Assembly: GCA_029762535.1 (NCBI GenBank)
Contig: JARVGK010000003.1
Span: 1-64,000, forward strand
Source: Thermoplasmatota archaeon
Lineage (GTDB): Archaea; Thermoplasmatota; Penumbrarchaeia; Penumbrarchaeales; Penumbrarchaeaceae
DNA: 64,000 nucleotides
Reading direction: 5' to 3'
Shown here: in pieces, positions 1 through 64,000 of the stretch
How positions within the stretch are numbered: the stretch's first letter is position 1
How the letters are laid out: every line of letters begins with the position of its first letter
Position numbers and translations under genes: made by a program
The notes under the pieces: model-generated
The model's input: only the letters and a program-made list of their open reading frames with translations
Told to the model about the DNA's origin: nothing
Databases searched by the model: none

Positions 1-915
1 AGCTGGAGCGCATCTGACACGCAGGGAATAACCGGAATAAACCTCACGATAGGGGACATGAAGGTGCCTCTCGTACCCAGCTTGAGGGAATGGGCGATCA
101 ACCTCGATGAGGGGACCCATGTCATAATTATCGAGGTATCCGACATTTCAGGCAGGACGGACAATGACAGCATCATTTTGATCGTGGACCTGACCCCGCC
201 GATGGTCGAAAGGTCGGCAGGTCCGATCGTCAGTGGCGGCTCGGTATTTCTCGAATGGTCCGTTAACGAGACCGAGATCGATGAATTGGAATGGAGCCTG
301 ACGCTGGATAACGAAACGGTCCCGGGAGTGGACTACGGCAAGGGAAGGCATGAGCTCAGGGATGTTCCACCAGGGAACCACGTCGCCGTGCTTACCGCTA
401 CGGATCCGGCCGGGAACAGTGTGGAGATCGTTTGGGATTTCAACGTTAAAAGCCAGGAACCGAAAGGGGTATCCGGCTCGGGTCTATCCCCTTTCATTGT
501 GATCCTGATCATCATCCTGTTCATAGCAGCCGTCATAGCCATAGCGGCCTTCCTTGTCCTGAGGAGAAGGCCAAAGGAAGAGGGTAAGAAGGTCGCAGGC
601 CCGGCGAGGCCCGAAAAGCTGAGGCTGAGCCATGTTGCCCCACTCGTCGCGGCCGGTCCGGCAAGGACAACTCCGCCCGCACAGCGCCCGGACGTGATCG
701 AGGACGGTCCGAGCTATATAAGGCCCAAGAGACCCGCACCCATGAAGAGGGACGCCGTCAGGTCGGGGCCGGTCGTCAGGCCGTCAGAAGCTAAGATACA
801 GAGACCTGCGAGAACCATAGAGACCGAACCTAAGAAAGCCTCCGATGAAGAGGTTCCGGTCTGGGACGAGGACGAGGTGGAATGGGACGAGATCCCGGAA
901 TGGGAAGATGCCTAA
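1..915 (+). CDS. C-terminal part of a membrane-anchored surface protein (Ig-like domains, TM helix, low-complexity cytoplasmic tail); 5' end outside the window
   Basis: Frame is open from base 1 (SWSASDTQGITG...). Ig-like motifs VDLTPP and LTATDPAGN; hydrophobic helix PFIVILIIILFIAAVIAIAAFLVL followed by RRRPK; acidic C-terminus. Confidence 0.8.
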   Translation, partial: SWSASDTQGITGINLTIGDMKVPLVPSLREWAINLDEGTHVIIIEVSDISGRTDNDSIILIVDLTPPMVERSAGPIVSGGSVFLEWSVNETEIDELEWSLTLDNETVPGVDYGKGRHELRDVPPGNHVAVLTATDPAGNSVEIVWDFNVKSQEPKGVSGSGLSPFIVILIIILFIAAVIAIAAFLVLRRRPKEEGKKVAGPARPEKLRLSHVAPLVAAGPARTTPPAQRPDVIEDGPSYIRPKRPAPMKRDAVRSGPVVRPSEAKIQRPARTIETEPKKASDEEVPVWDEDEVEWDEIPEWEDA

Positions 916-938
916 TAACTGAATCATATTCCTCTTCC

Positions 939-1388
939 ATGCCCTATTACCACGATCACGATTGGATCATTCCGGGGAGGATCTTGGCATCCAGGATCCC
1001 TCCGGACCTGTCATATCTCTTGACGCTCAAAGAGTCGGGGGTATCATCGGCCCTCAACCTGACCGAGATGGATTGGCCCGGAGAATGGAAGGGGTCATGG
1101 GGCGGGGATTACATGCATATCCCCGTCTATGATCTCGGGATCCCGACTGAAGAGCAGGCCGTGAATGCGTTACGTTTCATAGAAGAGGGTCTCTTAACAG
1201 GAGCGGTGATGGTCCACTGCTTCGCAGGACTGGGGAGAACGGGGACGATCATCGCCCTCTACCTTGTAGAGTCCGGAATTGAACCCAGGGACGCAGTGGA
1301 GTTGGTCAGGAGCAGGCGTCCGGGATCGCTCGAGGTCCTGGAACAGGAGGAGTTCGTGCTGAGCTGGAGAAGAGGGGGAGGATCATGA
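939..1388 (+). CDS. dual-specificity protein phosphatase family protein
   Basis: Catalytic HCxxGxGRT motif (VHCFAGLGRTG), DLGIPT general-acid loop, RSRRPGSLE. Start moved to ATG 939 to avoid overlap with the upstream gene. Confidence 0.9.
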   Translation: MPYYHDHDWIIPGRILASRIPPDLSYLLTLKESGVSSALNLTEMDWPGEWKGSWGGDYMHIPVYDLGIPTEEQAVNALRFIEEGLLTGAVMVHCFAGLGRTGTIIALYLVESGIEPRDAVELVRSRRPGSLEVLEQEEFVLSWRRGGGS

Positions 1389-2122
1389 TGGACGTGATAG
1401 TGCTGGCCGGCGGTTTCGCGAAGAGGATGTGGCCCCTGACCAAAGATATGCCAAAGCAGCTGCTCCCGGTGGCCGGAAGGCCGATGCTGGACCACACCAT
1501 ACGCCCTATCCTTGCCATGAGAGAGTTGGAGAGGCTATTCGTATCCACCAACGAACGGTTCTCGGGGCAGTTCCGGGAGTTCCTCGATGGATATGGAGAT
1601 GAGAGGATAGAGCTCTTCGTCGAACCTTCACATGGCGAGGAGCAGAAGCTCGGGGCCATAGGCGGGCTGGGTTACCTGATCCGCGAGAGGGGTCTTTCCA
1701 GGGACACTATGATCGTCGGAGGCGACAATCTGTTCGAGTTCACCCCAAGCGAGCCCCTCGAGTTCTTCAGGAGCAGGAACAAGGATATCGTGGCCGTATA
1801 TGACGTCGGCTCTCTGGATAGAGCAAAGCTGTACGGGATAGTGGATGTGGACCGGGAAGGGGTCATCGTCGATCTCCTGGAGAAGCCCGATAACCCCCCC
1901 TCCACCCTTGCCGCGACGGCTTTCTACATGTTCAAGGCAGAGACCATCGGTCTTGTCAACCCCTACCTGAAAGGAGGGGGGAAAAGGGACGCTCTGGGAC
2001 ATTTCATATCCTATCTGGTCCGCGAGAAGGAAGTGCTGGCGTGGTCCTTTTCCGGGAAATGGTTCGATGTCGGGTCCCTGGAGGTCTACAGGGAGGCCGA
2101 TGAGTATTTCTCCGCAAGTTAG
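1385..2122 (+). CDS. sugar-phosphate nucleotidyltransferase (NTP_transferase family)
   Basis: LAGGFAKRMWPLTKDMPKQLLPVAGRP, GDN, EKP and WFDVG motifs; ATGA overlap with the phosphatase gene. Confidence 0.9.
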   Translation: MMDVIVLAGGFAKRMWPLTKDMPKQLLPVAGRPMLDHTIRPILAMRELERLFVSTNERFSGQFREFLDGYGDERIELFVEPSHGEEQKLGAIGGLGYLIRERGLSRDTMIVGGDNLFEFTPSEPLEFFRSRNKDIVAVYDVGSLDRAKLYGIVDVDREGVIVDLLEKPDNPPSTLAATAFYMFKAETIGLVNPYLKGGGKRDALGHFISYLVREKEVLAWSFSGKWFDVGSLEVYREADEYFSAS

Positions 2123-2156
2123 GACGGGTTCGGATCCGACCGTCGACCCGGACAAC

Positions 2157-2897
2157 TCATAGACGAAGGTTCCAACCTGGATCGCGGTATTTGGACCTGA
2201 CCAAGGACCTGGATCGTTCCAGGTCCTTTTCGGACCACTCGAGGTCCATCCTTTCCCTGTCCGGTAGGATCGAATCGAGGACATGCCCTGCGAGTTCGGG
2301 TAGCGATATGTCCACATGATTGGATATCGGGGACACCTCTTTGCGAACGGAGGGGGTGGCATCCACGCATCCGAAGCGCCCGCCCCACAATAGCCTCTTC
2401 ATCAGCTCGGAGTCCATGGAATGAAGGACCGTTCCATGGACCTGGACCGTGTCCCAGGTCCATCTCATCGATGATCCGACCACCTTTCCGCCGCTCTTCA
2501 TGAATATCGATGTTCCATCAATGAATGTGTCAAGGCCCAATTCCCTGAAGGACCTGTCTATGGGTTCCAACACCGCCCTGTAAGCGCCTGAGATCCCTCC
2601 CGATATCATATCGACCGGGGCGGAAAGCGAGAAGGCGAACTCCCCATCTCCGTCGTTTAGGACGGCGCCTCCTCCGCTCATTCTCCTCACGACGGGGATC
2701 CCCAGGTCCCGGGCGAGCTCAAGGTCCACCTCTCCTTTCGCGCACTGGAACCTGCCTATCGTCAGGGACCGCGGGACCGTTCTCCAGCCCCTGAGTATCG
2801 GGACACCGTTCGATCTGACCCATTCGAAAACAATTTCCTCGAGGGCGAGGGCCCACTCGATATCCGAAGGTTTTATCCCATTGAACAGGACGTCCAT
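2157..2897 (-). CDS. lplA: lipoate-protein ligase A family protein (catalytic domain)
   Basis: VVRRMSGGGAV, GGKVVGSS with the catalytic Lys, HGT and KYRDPGWN motifs. Confidence 0.85.
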   Translation of the reverse strand: MDVLFNGIKPSDIEWALALEEIVFEWVRSNGVPILRGWRTVPRSLTIGRFQCAKGEVDLELARDLGIPVVRRMSGGGAVLNDGDGEFAFSLSAPVDMISGGISGAYRAVLEPIDRSFRELGLDTFIDGTSIFMKSGGKVVGSSMRWTWDTVQVHGTVLHSMDSELMKRLLWGGRFGCVDATPSVRKEVSPISNHVDISLPELAGHVLDSILPDRERMDLEWSEKDLERSRSLVRSKYRDPGWNLRL

Positions 2898-3034
2898 CGT
2901 CCGTTGAGATGGCAGGTATTATTTAGTAATTATCCGAAATAGCATGTTCAACGGATCTTTGGGGCGAAATTATCTATATCTTCCTAACATATATCCCTTC
3001 ATCTTGGGTTTCCTATGGGAAAGGTCCAGAATAT

Positions 3035-5713
3035 ATGGTTCGGACCAGCGGGGGTGCTGTGCTGAAGGCATCAGGTCCGATGGATATGAGAAAAACCGAC
3101 GGTCGCAAGGCGGACAGCCTGTTCAGGGCACTCCCTGTAGGGGGGGGTATTCTCATCGACAGGGTGTTCGTCGAGGTGAACGACGCCTTCTGCGATATGC
3201 TGGGTCACACCAGGGACGAGCTGATAGGCCGCTCGTCGCGGATGGTCTATCCCACCGATGAGGATTTCGAATATGTCGGCAGGGAGAAATACCGACAGAT
3301 CGCCGAGACCGGGTCCGGGCAGTTGGAGGCGCGCTTCCTCCGAAAGGACGGGGAGATATTGGACGTCCTGCTGAGCAGTACCTATTTGGATCTCTCCGAT
3401 CCCTCAAAAGGCGTGACCTTCACCGCAATGGACATCACCCGATCCAAGAAAGAGAGAGAGGAGCTGAAAAGGAGCGATTCCCTGTTAAAAGCCATCAATA
3501 GGGGCATCAACGATATCGTCTGGATGATGGACATGGACATGAGGTTCACCTATGTCAGCCCCTCGATCGAGAAGGTGCTGGAATACAGGCCCGAGGAGGT
3601 TTTGGGAACATCCGTCCTCTCATATTTTCCTGAAGAGGACCTGGTAGAGGTAAGAGCGAACATCAAGCAAAGGCTGCGATCCCCTGATGCCGAGGGGAAG
3701 AACGTTGTTTTCGAATACAGGATGGTCTCAAGGTCTGGAAAGCTTGTCCCTGTCGAGGTCTCGTCCTCCGTCAAACGTGACGAGGACGGTAATGTCCTGG
3801 AGTTCTACGGCGTAACCAGGGACATCTCCGAGAGGATGAAGCGGGATATGGAGAGGGGCAATCTACACAGGATCATGGCATCGCTTCCTTCAGGGGTGAT
3901 GGTCATTGACGATTCCGAGAAAGTCGTGCATTTGAACGATGCCGCCCGCAGGTTCTTCGGATCCAGCGGTTCGGATGAGGGGCCAAAGGCATGCGGAGAT
4001 GTTTTGGGATGCAGGAACCGGAACATCACCCCCGAAGGCTGCGGGCGCTCGGAGAACTGCGCATCATGCAGGATCCTGAAATATATCAGGGACGTCCTGG
4101 CAGGCGGGGAAGGCGTTGAGGGGGAGGATCTGGACATCAGTGTCGAGGACCGATCCGAACCTCGATCGTTGATATTCAGCGTGGTCCCTATGGTGGAGAG
4201 AGGCGAACGGATGGCCCTCGTTTCGTTCAACGATATCACTCCAAGGAGAGCCGCGGAGCGTGATCTTGCCATCAGCGAGGCGAAGCTGTCCAGGGCGGAG
4301 CAGGTCGCCGGGATCGGGTACTGGGAGTTCGACATGGGCAAGGGGACGGTTAGGGCATCCGAAGGGGCGAAAAGGTTGTACGGGATAGTCGGGGACGATC
4401 TGAGAATAACGGAGGTCCAGCAAATACCCCTCCCCGAGTATCGGGGCATGCTCGACTCCGCCCTCAAGGATCTGATCGATAAAGGGCTGTCCTATGACGT
4501 CGAGTTCAAGATCGAAAGGCCAAGCGACTCAGAGGTGATCGATATACACAGCATAGCGGAGTACGATGCTGATAGGAACGTGGTATTCGGCATTATCCGG
4601 GATGAAACGGATCGAAAAGCAATGGAGGAGGCCCTCAGAAAGAGCGAGTCCCTGCTCAACAACACCCAGAGGATCGCCCGGATCGGAGGGTGGGAATATG
4701 ACGTAGAGAAGAAGGCCATGTTCTGGACGAAGGAGCTCTACCACCTGCACGGGATCGAGGATGCCGAGATCGAGCCCGGAAGCACCCATCACATAGACAG
4801 GAGCATAACCTGCTACGATCCCGAATACCGTCCGTTAATAAGGTCTGCCTTCGAGAGATGCGTTTCCGAAGGTGAGCCTTACGATCTCGAGTTCCCGTTC
4901 ACATCTTACATGGGGGAGAAGATGTGGATAAGGACGTCCGGGATCCCCTTTATGAAGAGGGGGAAGGTCGAAAAGGTCATGGGGACCCTGATGGACATAA
5001 CCTCGCTGAAGAGGGCCAGGGAGGATCTCATCGAGCAGCGCGATATCGCCAGTTTCCATCTGGACCTGCTCAACCACGACATAGGCAACCTTCATCAGGG
5101 CCTCTACAGCTCCATGCAGCTACTGGAGATGACGGACGATCCCGACAAGCGCCGATCGATAATCAGGCTCTCATTGGGGATACTGACGCGGAGCATGAAG
5201 CTCACAGAGGACGTCAAGCTTCTATCCCACATGAGGGATTCGAAGATAGCCTTCGAGCCCGTGGACATTGTATCGATGATCAAGAGGGTGTCCTCCATGG
5301 TGATGGATATGTTCACCGAGCGCGATGTTCGGATAGATATGGACGCCCCTACGGAGAAGTTCACGGTGACGGCGGAACCATTCCTCGAGCAGCTCGTGCT
5401 CAACCTCCTCCACAACGCCGTGAAATGCCAGAGGGAGAAGCCCCGCGTTGAAGTGAAGGTCCGGCGTCAGGAGGGAAAGCTCATAGTGGATTTCGACGAT
5501 CACGGCCCAGGTTTTCCGGCCAGTTCGATAGAGGAGCTGATCAAAAAGACGCGGATGGGGGTCGGAACGAGAAGGGGTCTGGGCCTCGTTCTCTCGGCCG
5601 AGATCGCAAAACGGCACGATGCGACGCTCGAGGTGATGCCAACGGTAAAGGGCGATCCCTCGAAAGGGACGAGGTTCAGGCTGTCGCTAATGAACGGTGA
5701 TTCGTCTTCCTAA
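3035..5713 (+). CDS. multi-PAS sensor histidine kinase
   Basis: Five PAS/PAC-like repeats (DITRSKK, DISERMK, DITPRR, DETDRK, DITSLK), H-box LNHDIGN, N-box NLLHNAVK, DHGPG and GLGL G-boxes. Confidence 0.9.
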   Translation: MVRTSGGAVLKASGPMDMRKTDGRKADSLFRALPVGGGILIDRVFVEVNDAFCDMLGHTRDELIGRSSRMVYPTDEDFEYVGREKYRQIAETGSGQLEARFLRKDGEILDVLLSSTYLDLSDPSKGVTFTAMDITRSKKEREELKRSDSLLKAINRGINDIVWMMDMDMRFTYVSPSIEKVLEYRPEEVLGTSVLSYFPEEDLVEVRANIKQRLRSPDAEGKNVVFEYRMVSRSGKLVPVEVSSSVKRDEDGNVLEFYGVTRDISERMKRDMERGNLHRIMASLPSGVMVIDDSEKVVHLNDAARRFFGSSGSDEGPKACGDVLGCRNRNITPEGCGRSENCASCRILKYIRDVLAGGEGVEGEDLDISVEDRSEPRSLIFSVVPMVERGERMALVSFNDITPRRAAERDLAISEAKLSRAEQVAGIGYWEFDMGKGTVRASEGAKRLYGIVGDDLRITEVQQIPLPEYRGMLDSALKDLIDKGLSYDVEFKIERPSDSEVIDIHSIAEYDADRNVVFGIIRDETDRKAMEEALRKSESLLNNTQRIARIGGWEYDVEKKAMFWTKELYHLHGIEDAEIEPGSTHHIDRSITCYDPEYRPLIRSAFERCVSEGEPYDLEFPFTSYMGEKMWIRTSGIPFMKRGKVEKVMGTLMDITSLKRAREDLIEQRDIASFHLDLLNHDIGNLHQGLYSSMQLLEMTDDPDKRRSIIRLSLGILTRSMKLTEDVKLLSHMRDSKIAFEPVDIVSMIKRVSSMVMDMFTERDVRIDMDAPTEKFTVTAEPFLEQLVLNLLHNAVKCQREKPRVEVKVRRQEGKLIVDFDDHGPGFPASSIEELIKKTRMGVGTRRGLGLVLSAEIAKRHDATLEVMPTVKGDPSKGTRFRLSLMNGDSSS

Positions 5714-5773
5714 GCTGAGACATTAAAAAAAAAATTATCCTTCCACTTAATTCTCGTGGAGGAAAATGGATCC

Positions 5774-5793
5774 GGGGATGGATTACCATCCCC
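5774..5793. terminator. hairpin between convergent genes, with an A-run at 5725-5733 (U-tract on the - strand)
   Basis: GGGGATGG-atta-CCATCCCC. Confidence 0.45.
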
Positions 5794-5811
5794 TTCAATT
5801 CCAACGGCGCT

Positions 5812-5985
5812 TCAGAACCGTCTCGGATTGGGGTTCTTCTTCCTGTAGCAGTCCCTGCAGTAAACTGGTCTGGTCCCGTCGGGCTTGAAGGGTACCTCGG
5901 TCTCAACGCCGCACTCTGCACAAGTGACCTTATGCATCTCCCGAGGAGGACGATCATATCCTCCCCTCCTGTTATCCCTATACAT
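5812..5985 (-). CDS. CxxC-x17-CxxC domain small zinc-binding protein
   Basis: REMHKVTCAECGVETEVPFKPDGTRPVYCRDCY is the signature of this family. Start taken at ATG 5985. Confidence 0.9.
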   Translation of the reverse strand: MYRDNRRGGYDRPPREMHKVTCAECGVETEVPFKPDGTRPVYCRDCYRKKNPNPRRF

Positions 5986-6088
5986 ATTGATTATTCCTTT
6001 GGCCCCATTGGACAGGGGCTTGGAACCATCAAAACCTAAGTGAATAATAAACTTTTGCCAATTACAAGTGTGTACAATGACAGTAAGT

Positions 6089-6742
6089 TCAATAGTGCTC
6101 ATCTATGAGAGATGATATCAGGCGGCATTCGGCCTTGCGGAGATGCTCGATCGCAGTGGCCTTGCTCACGCCCAATCTGGATGCCAGGTCCTCTGCCTTA
6201 ACTTTCCTTGGATAATTGTAGTAACCGCTCTTTTTCGCCTCGAAAAGGATCTCCCTCTGCTTCTGCGTTAAACGGGATATTAAATCCTTTTCCTGGAATG
6301 TCGCTTGCGAAAAGGAAATCCTTCTGACGGACCCGAAGAGTTTCATAATCTTTACTGCTCTTTTCAGTTCATTTTCCTCGCCCATGCAGGATAAGAGCAT
6401 CCTGCCATCCTTCCAGAAGGTCGGGTCTGTCCAGATCACATCCATCCTAGAACCCCTGAACATGTCCTTCAGGATCCCTTCCGGTGCCTTCGCATAGAAG
6501 AGGACTATATATTGATCACCATTTCTGGACAGTATCGTGGTCTGTACCGATAAAGGCCATTTGATACTCTGCATCTCTACACCATTCTTCAGTTTCATCT
6601 CGGCGACCATCACCTTGACCCCTTCTTCGAAATCCACCCGTAGGAGATGTATCAATCGGAAAGATTCGATACGATCGAGAAGGCCTTTCTGGTATGTTTT
6701 AAAGAGGATCCCAGGTTCGAACTCCATTGTAAGCTTGCGCAT
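6089..6742 (-). CDS. bat-type (HTH_10) helix-turn-helix transcriptional regulator
   Basis: LTQKQREILFEAKKSGYYNYPRKVKAEDLASRLGVSKATAIEHLRKAE. Confidence 0.9.
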   Translation of the reverse strand: MRKLTMEFEPGILFKTYQKGLLDRIESFRLIHLLRVDFEEGVKVMVAEMKLKNGVEMQSIKWPLSVQTTILSRNGDQYIVLFYAKAPEGILKDMFRGSRMDVIWTDPTFWKDGRMLLSCMGEENELKRAVKIMKLFGSVRRISFSQATFQEKDLISRLTQKQREILFEAKKSGYYNYPRKVKAEDLASRLGVSKATAIEHLRKAECRLISSLIDEHY

Positions 6743-6839
6743 GATGCTGTAATAATTGACCGGTTATTTAAAGTGCCATACATGAACGGCAATGAAAATA
6801 TTTACGATCGAACCCATACTCCATTACAGGAGGAATATC

Positions 6840-7523
6840 ATGAAACTAGTGGAGATCGATCAGGTCCATAAGAGCTATTATTCAGGTGGAGACAGGACGC
6901 ATGTCATAAGAGGAGCGGACCTATCGATGGAGAGAGGAGAAATGGTGATGATAATGGGCCCGTCAGGATCGGGCAAGACCACGCTCTTGAACCTACTGGG
7001 AGGTATTGATAAGCCCGATTCCGGCATACTTCGGGTGGATGGTCTCGATCTCACGAACCTTGGTAAGAAGGAGTTGACGAGATTCCGAAGGGAGAAGGTG
7101 GGATTCATATTCCAGTTCTACAACCTGATCCCCACATTGACATCCCTCGAGAACGTCGAGCTTGGCCTTGAGGCGCTAGGCCTTCCCAAGAAGGAAATCA
7201 GGTCGAGGGCTTTGAAGTACCTGAGGCTTGTCAATCTCGATGACAAGCTCGGTTCATATCCTCAGGAGCTTTCGGGAGGACAGCAGCAACGGGTCGCAAT
7301 AGCAAGAGCCCTTGCCAAAGAGCCAAAGTTGATCCTTGCCGATGAGCCGACAGGGAACATAGATGAGGAGCATGAGAACATTATAATGAGCCTAATGAAG
7401 GACCTGCAGCATCGATCGAAGACAGCTTTCATGATCGTTTCCCACAACACGCGGCTGAAGCGTTTTATGGACCACACCCTCCACCTGAGACGCGGAAAGC
7501 TATCGGAAAGCAATGGAGGTTGA
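6840..7523 (+). CDS. ABC transporter ATP-binding protein (LolD/MacB type)
   Basis: [49 protein letters not shown] upstream of ATG 6840. Confidence 0.92.
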
Positions 7524-7528
7524 CGTAA

Positions 7529-9838
7529 TTGAATGCGATATACAAGAGTGTTTTAAGAAAACTTTGGAACATGAGATGGCGGTCCATTGCGTTCTCTCTG
7601 GTTATCGCACTTGCGGTGGCCATGCTTGTTTCCGGCCTTTATTCTTCATTGGTATTCGATCACTCCATAGATACTTTCATCGAAGGGACGAATTTTCCCG
7701 ATGTTTTCGTTCAGCTGTCAGATCCGATCGATGATGCCTCGATCGATGATATTCTATCCTCCTCATCTACCATAGACGCTTATTCCCTACGGCTTAAGGC
7801 CGATGGCATCTATCACAACGGGGGTGAAACCTATCCGGCGATCTTCATAGGGATCGATGATCCAACAAGGGAAGACATTGCCAGACTGGTCCTTAAGCAA
7901 GGTCGGTTCTTCGAAGGAAATGGCACGGGCGTCGTGGTCGCTGGGATGGAAAGTATCGGAGCGGAGGAAGGGTCGGAACTGGCCTTTTCAATAGGAACCA
8001 AAGACTTCAGACTGAACATCACAGGTTCCATTCAGACCACGGAGTATCTTTTCTTCCAGGCGATCCCAGATTCTTCACTTCCCTTTCCAGGGCAGGTCGT
8101 TGTGGTCTATATGGGTTTGGAGGATCTGCAAGCCATCGTCGGTCCTGGGATCAATGATATGATCCTCATCTTTTCCAGCGGCTCGGATACTGAGGATGCG
8201 ATACCCGAACTGGAAGGCCTGCCCATATCCCATTTGGTCCGTCAGAGGGATCATCCCAGCATCGTTTTCATGGATCTGGGAGTGGTGAAGATGAAGAACA
8301 TGTTCCCTCTACTTTCTTCCATATTCATGGTGATAGGCATGATCTCGATCTTCATGACCTTCTACAGGATCGTCATGAACGATTCCAGATACATTGGGGT
8401 GATGATGTCCCTCGGTTACAGCAAGGGGAGGATAGTGGCATCCTATATGGCCATGGGGGCGTTTCTGGCTCTGATAGGCTCGATATTGGGGTTTCTGTTA
8501 TCTCTACTTTTCACCTATGGTGTTATGTCCATAACGATGACGATGGTCGCCGATATCGATCTCGCTTTTCCGGTCGATCCGATGCCTTTCATGATAGGGG
8601 CTCTCTATGCGTTCGGGAGCGTTCTAGTATCCATAGGCATCCCGGTCATCGTGATAACCCGACAGAGTGTCCGGGAAGCCCTGGACCACAAGCCTAGGAC
8701 GAGGGTAGCGACGTTAGGGACCTCCCTTGGAGGGCTTTCCACCCTGAAAGTCATGGCGTTGAGGAACACCTTCAGGAACCCACCAAGGACCGCACTGACC
8801 GTCCTTGTGATCGGTATATCCATAGGTATGGCTGGATCGTGGCTGGTCATTACCGACTCGTCGATGACGTTCCTGAACGAACAGGTGGACTCCGATACCT
8901 GGGATATCAGGGCCGATTTCAACGGGATGAAGGATAACGATAACATCTCTCTTATACTTGATCTTCCCGATGCCGATTATGTCATACCTTTCGCTTTCTA
9001 TGCCGGCTCAGTAGAGAAGGGAGGCGAAGAGGATCACTCCTACATAGTCGCATGTGACGACATGGCCCAAGCCAGAGAATTCGAACTGCAGGAGGGGAAC
9101 TTGGATCTCTCAGGAGCAGTGATCACGAATAAACTCGCGAAGGATATGGGCCTGAAAGTTGGCGATAGCATAAGGATCTCAGTGGGACCGAGTTCGATGA
9201 TGATAACCATCACAGGGATTGTCTATGATATTCTGGGTCATACCGTGTACATGGATCGGAACGCTGCCTCGCAGATCGTCGAGAAAGATGTCTCATCGGG
9301 AGCTTTCATCAAATTGGATGATAAACAGCAAGTAGGGGCCAGGGCCTCTGAGATCAGAATGATCCCTGGAATATCCCGGGTCACCGTACAGGATGATATA
9401 TCAAGATCGGTCGAGGAGACCTTCGGTCAGGCCATGAGCATGTTATGGGCATATTTCTTGATCACCTTGTTGATAGCACTGGTGATCGCCGGATCGGCCA
9501 TAATCATCTCGACCATGGAGCGGGACCTGGAATATGCCACTTTGGAGACATTGGGGATCAAAAGGGAAAAGGTGATAGGTACGCTCGTACTAGAAGTGAC
9601 AATAATTGGGCTATTATCCTCTGCCATAGGGGTCCCGATGTCCTTTATACTTGGAAAACTAGTCGCCTTGGTAATGGAGGAGATACTCTACACCTTTCCC
9701 ATACTCTTCGCCATGAGCACGATCCTCCTAACATTCTTTTTGGGAACTCTATTTGTCCTGGGATCATCGATATTTCCGATCCGTTACACTGCGAAGTTGA
9801 ACGTCGAGAGGACCATAAGGGAGAGAACAGCTGCATAG
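7529..9838 (+). CDS. FtsX/MacB-like ABC transporter permease (duplicated)
   Basis: Two MacB-periplasmic + FtsX halves ([10 protein letters not shown]; RNPPRTALT; [13 protein letters not shown]); directly follows the ATPase gene. Confidence 0.88.
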
Positions 9839-9965
9839 ACCTAACTGGTGTAGCGAAACGTCCTATTAGGGTAGTTTTCATCCCTTTTTGGGTTGTTCAG
9901 GGGTATTGTGTCGGAAAACAATAAAATAACGGGTAGTTCCATATGGTCCATGCGGGGGTATTCGC

Positions 9966-12900
9966 ATGAGATGGAGTATCGATACTATCCCTTGTCTGAT
10001 TTTGATCGCACTGCTTATAGTGGCATCCATCCCCGGATCGGTCCGATCCTCCGACCAGGATCCCGTCGTCAACGATGCTGCGATGCCTCGTTCCACTCCT
10101 GATCCGCTACCGGAACGATTCATCACTTCGCCCTGCTTCATCGAGAACAGGGGCCAGGTGGACGAGGGTATACTGTTCTACGCGCACCTTCCCTACGGCA
10201 GGATCGCCTTCACGGCCGAGGGCGTCCTTATCACCATTGTCGAAGGATCAGCCAACTCCCGCCTCGAAGGCACCAACATACTCCTGACCTTCCCTGATAG
10301 CGGAGGGGCTCCTGTGGGAAGGGATCGGGTCCCGGGAAGCTACAATTACTTTTACGGCAGGGATCCGGACCTTTGGCTGACCGACGTTCCCGCTTACAGC
10401 AAAGTGGTCTTCGAAGGCCTCTGGGGCGGGATAGATATGGTATATGGTTTCCACGATGGACACCTGAAATACGACCTGATAGTGCCCCCGGGCGTCGATC
10501 ATGATCGTATCGAGATCAGGGTGGAAGGGCATGAGCTTCTTTCCCTGGACATGGATGGGGCCTTGGTCCTCCATTCCATACACGGCCCGGCTATAACCGA
10601 TTCCGGACTCGTGGCATTCCACGAGGGAGATCCCACAACGGAACTGATATCGGAGTTCGTGATCATCGACGCTGACTCCTATTCGTTCCGGGTCGTGGGC
10701 AGGGATCCGTCCCGGACCCTCGTGATAGATCCTCTGGTCTATTGCACGTATTTAGGAGGATCGGGTATGGACACCGGACGCGGGATCGCGGTCGACGGCT
10801 CCGGTCACGCCTATATCGCCGGCAGCACGGAATCGACGGACTATCCCATAACCATTGGAGCTTTCGACACGGAACAGAACGGCAACACCGACATCTTTGT
10901 CACGAAGATCTCCAAGGACGGCAAGGACCTTGTATATTCCACGTTCGTGGGCGGGACCGACAGCGATGAGGCCCGAGGAATAGCGTTGGACGGATCGGGA
11001 AATGCCTACGTCACCGGGTTCACCCGATCGACCGACCTCCCGACAACGGACGGCGCCTTCCAGAGTGACCTGAGCTATCACTACGACGCTTTCGTCCTCA
11101 AGCTGGGGTCCGCTGGCTCATCCCTCGATCATTGCACATACCTCGGGGGAACCGGCAGCGACTATGCCTATGGCATCGCAGTTGATGGCAACGGATCCGC
11201 TTACATAACCGGAAGGACAGATTCTGCGAACTATCCTACGACGAGTGGCAGTTATTCGACCACATACAACGCCAACAGGGACGTTTTCGTCACAAAGCTG
11301 GGGCACAACGGGACGTATCTCGAGTATTCGACCTTCGTTGGAGGGTCCGAGTTAGATACCGGATATGGTATAGCGATCGATGATGGTGACAGTGCGTATG
11401 TTGTCGGTTATACGGAATCATCGGATTTCCCGACGACCGGTGGTGCCTTCGATACGAACTTCAACGGCGCGACGGACGCCTTCGCCATCAAGATGAACAG
11501 GAACGGGACCGGCCTGCATTATTCCACCTTCCTGGGCGGGGTGAGCTACGATTACGCTAACGCCGTAGCGGTTGATACGGACGGTTCTGCGTATGTCACA
11601 GGGGAGACGCGTTCCTTCGATTATCCGACCACGACAGGTGCTTTCGATACGACCTATAACGGCGATCTGGACATTTTCGTCACGAAACTGAGCCACAACG
11701 GCAGGTCCGTTCTGGCATCCACCTACCTCGGCGGTACGTCGGCGGAAAGGGCCTACGGGATCGCTGAGGACGGTTACGGATCGGCCTATATAACGGGTTA
11801 CACCTCTTCATCCTCGTTCCCTACCACGAAGGGAGCTTACAAGACCGCATTCCAGGGGGGTAACACCGACTCCTTCATCACCAAGCTTGACGCATCCTTC
11901 TCCGGGCAGGTCTTCTCCTCCTTCATTGGCGGGACAGGCGATGATTGCGGATGGGGGCTGGCAATAGATGACTCATGGAACGTCTTCATAACGGGGGACA
12001 CCGCCTCGACCGACCTCGGGACATCGACGGGAGCATATCAGTCATCCTACGCCGGCGGTTCGATGGACGCCTTCGCCTTGGCGATGAGATCCCCTCCCGG
12101 AGCGGTCCTGGAACTCTCAGCATTGGCGGGTGACGACCATGTTAGGCTTCAGTGGATGGAGCCTGTGAGCGATGGAGGGTCCCCGATATCTAACTACAAC
12201 GTTTACAGAAGAAGCGCCTCCGAGGAGAAGTCGCTCCTCGAAACAATAGGAAAGACCGAAGCGTACATCGACAACGCTGTGACGAAAGGTGTGACATATC
12301 ATTACTCCGTTTCAGCCGTTAACGGCGTGGGCGAGAGCATCCACTCACCGGAGGTGAGCGCACGTCCCGCATCACGGCCGACAGCTCCTCTGAGCCTCAG
12401 AGTGTCCTCCTACGGGGACGGGATGCTGGAGCTGAAATGGGACCTTCCACAGGATACTGGAGGTCTTACCATTCTGCAGTACAGGCTAAACAGGACGTCC
12501 CAGGACGGCACGATGATGAGGAACCTGACCGCGCCAAGGAGCGGTTTCGTTGACACGAGCCTCAGAAATGGGATCGAATACGAGTACACGCTATACGCGC
12601 TAAACGAGATAGGGGCATCCCCGCCCTCTTCACCAATTAGTGGTGTTCCAAGGACACTGCCAAACGCTCCGATATGGGTCAATATCACGGCTGGGCCGGG
12701 GTCCATACTTCTTGAATGGGTACCCCCTCAGGACGACGGCGGGGCCGAAGTTATCAACTATCACGTACACAGGGGACGGGTCGGTGAGATGCTTGAATTA
12801 CATGCGAACCTGTCCTCGTCCGAAACATCGTATAACGATACCGATGTACAGAACGGGATCACCTATCGCTACAGGCTCTCGGCTTTGAACTCGGAGGGGG

Positions 12901-14435
12901 AGTCATCCCTGTCGGAGGAGCGATCTGCAAAACCCGAGGACGCGCCCTTCGCCCCCAGGAACCTGAGCGCTCTATCATCCTCTCGAACGGTAAAATTGGT
13001 GTGGGACCCCCCAGAGTCCGATGGCGGTTCCAGGATCACAGGATTTAGGATATTCGGCGGCCCCGCTGCGGGAGGCCCTGTCCTGATGGGTTCTGTCGGA
13101 AGAGGGGTCTTCGAGTTCACCAACGGATCACTCACGAACGGGGTCACATATTCCTTTTTTGTCACCTGCTTCAACGCGGTCGGCGAATCGCCTCCCTCGG
13201 AGATCGTCACGGCCAAGCCCCTGAGCGTCCCCTCGGCTCCGAGGGAGCTTACGTTAGTATCGGGCGATTCGATGGTCACCCTGGAATGGCAGCCTCCTCT
13301 GGACAACGGGGGCTCACCGATAACGCATTATATCGTTCAAAGGGGTTGGACGCAGGCGGGCCTCCTCAACCTAGTCAATGTGACCCCGGATACAAGGACA
13401 TACATCGATGAGGATGTGGAGAACGGCCTAACATACTTTTACGCTGTCAAGGCCGCGAATGAGGCGGGACTATCGGTCTCGAGCGGGTCCCTATCCGCAG
13501 TTCCCGAGGGCCTTCCCGGTCCCCCGTCCATTCCATCAGTTACGGCGCGCAGGGGTTTTGTTGAGATAAGTTGGTCTGCGCCCCAGGACAACGGCGGTTC
13601 CAAGATCACCGAGATCAGGGTTTACCGCAGGAGCGAGGGATCGGACTTCGAGATGGTCCACGGGGACACCGCCCTTCAAGGCCTGTTCATGGATACTGAT
13701 GTGACCAACGGGGTCACATACGAGTACCGCCTCACATCCGTGAACAGGAACGGGGAAGGTCCACCCACCGATATTCTCTCAGCGATGCCTACCGGATTAC
13801 CTCAGGCCCCCATCTCACTGACCGCGGTCTTTATTGACGGCGGGGTGAGGCTTGAATGGGACCCACCTTCAGGGGACGGAGGTTCCCCTGTATTATCTTA
13901 CAATATCTACAGGAGCATGCCCCCAGAGGGCAAGGAGTTGATCGCGACAGTGGATGCGAACAAGACCTCATATATGGACCCCGATCCCGTAGAGGGGCTG
14001 ATGAGGTATGAGGTCACCGCCGAGAACGATATTGGCGAGGGTCCGACATCTGCCCCCGTGGAAGTCACGATCGAGCCCGAGGAGATCCCCGAAGAGAACG
14101 GTTCCGGGGTGTTGTTCATAGCCATAGCCGCCGGGGCCGTTGTCCTTCTGGTCATCGTTATCATAGTCGTACTCCTCATGAGGAGGAAAAAGGGACCGGG
14201 GCCCGTCCCCGAGGAGGAACCTCCCGTTGAGGAGGCACCTAGGGAGGAAGTCCCACAGGAACAGCCTCCGGACGAGGACTACCTCTCCGATTTCTACACC
14301 GAGGTCGAGCAGGAGGAGATGCCTGATAACGTCTTCAATTTGGAAGAGGCAAAGATAGAGGGAGATGCCACCATGGATCCTCTGACCCAGGGTTCCCCCG
14401 AACAGCCCACGGAAAACCCTTCCTCGAACCCCTAA
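9966..14435 (+). CDS. large surface protein: signal peptide, SBBP beta-propeller repeats, seven fibronectin type III domains, C-terminal TM anchor
   Basis: FIENRGQ/LVIDP N-terminal domain; repeated YLGG-x-D-x-IAVD-x-AY-x-G-T-S-x-P-TT-GAF units; seven FN3 units with W..P..DGGS and Y.V.A.N..GE; TM helix followed by RRKK. Confidence 0.9.
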   Translation: MRWSIDTIPCLILIALLIVASIPGSVRSSDQDPVVNDAAMPRSTPDPLPERFITSPCFIENRGQVDEGILFYAHLPYGRIAFTAEGVLITIVEGSANSRLEGTNILLTFPDSGGAPVGRDRVPGSYNYFYGRDPDLWLTDVPAYSKVVFEGLWGGIDMVYGFHDGHLKYDLIVPPGVDHDRIEIRVEGHELLSLDMDGALVLHSIHGPAITDSGLVAFHEGDPTTELISEFVIIDADSYSFRVVGRDPSRTLVIDPLVYCTYLGGSGMDTGRGIAVDGSGHAYIAGSTESTDYPITIGAFDTEQNGNTDIFVTKISKDGKDLVYSTFVGGTDSDEARGIALDGSGNAYVTGFTRSTDLPTTDGAFQSDLSYHYDAFVLKLGSAGSSLDHCTYLGGTGSDYAYGIAVDGNGSAYITGRTDSANYPTTSGSYSTTYNANRDVFVTKLGHNGTYLEYSTFVGGSELDTGYGIAIDDGDSAYVVGYTESSDFPTTGGAFDTNFNGATDAFAIKMNRNGTGLHYSTFLGGVSYDYANAVAVDTDGSAYVTGETRSFDYPTTTGAFDTTYNGDLDIFVTKLSHNGRSVLASTYLGGTSAERAYGIAEDGYGSAYITGYTSSSSFPTTKGAYKTAFQGGNTDSFITKLDASFSGQVFSSFIGGTGDDCGWGLAIDDSWNVFITGDTASTDLGTSTGAYQSSYAGGSMDAFALAMRSPPGAVLELSALAGDDHVRLQWMEPVSDGGSPISNYNVYRRSASEEKSLLETIGKTEAYIDNAVTKGVTYHYSVSAVNGVGESIHSPEVSARPASRPTAPLSLRVSSYGDGMLELKWDLPQDTGGLTILQYRLNRTSQDGTMMRNLTAPRSGFVDTSLRNGIEYEYTLYALNEIGASPPSSPISGVPRTLPNAPIWVNITAGPGSILLEWVPPQDDGGAEVINYHVHRGRVGEMLELHANLSSSETSYNDTDVQNGITYRYRLSALNSEGESSLSEERSAKPEDAPFAPRNLSALSSSRTVKLVWDPPESDGGSRITGFRIFGGPAAGGPVLMGSVGRGVFEFTNGSLTNGVTYSFFVTCFNAVGESPPSEIVTAKPLSVPSAPRELTLVSGDSMVTLEWQPPLDNGGSPITHYIVQRGWTQAGLLNLVNVTPDTRTYIDEDVENGLTYFYAVKAANEAGLSVSSGSLSAVPEGLPGPPSIPSVTARRGFVEISWSAPQDNGGSKITEIRVYRRSEGSDFEMVHGDTALQGLFMDTDVTNGVTYEYRLTSVNRNGEGPPTDILSAMPTGLPQAPISLTAVFIDGGVRLEWDPPSGDGGSPVLSYNIYRSMPPEGKELIATVDANKTSYMDPDPVEGLMRYEVTAENDIGEGPTSAPVEVTIEPEEIPEENGSGVLFIAIAAGAVVLLVIVIIVVLLMRRKKGPGPVPEEEPPVEEAPREEVPQEQPPDEDYLSDFYTEVEQEEMPDNVFNLEEAKIEGDATMDPLTQGSPEQPTENPSSNP

Positions 14436-14470
14436 GACCACTATTCATGGTTGATAGAGAGGGGGATTCT

Positions 14471-15745
14471 TTATAGGGGACACCCGCCCCCGCACTGGAC
14501 GACCAGATCGCAGTTCGCGCACTCCTTTGGGGCCATACTGCGATCTCGAAACCTCCTGCAAAGATCGCTTTCCCAGATCCGGTCCCACGGATCAGAGAGG
14601 ATGTTCCCTAAACCCTCGTAGTAGCTCTGGCACGGTATAACGGTCCCGTCCGGCTCCACGGCCATGTTCATGCGGCAGGCGGTGCACTGCTTCATGCCCA
14701 GGTCCAGTTCCATCGGGTCCAGATCGCAGTAGCGGGTGGGAGAATACCATCTGAACTCGTACTCCTTGAGGATGGAGTCCTTTCTTGCCTCTTTCAGAAT
14801 CGGTATCAGATCCTCGCAAGGGACGCCCTTCGCTTCTTTTCCTCTTCCGGAACGGATGATCGCATTGACCGCGACATGCTTCACACCCATGTCTCCCAGG
14901 AAGAGGACGGTTTCAAGCGCGCTCTCTTTGTTAGCTTCCATGATCGTTGTGTTGGTGACAAGGTATATTCCCGAATCCAAAGCGTTCTTGATGCCGGCTA
15001 TCGTCCTCTCGAATGAGCCTTTCGTCCCCGTGATCCGATCGTGCAGCGACGGTTCATGGGATGCCAGGGTTATCTGTACATGGTCAAGCCCCGATGAGAT
15101 CAGTTCGTCCAAGTAGGATCGCTCGGAGAGTTTCTTCCCGTTCGTGTTCAGACCAGTTATCTGTCCGGTCTCTTCGGCAAAAGCTATTAGTTGAGGCAGA
15201 TCGTCCCTGATCGTTGGCTCCCCGCCGGTGAAGACAATGTGCGGGATACCTATTTGCCACAGCTTGAGGAGTACCCCCTTCCATTCCTCTGTAGAAAGCT
15301 CTTTCTTCGCCCGATTTTTCTCGTTGTAGCAGTGGCCGCAGTCGTTGTCGCACCTGTAGGTAAGGGCGAGGTCCATTCTGAAAGGGGCGATCTGCCCTGT
15401 GTATATGTCCCCCAATTCATCGTCCATGTCAAGGACGATGTCCTTCTGCTCCAGCACACCCATCATCGCGGTCTTGAAGACCTGCAGATCGCTTTTGACG
15501 ACGTCCTTCTTCACCCTGTATCTACGTCGGATCTCCTTTACGATCCTTGCATCATCGGCGCCCTCCAGAAGCAATTTCGCGAATTGTATGCCGGTCCCGT
15601 TCAACGTTATGAGGCGTGAGGCATCGACTATGAGTATGCCCTTGTCCCTGGAATCCACCCTCAGGTGCATCCTCCTGCCTTCCAGAGGCCCCGATCCAGT
15701 GAAATGATACACTCCCGGTCTGAGCTTTTCAGGAAAAGGCCACAT
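14471..15745 (-). CDS. radical SAM/SPASM enzyme with N-terminal PqqD-like (RRE) domain
   Basis: CDNDCGHC (CxxxCxxC), FTGGEPT, NTNG; SPASM CTAC..VEPDGTVIPC..CANCDLVVQCGGGCP; PqqD-like LNGTG..IVKEIRRRYRVKKDVVKSDL. ATG 15745 overlaps the upstream TGA (TGATG). Confidence 0.92.
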   Translation of the reverse strand: MWPFPEKLRPGVYHFTGSGPLEGRRMHLRVDSRDKGILIVDASRLITLNGTGIQFAKLLLEGADDARIVKEIRRRYRVKKDVVKSDLQVFKTAMMGVLEQKDIVLDMDDELGDIYTGQIAPFRMDLALTYRCDNDCGHCYNEKNRAKKELSTEEWKGVLLKLWQIGIPHIVFTGGEPTIRDDLPQLIAFAEETGQITGLNTNGKKLSERSYLDELISSGLDHVQITLASHEPSLHDRITGTKGSFERTIAGIKNALDSGIYLVTNTTIMEANKESALETVLFLGDMGVKHVAVNAIIRSGRGKEAKGVPCEDLIPILKEARKDSILKEYEFRWYSPTRYCDLDPMELDLGMKQCTACRMNMAVEPDGTVIPCQSYYEGLGNILSDPWDRIWESDLCRRFRDRSMAPKECANCDLVVQCGGGCPL

Positions 15746-17334
15746 CACCTGCCACCCCCCGCACACGCGCAGGCGCACGCACACGCGCAGGCGCATCCTC
15801 CTCCTCCAAAACCCCCCCCGGAGCCGCCTGTTGAGGGCGGATGCAGCAGGCTGGTCACGCTGGCGCTGAGGTTCCTCGTGCTAGAGGCGACGTTCTTTGA
15901 CAATGACCTGACGTTGTTCACGTAGGACCTTGCGAAGGACCCGGGAACATGCCCTCCGGAGGTTCCGGGGGAATGGATGGTAGAATGCCGCGCCGTTCTC
16001 ACGGGCATGAACAGCGGGAGTATGAGGACGTCCATCTTCCTGTCGTAGTCCTTATCGACCATGAGCCATTCGTCGTTCTCCCTGACCTTCTGCTCCAATG
16101 GTCCAAGCTCCCTGCACTCGCCCACCTGGCCCCATGCCTTCTCAACGATCCCCTTGTAGTATTGTTGTGTCTTCTTCTGCGAGAACCCCTTCATCTTCTT
16201 CTCGGTGGCCTTGATCATGTCCTTCATCGCCTTCTCCACAAGGTCCCTCACGAGCTTTCCGTCATCCCCGATGGCATCATAGAGCCCTCTCTCATATTCA
16301 TGCTCCAGCTTTTTTGGATCGATCCTGTAAAGGAAATCGCTTCCGTCCTCTGCGGGGGTGATCGCCTTTTTCTTGATCATGCCGTAGATGATGATCGAGA
16401 CCACCTTCTCCAGGGGGTATTCTAGGACCATGGCCGCCTCCGGGGCGGTCAGGCCTGTCCGCGGCGGCCCCGTGAAGGAGATCGCGGGCCTGAAGTAATC
16501 CTCTTTCTGCTTCTGGGATAGTATTATTACCCCGACTATGATCGCAGCGATGACGAGTATGGGCGAAAGCGTGCAGAGGAGGGCGCATATCGAGGAGATG
16601 AACGCCGATAATCTATCCAGGAAGGTCTCCTTGTAATACTTATCCACATACTGCTTTGGAAACGCCACGCCGACGTCCGTCTTTCCGGACGATATCTCTG
16701 ACGGGGACCTCGGACCCAGGTCCCAGGTGAGCTCGATACCTTCGATGGTGCTAACGTGATCGTCCCATTTCATATTGTGATATGCGGTGCTCTCGAGGTC
16801 GATGATCTCATAGGGCAGGGTCATGTGAACGATGAGCGATCCCGTTTTCCCTCTCTGGAACTCGCTCGAGAACCACGTGGGGCGGAAGACCACGCTCGCC
16901 ATGCTCTTGTTGTTCGGGCTCTCCCAAACCATCCTGTCCACGTTTATGGAGAACTCCAGAACGATCCTGTGCTCCCTTGCGGCGTTCACTTTGACTTCGA
17001 CCCCCGGGTCCACGTATTCCGATCTACCCGCCGACGGAGCGAAGTTCCTCTGCAGATCTCCGGCAGGGTCGTATATCCAAACCTCCGCCCTGGCCGTAGA
17101 TAGCCTGTAATGAGAGTTGGGCATGCCCACATCTACGTATTCGAAATTGGATCCCCAGTTGATGAATTCGAAGCGATAACGGATATCGCAGCTGCCATCC
17201 TTCTTTATCTGGACCCATGCCTCCTGGGCCATCAGCTCGAAATCGTATTCCTTCGCTTCCGATCCCATGCTCATGGCCCATGTGGAGAAGATCAGCCCAA
17301 GAAGTAGAAGGGCGATGAGGCGCAACCTTACCAT
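15745..17334 (-). CDS. membrane protein (DUF2207-like architecture) with Gly-rich (Cys-Ala)6-GGGR C-terminal tail
   Basis: Signal peptide, extracellular beta domain (IKKDGSCDIRYRFEF), TM helix, LTAPEAA motif, tail GGSGGGFGGGG-CACACACACACA-GGGR. GAGGAGG SD before ATG 17334. Confidence 0.8.
   Translation of the reverse strand: MVRLRLIALLLLGLIFSTWAMSMGSEAKEYDFELMAQEAWVQIKKDGSCDIRYRFEFINWGSNFEYVDVGMPNSHYRLSTARAEVWIYDPAGDLQRNFAPSAGRSEYVDPGVEVKVNAAREHRIVLEFSINVDRMVWESPNNKSMASVVFRPTWFSSEFQRGKTGSLIVHMTLPYEIIDLESTAYHNMKWDDHVSTIEGIELTWDLGPRSPSEISSGKTDVGVAFPKQYVDKYYKETFLDRLSAFISSICALLCTLSPILVIAAIIVGVIILSQKQKEDYFRPAISFTGPPRTGLTAPEAAMVLEYPLEKVVSIIIYGMIKKKAITPAEDGSDFLYRIDPKKLEHEYERGLYDAIGDDGKLVRDLVEKAMKDMIKATEKKMKGFSQKKTQQYYKGIVEKAWGQVGECRELGPLEQKVRENDEWLMVDKDYDRKMDVLILPLFMPVRTARHSTIHSPGTSGGHVPGSFARSYVNNVRSLSKNVASSTRNLSASVTSLLHPPSTGGSGGGFGGGGCACACACACACAGGGR
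15760..15795 (-). repeat. 18-bp tandem duplication encoding (Cys-Ala)6
   Basis: TGCGCCTGCGCGTGTGCG x2 on the - strand. Confidence 0.9.
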
Positions 17335-17717
17335 ATAGGGTCCTCCTCGATGGAATATGTCGTGCCGCAGTACGGGCATATGACCGAGAGGCCCATGTCC
17401 CCCAGCTTCACGTTCTCGGAGGTTATCGGACCGGAGCAGGACCTGCACTTCATCTCCTTGAATCTCCTCTTCCCAGAGACCAGATCGTCCGAGCCGATGT
17501 TGACATTCTGCTCTATCCTGACCTCGGGAGGCCTCTCGTTCTTCTTCAGGTAGATGAAGATCCCGAGGGGGATGAACCCGATGATGAGTAGCACGACCGC
17601 CGTTATGATGATCGAAACGTCATAGGGCGGAGCCAGGGCGGCTATGAAGAAAATGGCCGAGAACAATATGAAGAAAACACCGGTCCCGATAAGCAGGAAC
17701 CCTGCCCAACCCTTCAT
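17328..17717 (-). CDS. two-TM membrane protein with C-terminal zinc ribbon
   Basis: Two hydrophobic helices, then CRSC...CPYC; stop overlaps the start of the next gene (ATGGTAA). Confidence 0.8.
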   Translation of the reverse strand: MKGWAGFLLIGTGVFFILFSAIFFIAALAPPYDVSIIITAVVLLIIGFIPLGIFIYLKKNERPPEVRIEQNVNIGSDDLVSGKRRFKEMKCRSCSGPITSENVKLGDMGLSVICPYCGTTYSIEEDPIW

Positions 17718-17849
17718 GGGAGGGCGATGGTCTTTTTGATTGTTAAAACCTATCGAAGCGAAAGCGTCATGACCTGCATATTGACCGACCCCCTGTAAAC
17801 GGTTATAAAGTCATACGTTCCTTACGCTCAGGGATATGGAGGAAAAAAC

Positions 17850-20800
17850 ATGGAATCGAGGCTCAGGACCATGATGGGGTTGATCGTGTTGCTTCTGCTG
17901 TTCGCAGTCTTCAACGGAGTAACGGGATCGGCCGAGATCGAGCGTGTTGAAGAGGAAATCACAGGGTTCGAGATGATCCGGGTGGATGATCCAACGAACA
18001 GGATCATCGAAAAGGAGTTTATAACCCCGATCCCTCTCGGACCTGATGAACCGATTTTTTTCGAGGGATGGGGCCCGCTCTTTGACACATTCTATACGGA
18101 CACAGAGCCTCTAAGGATGAGCGCGATGCCCCCTCGTCTCTCCGCGGCTCCGACTAGGGGCAGCGACGATGAGGGCGAGCAGAACTACAACGATTTCTCG
18201 AACGGGTCAAGGCTCCTAACGCCTACGGACAGCGTATCGGGGTCGCTCAATTTCGATACCAGCGGCCAAACGAGCGACTGGATAGACTGGTACAAGTTCA
18301 AGTTGGACGACATAGACCCGTCCCCGAACGCACCCAACGGGGCTCGCAACATCACTTTTACACTCAATGACTACAGGGACCAGGACGGTAATTACGGCCT
18401 ATACGAGTACGCGATCACATGGATCAACGAGACGACATACGAGCTGTCGGAGGACTATGCGGACCTTCTGCATGTTTATTTCACCTACTACGATCCGTTA
18501 AGGGGGCCGATGCGGCTTGGCGGCTGGTCATTTTTCTACGACGACAAGGATTACACAGACGGATGGTCATGGGACTCCAACTGGACCGTGGACCTCGTCG
18601 CTCCCGTCCCCTCGACCGGTGAGGAGGACATGGACGGGCTGGCTAACGGCCTGACGGAGGTGGGCTGGTATTACGTCGGTATAGCGCTCGATTGGTATGG
18701 TAACCCAGACGCACCCGATAGATCTTCCTTCGGGGTCCAATACGATCTCTCCATCGACACGTCCAGAAGGCAGGACACCGACAGCGCCGCGAACGACATG
18801 GACGTAGCCGGACCTATCGTATCCGGCCAGGGATACAGGACATTCTCCAGGTACAACAACGTCGATTGGTTCAAGGTTGAGGGATCGGACCCCTCAAAGC
18901 TCTGGAACATGACGATCAACGTCACACGGACGGGAGCAGCCGCGCCAAGGTCCTTCTTTCCGACCATATACGACCCGTGGCAGCATCTCTACTTCCTGTG
19001 GCATCACGCGGGTGAGGACGATATCTGGGATACGGATGACGACGGTATGTTCTATTACCACGTGATATTCTCGGCGTTCTTTTCCGGCAGACTTGGGGAT
19101 GCGCTGCTGATAGGTGATGAGTTCCAGAACATAGAATTGAACCTGAGGAACACCTGGACCCAGACGTCCAAGCGCGAAGTGTATGTTGGTTTATATTCGG
19201 AGCCGCTGACCTTGGAAGTCAACGAACAGGGCGAGATAACGGGTATCTTCTACCAATCCGATTGGTTCGCACTATCAGAGTACAGAGTGGATATCGGCAT
19301 TGTGGAGGAAGCGGTCAACAGGCCGCCGACCATACCGCTGTTGAGGTATTCCTCGGATTGGGAACCCCGACCCGAAGGCGGCCATTACGGGTCCGTCTTC
19401 ACCTTCGATGTGGCCTACAGCGATCCGGACAACGACCCCCCACAGAGCCTGTACCTGCGCCTCGATCCGGACACCCCCCAACAGAAAGAATACTCTCTTC
19501 TGGATAAGGACGTGGACAAGAACGACCTCACATATTCAGACGGCAAGCTCTACCGCATCGACCTAACCGGAGAGGAGATAGGTGAGGGGGCCCATGTCAT
19601 CGAGGCTCAGGGTAGGGATTCGATACCTTTCGGCTCCCTAAGGGAGCCCATGGGGTCAGCTCCTCAGATCATATCCGATGAGCTAGTCGTATGGAACGAC
19701 GATCCGGTTGGATCGGACCAATTGTGGGATGGGGTTCCAGATATTTACGAGGACGATCCGCCTCTCGTCATCCCGCTCCTGAGCTCCGGGTCCGTAAGAG
19801 GTCCGTTCAAGGACGCGGAGGGGATCCTCACAGAGATCAAGGTGTTCTCCAATGGAACATGGGAGGATGAGATAACGAGCGATGTGGTCAAACTCACGGT
19901 GTCCCTCCTGCCTGAACCGGTAATGAGAATAGAACCACTTCCCGATCAATTCGGGTCGGAGACGTTCATGTTGAAGGCCTCCGATGATCATTCCTCGGTA
20001 GAGAGATCGATCGAAGTGGTGGTGATCCCCGTCAACGATCCGCCTGTGATCACCTCGGTTAGAAGGGCGGGAACGGACCATCCCGTCGTCATGAGGAACT
20101 CCCTCTCTTATTTGGCGGACATGGAGGATGTCTGGGTGGTCCTGGAGGACGAGGTCCTGGAATTCTTCGTGATCGCAAGCGACATAGATATAGGTGGCGG
20201 ATCCCTGGAATACAGTTACCTGCCCGAGTTGTCCGATAACTGGAAGCAGCCTCCTGTGATAACTTCCACCGGATGGGTCACGATGACCCCCAGGAACGAC
20301 GATCTGAGAAAGAGCGAGATGACGTTCTCGGTGAGCGATGGGGAGGAGGAGGTCATACTGCTGCTGGTGATCAAGGTGACCAATACGAACGATCCTCCTC
20401 AGATACATTTCCCAGTTGAACCGGGCAAGGAATATTCCCAGTTCGACAGGATCGTCCTGAGACCCTCCGGAAGCGACATAGATCCAGGCGATATACTAAG
20501 CTTCTCCGTGAACATGTTGGAGGATCTCGGCTCCGCCTATCCCTCGATCGATGATCAGCTCCCGGACCTGGTCTTTACTAACGACATGTGGGATTTCGAC
20601 ACGAGGACAGCAGAGTTCTGGTTCAAGCTGGACGATCAGGGAATATGGGGATGGGGTCCCGACAGGGAAAGGACCAAGACAATAACGGTCGCCTTCAAGG
20701 TCACGGATCTCGAGGGGGCATCGGCACTTATCTCAGTGGAGCTGTCATTGATCGATGTGAATGAACCTCCGGAGGCACCGACCCTCATCAGGTACAGCGT

Positions 20801-21335
20801 CGATGATGCGGACGTGGACCCTTCAACCCCTTATCTTATCGAGAGGCACAGGGTCAACCTGTGGGTCGAACCCGTAGAGGATCCCGACGGGGACACCCTC
20901 ACCTACATGTGGGACCTCGGGGACGGGAGGACCGCAGAGGGTCTCAATATAAATCACACCTATTCCTCCGCCGGAACCAGGACCGTGAGGGTATGGGCGA
21001 GCGACGGTCTCCTCGACGGCGACGTGATCTCGACGTCGGTCGTGATACCGCCTGACGAGGACGTATACGTTCCGCCACCCCCTAAAAAGGAATTCCCGAT
21101 CTGGCTGATCATAGTGATAGCCCTCATCATCCTCTTCATCATTGCTGCCGCGGTCGTTTTCATCGTATTGAAGGGTAAAAAGGCTACGGAGGATGATGGG
21201 TCCGCTAAGGCAAACCGCTATGATCAAGACGATCGTGGGGATACAACAGAGGGAGCCCTGAACACATGCCCTTCATGCGGCGGGAGCGTTCAGCCCTCTT
21301 GGTTCATATGCCCCTCCTGCAAGAGCAGGCTATAG
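17850..21335 (+). CDS. large acidic surface protein with cadherin-like/Ig repeats, PKD domain, TM anchor and cytoplasmic zinc ribbon
   Basis: Signal peptide; VNDPP/TNDPP/VNEPP repeats; PKD motif WDLGDG..NHTYSSAG; TM helix; CPSC..CPSC. Confidence 0.85.
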   Translation: MESRLRTMMGLIVLLLLFAVFNGVTGSAEIERVEEEITGFEMIRVDDPTNRIIEKEFITPIPLGPDEPIFFEGWGPLFDTFYTDTEPLRMSAMPPRLSAAPTRGSDDEGEQNYNDFSNGSRLLTPTDSVSGSLNFDTSGQTSDWIDWYKFKLDDIDPSPNAPNGARNITFTLNDYRDQDGNYGLYEYAITWINETTYELSEDYADLLHVYFTYYDPLRGPMRLGGWSFFYDDKDYTDGWSWDSNWTVDLVAPVPSTGEEDMDGLANGLTEVGWYYVGIALDWYGNPDAPDRSSFGVQYDLSIDTSRRQDTDSAANDMDVAGPIVSGQGYRTFSRYNNVDWFKVEGSDPSKLWNMTINVTRTGAAAPRSFFPTIYDPWQHLYFLWHHAGEDDIWDTDDDGMFYYHVIFSAFFSGRLGDALLIGDEFQNIELNLRNTWTQTSKREVYVGLYSEPLTLEVNEQGEITGIFYQSDWFALSEYRVDIGIVEEAVNRPPTIPLLRYSSDWEPRPEGGHYGSVFTFDVAYSDPDNDPPQSLYLRLDPDTPQQKEYSLLDKDVDKNDLTYSDGKLYRIDLTGEEIGEGAHVIEAQGRDSIPFGSLREPMGSAPQIISDELVVWNDDPVGSDQLWDGVPDIYEDDPPLVIPLLSSGSVRGPFKDAEGILTEIKVFSNGTWEDEITSDVVKLTVSLLPEPVMRIEPLPDQFGSETFMLKASDDHSSVERSIEVVVIPVNDPPVITSVRRAGTDHPVVMRNSLSYLADMEDVWVVLEDEVLEFFVIASDIDIGGGSLEYSYLPELSDNWKQPPVITSTGWVTMTPRNDDLRKSEMTFSVSDGEEEVILLLVIKVTNTNDPPQIHFPVEPGKEYSQFDRIVLRPSGSDIDPGDILSFSVNMLEDLGSAYPSIDDQLPDLVFTNDMWDFDTRTAEFWFKLDDQGIWGWGPDRERTKTITVAFKVTDLEGASALISVELSLIDVNEPPEAPTLIRYSVDDADVDPSTPYLIERHRVNLWVEPVEDPDGDTLTYMWDLGDGRTAEGLNINHTYSSAGTRTVRVWASDGLLDGDVISTSVVIPPDEDVYVPPPPKKEFPIWLIIVIALIILFIIAAAVVFIVLKGKKATEDDGSAKANRYDQDDRGDTTEGALNTCPSCGGSVQPSWFICPSCKSRL

Positions 21336-21821
21336 AGACCCGCTCATGCCACAGTGCGGACATGTGATTGAAGTGGATCCCGGTCGGATAACCAGATGAC
21401 CTCGGCATCGAGGGCATTCGACCGTCATTCCCGGTACTGCCGTTGAATCAGGAACAGGGTTTTGGGGCGAAATGACCTCGGCTACGACAGGCTCTTCTAT
21501 CGTAGATAGTTGGCGTTTCCTCCGCCTGTATTCAACGAAGATGAGTAGATAGGATATCACTAGCAGAGGGCCTGTTACCAATCCTGCGATCCTCACCCAA
21601 CTGTCGCTGGTCAAAATAGACATTGGGATCGTCGAGAGGGCAGTGATCGATCCGAAGACCATGAGGATGGGGACGATGGCGGAACCGATCTTTCTGCCCC
21701 CTCGCCCCTCCTCGATGGCCTTTCTGCTTGGGATCATAATTGTCAGGATGAGGAATCCGATGAGGGATGCGACGAATGCCAGCTCCACGGTAAGGGATAG
21801 AATGTCCACCAGGTCTAACAC
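21330..21821 (-). CDS. three-TM membrane protein with C-terminal zinc ribbon
   Basis: Three hydrophobic segments, RRRKR, CPRC..CPHC. Confidence 0.75.
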   Translation of the reverse strand: MLDLVDILSLTVELAFVASLIGFLILTIMIPSRKAIEEGRGGRKIGSAIVPILMVFGSITALSTIPMSILTSDSWVRIAGLVTGPLLVISYLLIFVEYRRRKRQLSTIEEPVVAEVISPQNPVPDSTAVPGMTVECPRCRGHLVIRPGSTSITCPHCGMSGSL

Positions 21822-21930
21822 TCCTGAACGAAACGGGATGGGAAATCCTGTATTAGTACATTTCTTGGGTTAAACAGCATTAAGGCCGTGGTGGAGAAAG
21901 CCTTTATCGTCCAAACATAACCAATTAAAA

Positions 21931-21980
21931 TATATAAAATGTTTACATTACAACTATTGGTTGTCATCATAATGTAAACA
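21931..21980 (+). promoter_or_regulatory. hsp20 promoter: TATA box followed by an 11-bp inverted repeat
   Basis: TATATAAA at 21931-21938; TGTTTACATTA (21940-21950) / TAATGTAAACA (21970-21980). Confidence 0.65.
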
Positions 21981-21997
21981 AATACGAGGTGTATAAA

Positions 21998-22513
21998 ATG
22001 AACGGAAGGACGGACAGAAGAATGACAGTAAGGGATGAGGACAGCATCTGGAACATGAACCCGTACAGGTTACTGATGGATATGGACAATGTATGGGATA
22101 GGATGTTCAGAGACTTCGGCAGCATGAACCTCGGCCCGCTCTCGATAGAAGGAAGAAGGCCAGAGGCATATATTCGAGGCCCGAGCTTCATGCCACTGGA
22201 CCTTTCGGATAAAGGGGATCGCTTCGAGCTTCGGATGGAGATGCCCGGGCTGAAGAAGGACAATGTTGAAATTACCCTCGACAAGCAGATACTTACCATA
22301 TCGGCCAATGAGGACGAGTCCAAGGAGGAGGAGACAGAGAACTACCTGGTAAGGGAGCGCAGGGCCTTCAACTGCAAGAGGTCGATAAAGCTCCCGGGTG
22401 ATATTAAAGAGGACGAGGTCAAGGCCAGAGTAGAGGATGGCGTCCTTCATCTGGCGCTGCCCAAGAAGGCCCCCGAGGAGAAGGAAGGGGCAAAGACGAT
22501 AACAATAGAGTGA
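21998..22513 (+). CDS. hsp20: small heat-shock protein Hsp20/alpha-crystallin family
   Basis: EMPGLKKDNVEI, RSIKLPGDI, ARVEDGVLHLALPK; GAGGTG SD before ATG 21998. Confidence 0.93.
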   Translation: MNGRTDRRMTVRDEDSIWNMNPYRLLMDMDNVWDRMFRDFGSMNLGPLSIEGRRPEAYIRGPSFMPLDLSDKGDRFELRMEMPGLKKDNVEITLDKQILTISANEDESKEEETENYLVRERRAFNCKRSIKLPGDIKEDEVKARVEDGVLHLALPKKAPEEKEGAKTITIE

Positions 22514-22534
22514 TCCGCCCCCCAAGCATACCGA

Positions 22535-22567
22535 GAGAGGGGTCCAACCCCTCTCATTCTATCTTTT
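22535..22567 (+). terminator. hairpin terminator after hsp20
   Basis: GAGAGGGG-tccaa-CCCCTCTC followed by a T-rich stretch. Confidence 0.6.
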
Positions 22568-22605
22568 ATATTATCAATGGTTCATCACGGACCTTGATCA
22601 GGTCA

Positions 22606-23427
22606 TCAGGCGTAGCTCACATAACCCGAGATCTGAACGTATGTCGCACCTCGAACGCATGTTATCTGCAACATGTAATCACCACTGTTTCGAAGGTCCC
22701 CCTCCGTGAAATACCAGTGAACGAAAGTGCTTCCTATTACAGTAACGGTCCTGTTGTCCATGACGTTTCCCAGAGGGTCCATAAGTGTGACCTCGACCTT
22801 GTTCGACTGGGTCTCGAGAAGATGCGCCCCGGCGATGGTGACGTTGACGTCCATCTCTTTTGCGCCGGAGAGGACCTCCCAGCTGTACTCGGTATAGTTC
22901 CCAATTATACCCAGGGACTCGAATATGGGCTCCCCCAGAAGGACCGCGGGGTTGGGTTCGAAGGTCTTTTTCGGCCAGACGACCTTGATATCCTTCTTAT
23001 CCGCCCCCGAGCCGCCGTCGTTATCGTAAACAGTGAGGGTTATAGTGTAATTTCCAGGCTGGGTGTATGCATAGGTCACGTTGGATTCCGTTCCGTCCCT
23101 GTCATTGCCGTCACCGAAATCGAAAACGTATTTGAATATGCCACTGGACGTCGCGTTCTCGCTGTCCGGGTCGCTGGACCGGTTCCCCGAGATCGTGATC
23201 ATCTGTCCCACCTCAACGGTATCGTTCTCTAGGTCCAATATCGCAACCGGGGGTATGTTAACGGTATCGTTCTTATCGTCATTCTCGTCCTTTTCCTTTT
23301 TGCCGGTATCGAAGATGTTGGCGATGACCCATCTTGATCCGGTTATTATGCCGGCCAGTGCCAATGCGATTATGATCAGGACGATCAAAACGGTCAGGAT
23401 CTTCTTGCCTTTATCCATCAGGGTCAC
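22606..23427 (-). CDS. N-terminally anchored PKD-domain protein
   Basis: N-terminal TM; SSDPD, FDFGDG, YTQPGNYTITLTVYDNDG. Confidence 0.85.
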   Translation of the reverse strand: MTLMDKGKKILTVLIVLIIIALALAGIITGSRWVIANIFDTGKKEKDENDDKNDTVNIPPVAILDLENDTVEVGQMITISGNRSSDPDSENATSSGIFKYVFDFGDGNDRDGTESNVTYAYTQPGNYTITLTVYDNDGGSGADKKDIKVVWPKKTFEPNPAVLLGEPIFESLGIIGNYTEYSWEVLSGAKEMDVNVTIAGAHLLETQSNKVEVTLMDPLGNVMDNRTVTVIGSTFVHWYFTEGDLRNSGDYMLQITCVRGATYVQISGYVSYA

Positions 23428-23488
23428 CTTCGAATATCATTTCCCGGAGGAATTCGTGGTAGGGTATGGTAATCCTCCGATTACTATT

Positions 23489-24379
23489 TTATTCCTTCTC
23501 CGGGGGATTCTTGGGTTGGTCCTTGGACTTCAATTTCTCCTCTTTCTGTCTTTTCCTCTGAAGGGTCCTATCGAGTATCAACTTCATATAGACAGCGTCG
23601 TGTTCCAATAGAGGTGATTCGGAGATTATCGTGAAGTCCCAGTCATCATGGTTGAGCAGTGCCTCGGATAGAGGGTCGAACTTGAGGTCCCCTTTCTTTA
23701 TCGGTGTGGACATGAGCTTGTCGCCATCCACATGCTCGACCCCGGAGAAATGTATGTAGAAGCTCTTCTCACCGGTGACGGAATATGTTCGTGACAGCAG
23801 GTTCTCGAAATCCTCCACGTCCCTGAGGCCCCCCCTCTCCCTGGCGTGTATGTTCGCCATGTTCAGAACGGGAAACGTGTTCCCCACGCGCTTGACTATG
23901 GTCAAAACCTCGTCCAGGGACCCGAAAACCCTCTGTCTGCCGGAGGTCACGATGCCTAACCTGGCCTTGATATCCATCTTTTTGAACCTGTCCCTTAGCC
24001 ACCTTATCTGTTTTACGGCGATCTCCATAGCCTCTGAGGGGTCGTGTTCATGGTACATGCCCACATGTGTTACCAGTAGCTGCGCCCCTAGTTCGTCCGC
24101 GATCCTCCCGCTCCAGATAACATTGTCAAGAGAACGCTTCAGGTATTCTTCATCCCCAAGCAGGTCCATGTAATAGGGGGCATGGATCGATAGCTGTACA
24201 TCCAGTTCCATCCCTAGCTCCCTTATCAGCGTTGTGTCTTCAGGGATCTCCCTCTGAGGCCTGAGGAGCTGCACCTCCATAGCGTCCAGCTGAAGCGCGT
24301 GTATGTCCTCGATGCCATCCTTGAGGGTCCTTCCCTTGCAGGACAATGGTATTCCTGCCGGCCCGAATCTTATACCCAT
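23489..24379 (-). CDS. endonuclease IV-like TIM-barrel protein (AP endonuclease family 2)
   Basis: IRFGPAGIP, LSIHAPYY, FGSLDEV, HFSGVE, TIISESPLLEHDA. Confidence 0.8.
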   Translation of the reverse strand: MGIRFGPAGIPLSCKGRTLKDGIEDIHALQLDAMEVQLLRPQREIPEDTTLIRELGMELDVQLSIHAPYYMDLLGDEEYLKRSLDNVIWSGRIADELGAQLLVTHVGMYHEHDPSEAMEIAVKQIRWLRDRFKKMDIKARLGIVTSGRQRVFGSLDEVLTIVKRVGNTFPVLNMANIHARERGGLRDVEDFENLLSRTYSVTGEKSFYIHFSGVEHVDGDKLMSTPIKKGDLKFDPLSEALLNHDDWDFTIISESPLLEHDAVYMKLILDRTLQRKRQKEEKLKSKDQPKNPPEKE

Positions 24380-24499
24380 TACTGCTCATCTCCAAATAAC
24401 GGTCGCCAGAGATACCATGTCCTCGGACCTGTCCACAGCAACCACATATCTTGCACCTGCCTATTATATATACTTTTTCCTGTAAGGGCCCAGATCATC

Positions 24500-25378
24500 T
24501 CAGAGTACGATCTTCCCCTTCTTGAGAAGCATCTTGACGGCGTCATCCGCCGCCTCGTCGAGCTTTCCCGGGTTCTCTAGCTCTTCGCGTACCATCCTGT
24601 TCTGCTCGTCGATAACGGCCCTCGATTCGTTTAGAACCTTTCTCTTCTCCTGCCTCATCTGAAGGACCTTATCCCGAAGCTCCATGGCCTTCTGGTGGTA
24701 TGAGTCCGCCTGAGACCTTGCCTTTAGGTATTCCTCATGCCTCTTGTCCGATTCGGATCTGAGATGATCAAGAGTCGAGGACCGATCCTTGATGTCCTTG
24801 TTCAACTCCTTCACCTTGGTGTACAGCTCGTTGATCCTCGCATGTTCGAGGTCCGCCCTCTGCCTGAAGTCAGATATCTCCTCTTTGATGTCGGTGAACT
24901 CCGCCTCCGCTCTTCGTATATCCGGCTCCCGGGTCTGTATCGATCGGAGCTTCTTTCTCTTCTCTTCGATCTGTTTTACGATATCGCGTTCCTTATCGAC
25001 GTTCATCGGTTCTGTCTCGTATCTCTTCTCAAGCTTCTGGATATCGATCTCGAGAGTGATCCTGTCCTCGTATGGTTCGTCCTTCTTCTCATCGCCCTTC
25101 TTTCTCAGGTTCCCCGAGAGAAGACCCGCCCTCTGGTTGTAGAGGTCCCTCCTGGCCTTTGCCTCATTTATCTCAAGGTATAAAGCCTCCTTCTCGGCCC
25201 TGAGGTCCGCGATGCCGTCGAGGACCGCGCGGCGCTTCGATTGGAGATCGTCCCTCATCTCCCTGAAGACCTTCGCCTCCTCCTGGAAGCCATCACGCCT
25301 GTCATAGAGGGTCTTGAGCCTCTTTTCCGCGTTCGAGAGCTCTGATGTGAATTCCGGTGAAATCTCATCACCTGTCAT
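24500..25378 (-). CDS. archaeal coiled-coil protein (COG1340-like)
   Basis: Heptad-rich helical sequence, ETEPMNVDKERDIV, C-terminal LKKGKIVL. Confidence 0.75.
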   Translation of the reverse strand: MTGDEISPEFTSELSNAEKRLKTLYDRRDGFQEEAKVFREMRDDLQSKRRAVLDGIADLRAEKEALYLEINEAKARRDLYNQRAGLLSGNLRKKGDEKKDEPYEDRITLEIDIQKLEKRYETEPMNVDKERDIVKQIEEKRKKLRSIQTREPDIRRAEAEFTDIKEEISDFRQRADLEHARINELYTKVKELNKDIKDRSSTLDHLRSESDKRHEEYLKARSQADSYHQKAMELRDKVLQMRQEKRKVLNESRAVIDEQNRMVREELENPGKLDEAADDAVKMLLKKGKIVL

Positions 25379-25437
25379 TGGTGATCTCCCAAGAATGATT
25401 TTTTTTGGAGAAAGCCCGTCTCCTACTTAAATTCAAC

Positions 25438-26205
25438 CTATCCCTTCGATTTTCCCCTTCGACGGGCTATCCTGGAGGCGACCATCCCGGCGACGATCCC
25501 CGCATCGATGTTCACCACCAAGAGCGGGGAGCAGCTTTGAAGCATGGCGAAGAGGGCCGTCTCTCCCTTAGGGTGTATCCCGTAACCAGTCGATACCGGA
25601 AGACCTATGACCGGAGCCTCTGTGAGACCTGAGACGATCGTCGGCAGTGCGCCCTCCCTTCCGGCGGCGACGATTATCACATCGGGATCGAACTCCCTTA
25701 TCCTCTTCAAGGGCTCGACCAGTCTGTGTATCCCAGCTGCCCCCACATCGTGGAATGCCAGGGTTTCGCATCCCAGCTCTTCAGCGATAATTCGAGCCTC
25801 CTCGGCTGCTGGAATATCGGATGTCCCTGCGGTGAGGATCGCGATCCGTCCATTCTTCTCCTTCGATGGAGGCATGTCCAACCTTCTTAAGACCAGGATC
25901 CTCGCATCGTCCTCCCTGCGAACGATCACTTCGGGTCCGATACGTCTCTCGAGAACGGAGGCATCCTCAGGTGTTATCCTAGAGATGATGGCGCGTCCCG
26001 ACCTTCTGAGAAACTCTGAGGAGATGTCGAATATCTGCTCCAGCGTCTTTCCTTCGGATAGTATGACCTCAGGTATCCCTGTCCTGAGCTCGCGTCCCGG
26101 ATCGATATTGTGTTCGAGGGATCCGAGAAGCCGCTTCGCCACCTCGGATCTCGCTTCGTCTAGGGTGATCTCTGCCCGGTGAAGCTTTTCAAGTATATCG
26201 TCCAT
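25438..26205 (-). CDS. larB: nickel pincer cofactor biosynthesis protein LarB (AIR carboxylase family)
   Basis: RELRTGIPEVILSEGKT, TAGTSDIPAAEEA, DVGAAGIHRL, VAAGREGALPT, PVSTGYG, VVNIDAG. Confidence 0.9.
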   Translation of the reverse strand: MDDILEKLHRAEITLDEARSEVAKRLLGSLEHNIDPGRELRTGIPEVILSEGKTLEQIFDISSEFLRRSGRAIISRITPEDASVLERRIGPEVIVRREDDARILVLRRLDMPPSKEKNGRIAILTAGTSDIPAAEEARIIAEELGCETLAFHDVGAAGIHRLVEPLKRIREFDPDVIIVAAGREGALPTIVSGLTEAPVIGLPVSTGYGIHPKGETALFAMLQSCSPLLVVNIDAGIVAGMVASRIARRRGKSKG

Positions 26206-26315
26206 GAGGGTCTATGCACAGGGAGCATAAAAAAGGATTCCATAGGACCGGGCCAATATGTATTTAAGAGATAGTTGGAATCGCAAAAGGTCCGGCCCTT
26301 CGTCATCCGGATGCT

Positions 26316-28013
26316 ATGCTGAGGTATGACATGGAAAGGAAGGATCCATCGAAAGGCAAGGCCGTTCCCCATTTACGGGCGTTGAATCCAGTGGCATCCA
26401 TATTCCTCGAACCCAATACCGAGCATCGCCTCTATGTAGAGGAGGGACGGGCCGTTCACGAATGGATAGGCCCCGATAGCCGTCCGATAATGGAATTGAC
26501 CGCCAGCGAGCTGAGGGCGATCATATCCGATCACTCTCTGAGGATGGCCGATGGGAGCAATATAATAGGGAGCGGGGGCCACGCGATCAAGTTCAACGTC
26601 CTCGATGAGACGGCAGCGCGCACGCTAGGGGAAATCGCATTATCCGATGACGTGAAAGTTTCGACCGAGAGTTCCCCAGGGTACAATTCGATAAGGCTGG
26701 ACATCGGCGGATCGCGATATTCCGTGGACCTCTATACTGAATTGAACAAGGACCGTATGGGGGATTACCTTCTCTTGAGGCTGAACAGCAGGTCGAATCC
26801 CGCAGTCGTGCGCCTTGTGGGTTTCTCCTACTGGGAATTCAAGGACCGACCTCTTATCTGGTCCAGGTTAACGGAGAAGAACCGAAGCTGCATACCTGCC
26901 TTGAGGCCGTTCCTCGGGGAATTGGAAGAACTTCTATCGGCGTTCTCGGGATTGGAGGGAGAGGATTCCCGCCGCTTCCTTATGGACCTTGCCTCGGGCA
27001 AGCGCTTTGCGGGGAGCGACCTCTCTTTAACCATCGGATCGCAGATCGCCGAGATGCATCTCGACCTAGTGACCGTGAAGGCTATGAACGCAGAAACGTC
27101 GAACAGGATAGGCGACCGCATCGTGAACGAGCTATCGCTGTCAAGGTTCGACATGGCGGAAGTAGGGTCCCTCTTGGGGAAGATGGGGCATTTCATGAGC
27201 TCGGTGAAGCGGGACCTTGCCCGGATCACGGGAGAGGTATCGCTCCAAACCGCTGGAAGGAGGAAGCAGAAGGTGATACGCATCTCCCCGAGAATGGACG
27301 AGATGAGAAGCCGTGGCCTCGAGGCCATGCCCTTGCTCATGAGGAAACTGTATCAGAGGGAGCGTGAGATCCGTCAAAGGACCGCGAGGTTGAAGGAACT
27401 GGTTGGATCCCCCGCCATAACCTGCCTTATTGATACCAGTCTGGAGAGGGCGGAGGCGGAGGATGGGCATGTGCTTTTCTCCAATTTCGATTGGTCCTTC
27501 AGCGGAGACGAGAGCAGGCAGTTGAGGAAGGTCCCTCCGATCAAGGACCTATCGCTCGCTCTAAACTCTCTTATGAAGGTCAGGCTACTCATCGCGCGAA
27601 AGTCGATCAGGAAGGAGGCCGTGGATCTGAGGATGGCCCCCTCTCGTCTCTGGTTGATGTACCTCGAATACAATCTCTCGAAGAGGGATTACGACAGCAT
27701 GAGGACGGATTTCAGGATCAGGGACCTCATACGAACCAGGGAGACGCCCTTCAGGAAGGTCTTTTCCATCTCTATTATTGGGGCACTGTGGTACGAACTG
27801 TGCAGGAGGGAGATGGTAAGGGGATACATGGATACGATAATGAAGGGAGAGATCCCGGCCCTTCTCGATTATCCAAAGAGAGCGGACATCGCCGAGGCCA
27901 TATCCTCCTTTCAGGTCCTCACCGCCATGTCACAATTGTCCCCCGCACTATCCGGCGGGAACGCCTCCATTCCCACGCTAGAATCCGATGCTATGATAGT
28001 TCTCACACGTTAG
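26316..28013 (+). CDS. hypothetical protein with degenerate maltokinase/aminoglycoside-phosphotransferase-like fold
   Basis: IGSQIAEMHLDL and RKVPPIKDLSLALNS resemble maltokinase LGxxxAEMHxAL and KxSPLRDVAGMLRS; the catalytic motifs are altered. Confidence 0.55.
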   Translation: MLRYDMERKDPSKGKAVPHLRALNPVASIFLEPNTEHRLYVEEGRAVHEWIGPDSRPIMELTASELRAIISDHSLRMADGSNIIGSGGHAIKFNVLDETAARTLGEIALSDDVKVSTESSPGYNSIRLDIGGSRYSVDLYTELNKDRMGDYLLLRLNSRSNPAVVRLVGFSYWEFKDRPLIWSRLTEKNRSCIPALRPFLGELEELLSAFSGLEGEDSRRFLMDLASGKRFAGSDLSLTIGSQIAEMHLDLVTVKAMNAETSNRIGDRIVNELSLSRFDMAEVGSLLGKMGHFMSSVKRDLARITGEVSLQTAGRRKQKVIRISPRMDEMRSRGLEAMPLLMRKLYQREREIRQRTARLKELVGSPAITCLIDTSLERAEAEDGHVLFSNFDWSFSGDESRQLRKVPPIKDLSLALNSLMKVRLLIARKSIRKEAVDLRMAPSRLWLMYLEYNLSKRDYDSMRTDFRIRDLIRTRETPFRKVFSISIIGALWYELCRREMVRGYMDTIMKGEIPALLDYPKRADIAEAISSFQVLTAMSQLSPALSGGNASIPTLESDAMIVLTR

Positions 28014-28015
28014 GT

Positions 28016-29842
28016 TCAGGCGTAATAATATTCCCCTTTTGACCTCTGCTCCGAATCCAGCCTGGAGTCCTCCTTGTTGATCCGGGGCCTCTTGGTGTCC
28101 GGGTCCCTGCGGAAGGTCACGCCGACGTCCTTGAGGAACATGTTCATGCCGTCCCTTAAATGGAGCGGGCCGTGCGATGTACCCCATACCGAGGGCTCGC
28201 CCTGGAAGACCATGATCGTGTCTGATACCAGATCTATGAAATAGACGTCGTGATCGACTATGAGGGCGGACCTGCCCTGCTTCTCAATAACACGGCGTAT
28301 GATCTTCGCCACCTCCATCCTCTGATTGGCGTCCAGGTATGCTGAGGGTTCGTCCAAGAGGTACAGGTCGGCCTCCCTCGAGATTGCGACCGACACCGCC
28401 ACCCTCTGCTGCTCTCCTCCGGAGAGCTTCGACATTTCCTTGTCGTATAGCTGCTTTAACATCATGGGGCCCTCGATCTCTGCCTTGAAGAAGCCTGAAC
28501 CGAAAAGGGAGGAAAGCTCGGTCATCATATAGTCCCTGACCGACCCCTCGAAATCGTTCTTGATGTACTGTGGCTTGTACGAGATCTTGGTATCGAAATC
28601 GACCTTTCCGTTGTCGGGTGAGATCTCGCCGGCGAGCATCTTTACGAAAGTGCTCTTCCCGGTAGCGTTGGGACCGACGCAGCCGACGACCTCTCCTATG
28701 TGTATTATGCCGGCGTTCGACTTGAAGGTGAAGTTCGACATTTCCTTTTTCATGCTTGGGAATATCAGGAGCTCTCCCGATCTCCACTCGTCCCTGGGAG
28801 GGTGGTCTATGAACTCTATTTGTTTTGACCTGAACCTTATGTTCTCCTCCTTCATGTACCCGGACAGGAAGGTGTTTATGGCGTGCTTGGTCGTGATGGG
28901 TTTGGTCACGACGCCATAGGCTCCCGGTTCGCCGTACATGAGGCATATGTTGTCCGAGAGGAAATCGAGGATGGCGAGGTCGTGTTCGACCAGCATCACC
29001 TGCTTGCGCGAACCGAGCTCCTTAATCGTCCTTGAGATCCTTAGCCTCTGTCTTATATCGAGGTAGGAAGATGGTTCGTCGAAGAAGTAGAAGTCCGCAT
29101 CCTTCATGAGAGATGCCCCTATGGCGACCCTCTGAAGCTCCCCTCCGGAGATCTTGTCCAGCGTCCTGTTAAGGAACGGTCCGAGCTCCATGAGGTCCGC
29201 GATCTCCTCGACCCTTGAAGGATCGACCCTGGACAGCAGTTCCTTGACCGTCCCCTTGTAGGACCTTGGGATCGAGTCCACGTACTGAGGCTTCAATGCC
29301 ACCTTGAGCCGGCCCTTGGCTATGTTCTCGAAATGCTCGAAGAGCCCGGTACCCGCGAAGCGGTCCCGGACATCGTCCCAATCCTCTGGGGGCTTGAGAG
29401 CTTCGTCCTTGTCCAGCTGCTTTGAGCCAAAGGCCTTCGCCCTGTCCTCCTCGTCGTCTGTGATGCCGAAGTTCGGCATCTGGATCCCGCCAAGGACGTT
29501 CAAGACCGTTGTCTTTCCGATCCCGTTGGATCCCAGGAGACCTAGGATCGTCCCTTGCTGTGGATACGGGATCCTGAACAATCGGAATCCGTTTGTCCCG
29601 AACTGATGTATGAGGTCCTCGTCTAGTTCTGCAGGGAGGCCAATGATCCTCAGGGCGTCGAAGGGGCACTTGTGTGCGCAGATCCCGCATCCGACGCAGA
29701 GATCCTCATCGATGATGGGCTTGTTCTTCTCATCCCAGGAGAATATCTCATCCCCCATCCTGACCCGGGGGCAGAAGTTGTAGCACTCCTTGTTGCATTT
29801 CTTCGGCTGACACCTGTCATGTATAAGGGCTGCGATCCTCAT
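28016..29842 (-). CDS. rli: ribosome recycling ATPase ABCE1/RLI
   Basis: N-terminal Fe-S domain (CQPKKC..C..CP, CVGCGICAHKCP), two ABC domains (GSNGIGKT, GPNATGKS), TFRRDPDTKRPRINK, GEYYY. Confidence 0.97.
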   Translation of the reverse strand: MRIAALIHDRCQPKKCNKECYNFCPRVRMGDEIFSWDEKNKPIIDEDLCVGCGICAHKCPFDALRIIGLPAELDEDLIHQFGTNGFRLFRIPYPQQGTILGLLGSNGIGKTTVLNVLGGIQMPNFGITDDEEDRAKAFGSKQLDKDEALKPPEDWDDVRDRFAGTGLFEHFENIAKGRLKVALKPQYVDSIPRSYKGTVKELLSRVDPSRVEEIADLMELGPFLNRTLDKISGGELQRVAIGASLMKDADFYFFDEPSSYLDIRQRLRISRTIKELGSRKQVMLVEHDLAILDFLSDNICLMYGEPGAYGVVTKPITTKHAINTFLSGYMKEENIRFRSKQIEFIDHPPRDEWRSGELLIFPSMKKEMSNFTFKSNAGIIHIGEVVGCVGPNATGKSTFVKMLAGEISPDNGKVDFDTKISYKPQYIKNDFEGSVRDYMMTELSSLFGSGFFKAEIEGPMMLKQLYDKEMSKLSGGEQQRVAVSVAISREADLYLLDEPSAYLDANQRMEVAKIIRRVIEKQGRSALIVDHDVYFIDLVSDTIMVFQGEPSVWGTSHGPLHLRDGMNMFLKDVGVTFRRDPDTKRPRINKEDSRLDSEQRSKGEYYYA

Positions 29843-29893
29843 CGATATCGCTCAGACCATAAAATCGTGGTTATTAAATGTATTCGAATACCG

Positions 29894-29940
29894 TCACTGC
29901 ATAATGAGATCGACCATCATCTCCAGGGGGAGGATCCCGG
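29894..29940 (-). repeat. displaced copy of the aconitase X gene 3' end (att-like direct repeat of 30487-30533)
   Basis: 29900-29940 vs 30493-30533: 37/41 identical; encodes GILPLEMMVDLIMQ* vs GILPLEMMVDLVMG*. Confidence 0.85.
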
Positions 29941-29966
29941 GTAGATCTGATGAAGTTCATGCTGTA

Positions 29967-30200
29967 TTATGATTTCAAGAACAATTTGATGATCTCATCC
30001 TTATCTATCCCGGCTTGACGTAGTATTTCAGTGAGAGTTCCTTTTGGTAGGTCCTTTTTATGAAATGGCACAACGACCCTGTTACCATTTTTCGGGTTGT
30101 AGTAAAGGTGATGACCACCCTTGATCCTTTCGAGAACGAACCCTTTCTTCTTAAGGATCTTGATGATCTCATCTGGATCAAGAACAGGTAGTTTGGGCAT
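29967..30200 (-). CDS. hicA: type II toxin HicA (mRNA interferase)
   Basis: KKGFVLERIKGGHH..VVVPFHKKDLPKGTLTEILRQAG. Confidence 0.93.
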   Translation of the reverse strand: MPKLPVLDPDEIIKILKKKGFVLERIKGGHHLYYNPKNGNRVVVPFHKKDLPKGTLTEILRQAGIDKDEIIKLFLKS

Positions 30201-30426
30201 GGGCTTTCACTGTCAAGGTGTATTCGAATGTTCTTTCTTCAGTTGGGATATCCTCTCCATGTGCGATCATGCTTTCGAGGTAGAGCTCTATCGCCTCTTT
30301 CGCAAACTCTATAGCCTCATCGATCGTATCGCCGAAGGTAATACAACCGGGAAGAGAGGGTACAATTACCGTAAACCCTCCTTCGGGTTCCTCCCTGAGA
30401 AGTATCCTATAGTTTCTTGCTTCCAT
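30178..30426 (-). CDS. hicB: type II antitoxin HicB (short form, no obvious DNA-binding domain)
   Basis: EPEGGFTVIVPSLPGCITFGDTIDEAIEFAKEAIELYLE. Confidence 0.93.
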   Translation of the reverse strand: MEARNYRILLREEPEGGFTVIVPSLPGCITFGDTIDEAIEFAKEAIELYLESMIAHGEDIPTEERTFEYTLTVKAHAQTTCS

Positions 30427-30486
30427 GTAGAAGGATAGTCTGTTTCAAAGTATTATTTATTTCCATGCCATAAGGAAGCGGTCGGA

Positions 30487-31707
30487 TCAACCCATAACGA
30501 GATCGACCATCATCTCAAGAGGGAGTATCCCGGCCGGTATGCGGGGGAGCTTGGGAATGTAATGGGCCGCTTTGCCCGAGTCCGTTCCCACCTTACTCAT
30601 TCCCATCGATCCCAGCGGAGTGACGACCATGCAGGTGTCGTTGTATATCTCGACCCCTGAGCGCTCGATGTCATCAAGGATACCGGGATCCACAAGGGAT
30701 CTCGCCTCCCTCGACGTGAAGACCAGAAGCCTCTTGCCGTCCCGGACCCTCCTCTCACCTATGGCCTTCGCCAACCTGATGAAATCCTCGGGTCCGAACT
30801 GAGGGCAACCGAGAACGAACCCGTCTGCATCGGATAGGTCCTCGGGATAGATGTCGTCCTTGGCCCTTTCAAGGTCGGATATGTCCAGGTCCACTATCTC
30901 ACGGATGCGGTCCTCGGAATAGGCCATGTCCACCAGCTTCATCTCGGGGGTGATCCCCTCAACATGGTAAATGGCGTGCCCTCCCTTGGCGGCCATTGCG
31001 GCCCCCAGGTGTTTCATATCGGGTTTTGAGGAGTCATTCTTCAGTCCTTTGATGTAGCATACATCGGAGTTGTAATTGACGCCAAGGTACGCTCCAAGGA
31101 GATCGTAGTGGATATGGTCCATGTCGCCTTTCACATTGACCTCCAGGGTTGGGATCCGGTTCTCATCAAGATGCATCCCCCAGTTCGGGGTCTTCCCGAT
31201 GATGGCCGAGGCCAACGAGGAGATGCCTCCTTCCCTGTTGGTCCTGGCCCCCACCATGGAGTTGGCGTAGATGACGGCGTTGGACTCCCCCCAGGCGAGA
31301 TGGTCCCCGAAGGAGATCGGCTCCACCGCCCCGGGGATCTCGTAAGGGATGCAGGAGCAGTTGATGGTGATGCCCAGCTCCCTGAAGAGGAAGATGATCT
31401 CGATCTGCTTGGATGCGAACCCCTCTGGGATACCCATCTCCTTCCAGCGCTCAAGGTCCATCCCGGCTGGGTTGAGGCTCGAGGGGATCGAAGCCTTACC
31501 CCCGCCCTTGACAATGTCGCGAAGGAACATCAAAAGCGCCTCCCCGGCCGTTAGATAGGAGACACCCGATACGTGGGCGGAACGGATCGGTACTAGCCTG
31601 TCCGCCTCCTGAAGCTCCCCGTAATTGACGAGGATCCCCATGGCCTTGGTCCTTGCATGGGAGGGATCCCCCTGGAGGATCCCCTCCTCTTCCCTGGTCA
31701 GGTCCAT
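30487..31707 (-). CDS. aconitase X catalytic subunit (DUF521; phosphomevalonate dehydratase large subunit-like)
   Basis: AHVSGVSY, LNPAGMD, CSCIPY, AWGESNAVIYANSMVGARTNREG, GCPQ, DTCMVVTP, TDSGKAAHY. Confidence 0.9.
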   Translation of the reverse strand: MDLTREEEGILQGDPSHARTKAMGILVNYGELQEADRLVPIRSAHVSGVSYLTAGEALLMFLRDIVKGGGKASIPSSLNPAGMDLERWKEMGIPEGFASKQIEIIFLFRELGITINCSCIPYEIPGAVEPISFGDHLAWGESNAVIYANSMVGARTNREGGISSLASAIIGKTPNWGMHLDENRIPTLEVNVKGDMDHIHYDLLGAYLGVNYNSDVCYIKGLKNDSSKPDMKHLGAAMAAKGGHAIYHVEGITPEMKLVDMAYSEDRIREIVDLDISDLERAKDDIYPEDLSDADGFVLGCPQFGPEDFIRLAKAIGERRVRDGKRLLVFTSREARSLVDPGILDDIERSGVEIYNDTCMVVTPLGSMGMSKVGTDSGKAAHYIPKLPRIPAGILPLEMMVDLVMG

Positions 31708-31766
31708 GGATGGAGTATGATGGGAGTATTTTAAAACCTTGTCCCCGGGAATATTTTGGAATAAGG

Positions 31767-32050
31767 CGGACCCATGGGGATTCGATGCTTAGAAAATCCC
31801 TACGGATTTTCTGCATCTTGGGATCTCGAATTAAAGGAATGATGCTTTTGATCCCAAGAACCAAGGTTCGAATCCAAATGTACATTGTTCTTGAAAATAA
31901 TTAGAAAGCGGACCCATGGGGATTCGACTGTGAAAAATCCTTCGGATTTTCCACGTCTGGGATTCTTTAATCGATATGATATTGTTGTTGAATCCCAGAA
32001 CCCAAGGGTTCGAATCCAAATGTACAATGCTCCCGAAAATAATTAGAAAG
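31767..32050 (-). repeat. two 142-bp tandem units, each carrying the tRNA-Arg 3' end with a twin-hairpin insert
   Basis: cggacccatggggattcga at 31767, 31909 and 32051 (exact 142-bp period); shared ggttcgaatccaaatgtaca and gaaaataattagaaag. Confidence 0.9.
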
Positions 32051-32124
32051 CGGACCCATGGGGATTCGAACCCCACCCCCCGGCTCCGAAGGCCGGAAGA
32101 CTATCCTGGCTATCCTATGGGCCC
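32051..32124 (-). tRNA. tRNA-Arg (anticodon TCG), no intron, CCA not encoded
   Basis: GGGCCCA/TGGGTCC acceptor stem, CCGGC-CTTCGGA-GCCGG anticodon arm, TGGGG-TTCGAAT-CCCCA T arm. Confidence 0.93.
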
Positions 32125-32676
32125 GATGATTGGGTTATGGCCCTGTAGGGTCATAACCCTATTTTAATCGATTCATAAGCGGATCCCCAGGATATGTGTT
32201 ACTCCCGAAGGGATCGGGGGTGGGGAAAAAAGTCTCTGTGGTTGGATTCTTTCGGGGGAAGAATCCACCGGAAGACTATCCTGGCTATCCTATGGGCCCA
32301 TATTGGTTTGTAGTCCGAATGTAATGAGGACTATAAACCTTTATATGGTGATCCTTAGGCTGGATAGGCGGATCAAGCCATATTCGGGGTGGGGGAAAAG
32401 CCTCTGTACGGAGGCCGGATCGGGGATCCGGCCTGAAGACTATCCTGGCTATCCTATGGGTCCATGAACTATTGGATGGCCAAAGGCCGGCCAATAGTTC
32501 TATTTTTCGGACCCATAGACGATGGGGGATAGGCGGATCTAGCCGAGTTCGGGGTGGGGGAAAGAGTCTGTGTACGGAGGCCGGATCGGGGATCCGGCCT
32601 GAAGACTATCCTGGCTATCCTATGGGCCCGATGATTGGGTTATGGCCCGTAGGGATATAACCCAATTTCAATCAAT
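32125..32676 (-). repeat. three ~165-175-bp units, each carrying the tRNA-Arg 5' 29 nt plus hairpins
   Basis: gaagactatcctggctatcctatggg(c/t)cc at 32271, 32435 and 32601 (and at 32096 in the tRNA); shared ggggtggggg-aaa block. Confidence 0.9.
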
Positions 32677-33003
32677 TCATCTACCGCTTATACGGTACCA
32701 TGCGGGAAGCCCGATGTACCTGTAATGGTCCTCGATCTGCCTGGAATATATGGAGGCATAGAAGCGGTTGAAATCGGCGACATGAAGCAGTCCCTTCTTC
32801 GTGGGAACGACCTTGTAGGACCTCTCGTCCCTATCGACCGATATGTAGCCCTCACCCTCCAGATGCGAGAGCACCCTCTCCGTCATGTTGTGGTTTGACC
32901 TTATATGATGCATTATCTCCGATTTGGAAAGCCCGTCGATCCCTCCAGAAAGAAGCTGTTCGATCTTCGATCCGAGATCTTTCTGCTGGAGATCGATGCC
33001 CAT
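32677..33003 (-). CDS. winged-helix DNA-binding protein
   Basis: LSKSEIMHHIRSNHNMTERVLSHLEGEGYI..YKVVPTKKG. Start taken at ATG 33003. Confidence 0.75.
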   Translation of the reverse strand: MGIDLQQKDLGSKIEQLLSGGIDGLSKSEIMHHIRSNHNMTERVLSHLEGEGYISVDRDERSYKVVPTKKGLLHVADFNRFYASIYSRQIEDHYRYIGLPAWYRISGR

Positions 33004-33086
33004 CGCTGAGGCTAGAAGGTTCAACACGATGCAGGAATACAGGTTGATGTCCTTGTAGCTCTTTCCTTCCAAACCGCACACACCTC

Positions 33087-33932
33087 TCAGGGCAGCACTT
33101 TCGGGAGCTCTGGGACATACGGTATGAACTCGTATCTCCCGTTCGGAAGTTCCACGACGACCTGAACGTTCATCCGCTTCTCCTTCTTTGCCTTAAGGTA
33201 TATCCTACCCTCGACAAGTTTGTCATACAATTTCTCGTCGATCCCGTTGAACGACCCTCCCGCCTTGTAAAGCAGACATACCCTGCCCGGGTATATCTTC
33301 GATCTCGATGTGATATCCTCCAGGTCACTTATGATGGCCTTGAGGTCCTCTGAACTGGGGGATCTCCTGTACTCTCGTATGAAGATGGAGTATCCCGGAT
33401 ACCCGATCCTGAACAGCTTGGAGAAGAACGATGCCTTGTTGAGGATGAAAGCGCTGAAATGATGCCTCTTTCCCGACTTGCCCACGGCATACGAGTCCTT
33501 CCTGATGATCTCCGGCCTTCTGCTGATCATCCTCTTGAAGGTGAGATTGTTCTTCTTCAGATAGTTGAGGAACCGCTCCGTCATGTTCTTGCCTTTCGGT
33601 ATGGAATGTCCAGGGGGCCCCTCCCTCATGGCCTTGATGGCCGAATACCTGAAAGCGGCCGTCTTGAGAAAACGCCTCAAATGGGTGAGAAGCCGTGCGG
33701 TTATGATCCCGGTCACGAGAAGGGAGAGAAGTATCAGCACGAGGAACCAGTTGCCACTGGATAGCGTTGCAAGGAACAGCAGCAGGTAAAGTACAACTGA
33801 GAACCATACGAAATATAGCGCGAACTTTGATAGGAACAGTATCCTATCCGAGTTGTCGATTATCTCCTCGGCCAGGTTGAACGTCCCTGATATGGGGTCC
33901 TCGACCCCTCTGTATAGCTGCCATCGCTTCAT
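33087..33932 (-). CDS. two-TM membrane protein with a cytoplasmic domain, possibly restriction-endonuclease-like fold
   Basis: Two N-terminal helices; VGKSGKRHHFS resembles the archaeal GxSGxxHxFD motif. Confidence 0.6.
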   Translation of the reverse strand: MKRWQLYRGVEDPISGTFNLAEEIIDNSDRILFLSKFALYFVWFSVVLYLLLFLATLSSGNWFLVLILLSLLVTGIITARLLTHLRRFLKTAAFRYSAIKAMREGPPGHSIPKGKNMTERFLNYLKKNNLTFKRMISRRPEIIRKDSYAVGKSGKRHHFSAFILNKASFFSKLFRIGYPGYSIFIREYRRSPSSEDLKAIISDLEDITSRSKIYPGRVCLLYKAGGSFNGIDEKLYDKLVEGRIYLKAKKEKRMNVQVVVELPNGRYEFIPYVPELPKVLP

Positions 33933-33980
33933 TTCAAATCACCCAAGAGATCCTTTTCTGTGCTCTCTCGGCCCTCATCG

Positions 33981-34048
33981 TATTTAAACCCGTATGAAAC
34001 AAAGTTACGTAACTTTCTGTTAGAACAAGCTTTCGTTCCCTTATATAT
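33981..34048. promoter_or_regulatory. divergent promoter pair with a central 16-bp palindrome
   Basis: TTTAAATA on - (33981-33988), AAAGTTACGTAACTTT (34001-34016), TTATATAT on + (34041-34048). Confidence 0.6.
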
Positions 34049-34082
34049 GATTTTTCGTGCCTCTTCCCTGTGGTGATAAGAC

Positions 34083-36236
34083 ATGACCAAAGGAAAAGCA
34101 TGGATAATCCTGCCCCTGATCCTCGCCGGCGCGATAATCGCCTCGGGCGTGGGGATGATAGGTCTCCTGCTCCAGCTGACGGAGAGGGATGGGGCAGGGC
34201 CGGATATTGAGCCAGAGCATGCGATCACCAGCAGCGAGCTGCTGCTGGCCAAGGAGATATCCTCGGAAACCTACCGGCGATCGCTGGACACCGCACTCTC
34301 CGCAGAGGGATATTCCCCCAAGGAGAAGGGGATCCCCATACGGCCTGAAAATGAAAAGGTCCCGCTTCCCCCAACAGCTGAGGGTGAGCCCGAACGTACG
34401 AGAGGGGAGGACGATCTTACAAGCATGGAAGGATACATTAACAGGGACGAGGGCCCGGGAGCGCCCGAGATCAACGTGGATTCCACCGCCTCCCTTCTCG
34501 GCGAGAAGGGATCCCTCATAGAGGGCTCCTACTCCACGCTGAAGGAGGGCTCGATCCCGGACGGTTTCTCCGTGATCGATATCGATGAGGACCACGACCT
34601 CCCCGTAACCGAGGAGGGGATCTCCATGGAAGAGGATATGCCCCCTGAGATCTCCAAGGATATGGAGGACCTTTCCGATGAGCTCTCCGATGTTCTTGGA
34701 GAGAACGCACCCGATGCGGCATCGGCGGGAATCGACCTCAACGACGTGGCTGAAACCACCTGGACCATGTCGAACTCGACATCCAGGGATTCGGACCTCG
34801 ACGGCAACCCCGAATACAAGTACGAGATCAAAGTGGCATACGGAAGGAAGAACAACACCGTTCTCAACTCCAGCCTCGAATATATCGCTGGCTACGAATA
34901 TGAATACCGTGACGCGGACTCCGACGGGACACCTAACTACGAGAGGCTCTTCATCGTCAAGTTCGCGAATTACACTGTGAACGGCAACAAGGTTGCCGAG
35001 GGCGTCTCCTTCACCGAGATCGTGAAGAACGATACCGACGGCGACTCGTTGATCGATCGTGAGGACATAAAGCATCTGTCATACGGGTATCACGCCACGT
35101 TGTTCGGCACGGTGAAGAGCTTCGCCAGGGCGGGCGAGATCTCCCGGATCGACGATGACGCTGACTCCGGGTTCGACAGGACCACAGGCAGCGCCGTCTT
35201 CTACATGAAGAACGAGAACGTAAGGACGAATGTCACCTTGAGGGAGTCCTTCATTGTTATCAAGGGATCGCGCTCCGAGGTATATGCCGAGTACTCGAGC
35301 CTCGCTTTCACGAGGCTCAACGGGACCTCGGGTAACGTCCTTCTCGAGGACGCGCGGATAATGACCTACAAAGAGAGCGGCTCGAATAGGAACCTCGTCC
35401 TCATCGCAGGAAGGAACAACACCGTCACCGGACGGGTCCAGTATGGTATCTTGAACCTCACGGCGTCATCTCAGGGAAATACGACGACGATAAGGGTAAC
35501 GGGATTCGCACTGGAGAACTCCACTCTCCTTCTCGGCGGGACCAGGTCCGACGCCGTGGCCGTGGATTACACTGTCGTGATCGAAGGGACCTCAAAGACC
35601 GAATCCGGCTTCCTCGCAGCCTCCAGAACGGATATGAGGCCCAAGACCACGGAGGAGTCGGTGATATTCCTGTCCATGGACAGGAGCTCATCCTCAAACG
35701 TCACCATCAGCGAGAACGTGACGGTATTCGCCAGGGTGAACGTGACAGGGACCGGACTGACCTCGACCTCGGCGCTGGCCATGAGGAACTACGCCGATGC
35801 CGACGCGGACGGCAATGCCGAATATCTGAAGGAGGCATGGGTCGTCGGCAGGTCCGAGGACCTGGACAACGACGGCATCGTTGATAAGGAAGGTTACATA
35901 GTCCACTGGGCCGAGACGATGGACCAGGATGACGACGGCAACCCCGAGCGCATCAACAACTTCACCATGATGGGCTGGAAACACGATACCGACGACGACG
36001 GGAACGTGGACATCGAGAGGGGATTGATGGTCAACGTGACATGGTACGACGAGAACTCCAACGGCACGTTCGAGCTCAAGGAGACAGGCATCCTTGGCTT
36101 CGAGAAGAAGGATGCCGATTCCGACGGTGTTTTCGACAGCGAGAAATACGCCGGCGCCTGGGAGAAGATCATCGACGTCCATGACGATGGCACCGAGATC
36201 AACAAGCAGTCCGGAACCTGGACGCACGAGGTATGA
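34083..36236 (+). CDS. secreted/membrane-anchored acidic protein with many DxDxDG calcium-binding-like loops
   Basis: N-terminal TM; DSDLDGNPE, DADSDGTP, DTDGD, DADADGNAE, DLDNDG, DQDDDGNPE, DTDDDGN, DADSDG. Confidence 0.75.
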   Translation: MTKGKAWIILPLILAGAIIASGVGMIGLLLQLTERDGAGPDIEPEHAITSSELLLAKEISSETYRRSLDTALSAEGYSPKEKGIPIRPENEKVPLPPTAEGEPERTRGEDDLTSMEGYINRDEGPGAPEINVDSTASLLGEKGSLIEGSYSTLKEGSIPDGFSVIDIDEDHDLPVTEEGISMEEDMPPEISKDMEDLSDELSDVLGENAPDAASAGIDLNDVAETTWTMSNSTSRDSDLDGNPEYKYEIKVAYGRKNNTVLNSSLEYIAGYEYEYRDADSDGTPNYERLFIVKFANYTVNGNKVAEGVSFTEIVKNDTDGDSLIDREDIKHLSYGYHATLFGTVKSFARAGEISRIDDDADSGFDRTTGSAVFYMKNENVRTNVTLRESFIVIKGSRSEVYAEYSSLAFTRLNGTSGNVLLEDARIMTYKESGSNRNLVLIAGRNNTVTGRVQYGILNLTASSQGNTTTIRVTGFALENSTLLLGGTRSDAVAVDYTVVIEGTSKTESGFLAASRTDMRPKTTEESVIFLSMDRSSSSNVTISENVTVFARVNVTGTGLTSTSALAMRNYADADADGNAEYLKEAWVVGRSEDLDNDGIVDKEGYIVHWAETMDQDDDGNPERINNFTMMGWKHDTDDDGNVDIERGLMVNVTWYDENSNGTFELKETGILGFEKKDADSDGVFDSEKYAGAWEKIIDVHDDGTEINKQSGTWTHEV

Positions 36237-36250
36237 AGGAGGAATAGAGC

Positions 36251-36700
36251 ATGAGAATGTGGGCAATGATAGGACTTGCGGCTCTCATAATGGGGGCCGG
36301 ATTGATGGCCGGATGCATAGACGAGGTGGCCGATCCCACCCTCGAGTTCAACGTGATGGATGTGGCGCTGAACAATTCATCGCCAAACCCGTCATCGGTC
36401 GATGCAGGCAGCGGGTACCAGTTCCTCTACGTCAAGGTGAGGCTGGTGAACCTCAACGAGAAGGCTGATCTCACTGTTGTTCCCGGATCGTTCGCCGTGG
36501 ATGACAACTCGACCGTCGAGAAGAGGGGCGATCACATGGCCACCCTCGACATGAGGCGCATAGACAGCATAAGGGTGGACCCACAGGATGAGAAGATCTT
36601 CTGGGTCACGTTCAAGGTGCCTACGGATTCTAAGATGATATTCATCCGCTACAGGGGCACTTTGGACGAGCCCGTGGAAAGGACGCTGCCGGAATATTGA
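36251..36700 (+). CDS. lipoprotein, DUF4352-like
   Basis: Lipobox-like LMAGC; GYQFLYVKVRLVN; WVTFKVP. Confidence 0.7.
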   Translation: MRMWAMIGLAALIMGAGLMAGCIDEVADPTLEFNVMDVALNNSSPNPSSVDAGSGYQFLYVKVRLVNLNEKADLTVVPGSFAVDDNSTVEKRGDHMATLDMRRIDSIRVDPQDEKIFWVTFKVPTDSKMIFIRYRGTLDEPVERTLPEY

Positions 36701-36717
36701 GGCCTGAAGGAAAGGTT

Positions 36718-36752
36718 GGATCCCCCAATTCCAAGGGGGATCCTTTTATTTT
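36718..36752. terminator. hairpin terminator between convergent genes
   Basis: GGATCCCCC-aattccaa-GGGGGATCC followed by TTTTATTTT. Confidence 0.65.
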
Positions 36753-37042
36753 TATCCGACGACGACCCGGAACTTCTCCCTGACGGGGGGTGATACGAGG
36801 AATTCCCTCATCCTCTCTATGAGAAGGTCGTAGACCCCGACTTCCTCGTACCTTCTGGCGTCCTCCTCCGTCTCCCAGAACCCCATGTCGAAGCCCTTGC
36901 CCGTCTCATCGTCTATGAACAGCTCGCCTTTGACGAAACCGCTCTGCTTCTCGGCGTCCTGAAGGACATAGCACTTCCAGATCCTTATGGCATCATCTAA
37001 CCTGTCCTTGCTGAAATGATATGTGACCATTCCCACGTACAT
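36752..37042 (-). CDS. antibiotic biosynthesis monooxygenase (ABM)-like protein
   Basis: 96-aa ferredoxin-like pattern QSGF..D.ETGK....WETEEDA..Y. Confidence 0.75.
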   Translation of the reverse strand: MYVGMVTYHFSKDRLDDAIRIWKCYVLQDAEKQSGFVKGELFIDDETGKGFDMGFWETEEDARRYEEVGVYDLLIERMREFLVSPPVREKFRVVVG

Positions 37043-37188
37043 AGGTAACCTCCAGATGGTTGAGAAAGAGCATCTGTCTGAAAACTATTTATTGATTTTC
37101 ATCGTTTCGTTCTTTGAAGCCACGACGATCCCTGGTCGTTCCCTTTGGTCGGTCCCGATTAAATTAATATCATCCAACCCCGCTTGGG

Positions 37189-38691
37189 ATGACAAGCATG
37201 AAAGACAATGGACCGAAGAAAAGGAGGGCATTCCCCAGGCGAATCCCCTCCCTGGATATCCCGTTGAGGATCCCGGAGCTCGAATGGACCAGCTTCCCGG
37301 AGCCGAAGCGCTATTTCACCTTCTTCTACTCGAAGAAGTACATCATTCTGGTCCTTATTCTGACACTTGCGACCTATCTTATCACCCAGGGGCAGAGCGA
37401 ACCCATAAGGAGGGTCGCCGCGATATTCGTCCTGGTCGCCGGGTGCTGGCTCTTCGAGATATTCCCGATATACATCACAGGGCTCATGGTCCCGGTCCTT
37501 CTGACGTTTGCCGGGATCTTCAAGCCGGCTCAGGCGTTCGAGCCCTTCGCCCATCCGGTGATATTCCTGCTAATCGGCGGCCTCACCCTGGGCCAGGCCG
37601 TGGTGAAGCACGGGATCGACAGAAGGATCGCTTTTTCCATACTGAGGTATTCCATGGGCAAGCTGGAAGGCGTCGTGATAGTCTCGATGCTGACCACGGC
37701 CTTCATCAGCATGTGGATATCCAACACCGTGGCGATAGCCATACTGCTCCCTGTGGTCCTCACCATACTAGCCTCCGTGCCCGATGATATGCTGCCTTTC
37801 AAGAGGAGGGTTCTCTTCGGAATGGCCGTGAGCGCCACCCTTGGAGGCATGGCCATGCTCACGGGCAGCACGCCGAACATGATCGTGGCAGCCCTTCTCG
37901 AGAGCAGGACCCCTTTCGGCTTCCTGCAGTGGGCATATTACGGGATCCCGGTCGTGGTCCTCTCCCTTGTCTCATCATATTTCATTCTCAAACGCCTCTT
38001 CAGAACGCCGGATGCGAAACTGGACCTGGGCAGGGTCATGGGCCAGAACCGGTCCGAGGGACCCATGGGCTTTTCGCAGAAGATGGTGATAGCGATATTC
38101 GGGTTCACGATCCTGCTGTGGTTCTTCGGGAGCCAGGCTGAGATATTCCTGGGACTGCCCTCGTCGATCTCGAGCGCCGCCATCGTTTCGATCCTGTCGG
38201 TCCTCGTGATGTTCGGATCGGGCCTTCTGGATATGAAGGACCTCAAGTCGATACACTGGGAGATCATGTTCCTGGTGGGTGGAGGGATCCTCCTGGGCGA
38301 GGCCATGGTGGAATCCGGGCTCGCGGGTGAGATAGGTGGCGCGGTGGCATCGACCAGTTCGTTCCTCCCGGTAGTCATGATGATCCTCCTGTTCACCCTG
38401 CTGACCATCGCCCTGACGAATTTCATTTCGAACAGCGCGACCGCGGCCATCCTGGGTCCGATCGCGATCGCCGCCTCGGATTCGATGGGGATGAACCCCA
38501 TACCTTTTGTCATGGGGATCGGACTCGGGGCGTCCGTAGCGTTCATCACCCCGGTCGGGACGCCTTCGACGGCCATGGTGTACTCCACTGGATTGATCCC
38601 CAAGGACATGCTCATCAAGTACGGCCTCATGATAGGGATCATAGTCGCCCTTGTGATATCTATCATAACGTTCATATTCCCGATACCCTGA
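37189..38691 (+). CDS. DASS/SLC13 family sodium-coupled anion symporter
   Basis: SMWISNT, GSTPN, NFISNSATA, TPVGTPSTA motifs; multiple TM helices. Confidence 0.92.
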   Translation: MTSMKDNGPKKRRAFPRRIPSLDIPLRIPELEWTSFPEPKRYFTFFYSKKYIILVLILTLATYLITQGQSEPIRRVAAIFVLVAGCWLFEIFPIYITGLMVPVLLTFAGIFKPAQAFEPFAHPVIFLLIGGLTLGQAVVKHGIDRRIAFSILRYSMGKLEGVVIVSMLTTAFISMWISNTVAIAILLPVVLTILASVPDDMLPFKRRVLFGMAVSATLGGMAMLTGSTPNMIVAALLESRTPFGFLQWAYYGIPVVVLSLVSSYFILKRLFRTPDAKLDLGRVMGQNRSEGPMGFSQKMVIAIFGFTILLWFFGSQAEIFLGLPSSISSAAIVSILSVLVMFGSGLLDMKDLKSIHWEIMFLVGGGILLGEAMVESGLAGEIGGAVASTSSFLPVVMMILLFTLLTIALTNFISNSATAAILGPIAIAASDSMGMNPIPFVMGIGLGASVAFITPVGTPSTAMVYSTGLIPKDMLIKYGLMIGIIVALVISIITFIFPIP

Positions 38692-38736
38692 GGTTCCCGG
38701 GAAGGTTTTTCATTGCCAGAGAGGTTACCCTCATCG

Positions 38737-39399
38737 ATGGAAACGATGAAAGGCGCTCGGTCGAGCGATATCGGCCCGGACCTGTTCCGGAAGCTGATCC
38801 AGGAATACTTCAGGACATGCGTCGATCTGGGGTGCGGGGACGGAAAATACTGCTACGAGATGGCGCGAACCGATCCCGATACGTTCTACATCGGGATCGA
38901 CGCCGACCGCAACGGTCTCGTCGAGTATTCAAGGAGGATAGTGAAAAAACCCTCGAGAGGGGGACTGAAGAACGTCCTCTATCTCATCTCGAACGTGGAG
39001 TCACTCCCCGAAGAACTCAATGGGATCGCGGATGAGGTCACGGTCATCCTGCCGTGGGGATCCCTTCTTCAGGGTATGGTGGGGTCCGATCCGCTGTATC
39101 TTTCTAACATCAGGAGGATCTCAAAGGACGGGTCACTCCTGAAGATCTATCTGAACTACGACGTCAAGTACGAGCCCGTCGAGATGGAGAGGAAAGGGCT
39201 GCCGGAGCTCACCGAGGGTTACGTTGAGGATCACATGGTCCCGGCATACGCTTCTGCGGGGATCCGGATCGCCGGATACCGCTTCATGGAGAACGAGGAG
39301 GCCAGATCGATCCCTTCGACCTGGACGAGGAAATTGGGTTTCGGCAGGGCCAGATCGACCCTTTTGATCGAGGGCGTCATCGAGGGGGGATCCCCCTGA
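38737..39399 (+). CDS. 16S rRNA (adenine-1408-N1)-methyltransferase, NpmA/KamB family homologue
   Basis: DLGCGDG, FYIGID, KKPSRGGLKNV, ESLPEELNGIAD, LPWGSLL, KGLPEL, STWTRKLGFGR match NpmA motifs as recalled; 220 aa from ATG 38737. Confidence 0.85.
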   Translation: METMKGARSSDIGPDLFRKLIQEYFRTCVDLGCGDGKYCYEMARTDPDTFYIGIDADRNGLVEYSRRIVKKPSRGGLKNVLYLISNVESLPEELNGIADEVTVILPWGSLLQGMVGSDPLYLSNIRRISKDGSLLKIYLNYDVKYEPVEMERKGLPELTEGYVEDHMVPAYASAGIRIAGYRFMENEEARSIPSTWTRKLGFGRARSTLLIEGVIEGGSP

Positions 39400-39806
39400 A
39401 GGCCTCCTTCACCTGTCGTGGGCATCCCAACATCAGAGCCGAACACAGCCGGACCATCGAGTTCACGAAGGATAAGGAGCTGACCGAGAGAGGGGATTGT
39501 ATCATCGGCGTCTCCTGCGACTTCGATCCGGAGGAATTGAAAAAGCTCTCCGGGAAGGTCTGGATAACGGTTCAGGTCGATGAGATGACGGACGGGTTCC
39601 GGGCCTACATCAATCCGAAATTCGATCAAGACAGGGAGATCGTGTTCCGAAAGAGCCGGGTGAGGACCCAAAGAACGCTTGGAACGGACCTGAACAAAGG
39701 GGCCTCAAAGCTCGAAAGGTCCATAGTCGAGAGGATGAGGGATCCGAATGCCGTGATGCATGTCGTGCTCGAGAGCAAGGGGGGGGCATCCTATGGGAAA
39801 GGATGA
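39396..39806 (+). CDS. DUF371 family protein (probable CTG start)
   Basis: The frame upstream of the listed ORF reads LKASFTCRGHPNIRAEHSRTIEFTKDKELTERGDCIIGV, the DUF371 signature. Confidence 0.85.
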   Translation: MKASFTCRGHPNIRAEHSRTIEFTKDKELTERGDCIIGVSCDFDPEELKKLSGKVWITVQVDEMTDGFRAYINPKFDQDREIVFRKSRVRTQRTLGTDLNKGASKLERSIVERMRDPNAVMHVVLESKGGASYGKG

Positions 39807-40536
39807 GGTCCGGGGATCCTACGATTCCTCATCCGAGTATTGGCTGAAGAAGAGCCGGGTCTCGGAGAGGTATCTGTCCCTCATCGAGGGATCCCTCGGA
39901 GAGGATATGACGGTCCTTGACCTCGGATGCGGAGGGGGCAGGATGTCGTTCCTGCTTGCAGGGAAGGCGAGGAGGATCGTGGGATGCGATCTTTCCCCCG
40001 CCCTTGTGGAAGGCGCAAGGGAGAAGGCAAAGGACCAACCCGGGATGGTATTCGTCCAGGGGGATCTCGAATCGCCCTCGGCATGGGATGATTGTTTGAA
40101 GGCCAACGACGGGGAGGAATTCGATATGATCATCTCTAACGTAGCTCTCCGAAAGGACGCTTTGAGGCTGGATCGCGTCCTTGACAATGCCGGGAGCGTT
40201 CTCGCTCCAAAGGGAAGGATCATCCTTAGGATCGAATCCTCGGGGGATCTCCCGGAGATCGGATGCCCCCTCCCATGCTATCACCTCAGGGAGGTGCGAT
40301 CCTCCTTTGAGGAAAGAGGATACAGGATAGAGCTTCTGGAGGAAGAGCGCTTCTCCCAGAGGTTCTCCTCCTTTTCGGCGTTTCGGGATTTCCTTGAGAG
40401 GACATCCCTCATGTCGCATCTGGTCGAGACCCATTCCATGGACAAGGCCCTTGACAGGGCCCGATCCCTTGAGGGCAGGGACGGGATAAGAGTGACCAGG
40501 AGCTACTGGATCGTCAAGGTCGATCCCACCTTGTAG
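39793..40536 (+). CDS. class I SAM-dependent methyltransferase
   Basis: VLDLGCGGG, GCDLSP, FDMIIS, LAPKGRI. Confidence 0.85.
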   Translation: MGKDEVRGSYDSSSEYWLKKSRVSERYLSLIEGSLGEDMTVLDLGCGGGRMSFLLAGKARRIVGCDLSPALVEGAREKAKDQPGMVFVQGDLESPSAWDDCLKANDGEEFDMIISNVALRKDALRLDRVLDNAGSVLAPKGRIILRIESSGDLPEIGCPLPCYHLREVRSSFEERGYRIELLEEERFSQRFSSFSAFRDFLERTSLMSHLVETHSMDKALDRARSLEGRDGIRVTRSYWIVKVDPTL

Positions 40537-40583
40537 TAAGAAAACTATTTCTTGGAGTAGTATAATACATATTCGGTGGTGTA

Positions 40584-41759
40584 TTGGTATGCTTGAAGTG
40601 GGAATCCCCCATCATCGCTTCATTGATGTTCGTCTTCTACTTGATGGTTGGGTTCACCTCATGTTCCTTTTTCATAGAACCCAGTGCCTCGGCTCCTCTT
40701 GAAGGGATGCCACCGAAAATACTCATTGAGGCGATAAACGAGACCGTAACGACATCGGATTGGTCCTACGAGATCCGGGCTGCCGACAACGAGACCCCGG
40801 AGGAGTTCCTGACCTTCTCGATCACGAGCATCGAGTGGGAATATTCCAGATATTTCTCCATGCAGGGGAACTGGATCGTCGCGACCGGGCTTAAACCCGG
40901 GTACGATTCTGTTCGTATAACGATCGAGGTCATGGACACCGACGGGCTAACGGACAGCGCCATGTACGACATCTACATCGATATAGATGACCCCGCGCCG
41001 ATGATATTGAGCAGCATACAGACCCTCACAGTCACTGGCATGAACGCGTATTTTTTTGTCGGCACCGGTCCCCAGTGCGACGTTCGCTATCACGATCCTC
41101 ACGGGGACCAAATCTATATCGATGAGGTGGTGAGCCCGGACATGACCCTAAATGTGCGGCGGGATTCGGACCGGGAGGGCGTGGACTACAGGGTCGAGGT
41201 GAGGAGGGGATGGATCTATGATGATTACCCCTCTCACCCCTTCATTGGTGGAGCGGATTTGGTCTTCGACATCAAAGACGAACAGAACAGCGTTCGTGTG
41301 ACGATCACGGTCCATTTTCTACCCCTGTCCGATATGTTCAGGATCGTGCCCCTTGTAAACCTCGACGATCTCACGGACAGGGATCCGGTCATACTCGGAA
41401 TAGGCATGGTCGGGGTCGAAGGATTGCTTTTCCACAACCTTTCCTCCGTATACTGGGATTCTAACAGGACATCCATAGATGACGAGTACTCCCCGATAAT
41501 GAAGGATGTCCTGAGCGCAGGCCATCATAATATCTCGGTCGAGTTCGATCTTACGGACGACGATACCAGTTCGGAATACGAAGTGTACATTCACATATAC
41601 GTGCATCCGACGGAGGATCGTGTCGAGAGGACGGACGATGTCGGGGGCGAGATCTGCCTCTTCGCCCTCCTTTCCATGATGATCCTACCCCTGCTCATCG
41701 TCTCTCCTGCGGTGATAGGGTCGATCGTGCTCAAGGTCGTTCGGCGAAGGGGGCGTTAA
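40584..41759 (+). CDS. secreted protein with Ig/cadherin-like domains and C-terminal TM anchor
   Basis: Signal peptide, EVMDTDGL, LSAGHHNISV, terminal hydrophobic helix followed by RRRGR. Confidence 0.65.
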   Translation: MVCLKWESPIIASLMFVFYLMVGFTSCSFFIEPSASAPLEGMPPKILIEAINETVTTSDWSYEIRAADNETPEEFLTFSITSIEWEYSRYFSMQGNWIVATGLKPGYDSVRITIEVMDTDGLTDSAMYDIYIDIDDPAPMILSSIQTLTVTGMNAYFFVGTGPQCDVRYHDPHGDQIYIDEVVSPDMTLNVRRDSDREGVDYRVEVRRGWIYDDYPSHPFIGGADLVFDIKDEQNSVRVTITVHFLPLSDMFRIVPLVNLDDLTDRDPVILGIGMVGVEGLLFHNLSSVYWDSNRTSIDDEYSPIMKDVLSAGHHNISVEFDLTDDDTSSEYEVYIHIYVHPTEDRVERTDDVGGEICLFALLSMMILPLLIVSPAVIGSIVLKVVRRRGR

Positions 41760-41761
41760 AG

Positions 41762-44455
41762 ATGAGATCGCTCTTATTCCTCATAACGCCCCTGCTCATC
41801 GTCCCGATCGTTCTTTTCGTTGATATATCCTGGGCGGATCCGGTCCAGGGGACCGAGTGGGACGCGCCGTTCCCCGACGATCTCAGGTTCTCCGATCCTG
41901 GCCCCATCGATTACGAAAGAATGATCGATGTTCTCTATCTGGATGACGGCACATATTTCTGGTTACACATCGTGACGGAGCAGGTCCCCGGTTACGACCT
42001 GAACAGTGTGATCCTCCTGTTAGAGATGTACTCCGAGGCCGACGAGCTCCTATCGAGCGATCCGATAACGCTTTTCGAGACATCTTTCGATCCATACGAT
42101 CGGATAGTGTATCCGGCGGAGTACGGAGACGACGGGATCGCATTCCTCCTCGAACTGAAACAGAACTATTATGGCAACAGCGGGGCCGATGAATTCTATA
42201 TGGTGGTCCTCGATAACGCGACATCCTCCGGGCCTCTGTCGGCGGAGTCGAAATACCTGGACATAGAGGACTTCGATCATTTCAGGTTCAGGTTCGAGGA
42301 GGAGTCCCTCCCGTATATGGCATACCTTGTCCTCTATGGAGAGGATATGGTCTTCGTCCAGCCCTATTCCTCGGAGGAGGGGTTCTTGGACCCTATCGAG
42401 TTCGAGGAAGGGGTTCGTCAGGCCTCGGACATACTCGACCACGGTGAGGGTATCATATTCATACATCAGGAGGCCCGTGGGACGATCACTTTAAGATCAT
42501 ACTATCCCAACGGGACCAAATTTGGGTCCGTGGATGTGCCGGCATATCCGGAGGGGATCGGTCTGGACAACACCTTCGACTCGTGGATGCACGAAGGGAA
42601 TATCCACCTTATGGTCTGGCGGGACGAATTGCGTGGGTCCTACAAGCACCTGGACCATCTGGTGATCTCCATCGACGGGGAGATAATAGATAAGGATCTG
42701 GACATCCTCCCATGGGAGAGCCCGTTCCTTTTGACCAACCATCTCTTCGGCCTCGAGGGGGACATCTTCCTGCTCGGGACCAACTCGTACTCGCTCTACA
42801 GGTTCGAGAAGGACATGACCCCCATCGTCAGATATCCTATCGGATCCCACCCGGACGATCCCGGCCTCTGGGAGATATTCCTGTTGGATCATTTCAAGGG
42901 AGAGGTCCATCTTCTCATCCGGGGCGAGGATCATTTCGGGATCTCCTCCTACAGGGAGGGCGAATTGCCCATGTTCGGCTCCTTCAGTATCGAAGAGGAT
43001 ACGGTCATGGACAACGAGACCTATCCCCAGGATTGCAGACTGATCGTTGGGAACGGCAGCACCCTGGTCCTCGAGGGGATCGATCTGATGATCGAGTACT
43101 ACGACTTCCCTCTGATCGTAACGGATGGCGGATCACTGGAGATGAAAGGATGCACGAACCGGACGGGCGAGAATTGGAACGTCGATAACGATGGCCGACT
43201 GACCATGGTCGATTGCACCATGAGGATCGATATCACCGGCACGGGTTCGATATTACTTGAAGGGAACGGGAACGTCTTCCCCACCCGATACTATCTGGAC
43301 TGGGAATGTTCCTCGCTGACGTTGACCGGAATTGTCGCCTCCGGATCGGATATTCCCACCCATCAGATCTTCTACAGTATCCAGAGGAACGACTATACCG
43401 TCCCCATGTTGAACATCATCGATTGCGAACTCAGGGATCTCGCATCGAACACGCGCAAAGGATTGGAAATGAGGGCCGACTCGATCCTCGTCAGGGACTG
43501 CACCTTCGAGAACGTCAGCTGCTTCTTCAACGACGGCGACCTGAAGATCGAAGGGTCTACGTTCCAGGATTGCGATCTCTCCGGAGTGGATCCCGCGGAT
43601 ACGGTCCATGTTATCGATTCGACCTTCAGGGATTGCAGGAACGTCTATTGGCTGTTCGGCACGATGCATTCCGAGATCGAAGGGTCGTCCTTCATGAACT
43701 GCTCCCGGATCATCGAGACCTCGTCCTATGCCGATAATCGGATAGAGGTCTCGAAGTGCCGGTTCGTCGAATGCGAGAACGTCACCGAATACGAGGGATC
43801 GGACCTCATAACGATCGAGGATTCCCTGTTCCTGAACTGCCGGAGGACGATCGGCATCGATGCCGATCTGGATGAACACATAGGGCTCAGGATAGCGAAC
43901 TGCACCTTCGACGGTAAACAACGCCAGGTCTATTTCAAGGGCGATCCGCTGGACGATGTCGACCCGTTCGACGATCCCGAGGAACCGTTCGGTTACAACA
44001 CCCCGAGGATGGTTGACCTGGCCTACAATACCTGGAACGCCTCCCATCCGGAGCAGGTGGCCTCCGTCGTTTCCTTCGGTATCAAGTTCCTTCCGTTCAA
44101 TGACCTCGAGGGGAACCTGATATCGACCGAAGATGACGACATGGACCGGATGGACGACGATTGGGAGGAAAAGAACGGCCTTGACCCGGAGCATTATTTC
44201 GACAGGTTCCTCGATCCCGACAACGACGGCTACGACAATCTCGAGGAGTTCAGGGCGGGCTCGGACCCCATGGATGGCGGGGATCATCCCTACGAGATGA
44301 CTCCCGAACTGAAGTTATGGATACTTATATGCGCGTGCAGCGTCCTGGTGGCCGCCGCCCTTTTCATCGCGTTCCCACTGCAGGCATTCGTCAGGGGGAT
44401 CCGGCCTCCCCCTAAAAACCATAAGGATGAGAAGATAAAGGAGGGGGCGCATTGA
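41762..44455 (+). CDS. surface protein with right-handed beta-helix repeats, acidic Ca-binding (TSP3-like) repeat and TM anchor
   Basis: Repeated IxDSTFxDC rungs; DDDMDRMDDDWEEKNGLDP..DPDNDGYDNLEEF..SDP; TM helix. Confidence 0.75.
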   Translation: MRSLLFLITPLLIVPIVLFVDISWADPVQGTEWDAPFPDDLRFSDPGPIDYERMIDVLYLDDGTYFWLHIVTEQVPGYDLNSVILLLEMYSEADELLSSDPITLFETSFDPYDRIVYPAEYGDDGIAFLLELKQNYYGNSGADEFYMVVLDNATSSGPLSAESKYLDIEDFDHFRFRFEEESLPYMAYLVLYGEDMVFVQPYSSEEGFLDPIEFEEGVRQASDILDHGEGIIFIHQEARGTITLRSYYPNGTKFGSVDVPAYPEGIGLDNTFDSWMHEGNIHLMVWRDELRGSYKHLDHLVISIDGEIIDKDLDILPWESPFLLTNHLFGLEGDIFLLGTNSYSLYRFEKDMTPIVRYPIGSHPDDPGLWEIFLLDHFKGEVHLLIRGEDHFGISSYREGELPMFGSFSIEEDTVMDNETYPQDCRLIVGNGSTLVLEGIDLMIEYYDFPLIVTDGGSLEMKGCTNRTGENWNVDNDGRLTMVDCTMRIDITGTGSILLEGNGNVFPTRYYLDWECSSLTLTGIVASGSDIPTHQIFYSIQRNDYTVPMLNIIDCELRDLASNTRKGLEMRADSILVRDCTFENVSCFFNDGDLKIEGSTFQDCDLSGVDPADTVHVIDSTFRDCRNVYWLFGTMHSEIEGSSFMNCSRIIETSSYADNRIEVSKCRFVECENVTEYEGSDLITIEDSLFLNCRRTIGIDADLDEHIGLRIANCTFDGKQRQVYFKGDPLDDVDPFDDPEEPFGYNTPRMVDLAYNTWNASHPEQVASVVSFGIKFLPFNDLEGNLISTEDDDMDRMDDDWEEKNGLDPEHYFDRFLDPDNDGYDNLEEFRAGSDPMDGGDHPYEMTPELKLWILICACSVLVAAALFIAFPLQAFVRGIRPPPKNHKDEKIKEGAH

Positions 44456-45396
44456 AGTTCGAGATCTCGATCAAGGGCGTCGACCTGCCCTCCTCCCTCT
44501 CGGCGGGTCTGAAGATACCGGAATTCCGGGTCGGGTCCGGAGGGACCGACTTCGTGAACATACTCAATAATGGGAACCGGGGTGAGTTCAAGGGATATTT
44601 ACTTGGGGATAGGAAGCCCGGAAGCGGTGACATTTGGTCATCTCCCGATCGAAACACAGTCAAGACCTCCCTGATCGGTCCGGAACGAGGTTATCTACCC
44701 CATCAGACCGTGAAGGGATATCTGGACCACATTATCGAGATATCCGGGATCGATCCTTCGGTCGCTCGCAGGCGGGATATACTCGATGAGCTGGAATTGG
44801 GCGCCATCATGGACTGCGAGGTCTCCGGGCTGGGCTCCGGACAGAGGATTTTAGTGGACCTTGCAAGAGGGGCGGTCCTCGATCCCGATCTGTTCATCAT
44901 CGATCTGATGGAAATGGAAGAGGCGGCGGGGAACCAGGAGAAGGTGGTATCTTTCATCAGGTGGTTCCTGAAAGGTAGCGAGAAGGGCGCGGTCATCTTC
45001 GTTAAGGAACCTCCAGAAGAGGTCCACGAGGGAGAGCGCTTCTATTCGGTCATGGACAACACCCTCTCCGAAAGGGACCTAACCCAGATGCCGGTAGGGA
45101 ACTTGTATCCGTTCAGGGTGAGGTTCGTCCTGGATGACATGGTCCAGGCCGCCCAGATCATAAGAGGGTTCCCCCATGTCAGGGTGGAGCCCTCGTTCAG
45201 GCCTATAATGGCAAAGGAAGAGGGCACGGACGATACCGGACTTTCCGAGGAACCGTTCTCAATACATTACGGCAGGGAGATGTTCTTCGGACTGAAGCGT
45301 TACGACATCCTGCCCCAGATCAACAAGGAGCTCATCTCCGCCGGGATCAAGGTGTACGAGGTATCATTGATGAAGAAGGGAGGTGAGCGCCAGTGA
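44452..45396 (+). CDS. degenerate ABC-ATPase-like protein
   Basis: GYLPHQTV, LGSGQRILVDLARGAVLDPDLFIIDL resemble the ABC signature and Walker B; no GxxGxGKT. Confidence 0.6.
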   Translation: MKFEISIKGVDLPSSLSAGLKIPEFRVGSGGTDFVNILNNGNRGEFKGYLLGDRKPGSGDIWSSPDRNTVKTSLIGPERGYLPHQTVKGYLDHIIEISGIDPSVARRRDILDELELGAIMDCEVSGLGSGQRILVDLARGAVLDPDLFIIDLMEMEEAAGNQEKVVSFIRWFLKGSEKGAVIFVKEPPEEVHEGERFYSVMDNTLSERDLTQMPVGNLYPFRVRFVLDDMVQAAQIIRGFPHVRVEPSFRPIMAKEEGTDDTGLSEEPFSIHYGREMFFGLKRYDILPQINKELISAGIKVYEVSLMKKGGERQ

Positions 45397-46322
45397 AAAG
45401 CGTCACATGTGCGATGCTCAAGGAGAACGTGAAGTGCTCCTCCATCGGGATCGCGAGGATATTCTCCGTGAAGGCGCTTGTGATGCTCGTGATAGTACTG
45501 TCGACGGTCCTGCCCATAATCGTGATTTCGGAGGACGATCAGGATCCCGGGGGTGATAACCTTTACAAATACCGACATCCGAGTGATGCCACTACGAACA
45601 GGCGGGGGGAGGTCGTGGATTGGGAGGGGGTCGACGAGATACCAGAGAATGAGGGATCGGACGATGCCGCTTCAGGGACAGCCCTGGCGACGATCGTCCT
45701 CGCTATTTCGATTTTGAATATCGCCATCTGTCATGTCTATTTATTCTCCAAGAACATAGGTAAGGGGAGGCTCACTATCCTTCAACAACTGGGTGTTCCC
45801 GATGGTCAGGTCTTCAGAGGTAATGTCCTCAGCGTAGCCGTCCTGTTCTCGGTACTATCCGTATTGGACATGGTCTTCTTATCGATTATCTATGCCATGG
45901 TCTCCTCCCTTTTTCTTGAGGTGATCGTCGTTGGTACCATCTCTTCGACGGTCGTACTGTCCTTGTATATAGTCGGCATTACACACCCGACCTCCGTCAA
46001 ACTGTTCAAGAGGAGGTTCATGGTCCCGCTTCTCAACATATCGATCATTATCTTTTTGGGCATCCTGCTATCGAGGACCATCCTGGACCCCGTGTTCGAG
46101 ATGGTAGGCCTTGATATCGAAATAATCAAAGCGATCCTCACCGGGTTCAGCCCGGTCCACTTCATAGGAGCCGTCGCCGGTTGGATGATTGGAGGGGAGG
46201 CGATCCGGGTCACTGACCTCCTGTGGACCGTTCCAGTGGCGATATTGATCTGCATGGGGATCGTGCTTACAGGCAGGATCAAGGCAGGGGAGCTGAGGTC
46301 CCCTTTCATGTCCCTACATTGA
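45393..46322 (+). CDS. multi-pass membrane protein, ABC-2 permease-like
   Basis: About six TM helices, FSPVHF; GTGA overlap with the upstream gene. Confidence 0.6.
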   Translation: MKSVTCAMLKENVKCSSIGIARIFSVKALVMLVIVLSTVLPIIVISEDDQDPGGDNLYKYRHPSDATTNRRGEVVDWEGVDEIPENEGSDDAASGTALATIVLAISILNIAICHVYLFSKNIGKGRLTILQQLGVPDGQVFRGNVLSVAVLFSVLSVLDMVFLSIIYAMVSSLFLEVIVVGTISSTVVLSLYIVGITHPTSVKLFKRRFMVPLLNISIIIFLGILLSRTILDPVFEMVGLDIEIIKAILTGFSPVHFIGAVAGWMIGGEAIRVTDLLWTVPVAILICMGIVLTGRIKAGELRSPFMSLH

Positions 46323-46376
46323 GGTTCGACCGATCTTTAACATATCTATAGGGTGCTCTGGTACAATCATCGATCG

Positions 46377-47672
46377 CTATGGGTCCACTCTCTCGATGAT
46401 AGCCGCGAAGAAACCTGAACGATCATCTCCTGGCATCGGATGGAAATATGTTCCTCTGAACAGATCCTTTGGAAGATATGGAACCATGCCATCCGCTTGG
46501 ACCGGGTGGAACCCTTCGTTCTCCTTGAGGAAACGTTCCACTATCGATCCGTTCTCCGACTTGTCCATTGAACACGTCGAATACACGAGCCTCCCGCCGG
46601 GCTTCACGAGGTCGGAATAGGTCTTCAGTATATCGTACTGGACCATCGGGAAACGTTCCATGTCCTCCTGTTTCAGGTGGATCTTTATGTCGGGGTTGCG
46701 CCTCATCGTCCCCAGTCCTGAGCATGGGGCATCGACGAGGACGAGATCCGCCCATTCCCTGTACGGATCGAGCGATGAAGGATCCTTGACGTGGAGCCTC
46801 TGATAGTTCCAGATCTGAGCCCTTCTTCCCCTCTGTCTAAGGCGCTGGAGGCTCCTCTCGTTGGTGTCCATTGATATTAGCATCCCCCTGTTCTTCATCA
46901 AGGCGCTCAGGGCGAGGGTCTTGCCACCGTTCCCGGCGCAGGCGTCCACGACCTTCAGGCCTTCGATCCCTGCAAGGGCGATCCTGCAGGCGATCTGGGA
47001 GGAGATGTCCTGCACTTCGATCAGACCCTGCCTGTACTCCTCGAGATCGTCGATCCTGGTCCCGTCCGGGAGAAGGAACGCATCGGGATCCAGGTCCGTC
47101 ATCATCGGGGAGTTCACGACCTTCGATATGGACCGCATGACCTTATCCCTCGTTGAGAGCAGGGTATTGGTCCTGATGCCGATATATCTCGGATGTAAGA
47201 GGGAATCGGCCAGAGCATCGTATGCCTTCTCCTTACCGAGGGAATTGATAAGGGTGCTTGATATGAATTCCGGGACCGATGACGATGCAATATTATCAGA
47301 TACATCTTCCCTTCTATCTATCGATGTGATCGCCGGTAATATTTTCGATCTCTCGACCGTTGCCTTGATGGCCTTGCGCCTCTCCCAGAAAAGGTCATGG
47401 TCCTTGGGCATCTCCTTGAGGAACACCATCGATGCCGCCATGGCAAGCTCATTTGGATCGGCGCTGCCTATCTCTTTAGTGAAAATATGGTGCCATCTAA
47501 GGTAAGAATAGCACGATATGGCCACCCTTGACCTGCTGCGATCGTCCAGATTAGAGTATTTAAGGATCCGGTGCAGCGATCTGTTGGATTTCTCCCCGCT
47601 CAATACCGATGTGATGAAATCCTTCAGGTGAGGATGGAGCTTGAATGACCTTTTTCCGGAACGGGGTATCAT
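46377..47672 (-). CDS. RsmB/NOL1/NOP2 family RNA m5C methyltransferase
   Basis: EVQDISSQ, DACAGNGGKT, VDAPCSGLG, VYSTCS, GFFAA. Confidence 0.92.
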   Translation of the reverse strand: MIPRSGKRSFKLHPHLKDFITSVLSGEKSNRSLHRILKYSNLDDRSRSRVAISCYSYLRWHHIFTKEIGSADPNELAMAASMVFLKEMPKDHDLFWERRKAIKATVERSKILPAITSIDRREDVSDNIASSSVPEFISSTLINSLGKEKAYDALADSLLHPRYIGIRTNTLLSTRDKVMRSISKVVNSPMMTDLDPDAFLLPDGTRIDDLEEYRQGLIEVQDISSQIACRIALAGIEGLKVVDACAGNGGKTLALSALMKNRGMLISMDTNERSLQRLRQRGRRAQIWNYQRLHVKDPSSLDPYREWADLVLVDAPCSGLGTMRRNPDIKIHLKQEDMERFPMVQYDILKTYSDLVKPGGRLVYSTCSMDKSENGSIVERFLKENEGFHPVQADGMVPYLPKDLFRGTYFHPMPGDDRSGFFAAIIERVDP

Positions 47673-47848
47673 GTTAGCGATCCCCCTAACCCCCGAGGTG
47701 ATAGATGAAACTTTTCACCCCCCGAAGGGGGATCTCCTCCACCTACGGATGCTTACAACCTAAAGATCCCCTCCGCGATCCGGGATCCTACTCCTGGAAG
47801 GGGGGGATCCCTCCAAAAAATCAATGAGGTTATGATCTTGTGGTCGAT

Positions 47849-47883
47849 AAAAAAAAAGGGGGGAGATCGAACGATCTCCCCCC
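47849..47883 (-). terminator. intrinsic terminator of the DUF4397 gene
   Basis: On the - strand: GGGGGGAGATCG-tt-CGATCTCCCCCC-T9. Confidence 0.8.
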
Positions 47884-47907
47884 AAGGGTTTTTCTGATTA
47901 TATACGA

Positions 47908-48657
47908 TCATCTGTCCTTCACGAGAAGTGCTCCGAGGGAGGGTTCGCCCGTCCCTGGCGAGACCAATCCCGTGGCGAAGACCGTGTACGAGGTCCTCTT
48001 CATCAGGCTCACATCGTCCACGCTCAGAACAACTGTCTCGGTCCCGGCGAGCCTGACCTCGAGATCGTAGGTCCCCGCCTTGACCGACAGATACCTCTCC
48101 ACATCGCCGAAGCTGACATCGGGGAACAGTACTGGGCCGTCCTTGACAGCGATATCCACCGCGGGAGCATCCGGAGATGCGTGGACGAACCTCACCCAGG
48201 ACCTGAATATGGGCCGGACCGGTCTGAGGTCCTCTATGACCAAAGGTTCGATCTCGGAGAGTTTACCCACGGCTACGATGGTGTAGTCCCTGACGGGTTT
48301 GAGAACGACATCCGCATTTATGACGATGGGTGACGTCTGTCCGGTTGGGACCACCTGTATGTTGTATGACGAACCTCCCTTGTTGAAGGGGACGGTCAGA
48401 TATGGTGTGTACTCGCCGAATGCCAGGTTTGACACCGCAAGGTTTCCGTTGACCCATATGTCCACCGCAGGGGCGTCAGGTGAGAGATGCACGGCTCTGA
48501 CCCTGGCCGAAGCCCAGGATGATCCCCCGAAGCCTCTGCCCCCTCCGTTGTTTTCCTTGTCCATTCCTCTTCCTTCCACCTGGCCTACCATTATCATGGA
48601 GCCCAGGAGGACCATGAGGGTGATCCCCATGGCGGCCGTTATTGTTCCTTTCCTCAT
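47908..48657 (-). CDS. secreted DUF4397 domain protein
   Basis: Signal peptide; two VR.VH.SPDAPAVDI repeats. Confidence 0.9.
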   Translation of the reverse strand: MRKGTITAAMGITLMVLLGSMIMVGQVEGRGMDKENNGGGRGFGGSSWASARVRAVHLSPDAPAVDIWVNGNLAVSNLAFGEYTPYLTVPFNKGGSSYNIQVVPTGQTSPIVINADVVLKPVRDYTIVAVGKLSEIEPLVIEDLRPVRPIFRSWVRFVHASPDAPAVDIAVKDGPVLFPDVSFGDVERYLSVKAGTYDLEVRLAGTETVVLSVDDVSLMKRTSYTVFATGLVSPGTGEPSLGALLVKDR

Positions 48658-49389
48658 TTTTTTACCTCCAATGGCTTGGTGAAAGATGAGAAAGTATTCT
48701 TACATATTATAAACATAACTTGACATATTAGGTTTTTCATGTCCAGATACGGGACGAATGAAGGGATCCCTTCTTCTGGATAGGTCGATGTTCATATCGA
48801 GTACGGAATAGGGGATCGTTGACGGATGTTCTTGGACTGTTAATAGCAGGGGTGAGAGAAAGGATCCCGAACGGGGATCCCGCGATCATGGTCCTTGACA
48901 AGCTCTCAAGGTCCAATTTCAGGATGTCGATCCCCTTTTATCTCCGCACCAAGGAGGAGATCTTAAAAGTAAAGGATGATTAGACAATACTGTCACTGGT
49001 GGGAACCTTCGTAACGTCAACATGCCGACAACTACAACAGTTCCAAAGGGGGGAAAATGCCATCGGGAATTTTTTCGAAGTTGAACCCTGGGTTCAAAGA
49101 CGCCAGTGGCGACAATGAGTAAAAAAATAAACGGGAAGCAACAAATCGCTCGATCATCAGGCTTCCCGGTCCTGGAAAAACCAAGCCGGGGAATTGGTCA
49201 CTGGTAGTTTTTCCCGACTTTTTCATCCTACAACGATCACAATATGCCAAAGGATGAAAAAGAGCCACTGGTGGGAACCCGCAGAAACCTCGAAGAGGGT
49301 TCGAGGGCAGGGGAAATGTCATCAGACATTTTCCCGATGTTGAACCCAAGGTTCAATCACACCAGTGGCGACAAAGAGTAAAGAATAAA

Positions 49390-49464
49390 TGGAGCCACTG
49401 GTGGGAATTGAACCCACGACCTACTCCTTACCAAGGAGTCGCTATACCGCTAAGCCACAGTGGC
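49390..49464 (-). tRNA. tRNA-Thr (anticodon GGT), CCA encoded
   Basis: GCCACTG/CAGTGGC acceptor, ACTCC-TTGGTAA-GGAGT, GTGGG-TTCAATT-CCCAC, TCCA end. Confidence 0.95.
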
Positions 49465-49520
49465 GATGTTTTGGAGGGTGGTTAAAAACGGACCTTTACT
49501 TAAACATTGCTGAGTTATCC

Positions 49521-49720
49521 GAGCCACTGGTGGGAACCTTTGGAACGTCAACATGCCGACAACTACAACAGTTCCAAAGGCGGGGAAAATGCCCTCAGGC
49601 ATTTTTCCAACGTTGAACCCACGACCTACTCCTTACCAAGGCCCTGGGAAAACCTTGGGTTTTCCCGGTCATGACCCCTTTCGGGCTCATGAAGTCGCTA
49701 TATCGCTAAGCCACAGTGGC
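49521..49720 (-). pseudogene. full-length tRNA-Thr copy interrupted by two hairpin inserts
   Basis: tRNA segments 49521-49536, 49613-49641 and 49693-49720, separated by 76-nt and 51-nt inserts; D-loop GG>GA; CCA lost. Confidence 0.85.
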
Positions 49721-49920
49721 GATGTTTTGGAGGGTGGTTAAAAACGGACCTATACTAAAACAATATTGAATAAGAGAAGTCACTGGTGGGAACCTTTGGA
49801 ACTTCAACATGCCGACAACTACAACAGTTCCAAAGGCGGGGAAAAAGCCTGTTGCTCTTTCTAAGATTTATCATCATCAATAGTGACAATATAATTATCG
49901 TATCAGATCATCCCGCCTTC

Positions 49921-50562
49921 ATGGATCTGGCGATATTGGTGGATTTTGACAATACCGTCACATCCCAAGACGCCTCCTATGCGATCCTCGACCGCTTCGC
50001 CGAAGGCGACTGGAGGCGGATCGAGGAGGAGGCTTTCCGCGGCAAATATACCATCCTCGAAGCCCTCGAGATCCAATCCCGAATGGTCCGGGGGGATCCC
50101 AAAGCCATCGACGAACATGTACTCTCCATTGTATCCCTCCGCGAGGGTTTCCTGGAATTCGCCAATTGGTGCAGGGAGAACTCCATTCATCTCGAGATCT
50201 GCTCCGACGGCTTCGGGCATACGATCCCCTTGATACTGAAGAGGGAGGGTTGTGAGCACATACCCTACACATCCAACCATACCTGGTTCGAGGGGGATCG
50301 AATGCGAATAGCCTTCGATCATAAAAGGGAGGGATGCCCCGTCAACGCAAACTGCAAATGCTCGCATCTCGAGCGTCTGGGGTCACTATACGGTGATGTG
50401 ATCTACGTAGGGGACGGCGCGACGGACGCGTGCGTGGCGGGCAAGGCCTCTCATCTGCTAGCAAGGGATTGGCTGGCGGCATACTGCAATGAAAAAGGCA
50501 TTCAATACACCGAATGGAAAGAATGGACCGACGTCATAGAATACGCATCAACCCTGCTTTGA
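49921..50562 (+). CDS. HAD-IB phosphatase, MtnX-like
   Basis: DFDNTVT, ICSDGF, NCKC, YVGDGATD, LARD. True start is ATG 49921; the ORF-track extension lies in the repeat array. Confidence 0.88.
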   Translation: MDLAILVDFDNTVTSQDASYAILDRFAEGDWRRIEEEAFRGKYTILEALEIQSRMVRGDPKAIDEHVLSIVSLREGFLEFANWCRENSIHLEICSDGFGHTIPLILKREGCEHIPYTSNHTWFEGDRMRIAFDHKREGCPVNANCKCSHLERLGSLYGDVIYVGDGATDACVAGKASHLLARDWLAAYCNEKGIQYTEWKEWTDVIEYASTLL

Positions 50563-51654
50563 CCAATGCGTGCCGAGGGGTTCTCTCTTCCTCGTGTCGA
50601 AGGCCTTCTCCTCCTCACCTAGCGGAATGTCAATTCTCCTTCGCAGCACATCGGAGAGATGGGCGGCCTGCATGACCTCGACGCTCTCCCTCCCCTGAAC
50701 GCTGGTCACCGCTATGTCCTCATCTCGCGAGAGTACACCGATGACGTTGTTCAGGACCTTATCGTGGTTCGACATCGATCCTTGATACCCACCCTTGTAC
50801 GTGTTCGCGGGCGCGCCGAGAGGTATCTCAGGCTTTTCGACCCCCTCGACGCTCCAGTCCGAGATCTCGTTGAGGTACTTGCCACCGATCTTGATGCACC
50901 CCTTCTCGCCCAGCACCATCAGGGATCCCTCCATGTTCCTGCCGTAGGCGGCGGTGGTGTAGCTTAGGACCCCGGCGCATCCATTTTTGAAATCTATCCT
51001 GACATGGCCAAGGTCCTCTACCTCAATATAAGGATGGGCAACGTTGTCCATCCAGGCGTTCACTGATAGGGCCTCCCCTCCGATCCACAGTATCAGATCG
51101 ATGAAATGGCTGCACTGGGTGAACAATGCCCCTCCGTCAAGGTCGAGGGTACCCCGCCATTCGCCCTCTCTGAAATAGTTCATGTTCCGATTCCAGAGAA
51201 CCGTCGAGGATATCATATAGATCCTGCCCAGCTTCCCGCTAACGACCATGTCCCGCAGGATCGACACCGGTGGATTGTATCTGTTCTGCTTCACCAAGAA
51301 GTACTTCTTTCCCGTCTCCTTCTCGGTCCGTATTATAGAGTCGGCCTCCTTCAAGGTGAGGGCCATGGGCTTCTCGGAGAGCACATGCTTTCCGGCCCTC
51401 ATGGATGCTATTGCCTGTGAGGCATGCAGTCCAGAAGGCGTGCATAGGTTCACCACATCGATATCATCCCTGGACAGAACGTCATCGAAAGAATATACGC
51501 TCTCGCATCCCGCGATCGTGGCCCCTTCATCCGCCCGTTCGGGAACGATGTCGCACACCCCTGTTATCCTCGCGCCTTCCAGGCCTTTGAGGAAGGATAC
51601 GTGCCTCGAGCCAATATTGCCGTAGCCAACTACCGCGAACCTTACATCTTCCAT
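50548..51654 (-). CDS. Gfo/Idh/MocA oxidoreductase (WbpB-like NDP-sugar 3-dehydrogenase)
   Basis: GYGNIG, CTPSGLH, EKPMA, VKQNRYNP, WRGT...DGG, SHFID. Confidence 0.9.
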   Translation of the reverse strand: MEDVRFAVVGYGNIGSRHVSFLKGLEGARITGVCDIVPERADEGATIAGCESVYSFDDVLSRDDIDVVNLCTPSGLHASQAIASMRAGKHVLSEKPMALTLKEADSIIRTEKETGKKYFLVKQNRYNPPVSILRDMVVSGKLGRIYMISSTVLWNRNMNYFREGEWRGTLDLDGGALFTQCSHFIDLILWIGGEALSVNAWMDNVAHPYIEVEDLGHVRIDFKNGCAGVLSYTTAAYGRNMEGSLMVLGEKGCIKIGGKYLNEISDWSVEGVEKPEIPLGAPANTYKGGYQGSMSNHDKVLNNVIGVLSRDEDIAVTSVQGRESVEVMQAAHLSDVLRRRIDIPLGEEEKAFDTRKREPLGTHWSKQG

Positions 51655-51690
51655 TCTAACGCGCTCCTATCGATCGTTCCCGGGTGGGGG

Positions 51691-53082
51691 TCATGACTTG
51701 TAGTAGGTCTTGATGTACTTATCATCTATTCTCTTGAGCTCGTCCTTGGGGATGATCCTCAAGAGCTTCCAGGCTATACCGAGCGTGTCTTCGATGGTTC
51801 GGTCCTCGTCGTTCCTCTGAGTGATAAAATGTTTCTCGAACTCCTCAGAGAAGCGCAGATATGCCCTATCCCTGTCGGTGAGAGCCTCCTCCCCGACCAC
51901 GGCGACGAGGTCCCTGAGGTTCACTCCCTCGGCGTAGGCGGCATAGAGCTGATTGGACACCTGGTCGTGATCGCCCCTGGTCCTGCCTTCTCCGATCCCC
52001 TGCTTCATCAGCCTGGAAAGGCATGGTAGTACATCGACGGGAGGGGATATGGACTTGCGGTGCAGGTCCCTGGATAGAACGATCTGTCCCTCAGTTATGT
52101 AACCCGTCAGGTCAGGTATCGGATGCGTTATGTCGTCATCTGGCATCGTCAATATGGGTATCTGGGTTATGGAACCCTTCCTGTTCTGTATCCTGCCCGC
52201 CCTTTCGTATATCTGGGACAGGTCGGTGTACATATATCCCGGGTAACCCCTTCTGCCCGGGACCTCCTCCCTCGCCGCCGCGATCTCCCTCAGAGCCTCG
52301 CAGTAGTTGGTCATGTCGGTGAGTATGACGAGTATATGCATGTCCTTGGAATATGCCAGGTATTCCGCCGTGGTGAGGGCCATCCTGGGGATGATGATCC
52401 TCTCGATCGCGGGATCGTCCGCTAGGTTAAGGAACAGGACGGACCTCTCCAGAGCCCCGCTCAGCTCGAAGGAACGTTTGAAGTAGTTCGCCTCCTCGGC
52501 AGTTATCCCCATTGCGCAGAATATAACGGCGAACTCGCCCGATCCTCCGGGGACCTTGGCCTGTCTAGCGATCTGTGCGGCGAGGTCATTGTGAGGAAGG
52601 CCCGATGCGGAAAAGATGGGGAGCTTCTGCCCTCTGACGAGCGTGTTCATTCCGTCTATGGTGGATATTCCGGTCTGGATGAACTCCCGAGGGTATTCCC
52701 TGGCAGTTGGATTGATGGGCTCCCCGTTGATGTCCTTTCGTAGCTCGGGAATGATCTCCGGGCCGTCATCGATGGGTCTGCCGATACCGTCGAAGACCCG
52801 GCCCAGCATGTCCTGGGACAGTGGGATCTTCATCGTCTCCCCGGTGAACCTCACCGAGGTCGTCTTGGTGTCTATACCCTTGGTTCCCTCGAAGACCTGT
52901 ATTATCGCCTTGTCGGTATGGGCCTCGAGGACCTGTCCGAGCCTCATCTTCCCATCCGGGGCCCTGACCTGTACCACCTCGCCGTAGGATGCGCCTTTTA
53001 CCCCTTCGACGACCATCAGCGGACCCGATACCTCCTGGACGGTCGAATACTCAACATCCTTGCCCTCGACCAGGGTTGACAT
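51691..53082 (-). CDS. atpB: A/V-type ATP synthase subunit B
   Basis: [58 protein letters not shown]. Confidence 0.97.
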
Positions 53083-53108
53083 GGGTCCGGGTAGCTGAAC
53101 TCCCGATA

Positions 53109-54986
53109 TTAATCTTTAGGTCGTCCTGGGATCATTAGCATAATGAGGAACATCAATACGAGGATCGATACGATAAGCCAGGATGCGAGCGCGGAAGTGT
53201 CGATCGGACTGGTTTTTGAGAATTCGACGTTCACAAGGTTGTTGGCCCTGAACGAGGCATCTGAATACTCGTCCTGTGAGGAGAGTTCCGCCTCGATGAT
53301 GTGCAAGCCTTCGGGGATCTCGCCAAGAGGCACCCTGATCTCCGATCCCCGGTCTTCCGTTATCATCACGGTCTCACGGCGTAGCAGGACCCCGTCCAGG
53401 GAAAGCTTCACGATGGCGTGGGCCTCGCCTTCACCCACCATCGCAACTTTTATGATCGCAGATCCTTCCTCGACGGTCAATGCCTCGATGTAGGGGTCCG
53501 CGAGAGGGATCTCCACGTCGACCATCAATCCCATTTCCGGCCGGATCGGGATCACCTTGTTCGAAATGCCCCAATAGGCTGTCATGGAGTAATCGACATC
53601 GACAATTGTCCCGTACTCCTTTACATATCCCCAAATGAGGTCGATGCGTCCCGGGCTCCTGTGATACGATCCGATATGGGATTCCAGAACAAGCTTTGCC
53701 CCCATGATCGGGAATCCCCCCGGGCCGACAGTTCCGATATCTACATAGCTCCACCAGGAGGTCCTGCCGGGGCTGTCCACCCCCGGGATGAACATGTTCA
53801 AAGGATAGTCGGTCTCGTCCCAGGTCTGTTCCTGTATGGCCCAGACCGAGTAGTTCTCGAACCTGCAGTTCTCGATATCGTTGACGCCGCCCCCTTCCAA
53901 TAGAAGCCCTATGTCGTTATCCTTGAAATTGCAGTCCCTCAGATCGAGGGGTGCTGAGGACCGGACCCCTATGTCCGCTCCATCGATGGTGAAGCGGCCA
54001 AGGAAAATACGCTGGGTGTTCGCACAGAGCACTCCTATCCCCGAGCTGTGTACCGCAGAATCGCTGAGAGGGACCACGTCGTTAACGGAATGGCACTCAT
54101 ATAGCGAGATCCCGGTATGCACCCCGTGGATGCTCACATCCTCGACATGTTGGATCCTTGCCTCATCGAACTTGAGCCCGAACAATGCGTTTTCCAGTTC
54201 TATTGTGACGTTCGAGATATTCACGCCCGACCCGCCGGAATATATCCCGGTGGTGTAGCTGCCGGATATGGACACGTCCATGGCGGTGAGATCGCACCCT
54301 CCCGTGGCGGATATCGATGCCACCTCGCTGTAGAACGCCATGTCGGAGATGAACGTGGAGTCGGATATCGAGAGGCTGCCCTGTCCATGCATCGTGATGC
54401 TGTACGAATCCACGATGCACTCGTCGAGGGTGTGGTTCCCCCTGAGGAAGATGGCCCCGGGGATGGTGGACGCTTTGATCATTGAATCGCAATCCCGCAA
54501 GGCCAGCATTCCACAGTCGACGAACGATGCGTCCTGGATCGAAACAACTCCGCGGTTGACGTAGAACCCGATCAATCCGATGTTGTCCCTGATATCCAAT
54601 AATCCATTTAGGGTGCTGTTGATCACGGTCACATCGCCCCATGCCTCGATGAAGATGGTCGTTCCCTGATGATCATCGGAAGGGGATATCGTTGAGTTGA
54701 TGATGGATAGGCTCTCCCCATCCGCTATGACGATCCCCGCGCCGTCAATGACGAGCGTGCAATCAACAATGGACAGCGACCCGTTCACGAGGATCGCTCC
54801 CGAGAGCATCTCCTCTCCCGTCAACATCAGGTCGCCCTCGATGACGTTGGGGTCCCAAACGCTTTCGGGCAGTTCGTTAACTACTGGCTGCGAGCACCCG
54901 GCATCGCCCAGAACCGGATAAGAGAACATGGTGAACATCAAAAAAATAGCCGTTATCAAGAGGATCTTACCATTCATGCGTACCAC
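53109..54986 (-). CDS. secreted beta-helix protein with C-terminal Ig-like domain and TM anchor
   Basis: Signal peptide, parallel beta-helix-like rungs, CARDB-like end (NNLV), C-terminal TM. Confidence 0.7.
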
Positions 54987-57572
54987 TCACATCGAACACC
55001 AGGAGCATCTTCCCTTGCCATCGCAGACGTTGCAGGTACCGCTGCCTTTGCAGGATGTGCATGTGTCCCCGAAGTATTTTCCAGTCCCGTTGCAGGTGGA
55101 GCATTTTCCGGTGCCCTTGCACCATGAGCACTCGCCCGTCCCGGAGCAGGATATGCAGTTGGGATCGCCGGCCTTCTTGACCGGTGCCTCCTCGACCTTG
55201 TCCTCGGAGGGTCTTTCCTTTTCCTTGGTATCTTTCTTCTTTTCCTCTTCTGGGGTCTGCTTGAGCTTCATAAGGATCTTCTTCTTGTAGAAGCTGGCTT
55301 CCTTGTTCTTCTGGTCGATATTGAGGACCGCATCGAAGAAACCAAGGGATTCCATCATTCTGCCGGCCTTGTATGAGGACCTGGCCTTTTCTAACAGTTC
55401 GTCGATCTCTCTCTTGGTAGTTCCATCTTTATTCTCGGCGGGCATTTTTTTCCCGGATATTTCTGATTCATATTCATCCACCATATAGGGATCGTTGAAG
55501 GAGTTCGCTTTGGCCTTCAGGTCATCGTCCTTCTTCTTGTAGGCGTCCCTTAGAAGGCCAGCCTTGAGCTTTATGAGCCTTTTAACGAGTTCCTTGAATA
55601 TCTCGTACTCCGAATTCAGATAATCAGTGTCCGTCGTGAGGTAGCTCCTGATCTTAGAGGTGTCAATCCCCTTGGAGTCTATCTCATCAAGCTTTCTGCA
55701 GATGACGCCGCGCCTCTGCTCCTCCTTGGCGTTCTTCTCCTTTAGGTTCTGGAACACCTCCATGACCTCTGAAGTCATGTCGGGTTTGTCCAGATTCTCG
55801 GCGATGAACGTCTCATCCGTCTTGAACCAACCCCTGATCTCGGTCTGGAACTCCTTCTTGAAGGTCTCGAGCGTTGCGATCGAGCGGGTGTATTTAAGCA
55901 TGATATCCTGAAGGTTCTCCACGGTCTTGGCCTGTCTCATCTGAGATAGAATGCCTTCGATCTCGTACCCCTGTCCCCTCCAAACCTTGAGCAGATCGTT
56001 GAGCTCCTTTCTCTTCTCCCTCATCCCCTCATATTCCTGGATCTGTCCTTCGATCTCGGAATACTCCCTGATCACGGATTCGTACAGTTCGGGGTTCTTG
56101 AGCTTCAATAATACCTTGTGGACGCTGTCGGATATCTCCTTTACGTTCTGGGACTTGAGTTTCGCTTCGATATCCAGGAGTTGCTTGATCCTGTCATCGT
56201 ATAGTTCGATCAGCTTTTCCGTAGAGTCCAGGTCCTTTTTATCGAACATGTCCTCCAATTGATTGATCGTGAATCCCATACCCTTCCACTGCTTTATTGT
56301 GGATTCGATGTTCTGCGTCCTGATCCTGTGGGCCTTGATCCTCTCCTTAAGCTCCTTTATCTGATGGTCTATGACCTCCATGTTGGTGGGATCGTTCATG
56401 GACTCGAATATCTGTGCGAGATCGTCCTCGAAATCGGTGGCATCCATAGAGAACAGCCTCTCCTTCAGGGACTTGAGCTTCGCGAGGTTCCTGACGAAAA
56501 TGTCATATTCCTCCTCAAGCAGGTTCATATCCTCGTTCAGGAGTTGCTCCACCATCTCCACCTTGTATCCTTCGACCCTGTAACGCCTGAGGCTCTCCTT
56601 AATCTCGGCACGCCTCTTGGATTCCTCCACTAGGCGCTTCTCCCTATCTTTTATGGCGCCGATCTCCTTTTCGAGAGAGAGCATCCTCTCGACGATGGTA
56701 TCCAGCATCCAGGGGTCATCGATCATCGACTCCAGGTCCCTTAATTGGGAGGAGATCGAGGAGCTCACCGGAGAGGATTTGATATCGAGGAATTTCTGCT
56801 TTTCCTTCAAAAGATAATCAACGTTACCCTCGTAGATGTTGAACTGCTTCTCCAGATAGTCGAGGTCATCGTCGTTGTCTATCATCTCCTCGAGCGAATG
56901 GGTAATGAGACCTTTCCTCTTGTATCTCTGCAGCCTGTTCCTTAGGGCTCTGTATCGGCCATCAACGGATTTGAGTATGCCTCTGAGCTGGCCGATCCTT
57001 CTATCGAGGTCATCAAGCTTACCCAACTTGAAGACCTCCTTCTCGATGTTATCGATCTTTTTCCTGTATCCGCCTCCCACCTCGGAATGGTTGGCTCTAA
57101 GGTCCGCTATCGTGTCCCTTATTCTCTCTGCCTTCTCTATCTGCTCTCCCAGGGATACGAATCGCCTTTCCACCTCCTCGAAGGGATGGGAGAACAGGCC
57201 ATCATCCTTTTCCAGTTTGTATCCTTTCTCCCTCCATTCGGACACAATGGCCTTCCACTCCGATATCTTCTGGTCCATCTGATTCGCGTCCCTTATGAGC
57301 GCGAAGACACCCTTGCCCTTTTTCGAGGCGTTGCCCTTATCCTTGTTCAGTGTATCTTTCAGTCGGTTCAGATCGCCTATGAACTCCTGGATGAGGCTGT
57401 AGGCCTTCTGATGTTCACCGGTCTTGAAGAACTCCCTTGCCGAGTCGAGCTTTCCTCTTACGGGAGAGATGTCCAGGCCCTGACGCTCAAGCTGGGTCGC
57501 AAAGGCATCCCCTTTCTGGATGACCTGCTCCAGCTTCTGTATCTTGTCCTGTGCGGACGGGGATTCAATCAA
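54987..57572 (-). CDS. large helical/coiled-coil repeat protein with TPR-like motif and C-terminal DnaJ-like zinc finger
   Basis: Charged helical repeats; FDAVLNIDQKNKEA (TPR-like); six CxxC pairs, five in CxxCxGxG form. Confidence 0.75.
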   Translation of the reverse strand: MIESPSAQDKIQKLEQVIQKGDAFATQLERQGLDISPVRGKLDSAREFFKTGEHQKAYSLIQEFIGDLNRLKDTLNKDKGNASKKGKGVFALIRDANQMDQKISEWKAIVSEWREKGYKLEKDDGLFSHPFEEVERRFVSLGEQIEKAERIRDTIADLRANHSEVGGGYRKKIDNIEKEVFKLGKLDDLDRRIGQLRGILKSVDGRYRALRNRLQRYKRKGLITHSLEEMIDNDDDLDYLEKQFNIYEGNVDYLLKEKQKFLDIKSSPVSSSISSQLRDLESMIDDPWMLDTIVERMLSLEKEIGAIKDREKRLVEESKRRAEIKESLRRYRVEGYKVEMVEQLLNEDMNLLEEEYDIFVRNLAKLKSLKERLFSMDATDFEDDLAQIFESMNDPTNMEVIDHQIKELKERIKAHRIRTQNIESTIKQWKGMGFTINQLEDMFDKKDLDSTEKLIELYDDRIKQLLDIEAKLKSQNVKEISDSVHKVLLKLKNPELYESVIREYSEIEGQIQEYEGMREKRKELNDLLKVWRGQGYEIEGILSQMRQAKTVENLQDIMLKYTRSIATLETFKKEFQTEIRGWFKTDETFIAENLDKPDMTSEVMEVFQNLKEKNAKEEQRRGVICRKLDEIDSKGIDTSKIRSYLTTDTDYLNSEYEIFKELVKRLIKLKAGLLRDAYKKKDDDLKAKANSFNDPYMVDEYESEISGKKMPAENKDGTTKREIDELLEKARSSYKAGRMMESLGFFDAVLNIDQKNKEASFYKKKILMKLKQTPEEEKKKDTKEKERPSEDKVEEAPVKKAGDPNCISCSGTGECSWCKGTGKCSTCNGTGKYFGDTCTSCKGSGTCNVCDGKGRCSWCSM

Positions 57573-57813
57573 CTTCCCTTTCCCTCCCGGGTGTCCTGAA
57601 ACGGGGTGAGATAGGCTATCTGGACTTAATATTTTGCCTAATCTTTCCCTATATCGTATACTATGGACCCGAAGGTTAATTTCGAACGATTATTTATTTG
57701 AATGGGTATCATTCCTCCTTTGGCCTAATGAGATCGGGATAGAAAAAAGAAACGTTAAGTAATGGGATTGTTTAAGCCATTCCATCATAGGAAAACGGAA
57801 CGATCGGGTCAGG

Positions 57814-58137
57814 GTGTCTCAAATGAAAGCTTCTTCGATGGACAGGCTGCTCCAGGCCGAGCGCTTGGCCCAGCAGCGGGTCGATGGTGCCCGGACCGAG
57901 GCCTCGCAAATGGTCAATAGGGCCCGGGATGATATGAAGGAACATTCGGAGAAGTTGATCAAAGACGAAATTAGGTCGAAAAAAGCCGAGCTGGCAGCGG
58001 TCAAGGAGCGGGCCGAGAAAGAGTCCGAAAGACTGAGAAAGGAAGGAGCGATCTACGCCGAGGAGATAACGAAAAAGGGACGTAAGCTGGTCCCGGATGC
58101 GGTTGAAGCGGTAGTCGGCGAGTACCTTGATGGATGA
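57814..58137 (+). CDS. atpH: A-type ATP synthase subunit H (G)
   Basis: Short charged helical protein (LLQAERLAQQRVDGARTEA) at the head of the operon. Confidence 0.8.
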   Translation: MSQMKASSMDRLLQAERLAQQRVDGARTEASQMVNRARDDMKEHSEKLIKDEIRSKKAELAAVKERAEKESERLRKEGAIYAEEITKKGRKLVPDAVEAVVGEYLDG

Positions 58138-58152
58138 GGGAGATGAGTTGTA

Positions 58153-60195
58153 TTGTACCCGGAAAGGATGGACAGGGTGGACTTGTACCTTATGAAAAAG
58201 GATGTGGAAGGGACCCTTAAAGCCCTCCATGCGTCCATGATGATCGAGGCGGTCTCCTCGAAGGTCGCCCCCAAGGCAGGTGGGAACGATCGGGCATTGT
58301 CCGAAATGAAGGCAAGGGCGGATCGTCTCATGGACTTCATCGACGAACATCGCACTAGGCCAAAGGGCATGATATCCTCCATGCTGCCCGAGGAAGGAAT
58401 GATCCTCGATATCCCGGAGAACGAGGTACGGGGATATGTTTCAAAGCGCCTCAAGATCATCGAATCATCGATCCTGCCCGTGAAGCTCGATCTGGAAAGT
58501 ATCGTGAACGATCTCGAATTCCTTTCGGATTCGATTTCCAGACTGACCCAGATATCAGGGTTGGACGTGGATATGGGATATCTGTCCGAATTCAGTTTCC
58601 TGAAGTTCCGTGTGGGTTACACTCGCAGATTCACGGAGCTCAGGGAGACAGTGGAGGCCGCCGGAGGGTCCGTTGAAGGCTCCTTGCTCGATCGCAGGGA
58701 GGGCCTGCACGCCGTGAGCGTGATCTACACGAAAAGCACCGCTCAGGTTGTGGAGGAAGCTCTCAGGGGGAGGCTCTTCACCGACATAGTCATCGATAGG
58801 GTGAGGCTCTCGAGGGTTTTGGAGAGGGGTGGCCTCTCGTCCAAAGTACTGAAAATGAGGGTTCGGGACCTGCTCCCCGAGCTCGAGAGAGCGCGTGTGG
58901 GCCTTCTGGCCAAGAGGGATTCCACAAGGGCGATGGCCTCAGCGCTCTCTTCAGATCACTATCAGGAGATGCTCTCCCTGGAGGAGGCGCTCGATGTGGA
59001 GCGTGATATGGAACTGGGCAGGGGTTACTTCGGTCATAGTAGGTATACCGCATCGATCTCAGGATGGGTGCCAAGAAGGAGGCGCAATGAGCTCATATCC
59101 ATATTCAAGGCGACCTTGGGAAGGGAATTCCAAGCCGATTTCAGGGAACCAACGGAGGATGAGATCGGTTCCGAAACGGTCCCTGTCAAGTTGCGCAACG
59201 GATGGTTGGGCGAATTGTTCGAGCCCTTGACAACGACCTTCGCCATGCCGCGCTACAACGAGATCGATCCGAGCCTCTTCATTTCAATACCATTCATACT
59301 ATTCTTTGGAATGATGATGGGCGATGCGGGATACGGCGCCCTAATATTGCTTCCTTCGATTTACCTGTATATCAAGGGAAAGCGGAGCCCCATGCTCAAG
59401 ACCACGTCCATCCTCGGGATGTTAATGGGGGTGTCGTCCATTCTTGCCGGCATATGGATGGGCGCTTTCTTCGGAGATCTCGTACCGAGGCTTTTCTACG
59501 GCGACCCCCTGAAGCCCATATACTCATTGACGATAGCCGGTTATACCCTCCCCTATGACAGCTTGAGAGACCCAATGCACCTGTTCGGAATATCGATGGC
59601 CCTCGGTCTTCTCCATATAAACCTGGGTTTCCTACTGCTCGGATACGACAGGTTGAGAAAAAAAGACATTTGGGGTTTCATCAAAGGATCGGTATCTTGG
59701 GTATTCATCCAGTCAGGTGCCGGTATCCTTCTTGGCGGAACCATGCTTCAGGCTTTCGAGGCGGGGACCGGCGTTCTCGCCGCTGGAGGCGCATTGTTCC
59801 TGATCGGGGCAGTCCTTCTGGCATTCGAAGCCAAGGTGATGACCTTTTTCTCGATCGAAGGGATAATCGGCGATGTCGTCTCATACGCCAGGATACTGGC
59901 CCTGGGCCTATCGACGTTCGGTTTGGCCATGGCGTTCAACATAATCGGAGAGATGCTAGGTGGGATGACCCCCTTGCTCTTTCCAGTGGCGGCACTGCTG
60001 CTCGCCGTGCTGCACGTGGTTAACCTGCCTATACAGATGCTCGGGGGTTTCGTGCACTCGCTCAGACTGCAGTATGTCGAATTCTTCGGCAAGTTCTACG
60101 AGGGAGGGGGCCGCAAGTTCGAGCCCTTCGGCAGGGAGAGGCAGCATACAAGATATGTCCGCATCCAAAACGCGGAGGGGGTCGGTGAACGATGA
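58153..60195 (+). CDS. atpI: A-type ATP synthase subunit I (a)
   Basis: PRYNEIDP, FFGMMMGDAGYG, SYARILALGL, HSLRLQYVEFFGKFYEGGG. Confidence 0.96.
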   Translation: MYPERMDRVDLYLMKKDVEGTLKALHASMMIEAVSSKVAPKAGGNDRALSEMKARADRLMDFIDEHRTRPKGMISSMLPEEGMILDIPENEVRGYVSKRLKIIESSILPVKLDLESIVNDLEFLSDSISRLTQISGLDVDMGYLSEFSFLKFRVGYTRRFTELRETVEAAGGSVEGSLLDRREGLHAVSVIYTKSTAQVVEEALRGRLFTDIVIDRVRLSRVLERGGLSSKVLKMRVRDLLPELERARVGLLAKRDSTRAMASALSSDHYQEMLSLEEALDVERDMELGRGYFGHSRYTASISGWVPRRRRNELISIFKATLGREFQADFREPTEDEIGSETVPVKLRNGWLGELFEPLTTTFAMPRYNEIDPSLFISIPFILFFGMMMGDAGYGALILLPSIYLYIKGKRSPMLKTTSILGMLMGVSSILAGIWMGAFFGDLVPRLFYGDPLKPIYSLTIAGYTLPYDSLRDPMHLFGISMALGLLHINLGFLLLGYDRLRKKDIWGFIKGSVSWVFIQSGAGILLGGTMLQAFEAGTGVLAAGGALFLIGAVLLAFEAKVMTFFSIEGIIGDVVSYARILALGLSTFGLAMAFNIIGEMLGGMTPLLFPVAALLLAVLHVVNLPIQMLGGFVHSLRLQYVEFFGKFYEGGGRKFEPFGRERQHTRYVRIQNAEGVGER

Positions 60196-60235
60196 ATATG
60201 AGATCAATTTCACACCATATGGTATCTAAAAACGA

Positions 60236-60982
60236 ATGGAGGATAAAGAAATGAGATGGATGTCCGTATTGATCGTGTCGATCATCGTAGCAGGAGCCCT
60301 GCTCATGGCAGGTATCGCGAACGCCGAGAGGGTCCCCGTACTCGACGAGGATAATGACGGGATGGATGACAACTGGGAGTTAGCGAATGGCCTGGACCCA
60401 ACCGTTGACGATTCCCTTGAGGACAAGGACGGAGACGGTGTCACCAACATCAAAGAGTACCTGGACTATTCGGATCCCGACGATCCAGAGGACTCCCCTA
60501 CGGTCATTTCCAACAGGAGGCTGGTCTTCATAGGCGTTGCCGTTGCGGCGGGAGTATCGGCCATCATGTCCTCGTTGGGGATAGGGATAGCAGGGGCTGC
60601 GGCCGCTGGAGTGGTCGGGGAGCGCCCCGACAAGTTCGGAAAGCTGATAATATATCAGGCGATGCCGATGACCCAGGGCATATATGGCCTTCTCATAGCC
60701 ATACTCGTACTGAACTTCACGGGACTCACCGATCTGAATATCGAGGTCCTGAAGAACCCGTTCATCGGGTGGGCGGCTCTGGGAATCGGCATTGTCATCG
60801 CCCTTTCATCATTTTCAGCGATACCGCAGGGGATGACATCCGCATCGGCCGCGGCCGCGTTCGGCAGGAACAACGCGATATTCGGCAAGGGTATGATATT
60901 CATAGTGATGTCGGAGACCCTGGCCATCTTCGGACTGCTCGTCGCCCTCTTCCTCATTCTGGCATCGGGAATGCTGGGCTGA
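60236..60982 (+). CDS. atpK: A-type ATP synthase subunit K (c), duplicated-hairpin type, with N-terminal signal peptide and acidic repeat
   Basis: SSLGIGIAG, PMTQGIYG, SAIPQG, MSETLAIFG; extra N-terminal DEDNDG..DKDGDG segment. Confidence 0.93.
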   Translation: MEDKEMRWMSVLIVSIIVAGALLMAGIANAERVPVLDEDNDGMDDNWELANGLDPTVDDSLEDKDGDGVTNIKEYLDYSDPDDPEDSPTVISNRRLVFIGVAVAAGVSAIMSSLGIGIAGAAAAGVVGERPDKFGKLIIYQAMPMTQGIYGLLIAILVLNFTGLTDLNIEVLKNPFIGWAALGIGIVIALSSFSAIPQGMTSASAAAAFGRNNAIFGKGMIFIVMSETLAIFGLLVALFLILASGMLG

Positions 60983-61005
60983 ACCGCTTCTGGAGATGTG
61001 AGGAT

Positions 61006-61617
61006 ATGGGCGTAGAGGATGTCGTTCGGAGGATCGAGGCCGAGGCGGAGGAGGAGCAAAAGGCCATCATCGACGAAGCTATGGCCAGATCAGTCGGGAT
61101 AAAGGAAGAGGAGCTGTCCAGGATCGAGAACGAGCTCAAAGAGATAAGGAGATCCTTCGAGAGGGAGAAGGCCAGCCTGGTCAATGTCTATCTGAGCGAG
61201 GGTAGAAGAAAGGCCAGGCAGGCCGTGCTCGCCGCGAAGGAGAACGTGATATGGGAGGCGGTCTCAGGCATCAGAAAAAGGTTCAGCGACCTTGATGGCT
61301 CCGAACTTGAGGCCCTCCTTCGCAAGTTCTCCGAAAGGTCAAGAAAGGGACTTGGACCGGGCATTTCCATCTATGCTGTCAGGAGGAAGGACTCGGAGAT
61401 GCTGGAGAAATGCGGGGCGGAGGTGGCAGGGATCATAGAGGGCGACGACCCGCTTCCCGATGGAATATCCCGCTTGAGATCGCGATCCCTCATGGGGGGT
61501 TTCATAGCGATCTCCAAGGATGGTAGGAGAGCCCTTGACATGACCTTCGGTGGAACGCTAGAACGGGATAAGGAGAGAGTGCGGTCAAAAATATCGGAGA
61601 TTCTCTTCAGGGAATGA
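61006..61617 (+). CDS. atpE: A-type ATP synthase subunit E
   Basis: MGVEDVVRRIEAEAEEE, MGGFIAISKDG..DMTF, ISEILF; operon position. Confidence 0.9.
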   Translation: MGVEDVVRRIEAEAEEEQKAIIDEAMARSVGIKEEELSRIENELKEIRRSFEREKASLVNVYLSEGRRKARQAVLAAKENVIWEAVSGIRKRFSDLDGSELEALLRKFSERSRKGLGPGISIYAVRRKDSEMLEKCGAEVAGIIEGDDPLPDGISRLRSRSLMGGFIAISKDGRRALDMTFGGTLERDKERVRSKISEILFRE

Positions 61618-61626
61618 GGATGTGAC

Positions 61627-62727
61627 ATGTCGCCTATTGGATTGTCCGGTCTGGTATATCCAGCCATAGCTGCTGGGGGGGCTTTGGCGGTCTCCGGAGC
61701 CGCTTTCGGGGTCAAGTACATGATAAGGCTCGGTCAGTTCTCCTACCAGAACGCCCGTTTATCGACCATTGGAAATCCTTATATCACCAGGGAGCAGTTG
61801 ATGCAATTGGTGGAGTTCGGAGATGCCGACGCTCTGTCTCGATCCCTTCAAGGGTCGTTCTCATTTAACTCCCCACCTCGTTCTTTCAGAGATGCTGATC
61901 ACCGCTTGATGGATTCATTCGCGAAGGTGATCGATGAACTCGTTAAGGATTCGCCGTCCCCGACCCATCCGAGTATAGCCCTACTTCTACTTCGATACGA
62001 GTCCATGGAGCTCAAACGCCTTCTCAGGTCCGTGGGCAGTAGCGATGGACCAATTCATCCCATCGGTTCTTTAAGGCCGGATCTTGAGATGCAGGTCCTT
62101 CGATCAGGCGGTTTGTCCCAGGCCGTAGAATGCTTGGAGCATCACCCTCTAGGCAAGGATATATCATCATTGACAAGGTCGGGAGACGTCGACCTGAGCT
62201 CATTGGACATGGCCCTTGACAGGGCGGTCATAGGGTACATGAGACGCGTTGAAGGTGTGCCAAAAATTGCAAAGAAGGGCACAATCGATCTAGGAGACAC
62301 TCTTGCTGACGCCTACAACATCAACATGATGCTGCGTTTGAAGGGGGGATCGACCGACAGGGAAAAGGCAATGACATTTGTTGTTCCCGGGGGGACGATA
62401 AGGCCGGACCGCATCGAGGGAATGGCCGAGGCGACCACGGTCCATGAGGCCGTTCAGGTCCTATCCGGGACGACCGCAGAGGAACATCTAAAGAGGTCCG
62501 AGGTCTCAGGGACCATCAATATGGACGTGGCCATGGACCGGATGGTCCTCGATGGCGCTGTGAGGATCGGACAGAGGTATTTCAGCGGAATAGGACCGAC
62601 GATAAGGCATGTGATCTCCCTGGAGATGGAGATGAGGAACCTCAGGACGTTGTTTCTCGCTTCGTTCTACGGCTGGGAAAGAGAGAGGACGATCAGCAAC
62701 CTTGTACTCCAGGAGGAGAGCGTATGA
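61627..62727 (+). CDS. atpC: A-type ATP synthase subunit C
   Basis: FSYQNARLS, EMEMRNLR; operon position. Confidence 0.88.
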   Translation: MSPIGLSGLVYPAIAAGGALAVSGAAFGVKYMIRLGQFSYQNARLSTIGNPYITREQLMQLVEFGDADALSRSLQGSFSFNSPPRSFRDADHRLMDSFAKVIDELVKDSPSPTHPSIALLLLRYESMELKRLLRSVGSSDGPIHPIGSLRPDLEMQVLRSGGLSQAVECLEHHPLGKDISSLTRSGDVDLSSLDMALDRAVIGYMRRVEGVPKIAKKGTIDLGDTLADAYNINMMLRLKGGSTDREKAMTFVVPGGTIRPDRIEGMAEATTVHEAVQVLSGTTAEEHLKRSEVSGTINMDVAMDRMVLDGAVRIGQRYFSGIGPTIRHVISLEMEMRNLRTLFLASFYGWERERTISNLVLQEESV

Positions 62728-63056
62728 TGGAAGAGAACCTCCACGCCGCTCTCGATGATGACATGGCCCTGGGCTTCTCGTTGGCGGGGGTCAAGGACAT
62801 TTTCATTGTCACGGACGGGGAGGGCGATGGCGGATTGAAGGAATGGTTCCTGTCCAGGCTGAAGGATGAGGGTGGTCTGATCATCCTCTCCATGGAAGCG
62901 GCTGAAGGACTCAGGGACGAGCTTTTCACTAAAAGGGCCAGGGGGGCGCTTTTACCTGTTGTAGTGATTCTACCCGGAAGCGGAGAGGACAGTATCGCCA
63001 AGGACCTTGTCCGGAGGGCCATTGGAATGATGCCACACGGGGAGGGAACATCATGA
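62724..63056 (+). CDS. atpF: A-type ATP synthase subunit F
   Basis: DMALGFSLAGV, PVVVILP, LVRRAIG. Confidence 0.92.
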   Translation: MMEENLHAALDDDMALGFSLAGVKDIFIVTDGEGDGGLKEWFLSRLKDEGGLIILSMEAAEGLRDELFTKRARGALLPVVVILPGSGEDSIAKDLVRRAIGMMPHGEGTS

Positions 63057-63093
63057 AGGTATTGAACGGCTCGAACATTGAGGAGGCCGGATA

Positions 63094-64000
63094 ATGAACG
63101 ATGATATGCATGGACAGGGATACATAGAGATGATCGCAGGACCGGTGGTCAAGGCCAGGGGCATGCGCGGTTCGAGGATGTACGATGTGGTGGCCGTTGG
63201 GAACGAGAAGCTCATTGGCGAGATCATCGGCCTGGAGGATGATATGGCCGTCATCCAGGTATACGAGGAGACAACAGGCATCGCCCCGGGCGAGCCGGTC
63301 TTGGCCACTGGAGTGCCCCTTTCGGTAGAGCTAGGACCTGGTATCATGTCGATGATCTACGACGGGATACAGCGTCCGCTGGAGAAGATCATGGATCGGA
63401 CAGGGGATTTCATAGCCCGGGGGGTTTCCGTAACCGCTCTGGACCATTCCCGCAAATGGCATTTCGTTCCGGTATGCTCCCAGGGGGATAGGCTGTTCGG
63501 GGGGGACGAGATGGGAAACGTCAAGGAGACCCCCACCGTCCTTCACCGGATACTTGTACCTTCGGGAGCGGACGGCACGGTGGATTGGGTCGCTCCAGAA
63601 GGGGATTACGATATAGATGAGGCCATTTGCCGTCTCAAAACATCTTCGGGCCAAAGGGAGCTGAACATGCATCAGAAATGGCCTGTCAGGATGGCGAGGC
63701 CCTACAGGAGCAAGCTCGATCCGGCTAGGCCGTTGATCACTGGTCAGAGAGTACTTGACACATTCTTTCCGCTCACCAAGGGCGGAACCGCGGCAATACC
63801 CGGAGGATTCGGCACTGGAAAGACGGTCACCCAGCATCAACTGGCGAAATGGTCCGATGCGGACATTATAGTTTACATCGGTTGCGGAGAAAGGGGAAAC
63901 GAGATGACGGATGTATTGAGGGAGTTCCCCCATCTCGAGGATCCTCGGACCAAGGAGCCTCTGATGTCGAGGACCGTGCTTATAGCTAACACCTCGAACA
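63094..64000 (+). CDS. atpA: A-type ATP synthase subunit A (5' part; runs off the window and is absent from the ORF track)
   Basis: GAGGAGG SD, then [21 protein letters not shown]; [48 protein letters not shown]. Confidence 0.96.

Follow-up and report, generated by a model that had tools for sequence, protein, structure and literature searches.

Gene-less, self-folding DNA units that carry copies of the ends of a tRNA-Thr(GGU) gene in a Thermoplasmatota archaeon

Organization of the tRNA-Thr(GGU) array

The window, which is the whole stretch of 64,000 nucleotides that was analyzed, belongs to a draft genome of a Thermoplasmatota archaeon (designated G000; 2.96 Mb, 102 contigs, 93% complete), in which the array is located on contig C36. 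We found that positions 48992-49845 contain an array built on a tRNA-Thr(GGU) gene, designated Thr1. This agreed with the original prediction of a tRNA-seeded array, and the repeats, inverted arms, linker, hairpin and truncated unit that it had named were all recovered by a repeat finder. Thr1 (49390-49464, minus strand) is an intact tRNA-Thr(GGU) gene with an encoded CCA, which was called by ARAGORN and matched the Rfam tRNA model with 71.6 bits. The last 14 nt of Thr1 are present in five copies (repeat family D3) that start at 48992, 49264, 49394 (the gene itself), 49523 and 49779, and the locus is a pile-up of gene-less, self-folding DNA units that are templated on the tRNA-Thr(GGU) ends. 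The ORFs overlapping the array showed no Pfam match, and the flanking genes are housekeeping genes.

On the tRNA strand, the locus begins with a truncated module and a 3′-end copy (49845-49779), followed by a promoter copy, a second tRNA copy designated Thr2 (49720-49523), the promoter of Thr1 and Thr1 itself (49464-49390). Behind Thr1 are a T-rich linker, a unit designated B (49369-49264), a three-hairpin block (49263-49132), a second linker and a unit designated A (49110-48992). The promoter and leader of Thr1 (49465-49522, minus strand), which were compared with the upstream regions of all tRNA genes, contain a TATA-like box at approximately 49497-49504 and lie within the 162-nt repeat D1; the promoter copy preceding Thr2 (49721-49778, minus strand) is the other D1 copy, with 90% identity and a period of 256. 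The outermost upstream copy (49779-49845, minus strand) had been predicted to be a truncated unit and proved to be one, with a long-loop hairpin whose arm is 92% identical to its other copies (repeat D2) and a copy of the tRNA 3′ end carrying a G-to-A change. The linker that separates Thr1 and unit B (49370-49389, minus strand) is T-rich and terminator-like, and its second copy is located at 49111-49131 (minus strand); both belong to repeat D4. Additionally, a 15-nt fragment at 48942-48956 (plus strand; repeat D7, 87%) resembles the antisense of the tRNA-Thr anticodon arm; it is possibly a relic of a further copy and could be a chance match.

The structures of the units were evaluated by fold z-scores computed against dinucleotide shuffles. 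Units A and B had both been described as acceptor-stem inverted repeats that enclose three hairpins, a description that stood for unit B and less well for the inner arms of unit A. In particular, the intact unit B (49264-49369, plus strand) folded into a closed four-way structure in which a 10-bp stem closes off three hairpins (z = −7.6 and −7.3 for the plus and minus strands, respectively), and the plus strand was more stable (−33.7 vs −28.9 kcal/mol). Its inverted arms (49264-49276 and 49357-49369; inverted repeat I4) are 13 nt long and 92% complementary. Read on the tRNA strand, unit B begins with an antisense copy of tRNA positions 49-73 and a 2-nt loop, which are followed by the sense copies of 49-58 and 59-73 with a dumbbell between them; a mismatch faces the insertion point, and the fold differs between the two strands. 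The 3′ units in general follow this plan on the tRNA strand: the T-rich linker comes first, the antisense copy covers tRNA positions ~49-73, and the two-hairpin dumbbell separates the sense pieces 49-58 and 59-73. Unit A (48992-49110, plus strand; repeats D2 and D4) retained the closing stem, which contains two G·T pairs on the plus strand, and the fold-back. Because its two inner arms carry mismatches and its z-scores were only −0.9 and −1.0, we consider it to be an older, decayed copy of the unit-B type.

Several finer points of the prediction were also recovered. The near-identical linker behind both units is part of an 87-nt stretch with 77% identity (D4), and the fold-back ending of the Thr units was found in the Arg units too. 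The term “cloverleaf-like” is apt for the fold alone and implies no tRNA-like function. The covariation reported for the middle arm is real, but the partners are unit B and the copy inside 49537-49612 rather than unit A. The long-loop hairpin at 49218-49262 (inverted repeat I3; z = −5.5) pairs without mismatch over 12 bp around a loop of 21 nt. As a correction to the earlier reading, this hairpin is part of a block of three hairpins (49218-49262, ~49170-49217 and 49132-49168) that spans 49132-49263 on the minus strand and is homologous to the blocks behind the other two Thr isoacceptor genes, Thr-UGU and Thr-CGU.

We also observed a class-specific strand preference. All 11 of the 11 type-B units folded better on the strand antisense to the tRNA, where their G·T pairs are found, and most unit classes other than type B favored the sense strand, which indicates that the modules possess a native strand and are present in either orientation. 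Such an asymmetry suggests a single-stranded form and speaks against simple co-transcription with the tRNA. When the type-B modules were aligned with MAFFT, column-based covariation gave a weak signal owing to register shifts, and RNAalifold predicted nothing for them. A search of the array against Rfam, at the gathering score or at E-values up to 5, returned no known RNA family, RtT included, and none was found at five other hairpin-rich loci.

These folds raise the question of whether the units are genes for small structured RNAs, comparable to the tRNA-linked repeats (TLRs) of E. coli. RNase P or RNase Z would release such RNAs via the acceptor-like stem, and the RNAs would then regulate the neighboring tRNA, serve as decoys or aid in its processing. 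The E. coli TLRs, such as the 178-bp repeats of tyrT and those of rrA, rrB and rrF, share 18-19 bp with the 3′ end of the upstream gene, and some are processed sRNAs (PMC8144298). They number one to five per locus at approximately ten loci per genome, and their origin is unexplained and their function mostly unknown (PMC8144298). Like them, the archaeal units are gene-less repeats immediately behind a stable-RNA gene that end in a copy of its 3′ end; copies of 14-18 nt of the Thr1 end lie behind the gene at 49264 and 48992. The acceptor-like closing stem, the strong folds (z down to −7.7) and a hairpin architecture that is kept across genera while the sequence changes would all suit such RNAs, and strand-specific G·T pairs suit RNA as well as single-stranded DNA. 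In contrast, a T-rich, terminator-like linker stands between each unit and the tRNA, and the type-B units fold better antisense to the tRNA and would therefore not be co-transcribed with it. Truncated or decayed copies such as unit A occur, and the presence, number and side of the units differ within one genus. The archaeal units also differ from the TLRs in that they stack in front of genes via the 5′ end, carry an antisense target copy and conserved two-hairpin modules, are present inside a full tRNA copy and affect approximately half of all tRNA genes, and they showed no sequence or Rfam relation to the TLRs, with no RtT homology. We regard an RNA-gene function as unlikely, although it keeps appreciable weight for the reasons discussed below.

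Thr2 and the splicing test

Thr2 (49523-49720, minus strand) is a complete second tRNA-Thr copy that is interrupted by two inserts, and the earlier reading of this DNA had overlooked it. The three exons (49693-49720, 49613-49641 and 49523-49536, minus strand) are separated by a 51-nt insert at tRNA position 29/30 (i1, 49642-49692) and a 76-nt insert at position 58/59 (i2, 49537-49612), and tRNA bases were neither lost nor duplicated. Removal of both inserts in silico gave a cloverleaf tRNA-Thr(GGU) with one D-loop base different from Thr1; Thr2 as it stands was called by neither ARAGORN nor Rfam. In each insert, a variable hairpin directly adjoins one junction; it is followed by a spacer of 2-3 nt, a second hairpin with an A-tract/T-tract stem and a tail of 4 nt. 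Insert i1 is a two-hairpin dumbbell on the minus strand (z = −7.7), with the tRNA sense strand as its native orientation and its variable hairpin flush with the 5′ junction. Insert i2 is a type-B dumbbell on the plus strand (z = −5.1) that combines a long-loop hairpin with an A-tract/T-tract hairpin, and its native strand is antisense to the tRNA. Since i1 and i2 are oppositely oriented, the A/T-tract hairpin faces the middle exon in both. Homologues of i2 adjoin Thr-CGU, Glu, Gly and Leu genes.

Upon comparison of three genera (G000, G010 and G020), we found inserts in Thr2 at the same two tRNA positions; their sequences were unrelated, but the two-hairpin layout was the same, the insertions were scarless, and insert removal restored tRNA-Thr(GGU) in each genome. 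The exons were far better conserved than the inserts, with 1-4 changes in 72 nt. These changes include conserved tRNA positions, namely a D-loop G in G000, U55 and C72 in G010 and a D-stem pair in G020, and an intact Thr1 was present next to every Thr2. Judged from these sequences, the exon conservation fits gene conversion by Thr1, although it could reflect function instead. In G020, the interrupted copy keeps a promoter orthologous to that of the single gene in G008, and the intact gene has a different promoter copy; this arrangement would be expected if incoming DNA had supplied the promoter and positions 1-29.

The inserts could also be read as genuine tRNA introns of the archaeal kind, and the units at either end as pieces of split-tRNA genes, with processing by the splicing endonuclease and ligase. 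In Crenarchaeota, tRNA introns have been described outside position 37/38, including the anticodon stem and the T-arm. Thr2 resembles archaeal non-canonical BHB introns and split tRNAs in having intervening sequences at non-canonical positions and complementary sequences beside tRNA fragments, and its own promoter copy, the cloverleaf obtained once the inserts are removed and the exon conservation across three genera would favor splicing. A custom strict BHB test, which looks for a 4-bp helix flanked by 3-nt bulges where exon and intron meet, was applied to the six insert boundaries of G000, G010 and G020. The central helix had 1-3 of 4 pairs, the flanking helices were poor, and none of the boundaries came close to the motif. 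The canonical introns of G000 passed or nearly passed the same test; the Ser intron was perfect, and the Tyr and Trp introns showed 3/4 central pairs with full outer helices. The sole splicing endonuclease in the genome is a single 348-aa ORF on contig C19 (approximately 28.2-29.0 kb) with two catalytic-type tRNA_int_endo domains, which by its domain composition is of the α2 type (fused two-unit), a type reported to be strict for the canonical BHB (PMC4090602). We rejected the inserts as BHB introns on the absence of the motif, and the strict endonuclease type supported this. Together with the alterations of Thr2 at conserved tRNA positions and the intact gene beside each copy, these results make splicing an improbable explanation.

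Distribution of the units in the genome and the family

For 45 credible tRNA genes of the genome, we counted the additional copies of either gene end that lie on the same strand within 2.5 kb. Such copies were carried by 25 of the 45 genes with a strict polarity: 3′-end copies were found 41 times downstream vs twice upstream, and 5′-end copies 16 times upstream vs zero times downstream. Both upstream 3′-end copies belong to the Thr(GGU) locus, where they correspond to Thr2 and the truncated copy. The genome-wide process that had been predicted was thereby supported; instead of being absent from other tRNA genes and from relatives, as the prediction had allowed for, arrays were found at these 25 genes and, at the Thr(GGU) locus, extra end copies were found in 9 of 10 genomes of the family (f1). 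Of the 13 related loci outside the family, 11 of them Thr-GGU and 2 Thr-CGU, only one showed extra copies. Position 29/30 is the site of a second, mirror-image kind of unit, in which a promoter is combined with tRNA positions 1-29. Across loci, the units measured 80-190 nt and contained no cargo remnants.

Congeneric species revealed turnover at this site. Within genus g3, the site is empty in G008, where one clean gene is present; Thr2 accompanies Thr1 in G020, and a 3′ unit was found in G013. Within genus g5, the 3′ unit of G004 contrasts with the Thr2 of G010. The presence, number and side (5′ or 3′) of the units vary among species within one genus. These comparisons also bear on the concern that the array arose only during assembly, the genome being a metagenome-assembled draft of 102 contigs in which some other arrays contain N gaps. 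The Thr locus is free of N, its copies differ by 8-23% and are therefore not collapsed or duplicated reads, and independent genomes from four other genera showed the same architecture at the orthologous site with the same flanking genes. We consider an artefact to be extremely unlikely.

Several unit classes recur at different tRNAs, and what they have in common is the A/T-tract hairpin and an antisense target copy spanning the insertion point. With tRNA-derived parts masked, modules were more alike at loci whose tRNA 3′ ends were more alike (18 genes; Spearman 0.33, permutation p = 0.0015), and in homologous units at Val and Pro genes the sense and antisense arms both differed; together, these results indicate that spread depends on target similarity. 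The bases flanking the inserts vary among positions 29/30, 58/59, 56/57 and 59/60 and among tRNAs. The proximal end copy matched the gene better than the distal one in 12 arrays, worse in one and equally in four, a comparison that is partly confounded by the 58/59 and 59/60 junction classes. The linker directly behind the gene is part of repeat D4 and is common to different tRNA loci, so that the incoming DNA has its boundary within the gene or at the gene end. At all three Thr isoacceptor loci, a homologous three-hairpin block follows the outermost 3′-end copy (matches on C21 and C22), and the fold-back units are located between the gene and this shared block, as would be expected if new units insert at the gene and displace older material outward. 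An encoded CCA was not a marker of element-derived 3′ ends, as downstream copies were present at 11/21 genes with CCA and 11/24 without. Essential tRNA genes interrupted by modules were also sought; Asp, both Lys, Pro-UGG and Leu-UAG tRNA genes were not found in the genome.

This pattern was weighed against a passive origin, in which integrases act at tRNA att sites and the cargo is then lost, leaving CIME-like scars, or in which tandem duplication and gene conversion operate among similar tRNA loci, the hairpins being host terminators or promoters. Integration at a tRNA gene does leave one rebuilt gene and one partial copy (PMC9897764), and an intron-bearing attP has been proposed as the seed of tRNA introns for the Caldiarchaeum Thr(GGU) gene (PMC3293823). 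In the host genome, an integrase gene abuts tRNA-Trp, A-tract/T-tract hairpins give T runs on both strands, and many tRNA promoters are located inside hairpins; outside the family, a simple 236-nt duplication lies behind tRNA-Thr in G035. However, units of 80-190 nt lack the cargo remnants of such scars, and random scars would not keep a fixed architecture that includes an antisense target copy co-varying with the tRNA. Moreover, at least 25 different tRNA genes were hit, whereas integrases are usually specific for one, and the dumbbells are scarless inside a complete tRNA copy. A passive origin is unlikely on these grounds, although, like the RNA-gene function, it keeps appreciable weight.

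Proposed recombination into tRNA genes and comparison with known systems

Our preferred reading, which we hold with a confidence that stops a little short of even, is that the units are non-autonomous DNA elements; they would bring a replacement tRNA end and recombine with tRNA genes at one or the other of two fixed points. Besides the anatomy and strand asymmetry of the units, the lack of any splicing motif and the modules common to tRNAs with similar ends, we counted in its favor the polarity of the end copies, the scarless inserts at two fixed positions in three genera, the turnover between congeners, the better match of proximal copies together with the intact unit B vs the decayed unit A, and an array without Pfam ORFs between housekeeping flanks. 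We counted against it that many arrays are duplicated unit pairs, which unequal crossing-over alone could produce, and that the conservation of the Thr2 exons could mean function rather than gene conversion.

We infer a recombination step, a folded single-strand intermediate and a catalyst. As a single strand, the antisense arm would pair with both sense pieces and form a duplex that mimics the uninterrupted target, with the dumbbell bulged at 58/59, the presumed crossover point. The unit would enter tRNA genes in the T-loop or the anticodon stem by recombination via its own copy of the tRNA end, so that the gene would be rebuilt from the copy of the element and the former end would be displaced outward. 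With the gene rebuilt and the old end pushed out, arrays would grow outward from the gene and decay distally, with amplification by unequal crossing-over. Thr2 would be a by-product, a redundant gene copy that retained one dumbbell per point.

A mobilizing enzyme was sought in the host genome and its relatives. The Y1 transposase (PF01797) was not found in G000 (93% complete), G004 (97%) or G010, and neither a reverse transcriptase (RVT_1) nor a TnpB Zn-ribbon was found in G000. The recombinases of G000 comprise one full tyrosine recombinase (a XerA-like ORF on C25, at 101143), one integrase adjoining tRNA-Trp, one serine recombinase and one IS110 transposase, and no link between any of these and the arrays was found. 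IS110, a DEDD transposase with one copy in G000, is present as a family in 10 of 24 f1 genomes and was not found in the array-bearing G004, G010, G001, G011 and G014; its ends shared no more k-mers with the arrays than shuffles did, an AT repeat aside. Its presence does not track the arrays, and it shows no specific sequence link to them. A large integrated element behind Thr1 of G020 was rejected, with no further att copy within 17 kb. No strain-level before/after pair or excised circle was seen, and a search of metagenome contigs gave only relatives with at most 50% identity. With no catalyst found, the recombinases unlinked and no such pair seen, the RNA-gene and passive-scar readings each keep the appreciable weight given to them above.

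A stronger version of the DNA-element reading would make the units, at ~100-190 nt, an undescribed class of protein-less mobile DNA, with an antisense target copy that forms a single-strand target mimic, an enzyme provided by the host or in trans, retargeting by complementarity and scarless intron-like inserts. We consider this version possible but rather doubtful. If true, non-canonical tRNA introns could originate at the DNA level, through such protein-less mobile units. The tRNA-linked repeats have been unexplained since 1978, and intron gain at odd tRNA positions in archaea is likewise an open question. This lineage makes both questions testable, with repeats at approximately half of the tRNA genes and at both ends, gain and loss between congeners and modules that sit scarless inside a complete tRNA copy; the points that can be tested are whether the modules move as DNA, by what they are moved and whether a non-spliceable insert can precede an intron.

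The units were compared with other systems that share parts of their anatomy. In integron attC sites and the CTX phage attP(+), imperfect inverted repeats fold one strand into a recombination-site duplex that is unpaired at the crossover, and integration is scarless for an element without its own enzyme gene. The 10-bp stem and fold-back of unit B, with a mismatch opposite the insertion point and a strand-asymmetric fold, are similar to these sites. The Thr units differ in having no IntI- or Xer-type core and a stem that copies the tRNA target itself, and in their case the mechanism is only proposed. The miniatures of IS200/IS605 and the REP/RAYT hairpins are also small, gene-less, hairpin-ended, scarless and strand-specific inserts; in contrast, no Y1 transposase was found in G000, G004 and G010, the units have no fixed 4-5-nt target, and their antisense target copy measures 12-22 nt.

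Integrative elements with tRNA att sites share with the arrays direct repeats of a tRNA end that flank the inserted DNA and one intact gene rebuilt from the incoming copy (PMC9897764). In the attP model for the Caldiarchaeum tRNA-Thr(GGU) gene, which concerns the same tRNA species, the incoming copy may leave extra sequence inside a tRNA copy (PMC3293823). Such elements span kilobases and encode their own integrase, whereas the archaeal units span 80-190 nt and are gene-less, have no integrase ORF in the array, carry a fold-back target mimic and target many tRNAs. The proposed recombination is best read as an extension of the att-site logic and the Caldiarchaeum model, together with folded single-strand sites, to tiny, gene-less units with many targets.

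Two observations concern the use of these features in genome analysis. Arrays of this kind break assemblies and hide tRNA genes from standard finders, an example being Thr2, to which ARAGORN and Rfam were blind. The hairpin pattern is not specific enough to serve as a taxonomic marker, as it also marks other multi-hairpin repeats located away from tRNAs in G027, G065 and G073.

Loop orientation and sequence next to unit A

The type-B module combines a long-loop hairpin with an A-tract/T-tract hairpin. We found the stem of the long-loop hairpin to be conserved between positions 49537-49580 of the window, within insert i2 of the second tRNA-Thr copy, and the type-B modules on contigs C22, C25, C10 and C102 of the source genome (G000). 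The Thr(GGU) copies, however, carried the loop motif CGTCAA on the strand opposite to that of the copies at Thr(CGU), Glu and Gly; the loop looks as if it had been flipped between the stem arms.

Just outside unit A, a decayed unit (48992-49110), a 15-nt fragment at 48942-48956 resembled the anticodon arm of tRNA-Thr in antisense orientation, and the plus strand at 48963-48975 had a 9-mer in common with the Thr promoter box, with unit A starting approximately 29 nt further on. The 48942-48975 segment may be the remnant of an additional copy or a promoter facing outward.

Hairpins at promoters and at tRNA-free loci

In the upstream regions of several G000 tRNA genes, including tRNA-Pro(GGG) on C14 and tRNA-Arg on C5, C15 and C36, the TATA box was positioned within a perfect 10-12-bp hairpin arm, and a TATA-like sequence was therefore present on both strands. 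A/T-tract hairpins like those of the arrays were also stacked at three tRNA-free loci (L039-L041: C31, ~5.3-5.7 kb; C25, ~48.3-48.9 kb; C6, ~78.5 kb), at which no Rfam family was matched. These stacks adjoined GGGGCCCC repeats as well as a recurring GC-rich motif with T runs after it, 3' of a TATA-like box.

Recombinase genes and assembly breaks

A tyrosine-integrase gene truncated by the contig end was present immediately 3' of tRNA-Trp (C53:7817-8098), and C102 began with units terminating in the tRNA-Trp 3' end (C102:1-810); given these two ends, C53 and C102 may be neighbours in the genome. At C58:77885-78322, a 289-aa serine recombinase was encoded approximately 340 bp downstream of tRNA-Cys, and two of the three tRNA-Cys copies were close to contig starts. 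tRNA-Asp, both tRNA-Lys, tRNA-Pro(UGG) and tRNA-Leu(UAG) were not found in the whole G000 assembly. Several arrays contained N gaps, which suggests that the assembly was broken at repeat-rich tRNA loci.

Repeats in other genomes

The hairpin motif was present in 19-73 copies in three distant relatives (G027, L021-L023; G065, L024-L025; G073, L026), within other multi-hairpin repeats distant from tRNA genes. The G027 copies were identical to one another, and their host element comprised four hairpins over ~170 nt. Since Y1 transposases were present in G027 and G065, these repeats may be REP/RAYT-like systems. Outside the family, a 236-nt simple duplication lay behind one tRNA-Thr gene (L052, G035:C225, ~569-804); it terminated in the last 23 nt of this gene, followed by an identical downstream flank. 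In contrast to the G000 units, in which an antisense copy of the tRNA target can pair with sense pieces, this plain tRNA-linked repeat had no fold-back architecture.

Follow-up and report, generated by a model that had tools for sequence, protein, structure and literature searches.

Results

Repeat array at the tRNA-Thr(GGT) locus

The window, i.e., the whole stretch of 64,000 nucleotides analysed here, corresponds to contig C36 of an assembly of 2.96 Mb and 93% completeness (G000). The AtpB of this uncultured Thermoplasmatota archaeon shares 84-86% identity with proteins of MAGs that carry the label Thermoplasmatota. We found in it a repeat array of five parts, E3-E2-E1-X1-X0 in tRNA sense, with every feature on the minus strand (Table 1). 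A tRNA census identified E1 as the sole intact gene for the GGT anticodon in the assembly. Upstream of E1 lie E2, a second copy of the same gene that holds the hairpin modules M2 and M1, and E3, whose module is 98% identical to M1 over 53-65 nt. Downstream of E1, the fold-back units X1 and X0 each consist of an inverted tRNA 3' end, tRNA positions 51-58, a module and positions 59-73. The inverted part of X1 comprises tRNA positions 53-73, and its final part has no CCA; the X1 module, which is composed of CATC, a GGGAAAATGTC hairpin and a CCTCGAA hairpin, differs from M1 and M2. The last 15-16 nt of E3, X1, X0 and E2 correspond to the 3' strand of tRNA-Thr.

Table 1. Coordinates of the features of the tRNA-Thr(GGT) array in the window.
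Feature	Position	Strand	Description	Evidence
E3	49781..49845	-	Decayed M1 copy plus tRNA positions 59-73 (GTGAC variant); lies upstream of E2	
Upstream flank of E2	49721..49751	-	31 nt	Identical to 49465-49495
E2	49521..49720	-	Complete second tRNA-Thr(GGT) copy with two modules inside, G19>A, without CCA	
E2 piece 1	49693..49720	-	tRNA positions 1-29	27/28 bases equal E1
M2	49642..49692	-	51-nt module at 29/30, antisense to the tRNA	Fold z-scores; relatives
E2 piece 2	49613..49641	-	tRNA positions 30-58, including the GGT anticodon	29/29 bases equal E1
M1	49537..49612	-	76-nt module at 58/59, in tRNA sense	Fold z-score; 13-copy subfamily
E2 piece 3	49521..49536	-	tRNA positions 59-73	16/16 bases equal E1
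Upstream flank of E1	49465..49495	-	Other copy of the 31-nt duplicated flank	
E1	49390..49464	-	Intact tRNA-Thr(GGT) with encoded CCA	ARAGORN; Rfam RF00005, 71.6 bits; tRNA census
X1	49262..49372	-	Fold-back unit downstream of E1	Fold z-score -6.4, closed multi-hairpin
Trailer element	49120..49261	-	Hairpin-rich, ~120 nt, between X0 and X1	
X0	48992..49115	-	Second fold-back unit, decayed M1-like module (93% identical)	Fold z-score -0.8

The trailer element was also observed directly behind tRNA-Thr(TGT) on contig C21 and twice beside tRNA-Thr(CGT) on contig C22. Since it abuts the tRNA 3' end on C21 and follows the displaced 3' end of X1 in the window, X1 together with the trailer appears to represent the original end of the gene. 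A three-hairpin trailer is common to the loci of all three tRNA-Thr isoacceptors (GGT, TGT and CGT), with copies in G000 at C21:11941-12062 and at C22:6481-6590 and 6644-6758.

A second tRNA gene in the window, tRNA-Arg(TCG) at 32050-32124, is likewise accompanied by its own fragments, which span 31767-32629. Two 3' fragments (positions 56-75) lie downstream and three 5' fragments (positions 1-32/34) upstream, each 97-100% identical to the gene, and a hairpin of the same type is found between the downstream fragments, at 31791 and 31930.

An interrupted tRNA copy with exact junctions

As it stands, E2 was detected by neither ARAGORN nor Rfam, and E1 was the only tRNA called at the locus. The initial annotation had described E2 as a complete tRNA-Thr copy carrying two clean insertions. 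Indeed, after cutting out 49537-49612 (76 nt) and 49642-49692 (51 nt), ARAGORN called a 73-nt tRNA-Thr(GGT) in which 72 of the 73 bases equal E1. The call departs from E1 by G19>A, i.e., the GG>GA change already noted in the D-loop, and the CCA described as lost is replaced by CGG. The junctions were confirmed at 58/59, in the T-loop, and at 29/30, in the 5' strand of the anticodon stem. The upstream flank is duplicated as proposed, the 31 nt directly upstream of +1 being identical in E1 and E2, and beyond this flank E2 has a putative TATA-like element, TTTTAGTATA, a reading based on the sequence and on the conservation of TTTAAGTA in relatives. Direct repeats bordering M1 or M2 were not found when the sequence was read, in agreement with the reported absence of a target-site duplication. 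Moreover, each insert forms two adjacent hairpins, as had been seen by eye, with DNA-fold z-scores of -4.4 to -7.7; none of 200 shuffles folded as well.

Misassembly had been named as one alternative explanation for such a structure. Logan contigs from the source sample cross all four junctions (49466-49573 and 49560-49733). The data of another study, X2, include a 255-nt contig that extends over 49497-49751, contains both inserts and shows just 6 differences. Misassembly of E2 was thus ruled out. The strain of study X2 has C at 49703, which restores GG in the D-loop, so that G19>A is specific to the source strain.

Of all the tRNA fragments that the genome contains, piece 2 of E2 is the sole middle piece. 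Since tRNA-Thr(GGT) is the only tRNA with such a piece, E2 is the only complete interrupted tRNA copy in this genome, and the one place in it where a filled site and its empty counterpart adjoin. This adjacency fixes the ends of both modules to the base and shows that they entered without target duplication.

Structure of the modules

In tRNA sense, M1 consists of the leader CGTT, a hairpin with the arms GGAAAAATGCC and GGCATTTTCC, CCG, and a second hairpin, CCTTTGGAAC/GTTCCAAAGG. M2, in the same sense, consists of a variable hairpin, TCATGAGCCC/GGGGTCATGA, followed by the hairpin GGGAAAACC/GGTTTTCCC and AGGG. Both are of one module type, placed in opposite orientations in one copy, and share a build in which a leader of 4 nt precedes a hairpin whose GGAAAA..TTTTCC stem is conserved; a short linker connects this hairpin to a variable one. 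The fold z-score was -4.4 for M1, and for M2 it was -7.7 in sense and -5.5 in antisense.

Counting of base pairs in the module stems gave 464 Watson-Crick pairs on one strand versus 478 on the other, and G-U pairs made up 4.5-7% compared to 11.4% in the tRNAs of this genome. Equal pairing on both strands points to palindromes at the DNA level, as do the low share of G-U pairs and the presence of both orientations in one copy; the modules probably act as such palindromes and not as RNA introns. Searching the locus against Rfam at E values up to 10 returned only the tRNA, and a known RNA family or ribozyme was discarded on this basis. A box C/D guide RNA was also considered: UGAUGA occurs in the loop of one X1 hairpin, and the loops of the other copies are TGAG, CAA and GATG. 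Since the loops vary between copies, there is no consistent box C/D. Inspection by eye gave no insertion motif common to the modules' left ends.

Search for splicing motifs and splicing endonuclease

The junctions of E2 were then analysed with a scanner for bulge-helix-bulge (BHB) motifs, defined as a central helix of 4 bp with two bulges of 3 nt, each cut behind its second base, and two flanking helices. As a positive control, the scanner recovered the canonical 21-nt intron of tRNA-Ser(GGA), with 4/4 central pairs and flanks of 7 and 5 bp. In E2, one of four central pairs was obtained at the E1-restoring junction of M2 and two of four at that of M1, consistent with the view of the initial annotation that these inserts are not BHB introns. 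No motif with at least 3 central pairs and both flanks of at least 2 bp was detected within 3 nt on either side of the E2 junctions. BHB and relaxed BHB introns were therefore rejected, the junction scan being negative with a scanner that found the control intron. Among the relatives described below, no BHB was found at the junctions of the copy in genome G020 or at the M1 junction of genome G010.

The genome harbors one splicing endonuclease (EndA) gene, located on C19, which encodes 346 aa with an N-terminal domain and two catalytic-type units. Single-chain endonucleases of this two-unit type were reported to need a strict 3-4-3 hBHBh' motif (PMC3239211), and the source EndA would, by analogy with its type, share this requirement. 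The real introns seen in the genome look unrelated to the modules. That M1 and M2 are introns is very unlikely, and we infer that E2 does not undergo splicing. RNA runs were also searched for the locus, and none was found to contain it; two RNA entries had a share of 0.04.

A repeat family linked to tRNA genes

Short-loop GGAAAA..TTTTCC hairpins occur at 45 sites in the genome, 26 of which lie within 600 nt of a tRNA gene (0.9 expected). Moreover, fragments derived from the 5' or 3' part of the gene itself were found next to 24 of the 40 tRNA genes. The 5' pieces are located upstream and the 3' pieces, which start at positions 55-61, downstream; throughout the genome, the 3' fragments downstream of their parent tRNA genes measure 13-22 nt. 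The subfamily of M1, defined by CCTTTGGA..TCCAAAGG, comprises 13 modules at at least 9 different tRNA loci, and most of the 13 border directly, with their right end, on the local tRNA's 3' strand at T-loop position 59/60. Modules are also found outside tRNAs, in both orientations and in arrays. In the literature searched, we found no description of this repeat family linked to tRNA genes.

Arrays of GAAAA..TTTTC hairpins away from any detected tRNA gene were observed in G000 at C61:1-330, C25:48590-48800, C31:5530-5690 and C6:78650-78700. Some of these tRNA-distant arrays are situated at contig ends and mixed with GC-rich GGGGCCCC repeats.

The assembly yielded no genes for tRNA-Asp, Lys, Tyr, Leu(TAG) or Pro(TGG), and no sole-copy tRNA interrupted by a module was found in the genome. 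Interrupted sole copies of tRNA-Asp, Lys(CTT), Leu(TAG) and Pro(TGG) were rejected, since queries from the relative G004 matched no 5' or middle pieces. At C7:38450-39025, units ending in a tRNA-Pro(TGG)-like 3' end form an array that runs into an N-stretch. As tRNA-Pro(TGG) itself is missing beside its fragment array, repeats probably break the assembly at several tRNA loci, and the missing tRNAs are probably unassembled.

Conservation of the interrupted copy in the family

We compared the locus among 24 genomes of the same family, in 13 of which the 5' end of tRNA-Thr(GGT) is assembled. A second 5' copy upstream of tRNA-Thr(GGT) was present in 6 of these 13, representing five genera. In G010 and G020, which belong to other genera, the upstream copy is complete and contains interruptions at the same 29/30 and 58/59 positions, and in G001, G003 and G014 tRNA positions 1-29 are followed by a module at the same 29/30 junction. 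A module is therefore found at 29/30 in five genomes besides the source genome, and a full interrupted copy in 3 of the 13 family genomes with the locus assembled. The unit is absent from sister species of the same genera (G004 versus G010; G008 and G013 versus G020). The inserts had initially been taken for a snapshot of precise insertion into tRNA genes. With both sites filled in G010 and G020, the 29/30 site filled in three further genomes and the module family spread genome-wide, this idea of a recent event was abandoned.

The GGAAAA..TTTTCC hairpin is conserved across genomes, whereas the stems of the other hairpin are very different yet still fold (z-scores of -2.0 to -6.6). The motif TATCTT, which is common to the stems of G020, G001, G014 and G003, suggests common descent. 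The tRNA pieces of the extra copies match the E1 of their own genome at lineage-specific positions, and they carry tRNA-damaging changes: G19>A in the source genome, T55>C and a G1-G72 mismatch in G010, and a G10-A25 mismatch in G020. From these sequences, we read E2 as a spare copy that is probably held near E1 by gene conversion and not by selection for tRNA function. In G020 (L009, C17), the interrupted copy ends in ...GGCACCA with the CCA encoded and the intact gene has no CCA, the reverse of the situation in the window.

The strict hairpin pattern was detected in 16 of 23 family genomes and was nearly absent from 227 other sampled genomes of the phylum, with the exception of f29. This distant Thermoplasmatota family has 13-16 copies of the same GGAAAATGCC..GGCATTTTCC hairpin per genome (G065 and G073; L095-L108), and the f29 genomes carrying hairpin arrays are small, at 1.0-1.7 Mb. 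The f29 hairpins are arranged in arrays with linkers of ~10 nt, e.g., TAAGATGTTA or TAACATGCTA. No tRNA gene lies within 400 nt of the f29 arrays, indicating that the link of the hairpin to tRNA is not universal.

Strain variants of the array

Strain variation at the locus is known from contigs alone. A contig of study X3 contains an M1-bearing copy that continues without M2 and includes a 31-mer absent from the source genome. In study X4, one contig links 49516 and 49781 through 8 other letters; the net loss, 256 nt, is exactly one repeat period. A second X4 contig has M1 within an X1-type fold-back. Recombination between the two repeats formed by M1 and positions 59-73 in E3 and E2 would give the 256-nt loss. 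The strain variants show that the array is dynamic. All of them could be produced by unequal crossing-over in shared tRNA pieces, and module jumping is thus not proven by them.

Discussion

Proposed origin of E2

In our view, E2 is probably a redundant, non-working tandem copy of tRNA-Thr(GGT) that holds two tRNA-linked DNA-palindrome modules, in an array reshaped by recombination. E1 being intact, E2 is dispensable. The tandem copy would have stopped working as a tRNA, and modules would settle where tRNA genes and their fragments have naturally symmetric arms. The array E3-E2-E1-X1-X0 would grow, shrink and stay uniform by unequal crossing-over and gene conversion between tRNA pieces. Recombination would keep the tRNA pieces of E2 near E1, and the variable hairpin would drift by paired changes. 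Two observations argue against a dead copy: E2 keeps a promoter-like flank, and its tRNA pieces, inside which no difference is listed for the contig of study X2, would fit conversion or selection alike. The occurrence of the same architecture in three genera could mean that the unit has a function.

For the entry of the modules, we favor a trans-acting recombinase with folded or symmetric DNA as its substrate, which would be the host XerA-like enzyme or one from an element outside the assembly. The genome encodes one XerA-like recombinase (C25:101143), one IS110 transposase and, beside tRNA-Trp, one integrase fragment; all three lie away from the locus. The integrase fragment is a 126-aa open frame at C53:7817-8068 that adjoins tRNA-Trp (7507-7705). 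Its match to a tyrosine integrase is confined to the C-terminal half of that protein, the look expected of a split or decayed integrase from an integrated element. More tentatively, and with considerable doubt, the modules might be an undescribed kind of gene-less mobile DNA that carries a GGAAAA..TTTTCC hairpin and is inserted scarlessly at 58/59 and 29/30 by a recombinase other than Y1 acting in trans.

Alternative explanations

Among the other explanations, E2 could be a conserved structured noncoding RNA in which a tRNA-shaped scaffold with two hairpin expansions serves as a decoy, regulator or processing platform. We consider this unlikely. The same architecture in three genera, the maintenance of the hairpins by paired changes and the fold of the whole transcript (z-score of -4.1, in a structure that includes the acceptor stem and all four hairpins) speak in its favor, and the tRNA-linked repeats rrA/B/F of E. 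coli proved to be small RNAs (PMC8144298). However, the full copy is present in only 3 of the 13 genomes with the locus and is missing from sister species, one strain lacks the unit and another lacks M2, and there is no Rfam match. The stems are also strand-symmetric and poor in G-U pairs, and a single transcript would contain the two modules in opposite orientations. A working tRNA gene, from which an endonuclease or a BHB-independent route removes two non-canonical introns to provide a second source of tRNA-Thr(GGT), is much harder to accept and, in our estimation, highly improbable: neither a strict nor a relaxed BHB was found at the junctions tested in three genomes, EndA belongs to the two-unit type whose reported strictness (PMC3239211) would presumably apply here, the copy of each genome has tRNA-breaking changes, and modules also lie outside tRNAs, in both orientations and in arrays. 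These points outweigh the near-perfect tRNA that results from removal of the inserts, the tRNA pieces of the study X2 strain, inside which no difference is listed, the promoter-like flank that E2 has of its own and the G020 copy, which even ends in CCA, as well as the existence of archaeal introns at 59/60 and 53/54 (PMC3239211) and at 24/25 and 45/46 (PMC3293823).

Two further explanations invoke known mobile elements. The inserts and fragments could be scars of repeated virus or plasmid integration at tRNA-Thr, with the hairpins as leftover arms of attachment sites. An E1 with CCA, followed by a displaced 3' end without CCA and the original T-rich trailer (X1 plus trailer), is the classic signature of such integration, and an integrase fragment is found beside tRNA-Trp. 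In a test for att cores, the E1-X1 pair resembled attL/attR; however, no repeat corresponding to a duplicated core borders M1 or M2 in E2, and no integrase is encoded at the locus. In addition, the same small units recur, each matched to the local tRNA, at over 20 tRNA genes, and remnants of larger elements are lacking at these loci. This origin is distinctly unlikely, although we rate it above the intron explanation. Least credible of all is that the inserts are miniature derivatives of IS200/IS605 elements (PATE or REPIN-like), mobilised by a hairpin-recognising Y1 HUH transposase that leaves no duplication. Their subterminal hairpins, the lack of terminal inverted repeats and of a target duplication, the absence of genes and the high copy number would all suit such elements. 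Nevertheless, the Y1_Tnp domain (PF01797) was found in none of 24 family genomes, including the source genome, with 6 control genomes scoring, and mobilisation by IS200/IS605 or RAYT enzymes was rejected on this ground. Moreover, the 5' flanks in module orientation, TTCAA for M1 and CAAGG for M2, have no target motif in common.

Comparison with known systems

Non-canonical BHB introns have been described in tRNA genes of Thermoproteales, ARMAN-2 and Korarchaeum, where similar introns are common to different tRNAs, a pattern read as intron transposition (PMC3239211, PMC4033280). Like these introns, the modules are short and structured, interrupt the tRNA body at sites that include the T-loop, can occur more than once in one gene and have similar counterparts at different tRNAs. 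Unlike them, they reside in a redundant, decaying copy, at junctions without a bulge-helix-bulge and in a genome with an endonuclease of the strict-motif type, and modules like those of E2 are also found outside tRNAs in both orientations. The tRNA-Thr(GGU) locus of Caldiarchaeum subterraneum is heterogeneous, and recombination of a mobile element was proposed there (Sugahara et al. 2012, PMC3293823). It concerns the same tRNA species, it also has a 5' tRNA fragment and the upstream flank duplicated upstream, and its strains likewise differ in the number and arrangement of inserts. However, C. subterraneum has real introns (24/25 and 45/46) in a functional gene and a 1.8-kb element that encodes a recombinase (PMC3293823), whereas the modules described here are 51-76 nt long, gene-less and located in a spare copy.

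A likeness may also be drawn to the tRNA-linked repeats (TLRs) of E. coli (Egan and Landy 1978, Rudd 1999), in which, according to a later account, the unit ends in 18-19 bp that equal the tRNA 3' end and most members are without known function (PMC8144298). TLRs are gene-less units next to tRNA genes that end in the 3' end of the respective tRNA, with one to several units per locus and at many loci. E3, X1, X0 and E2 are likewise units beside a tRNA gene that end in the tRNA 3' end. TLRs occur downstream only and involve the 3' end only; here, we also observed upstream 5' copies with promoter flank and fold-back units, and the modules of E2 within a full-length copy go beyond TLRs.

The modules share with REP/REPIN and with IS200/IS605-derived palindrome elements that they are abundant, gene-less hairpin repeats without target duplication, and that the hairpin stem is conserved and the loop varies. 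They differ from these elements in the absence of RAYT/TnpA (Y1) from the 24 family genomes, in having no common target tetranucleotide and in their strong preference for tRNA arms. In integron attC cassettes and in the XerCD-dependent attP of CTX phage, a folded single strand imitates a double-stranded site and the enzyme acts in trans. These, too, are small hairpin units without genes or without their own enzyme. In contrast to them, a conserved recombinase core was not recognised in the modules. A dif-like Xer site, compared by layout, was rejected as well: the hairpin has arms of 8-11 bp and a loop of 3-4 nt and does not follow the 11-6-11 layout (PMC2958812).

Significance

The E2 locus offers a practical handle on a tRNA-linked repeat family that is widespread in this lineage, since the same positions are filled in other genera and close strains differ in the number of units and in the presence of M2. 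What is new here is the only full-length interrupted copy together with its equivalents in two other genera, the tests of BHB motifs and endonuclease, the test of strand symmetry, the family-wide absence of the Y1 transposase and the strain variants. Should the modules be mobile DNA that lands where non-canonical archaeal introns occur, they could be raw material for intron birth in lineages with relaxed-motif endonucleases; such a link to the origin of tRNA introns, already raised in the initial annotation, is speculative. If the modules are mobile, they would represent a DNA-level route for structured inserts into tRNA bodies, which would bear on the origin of non-canonical introns. If they are only recombination debris, the locus would be a clear case of concerted evolution in arrays of tRNA fragments.
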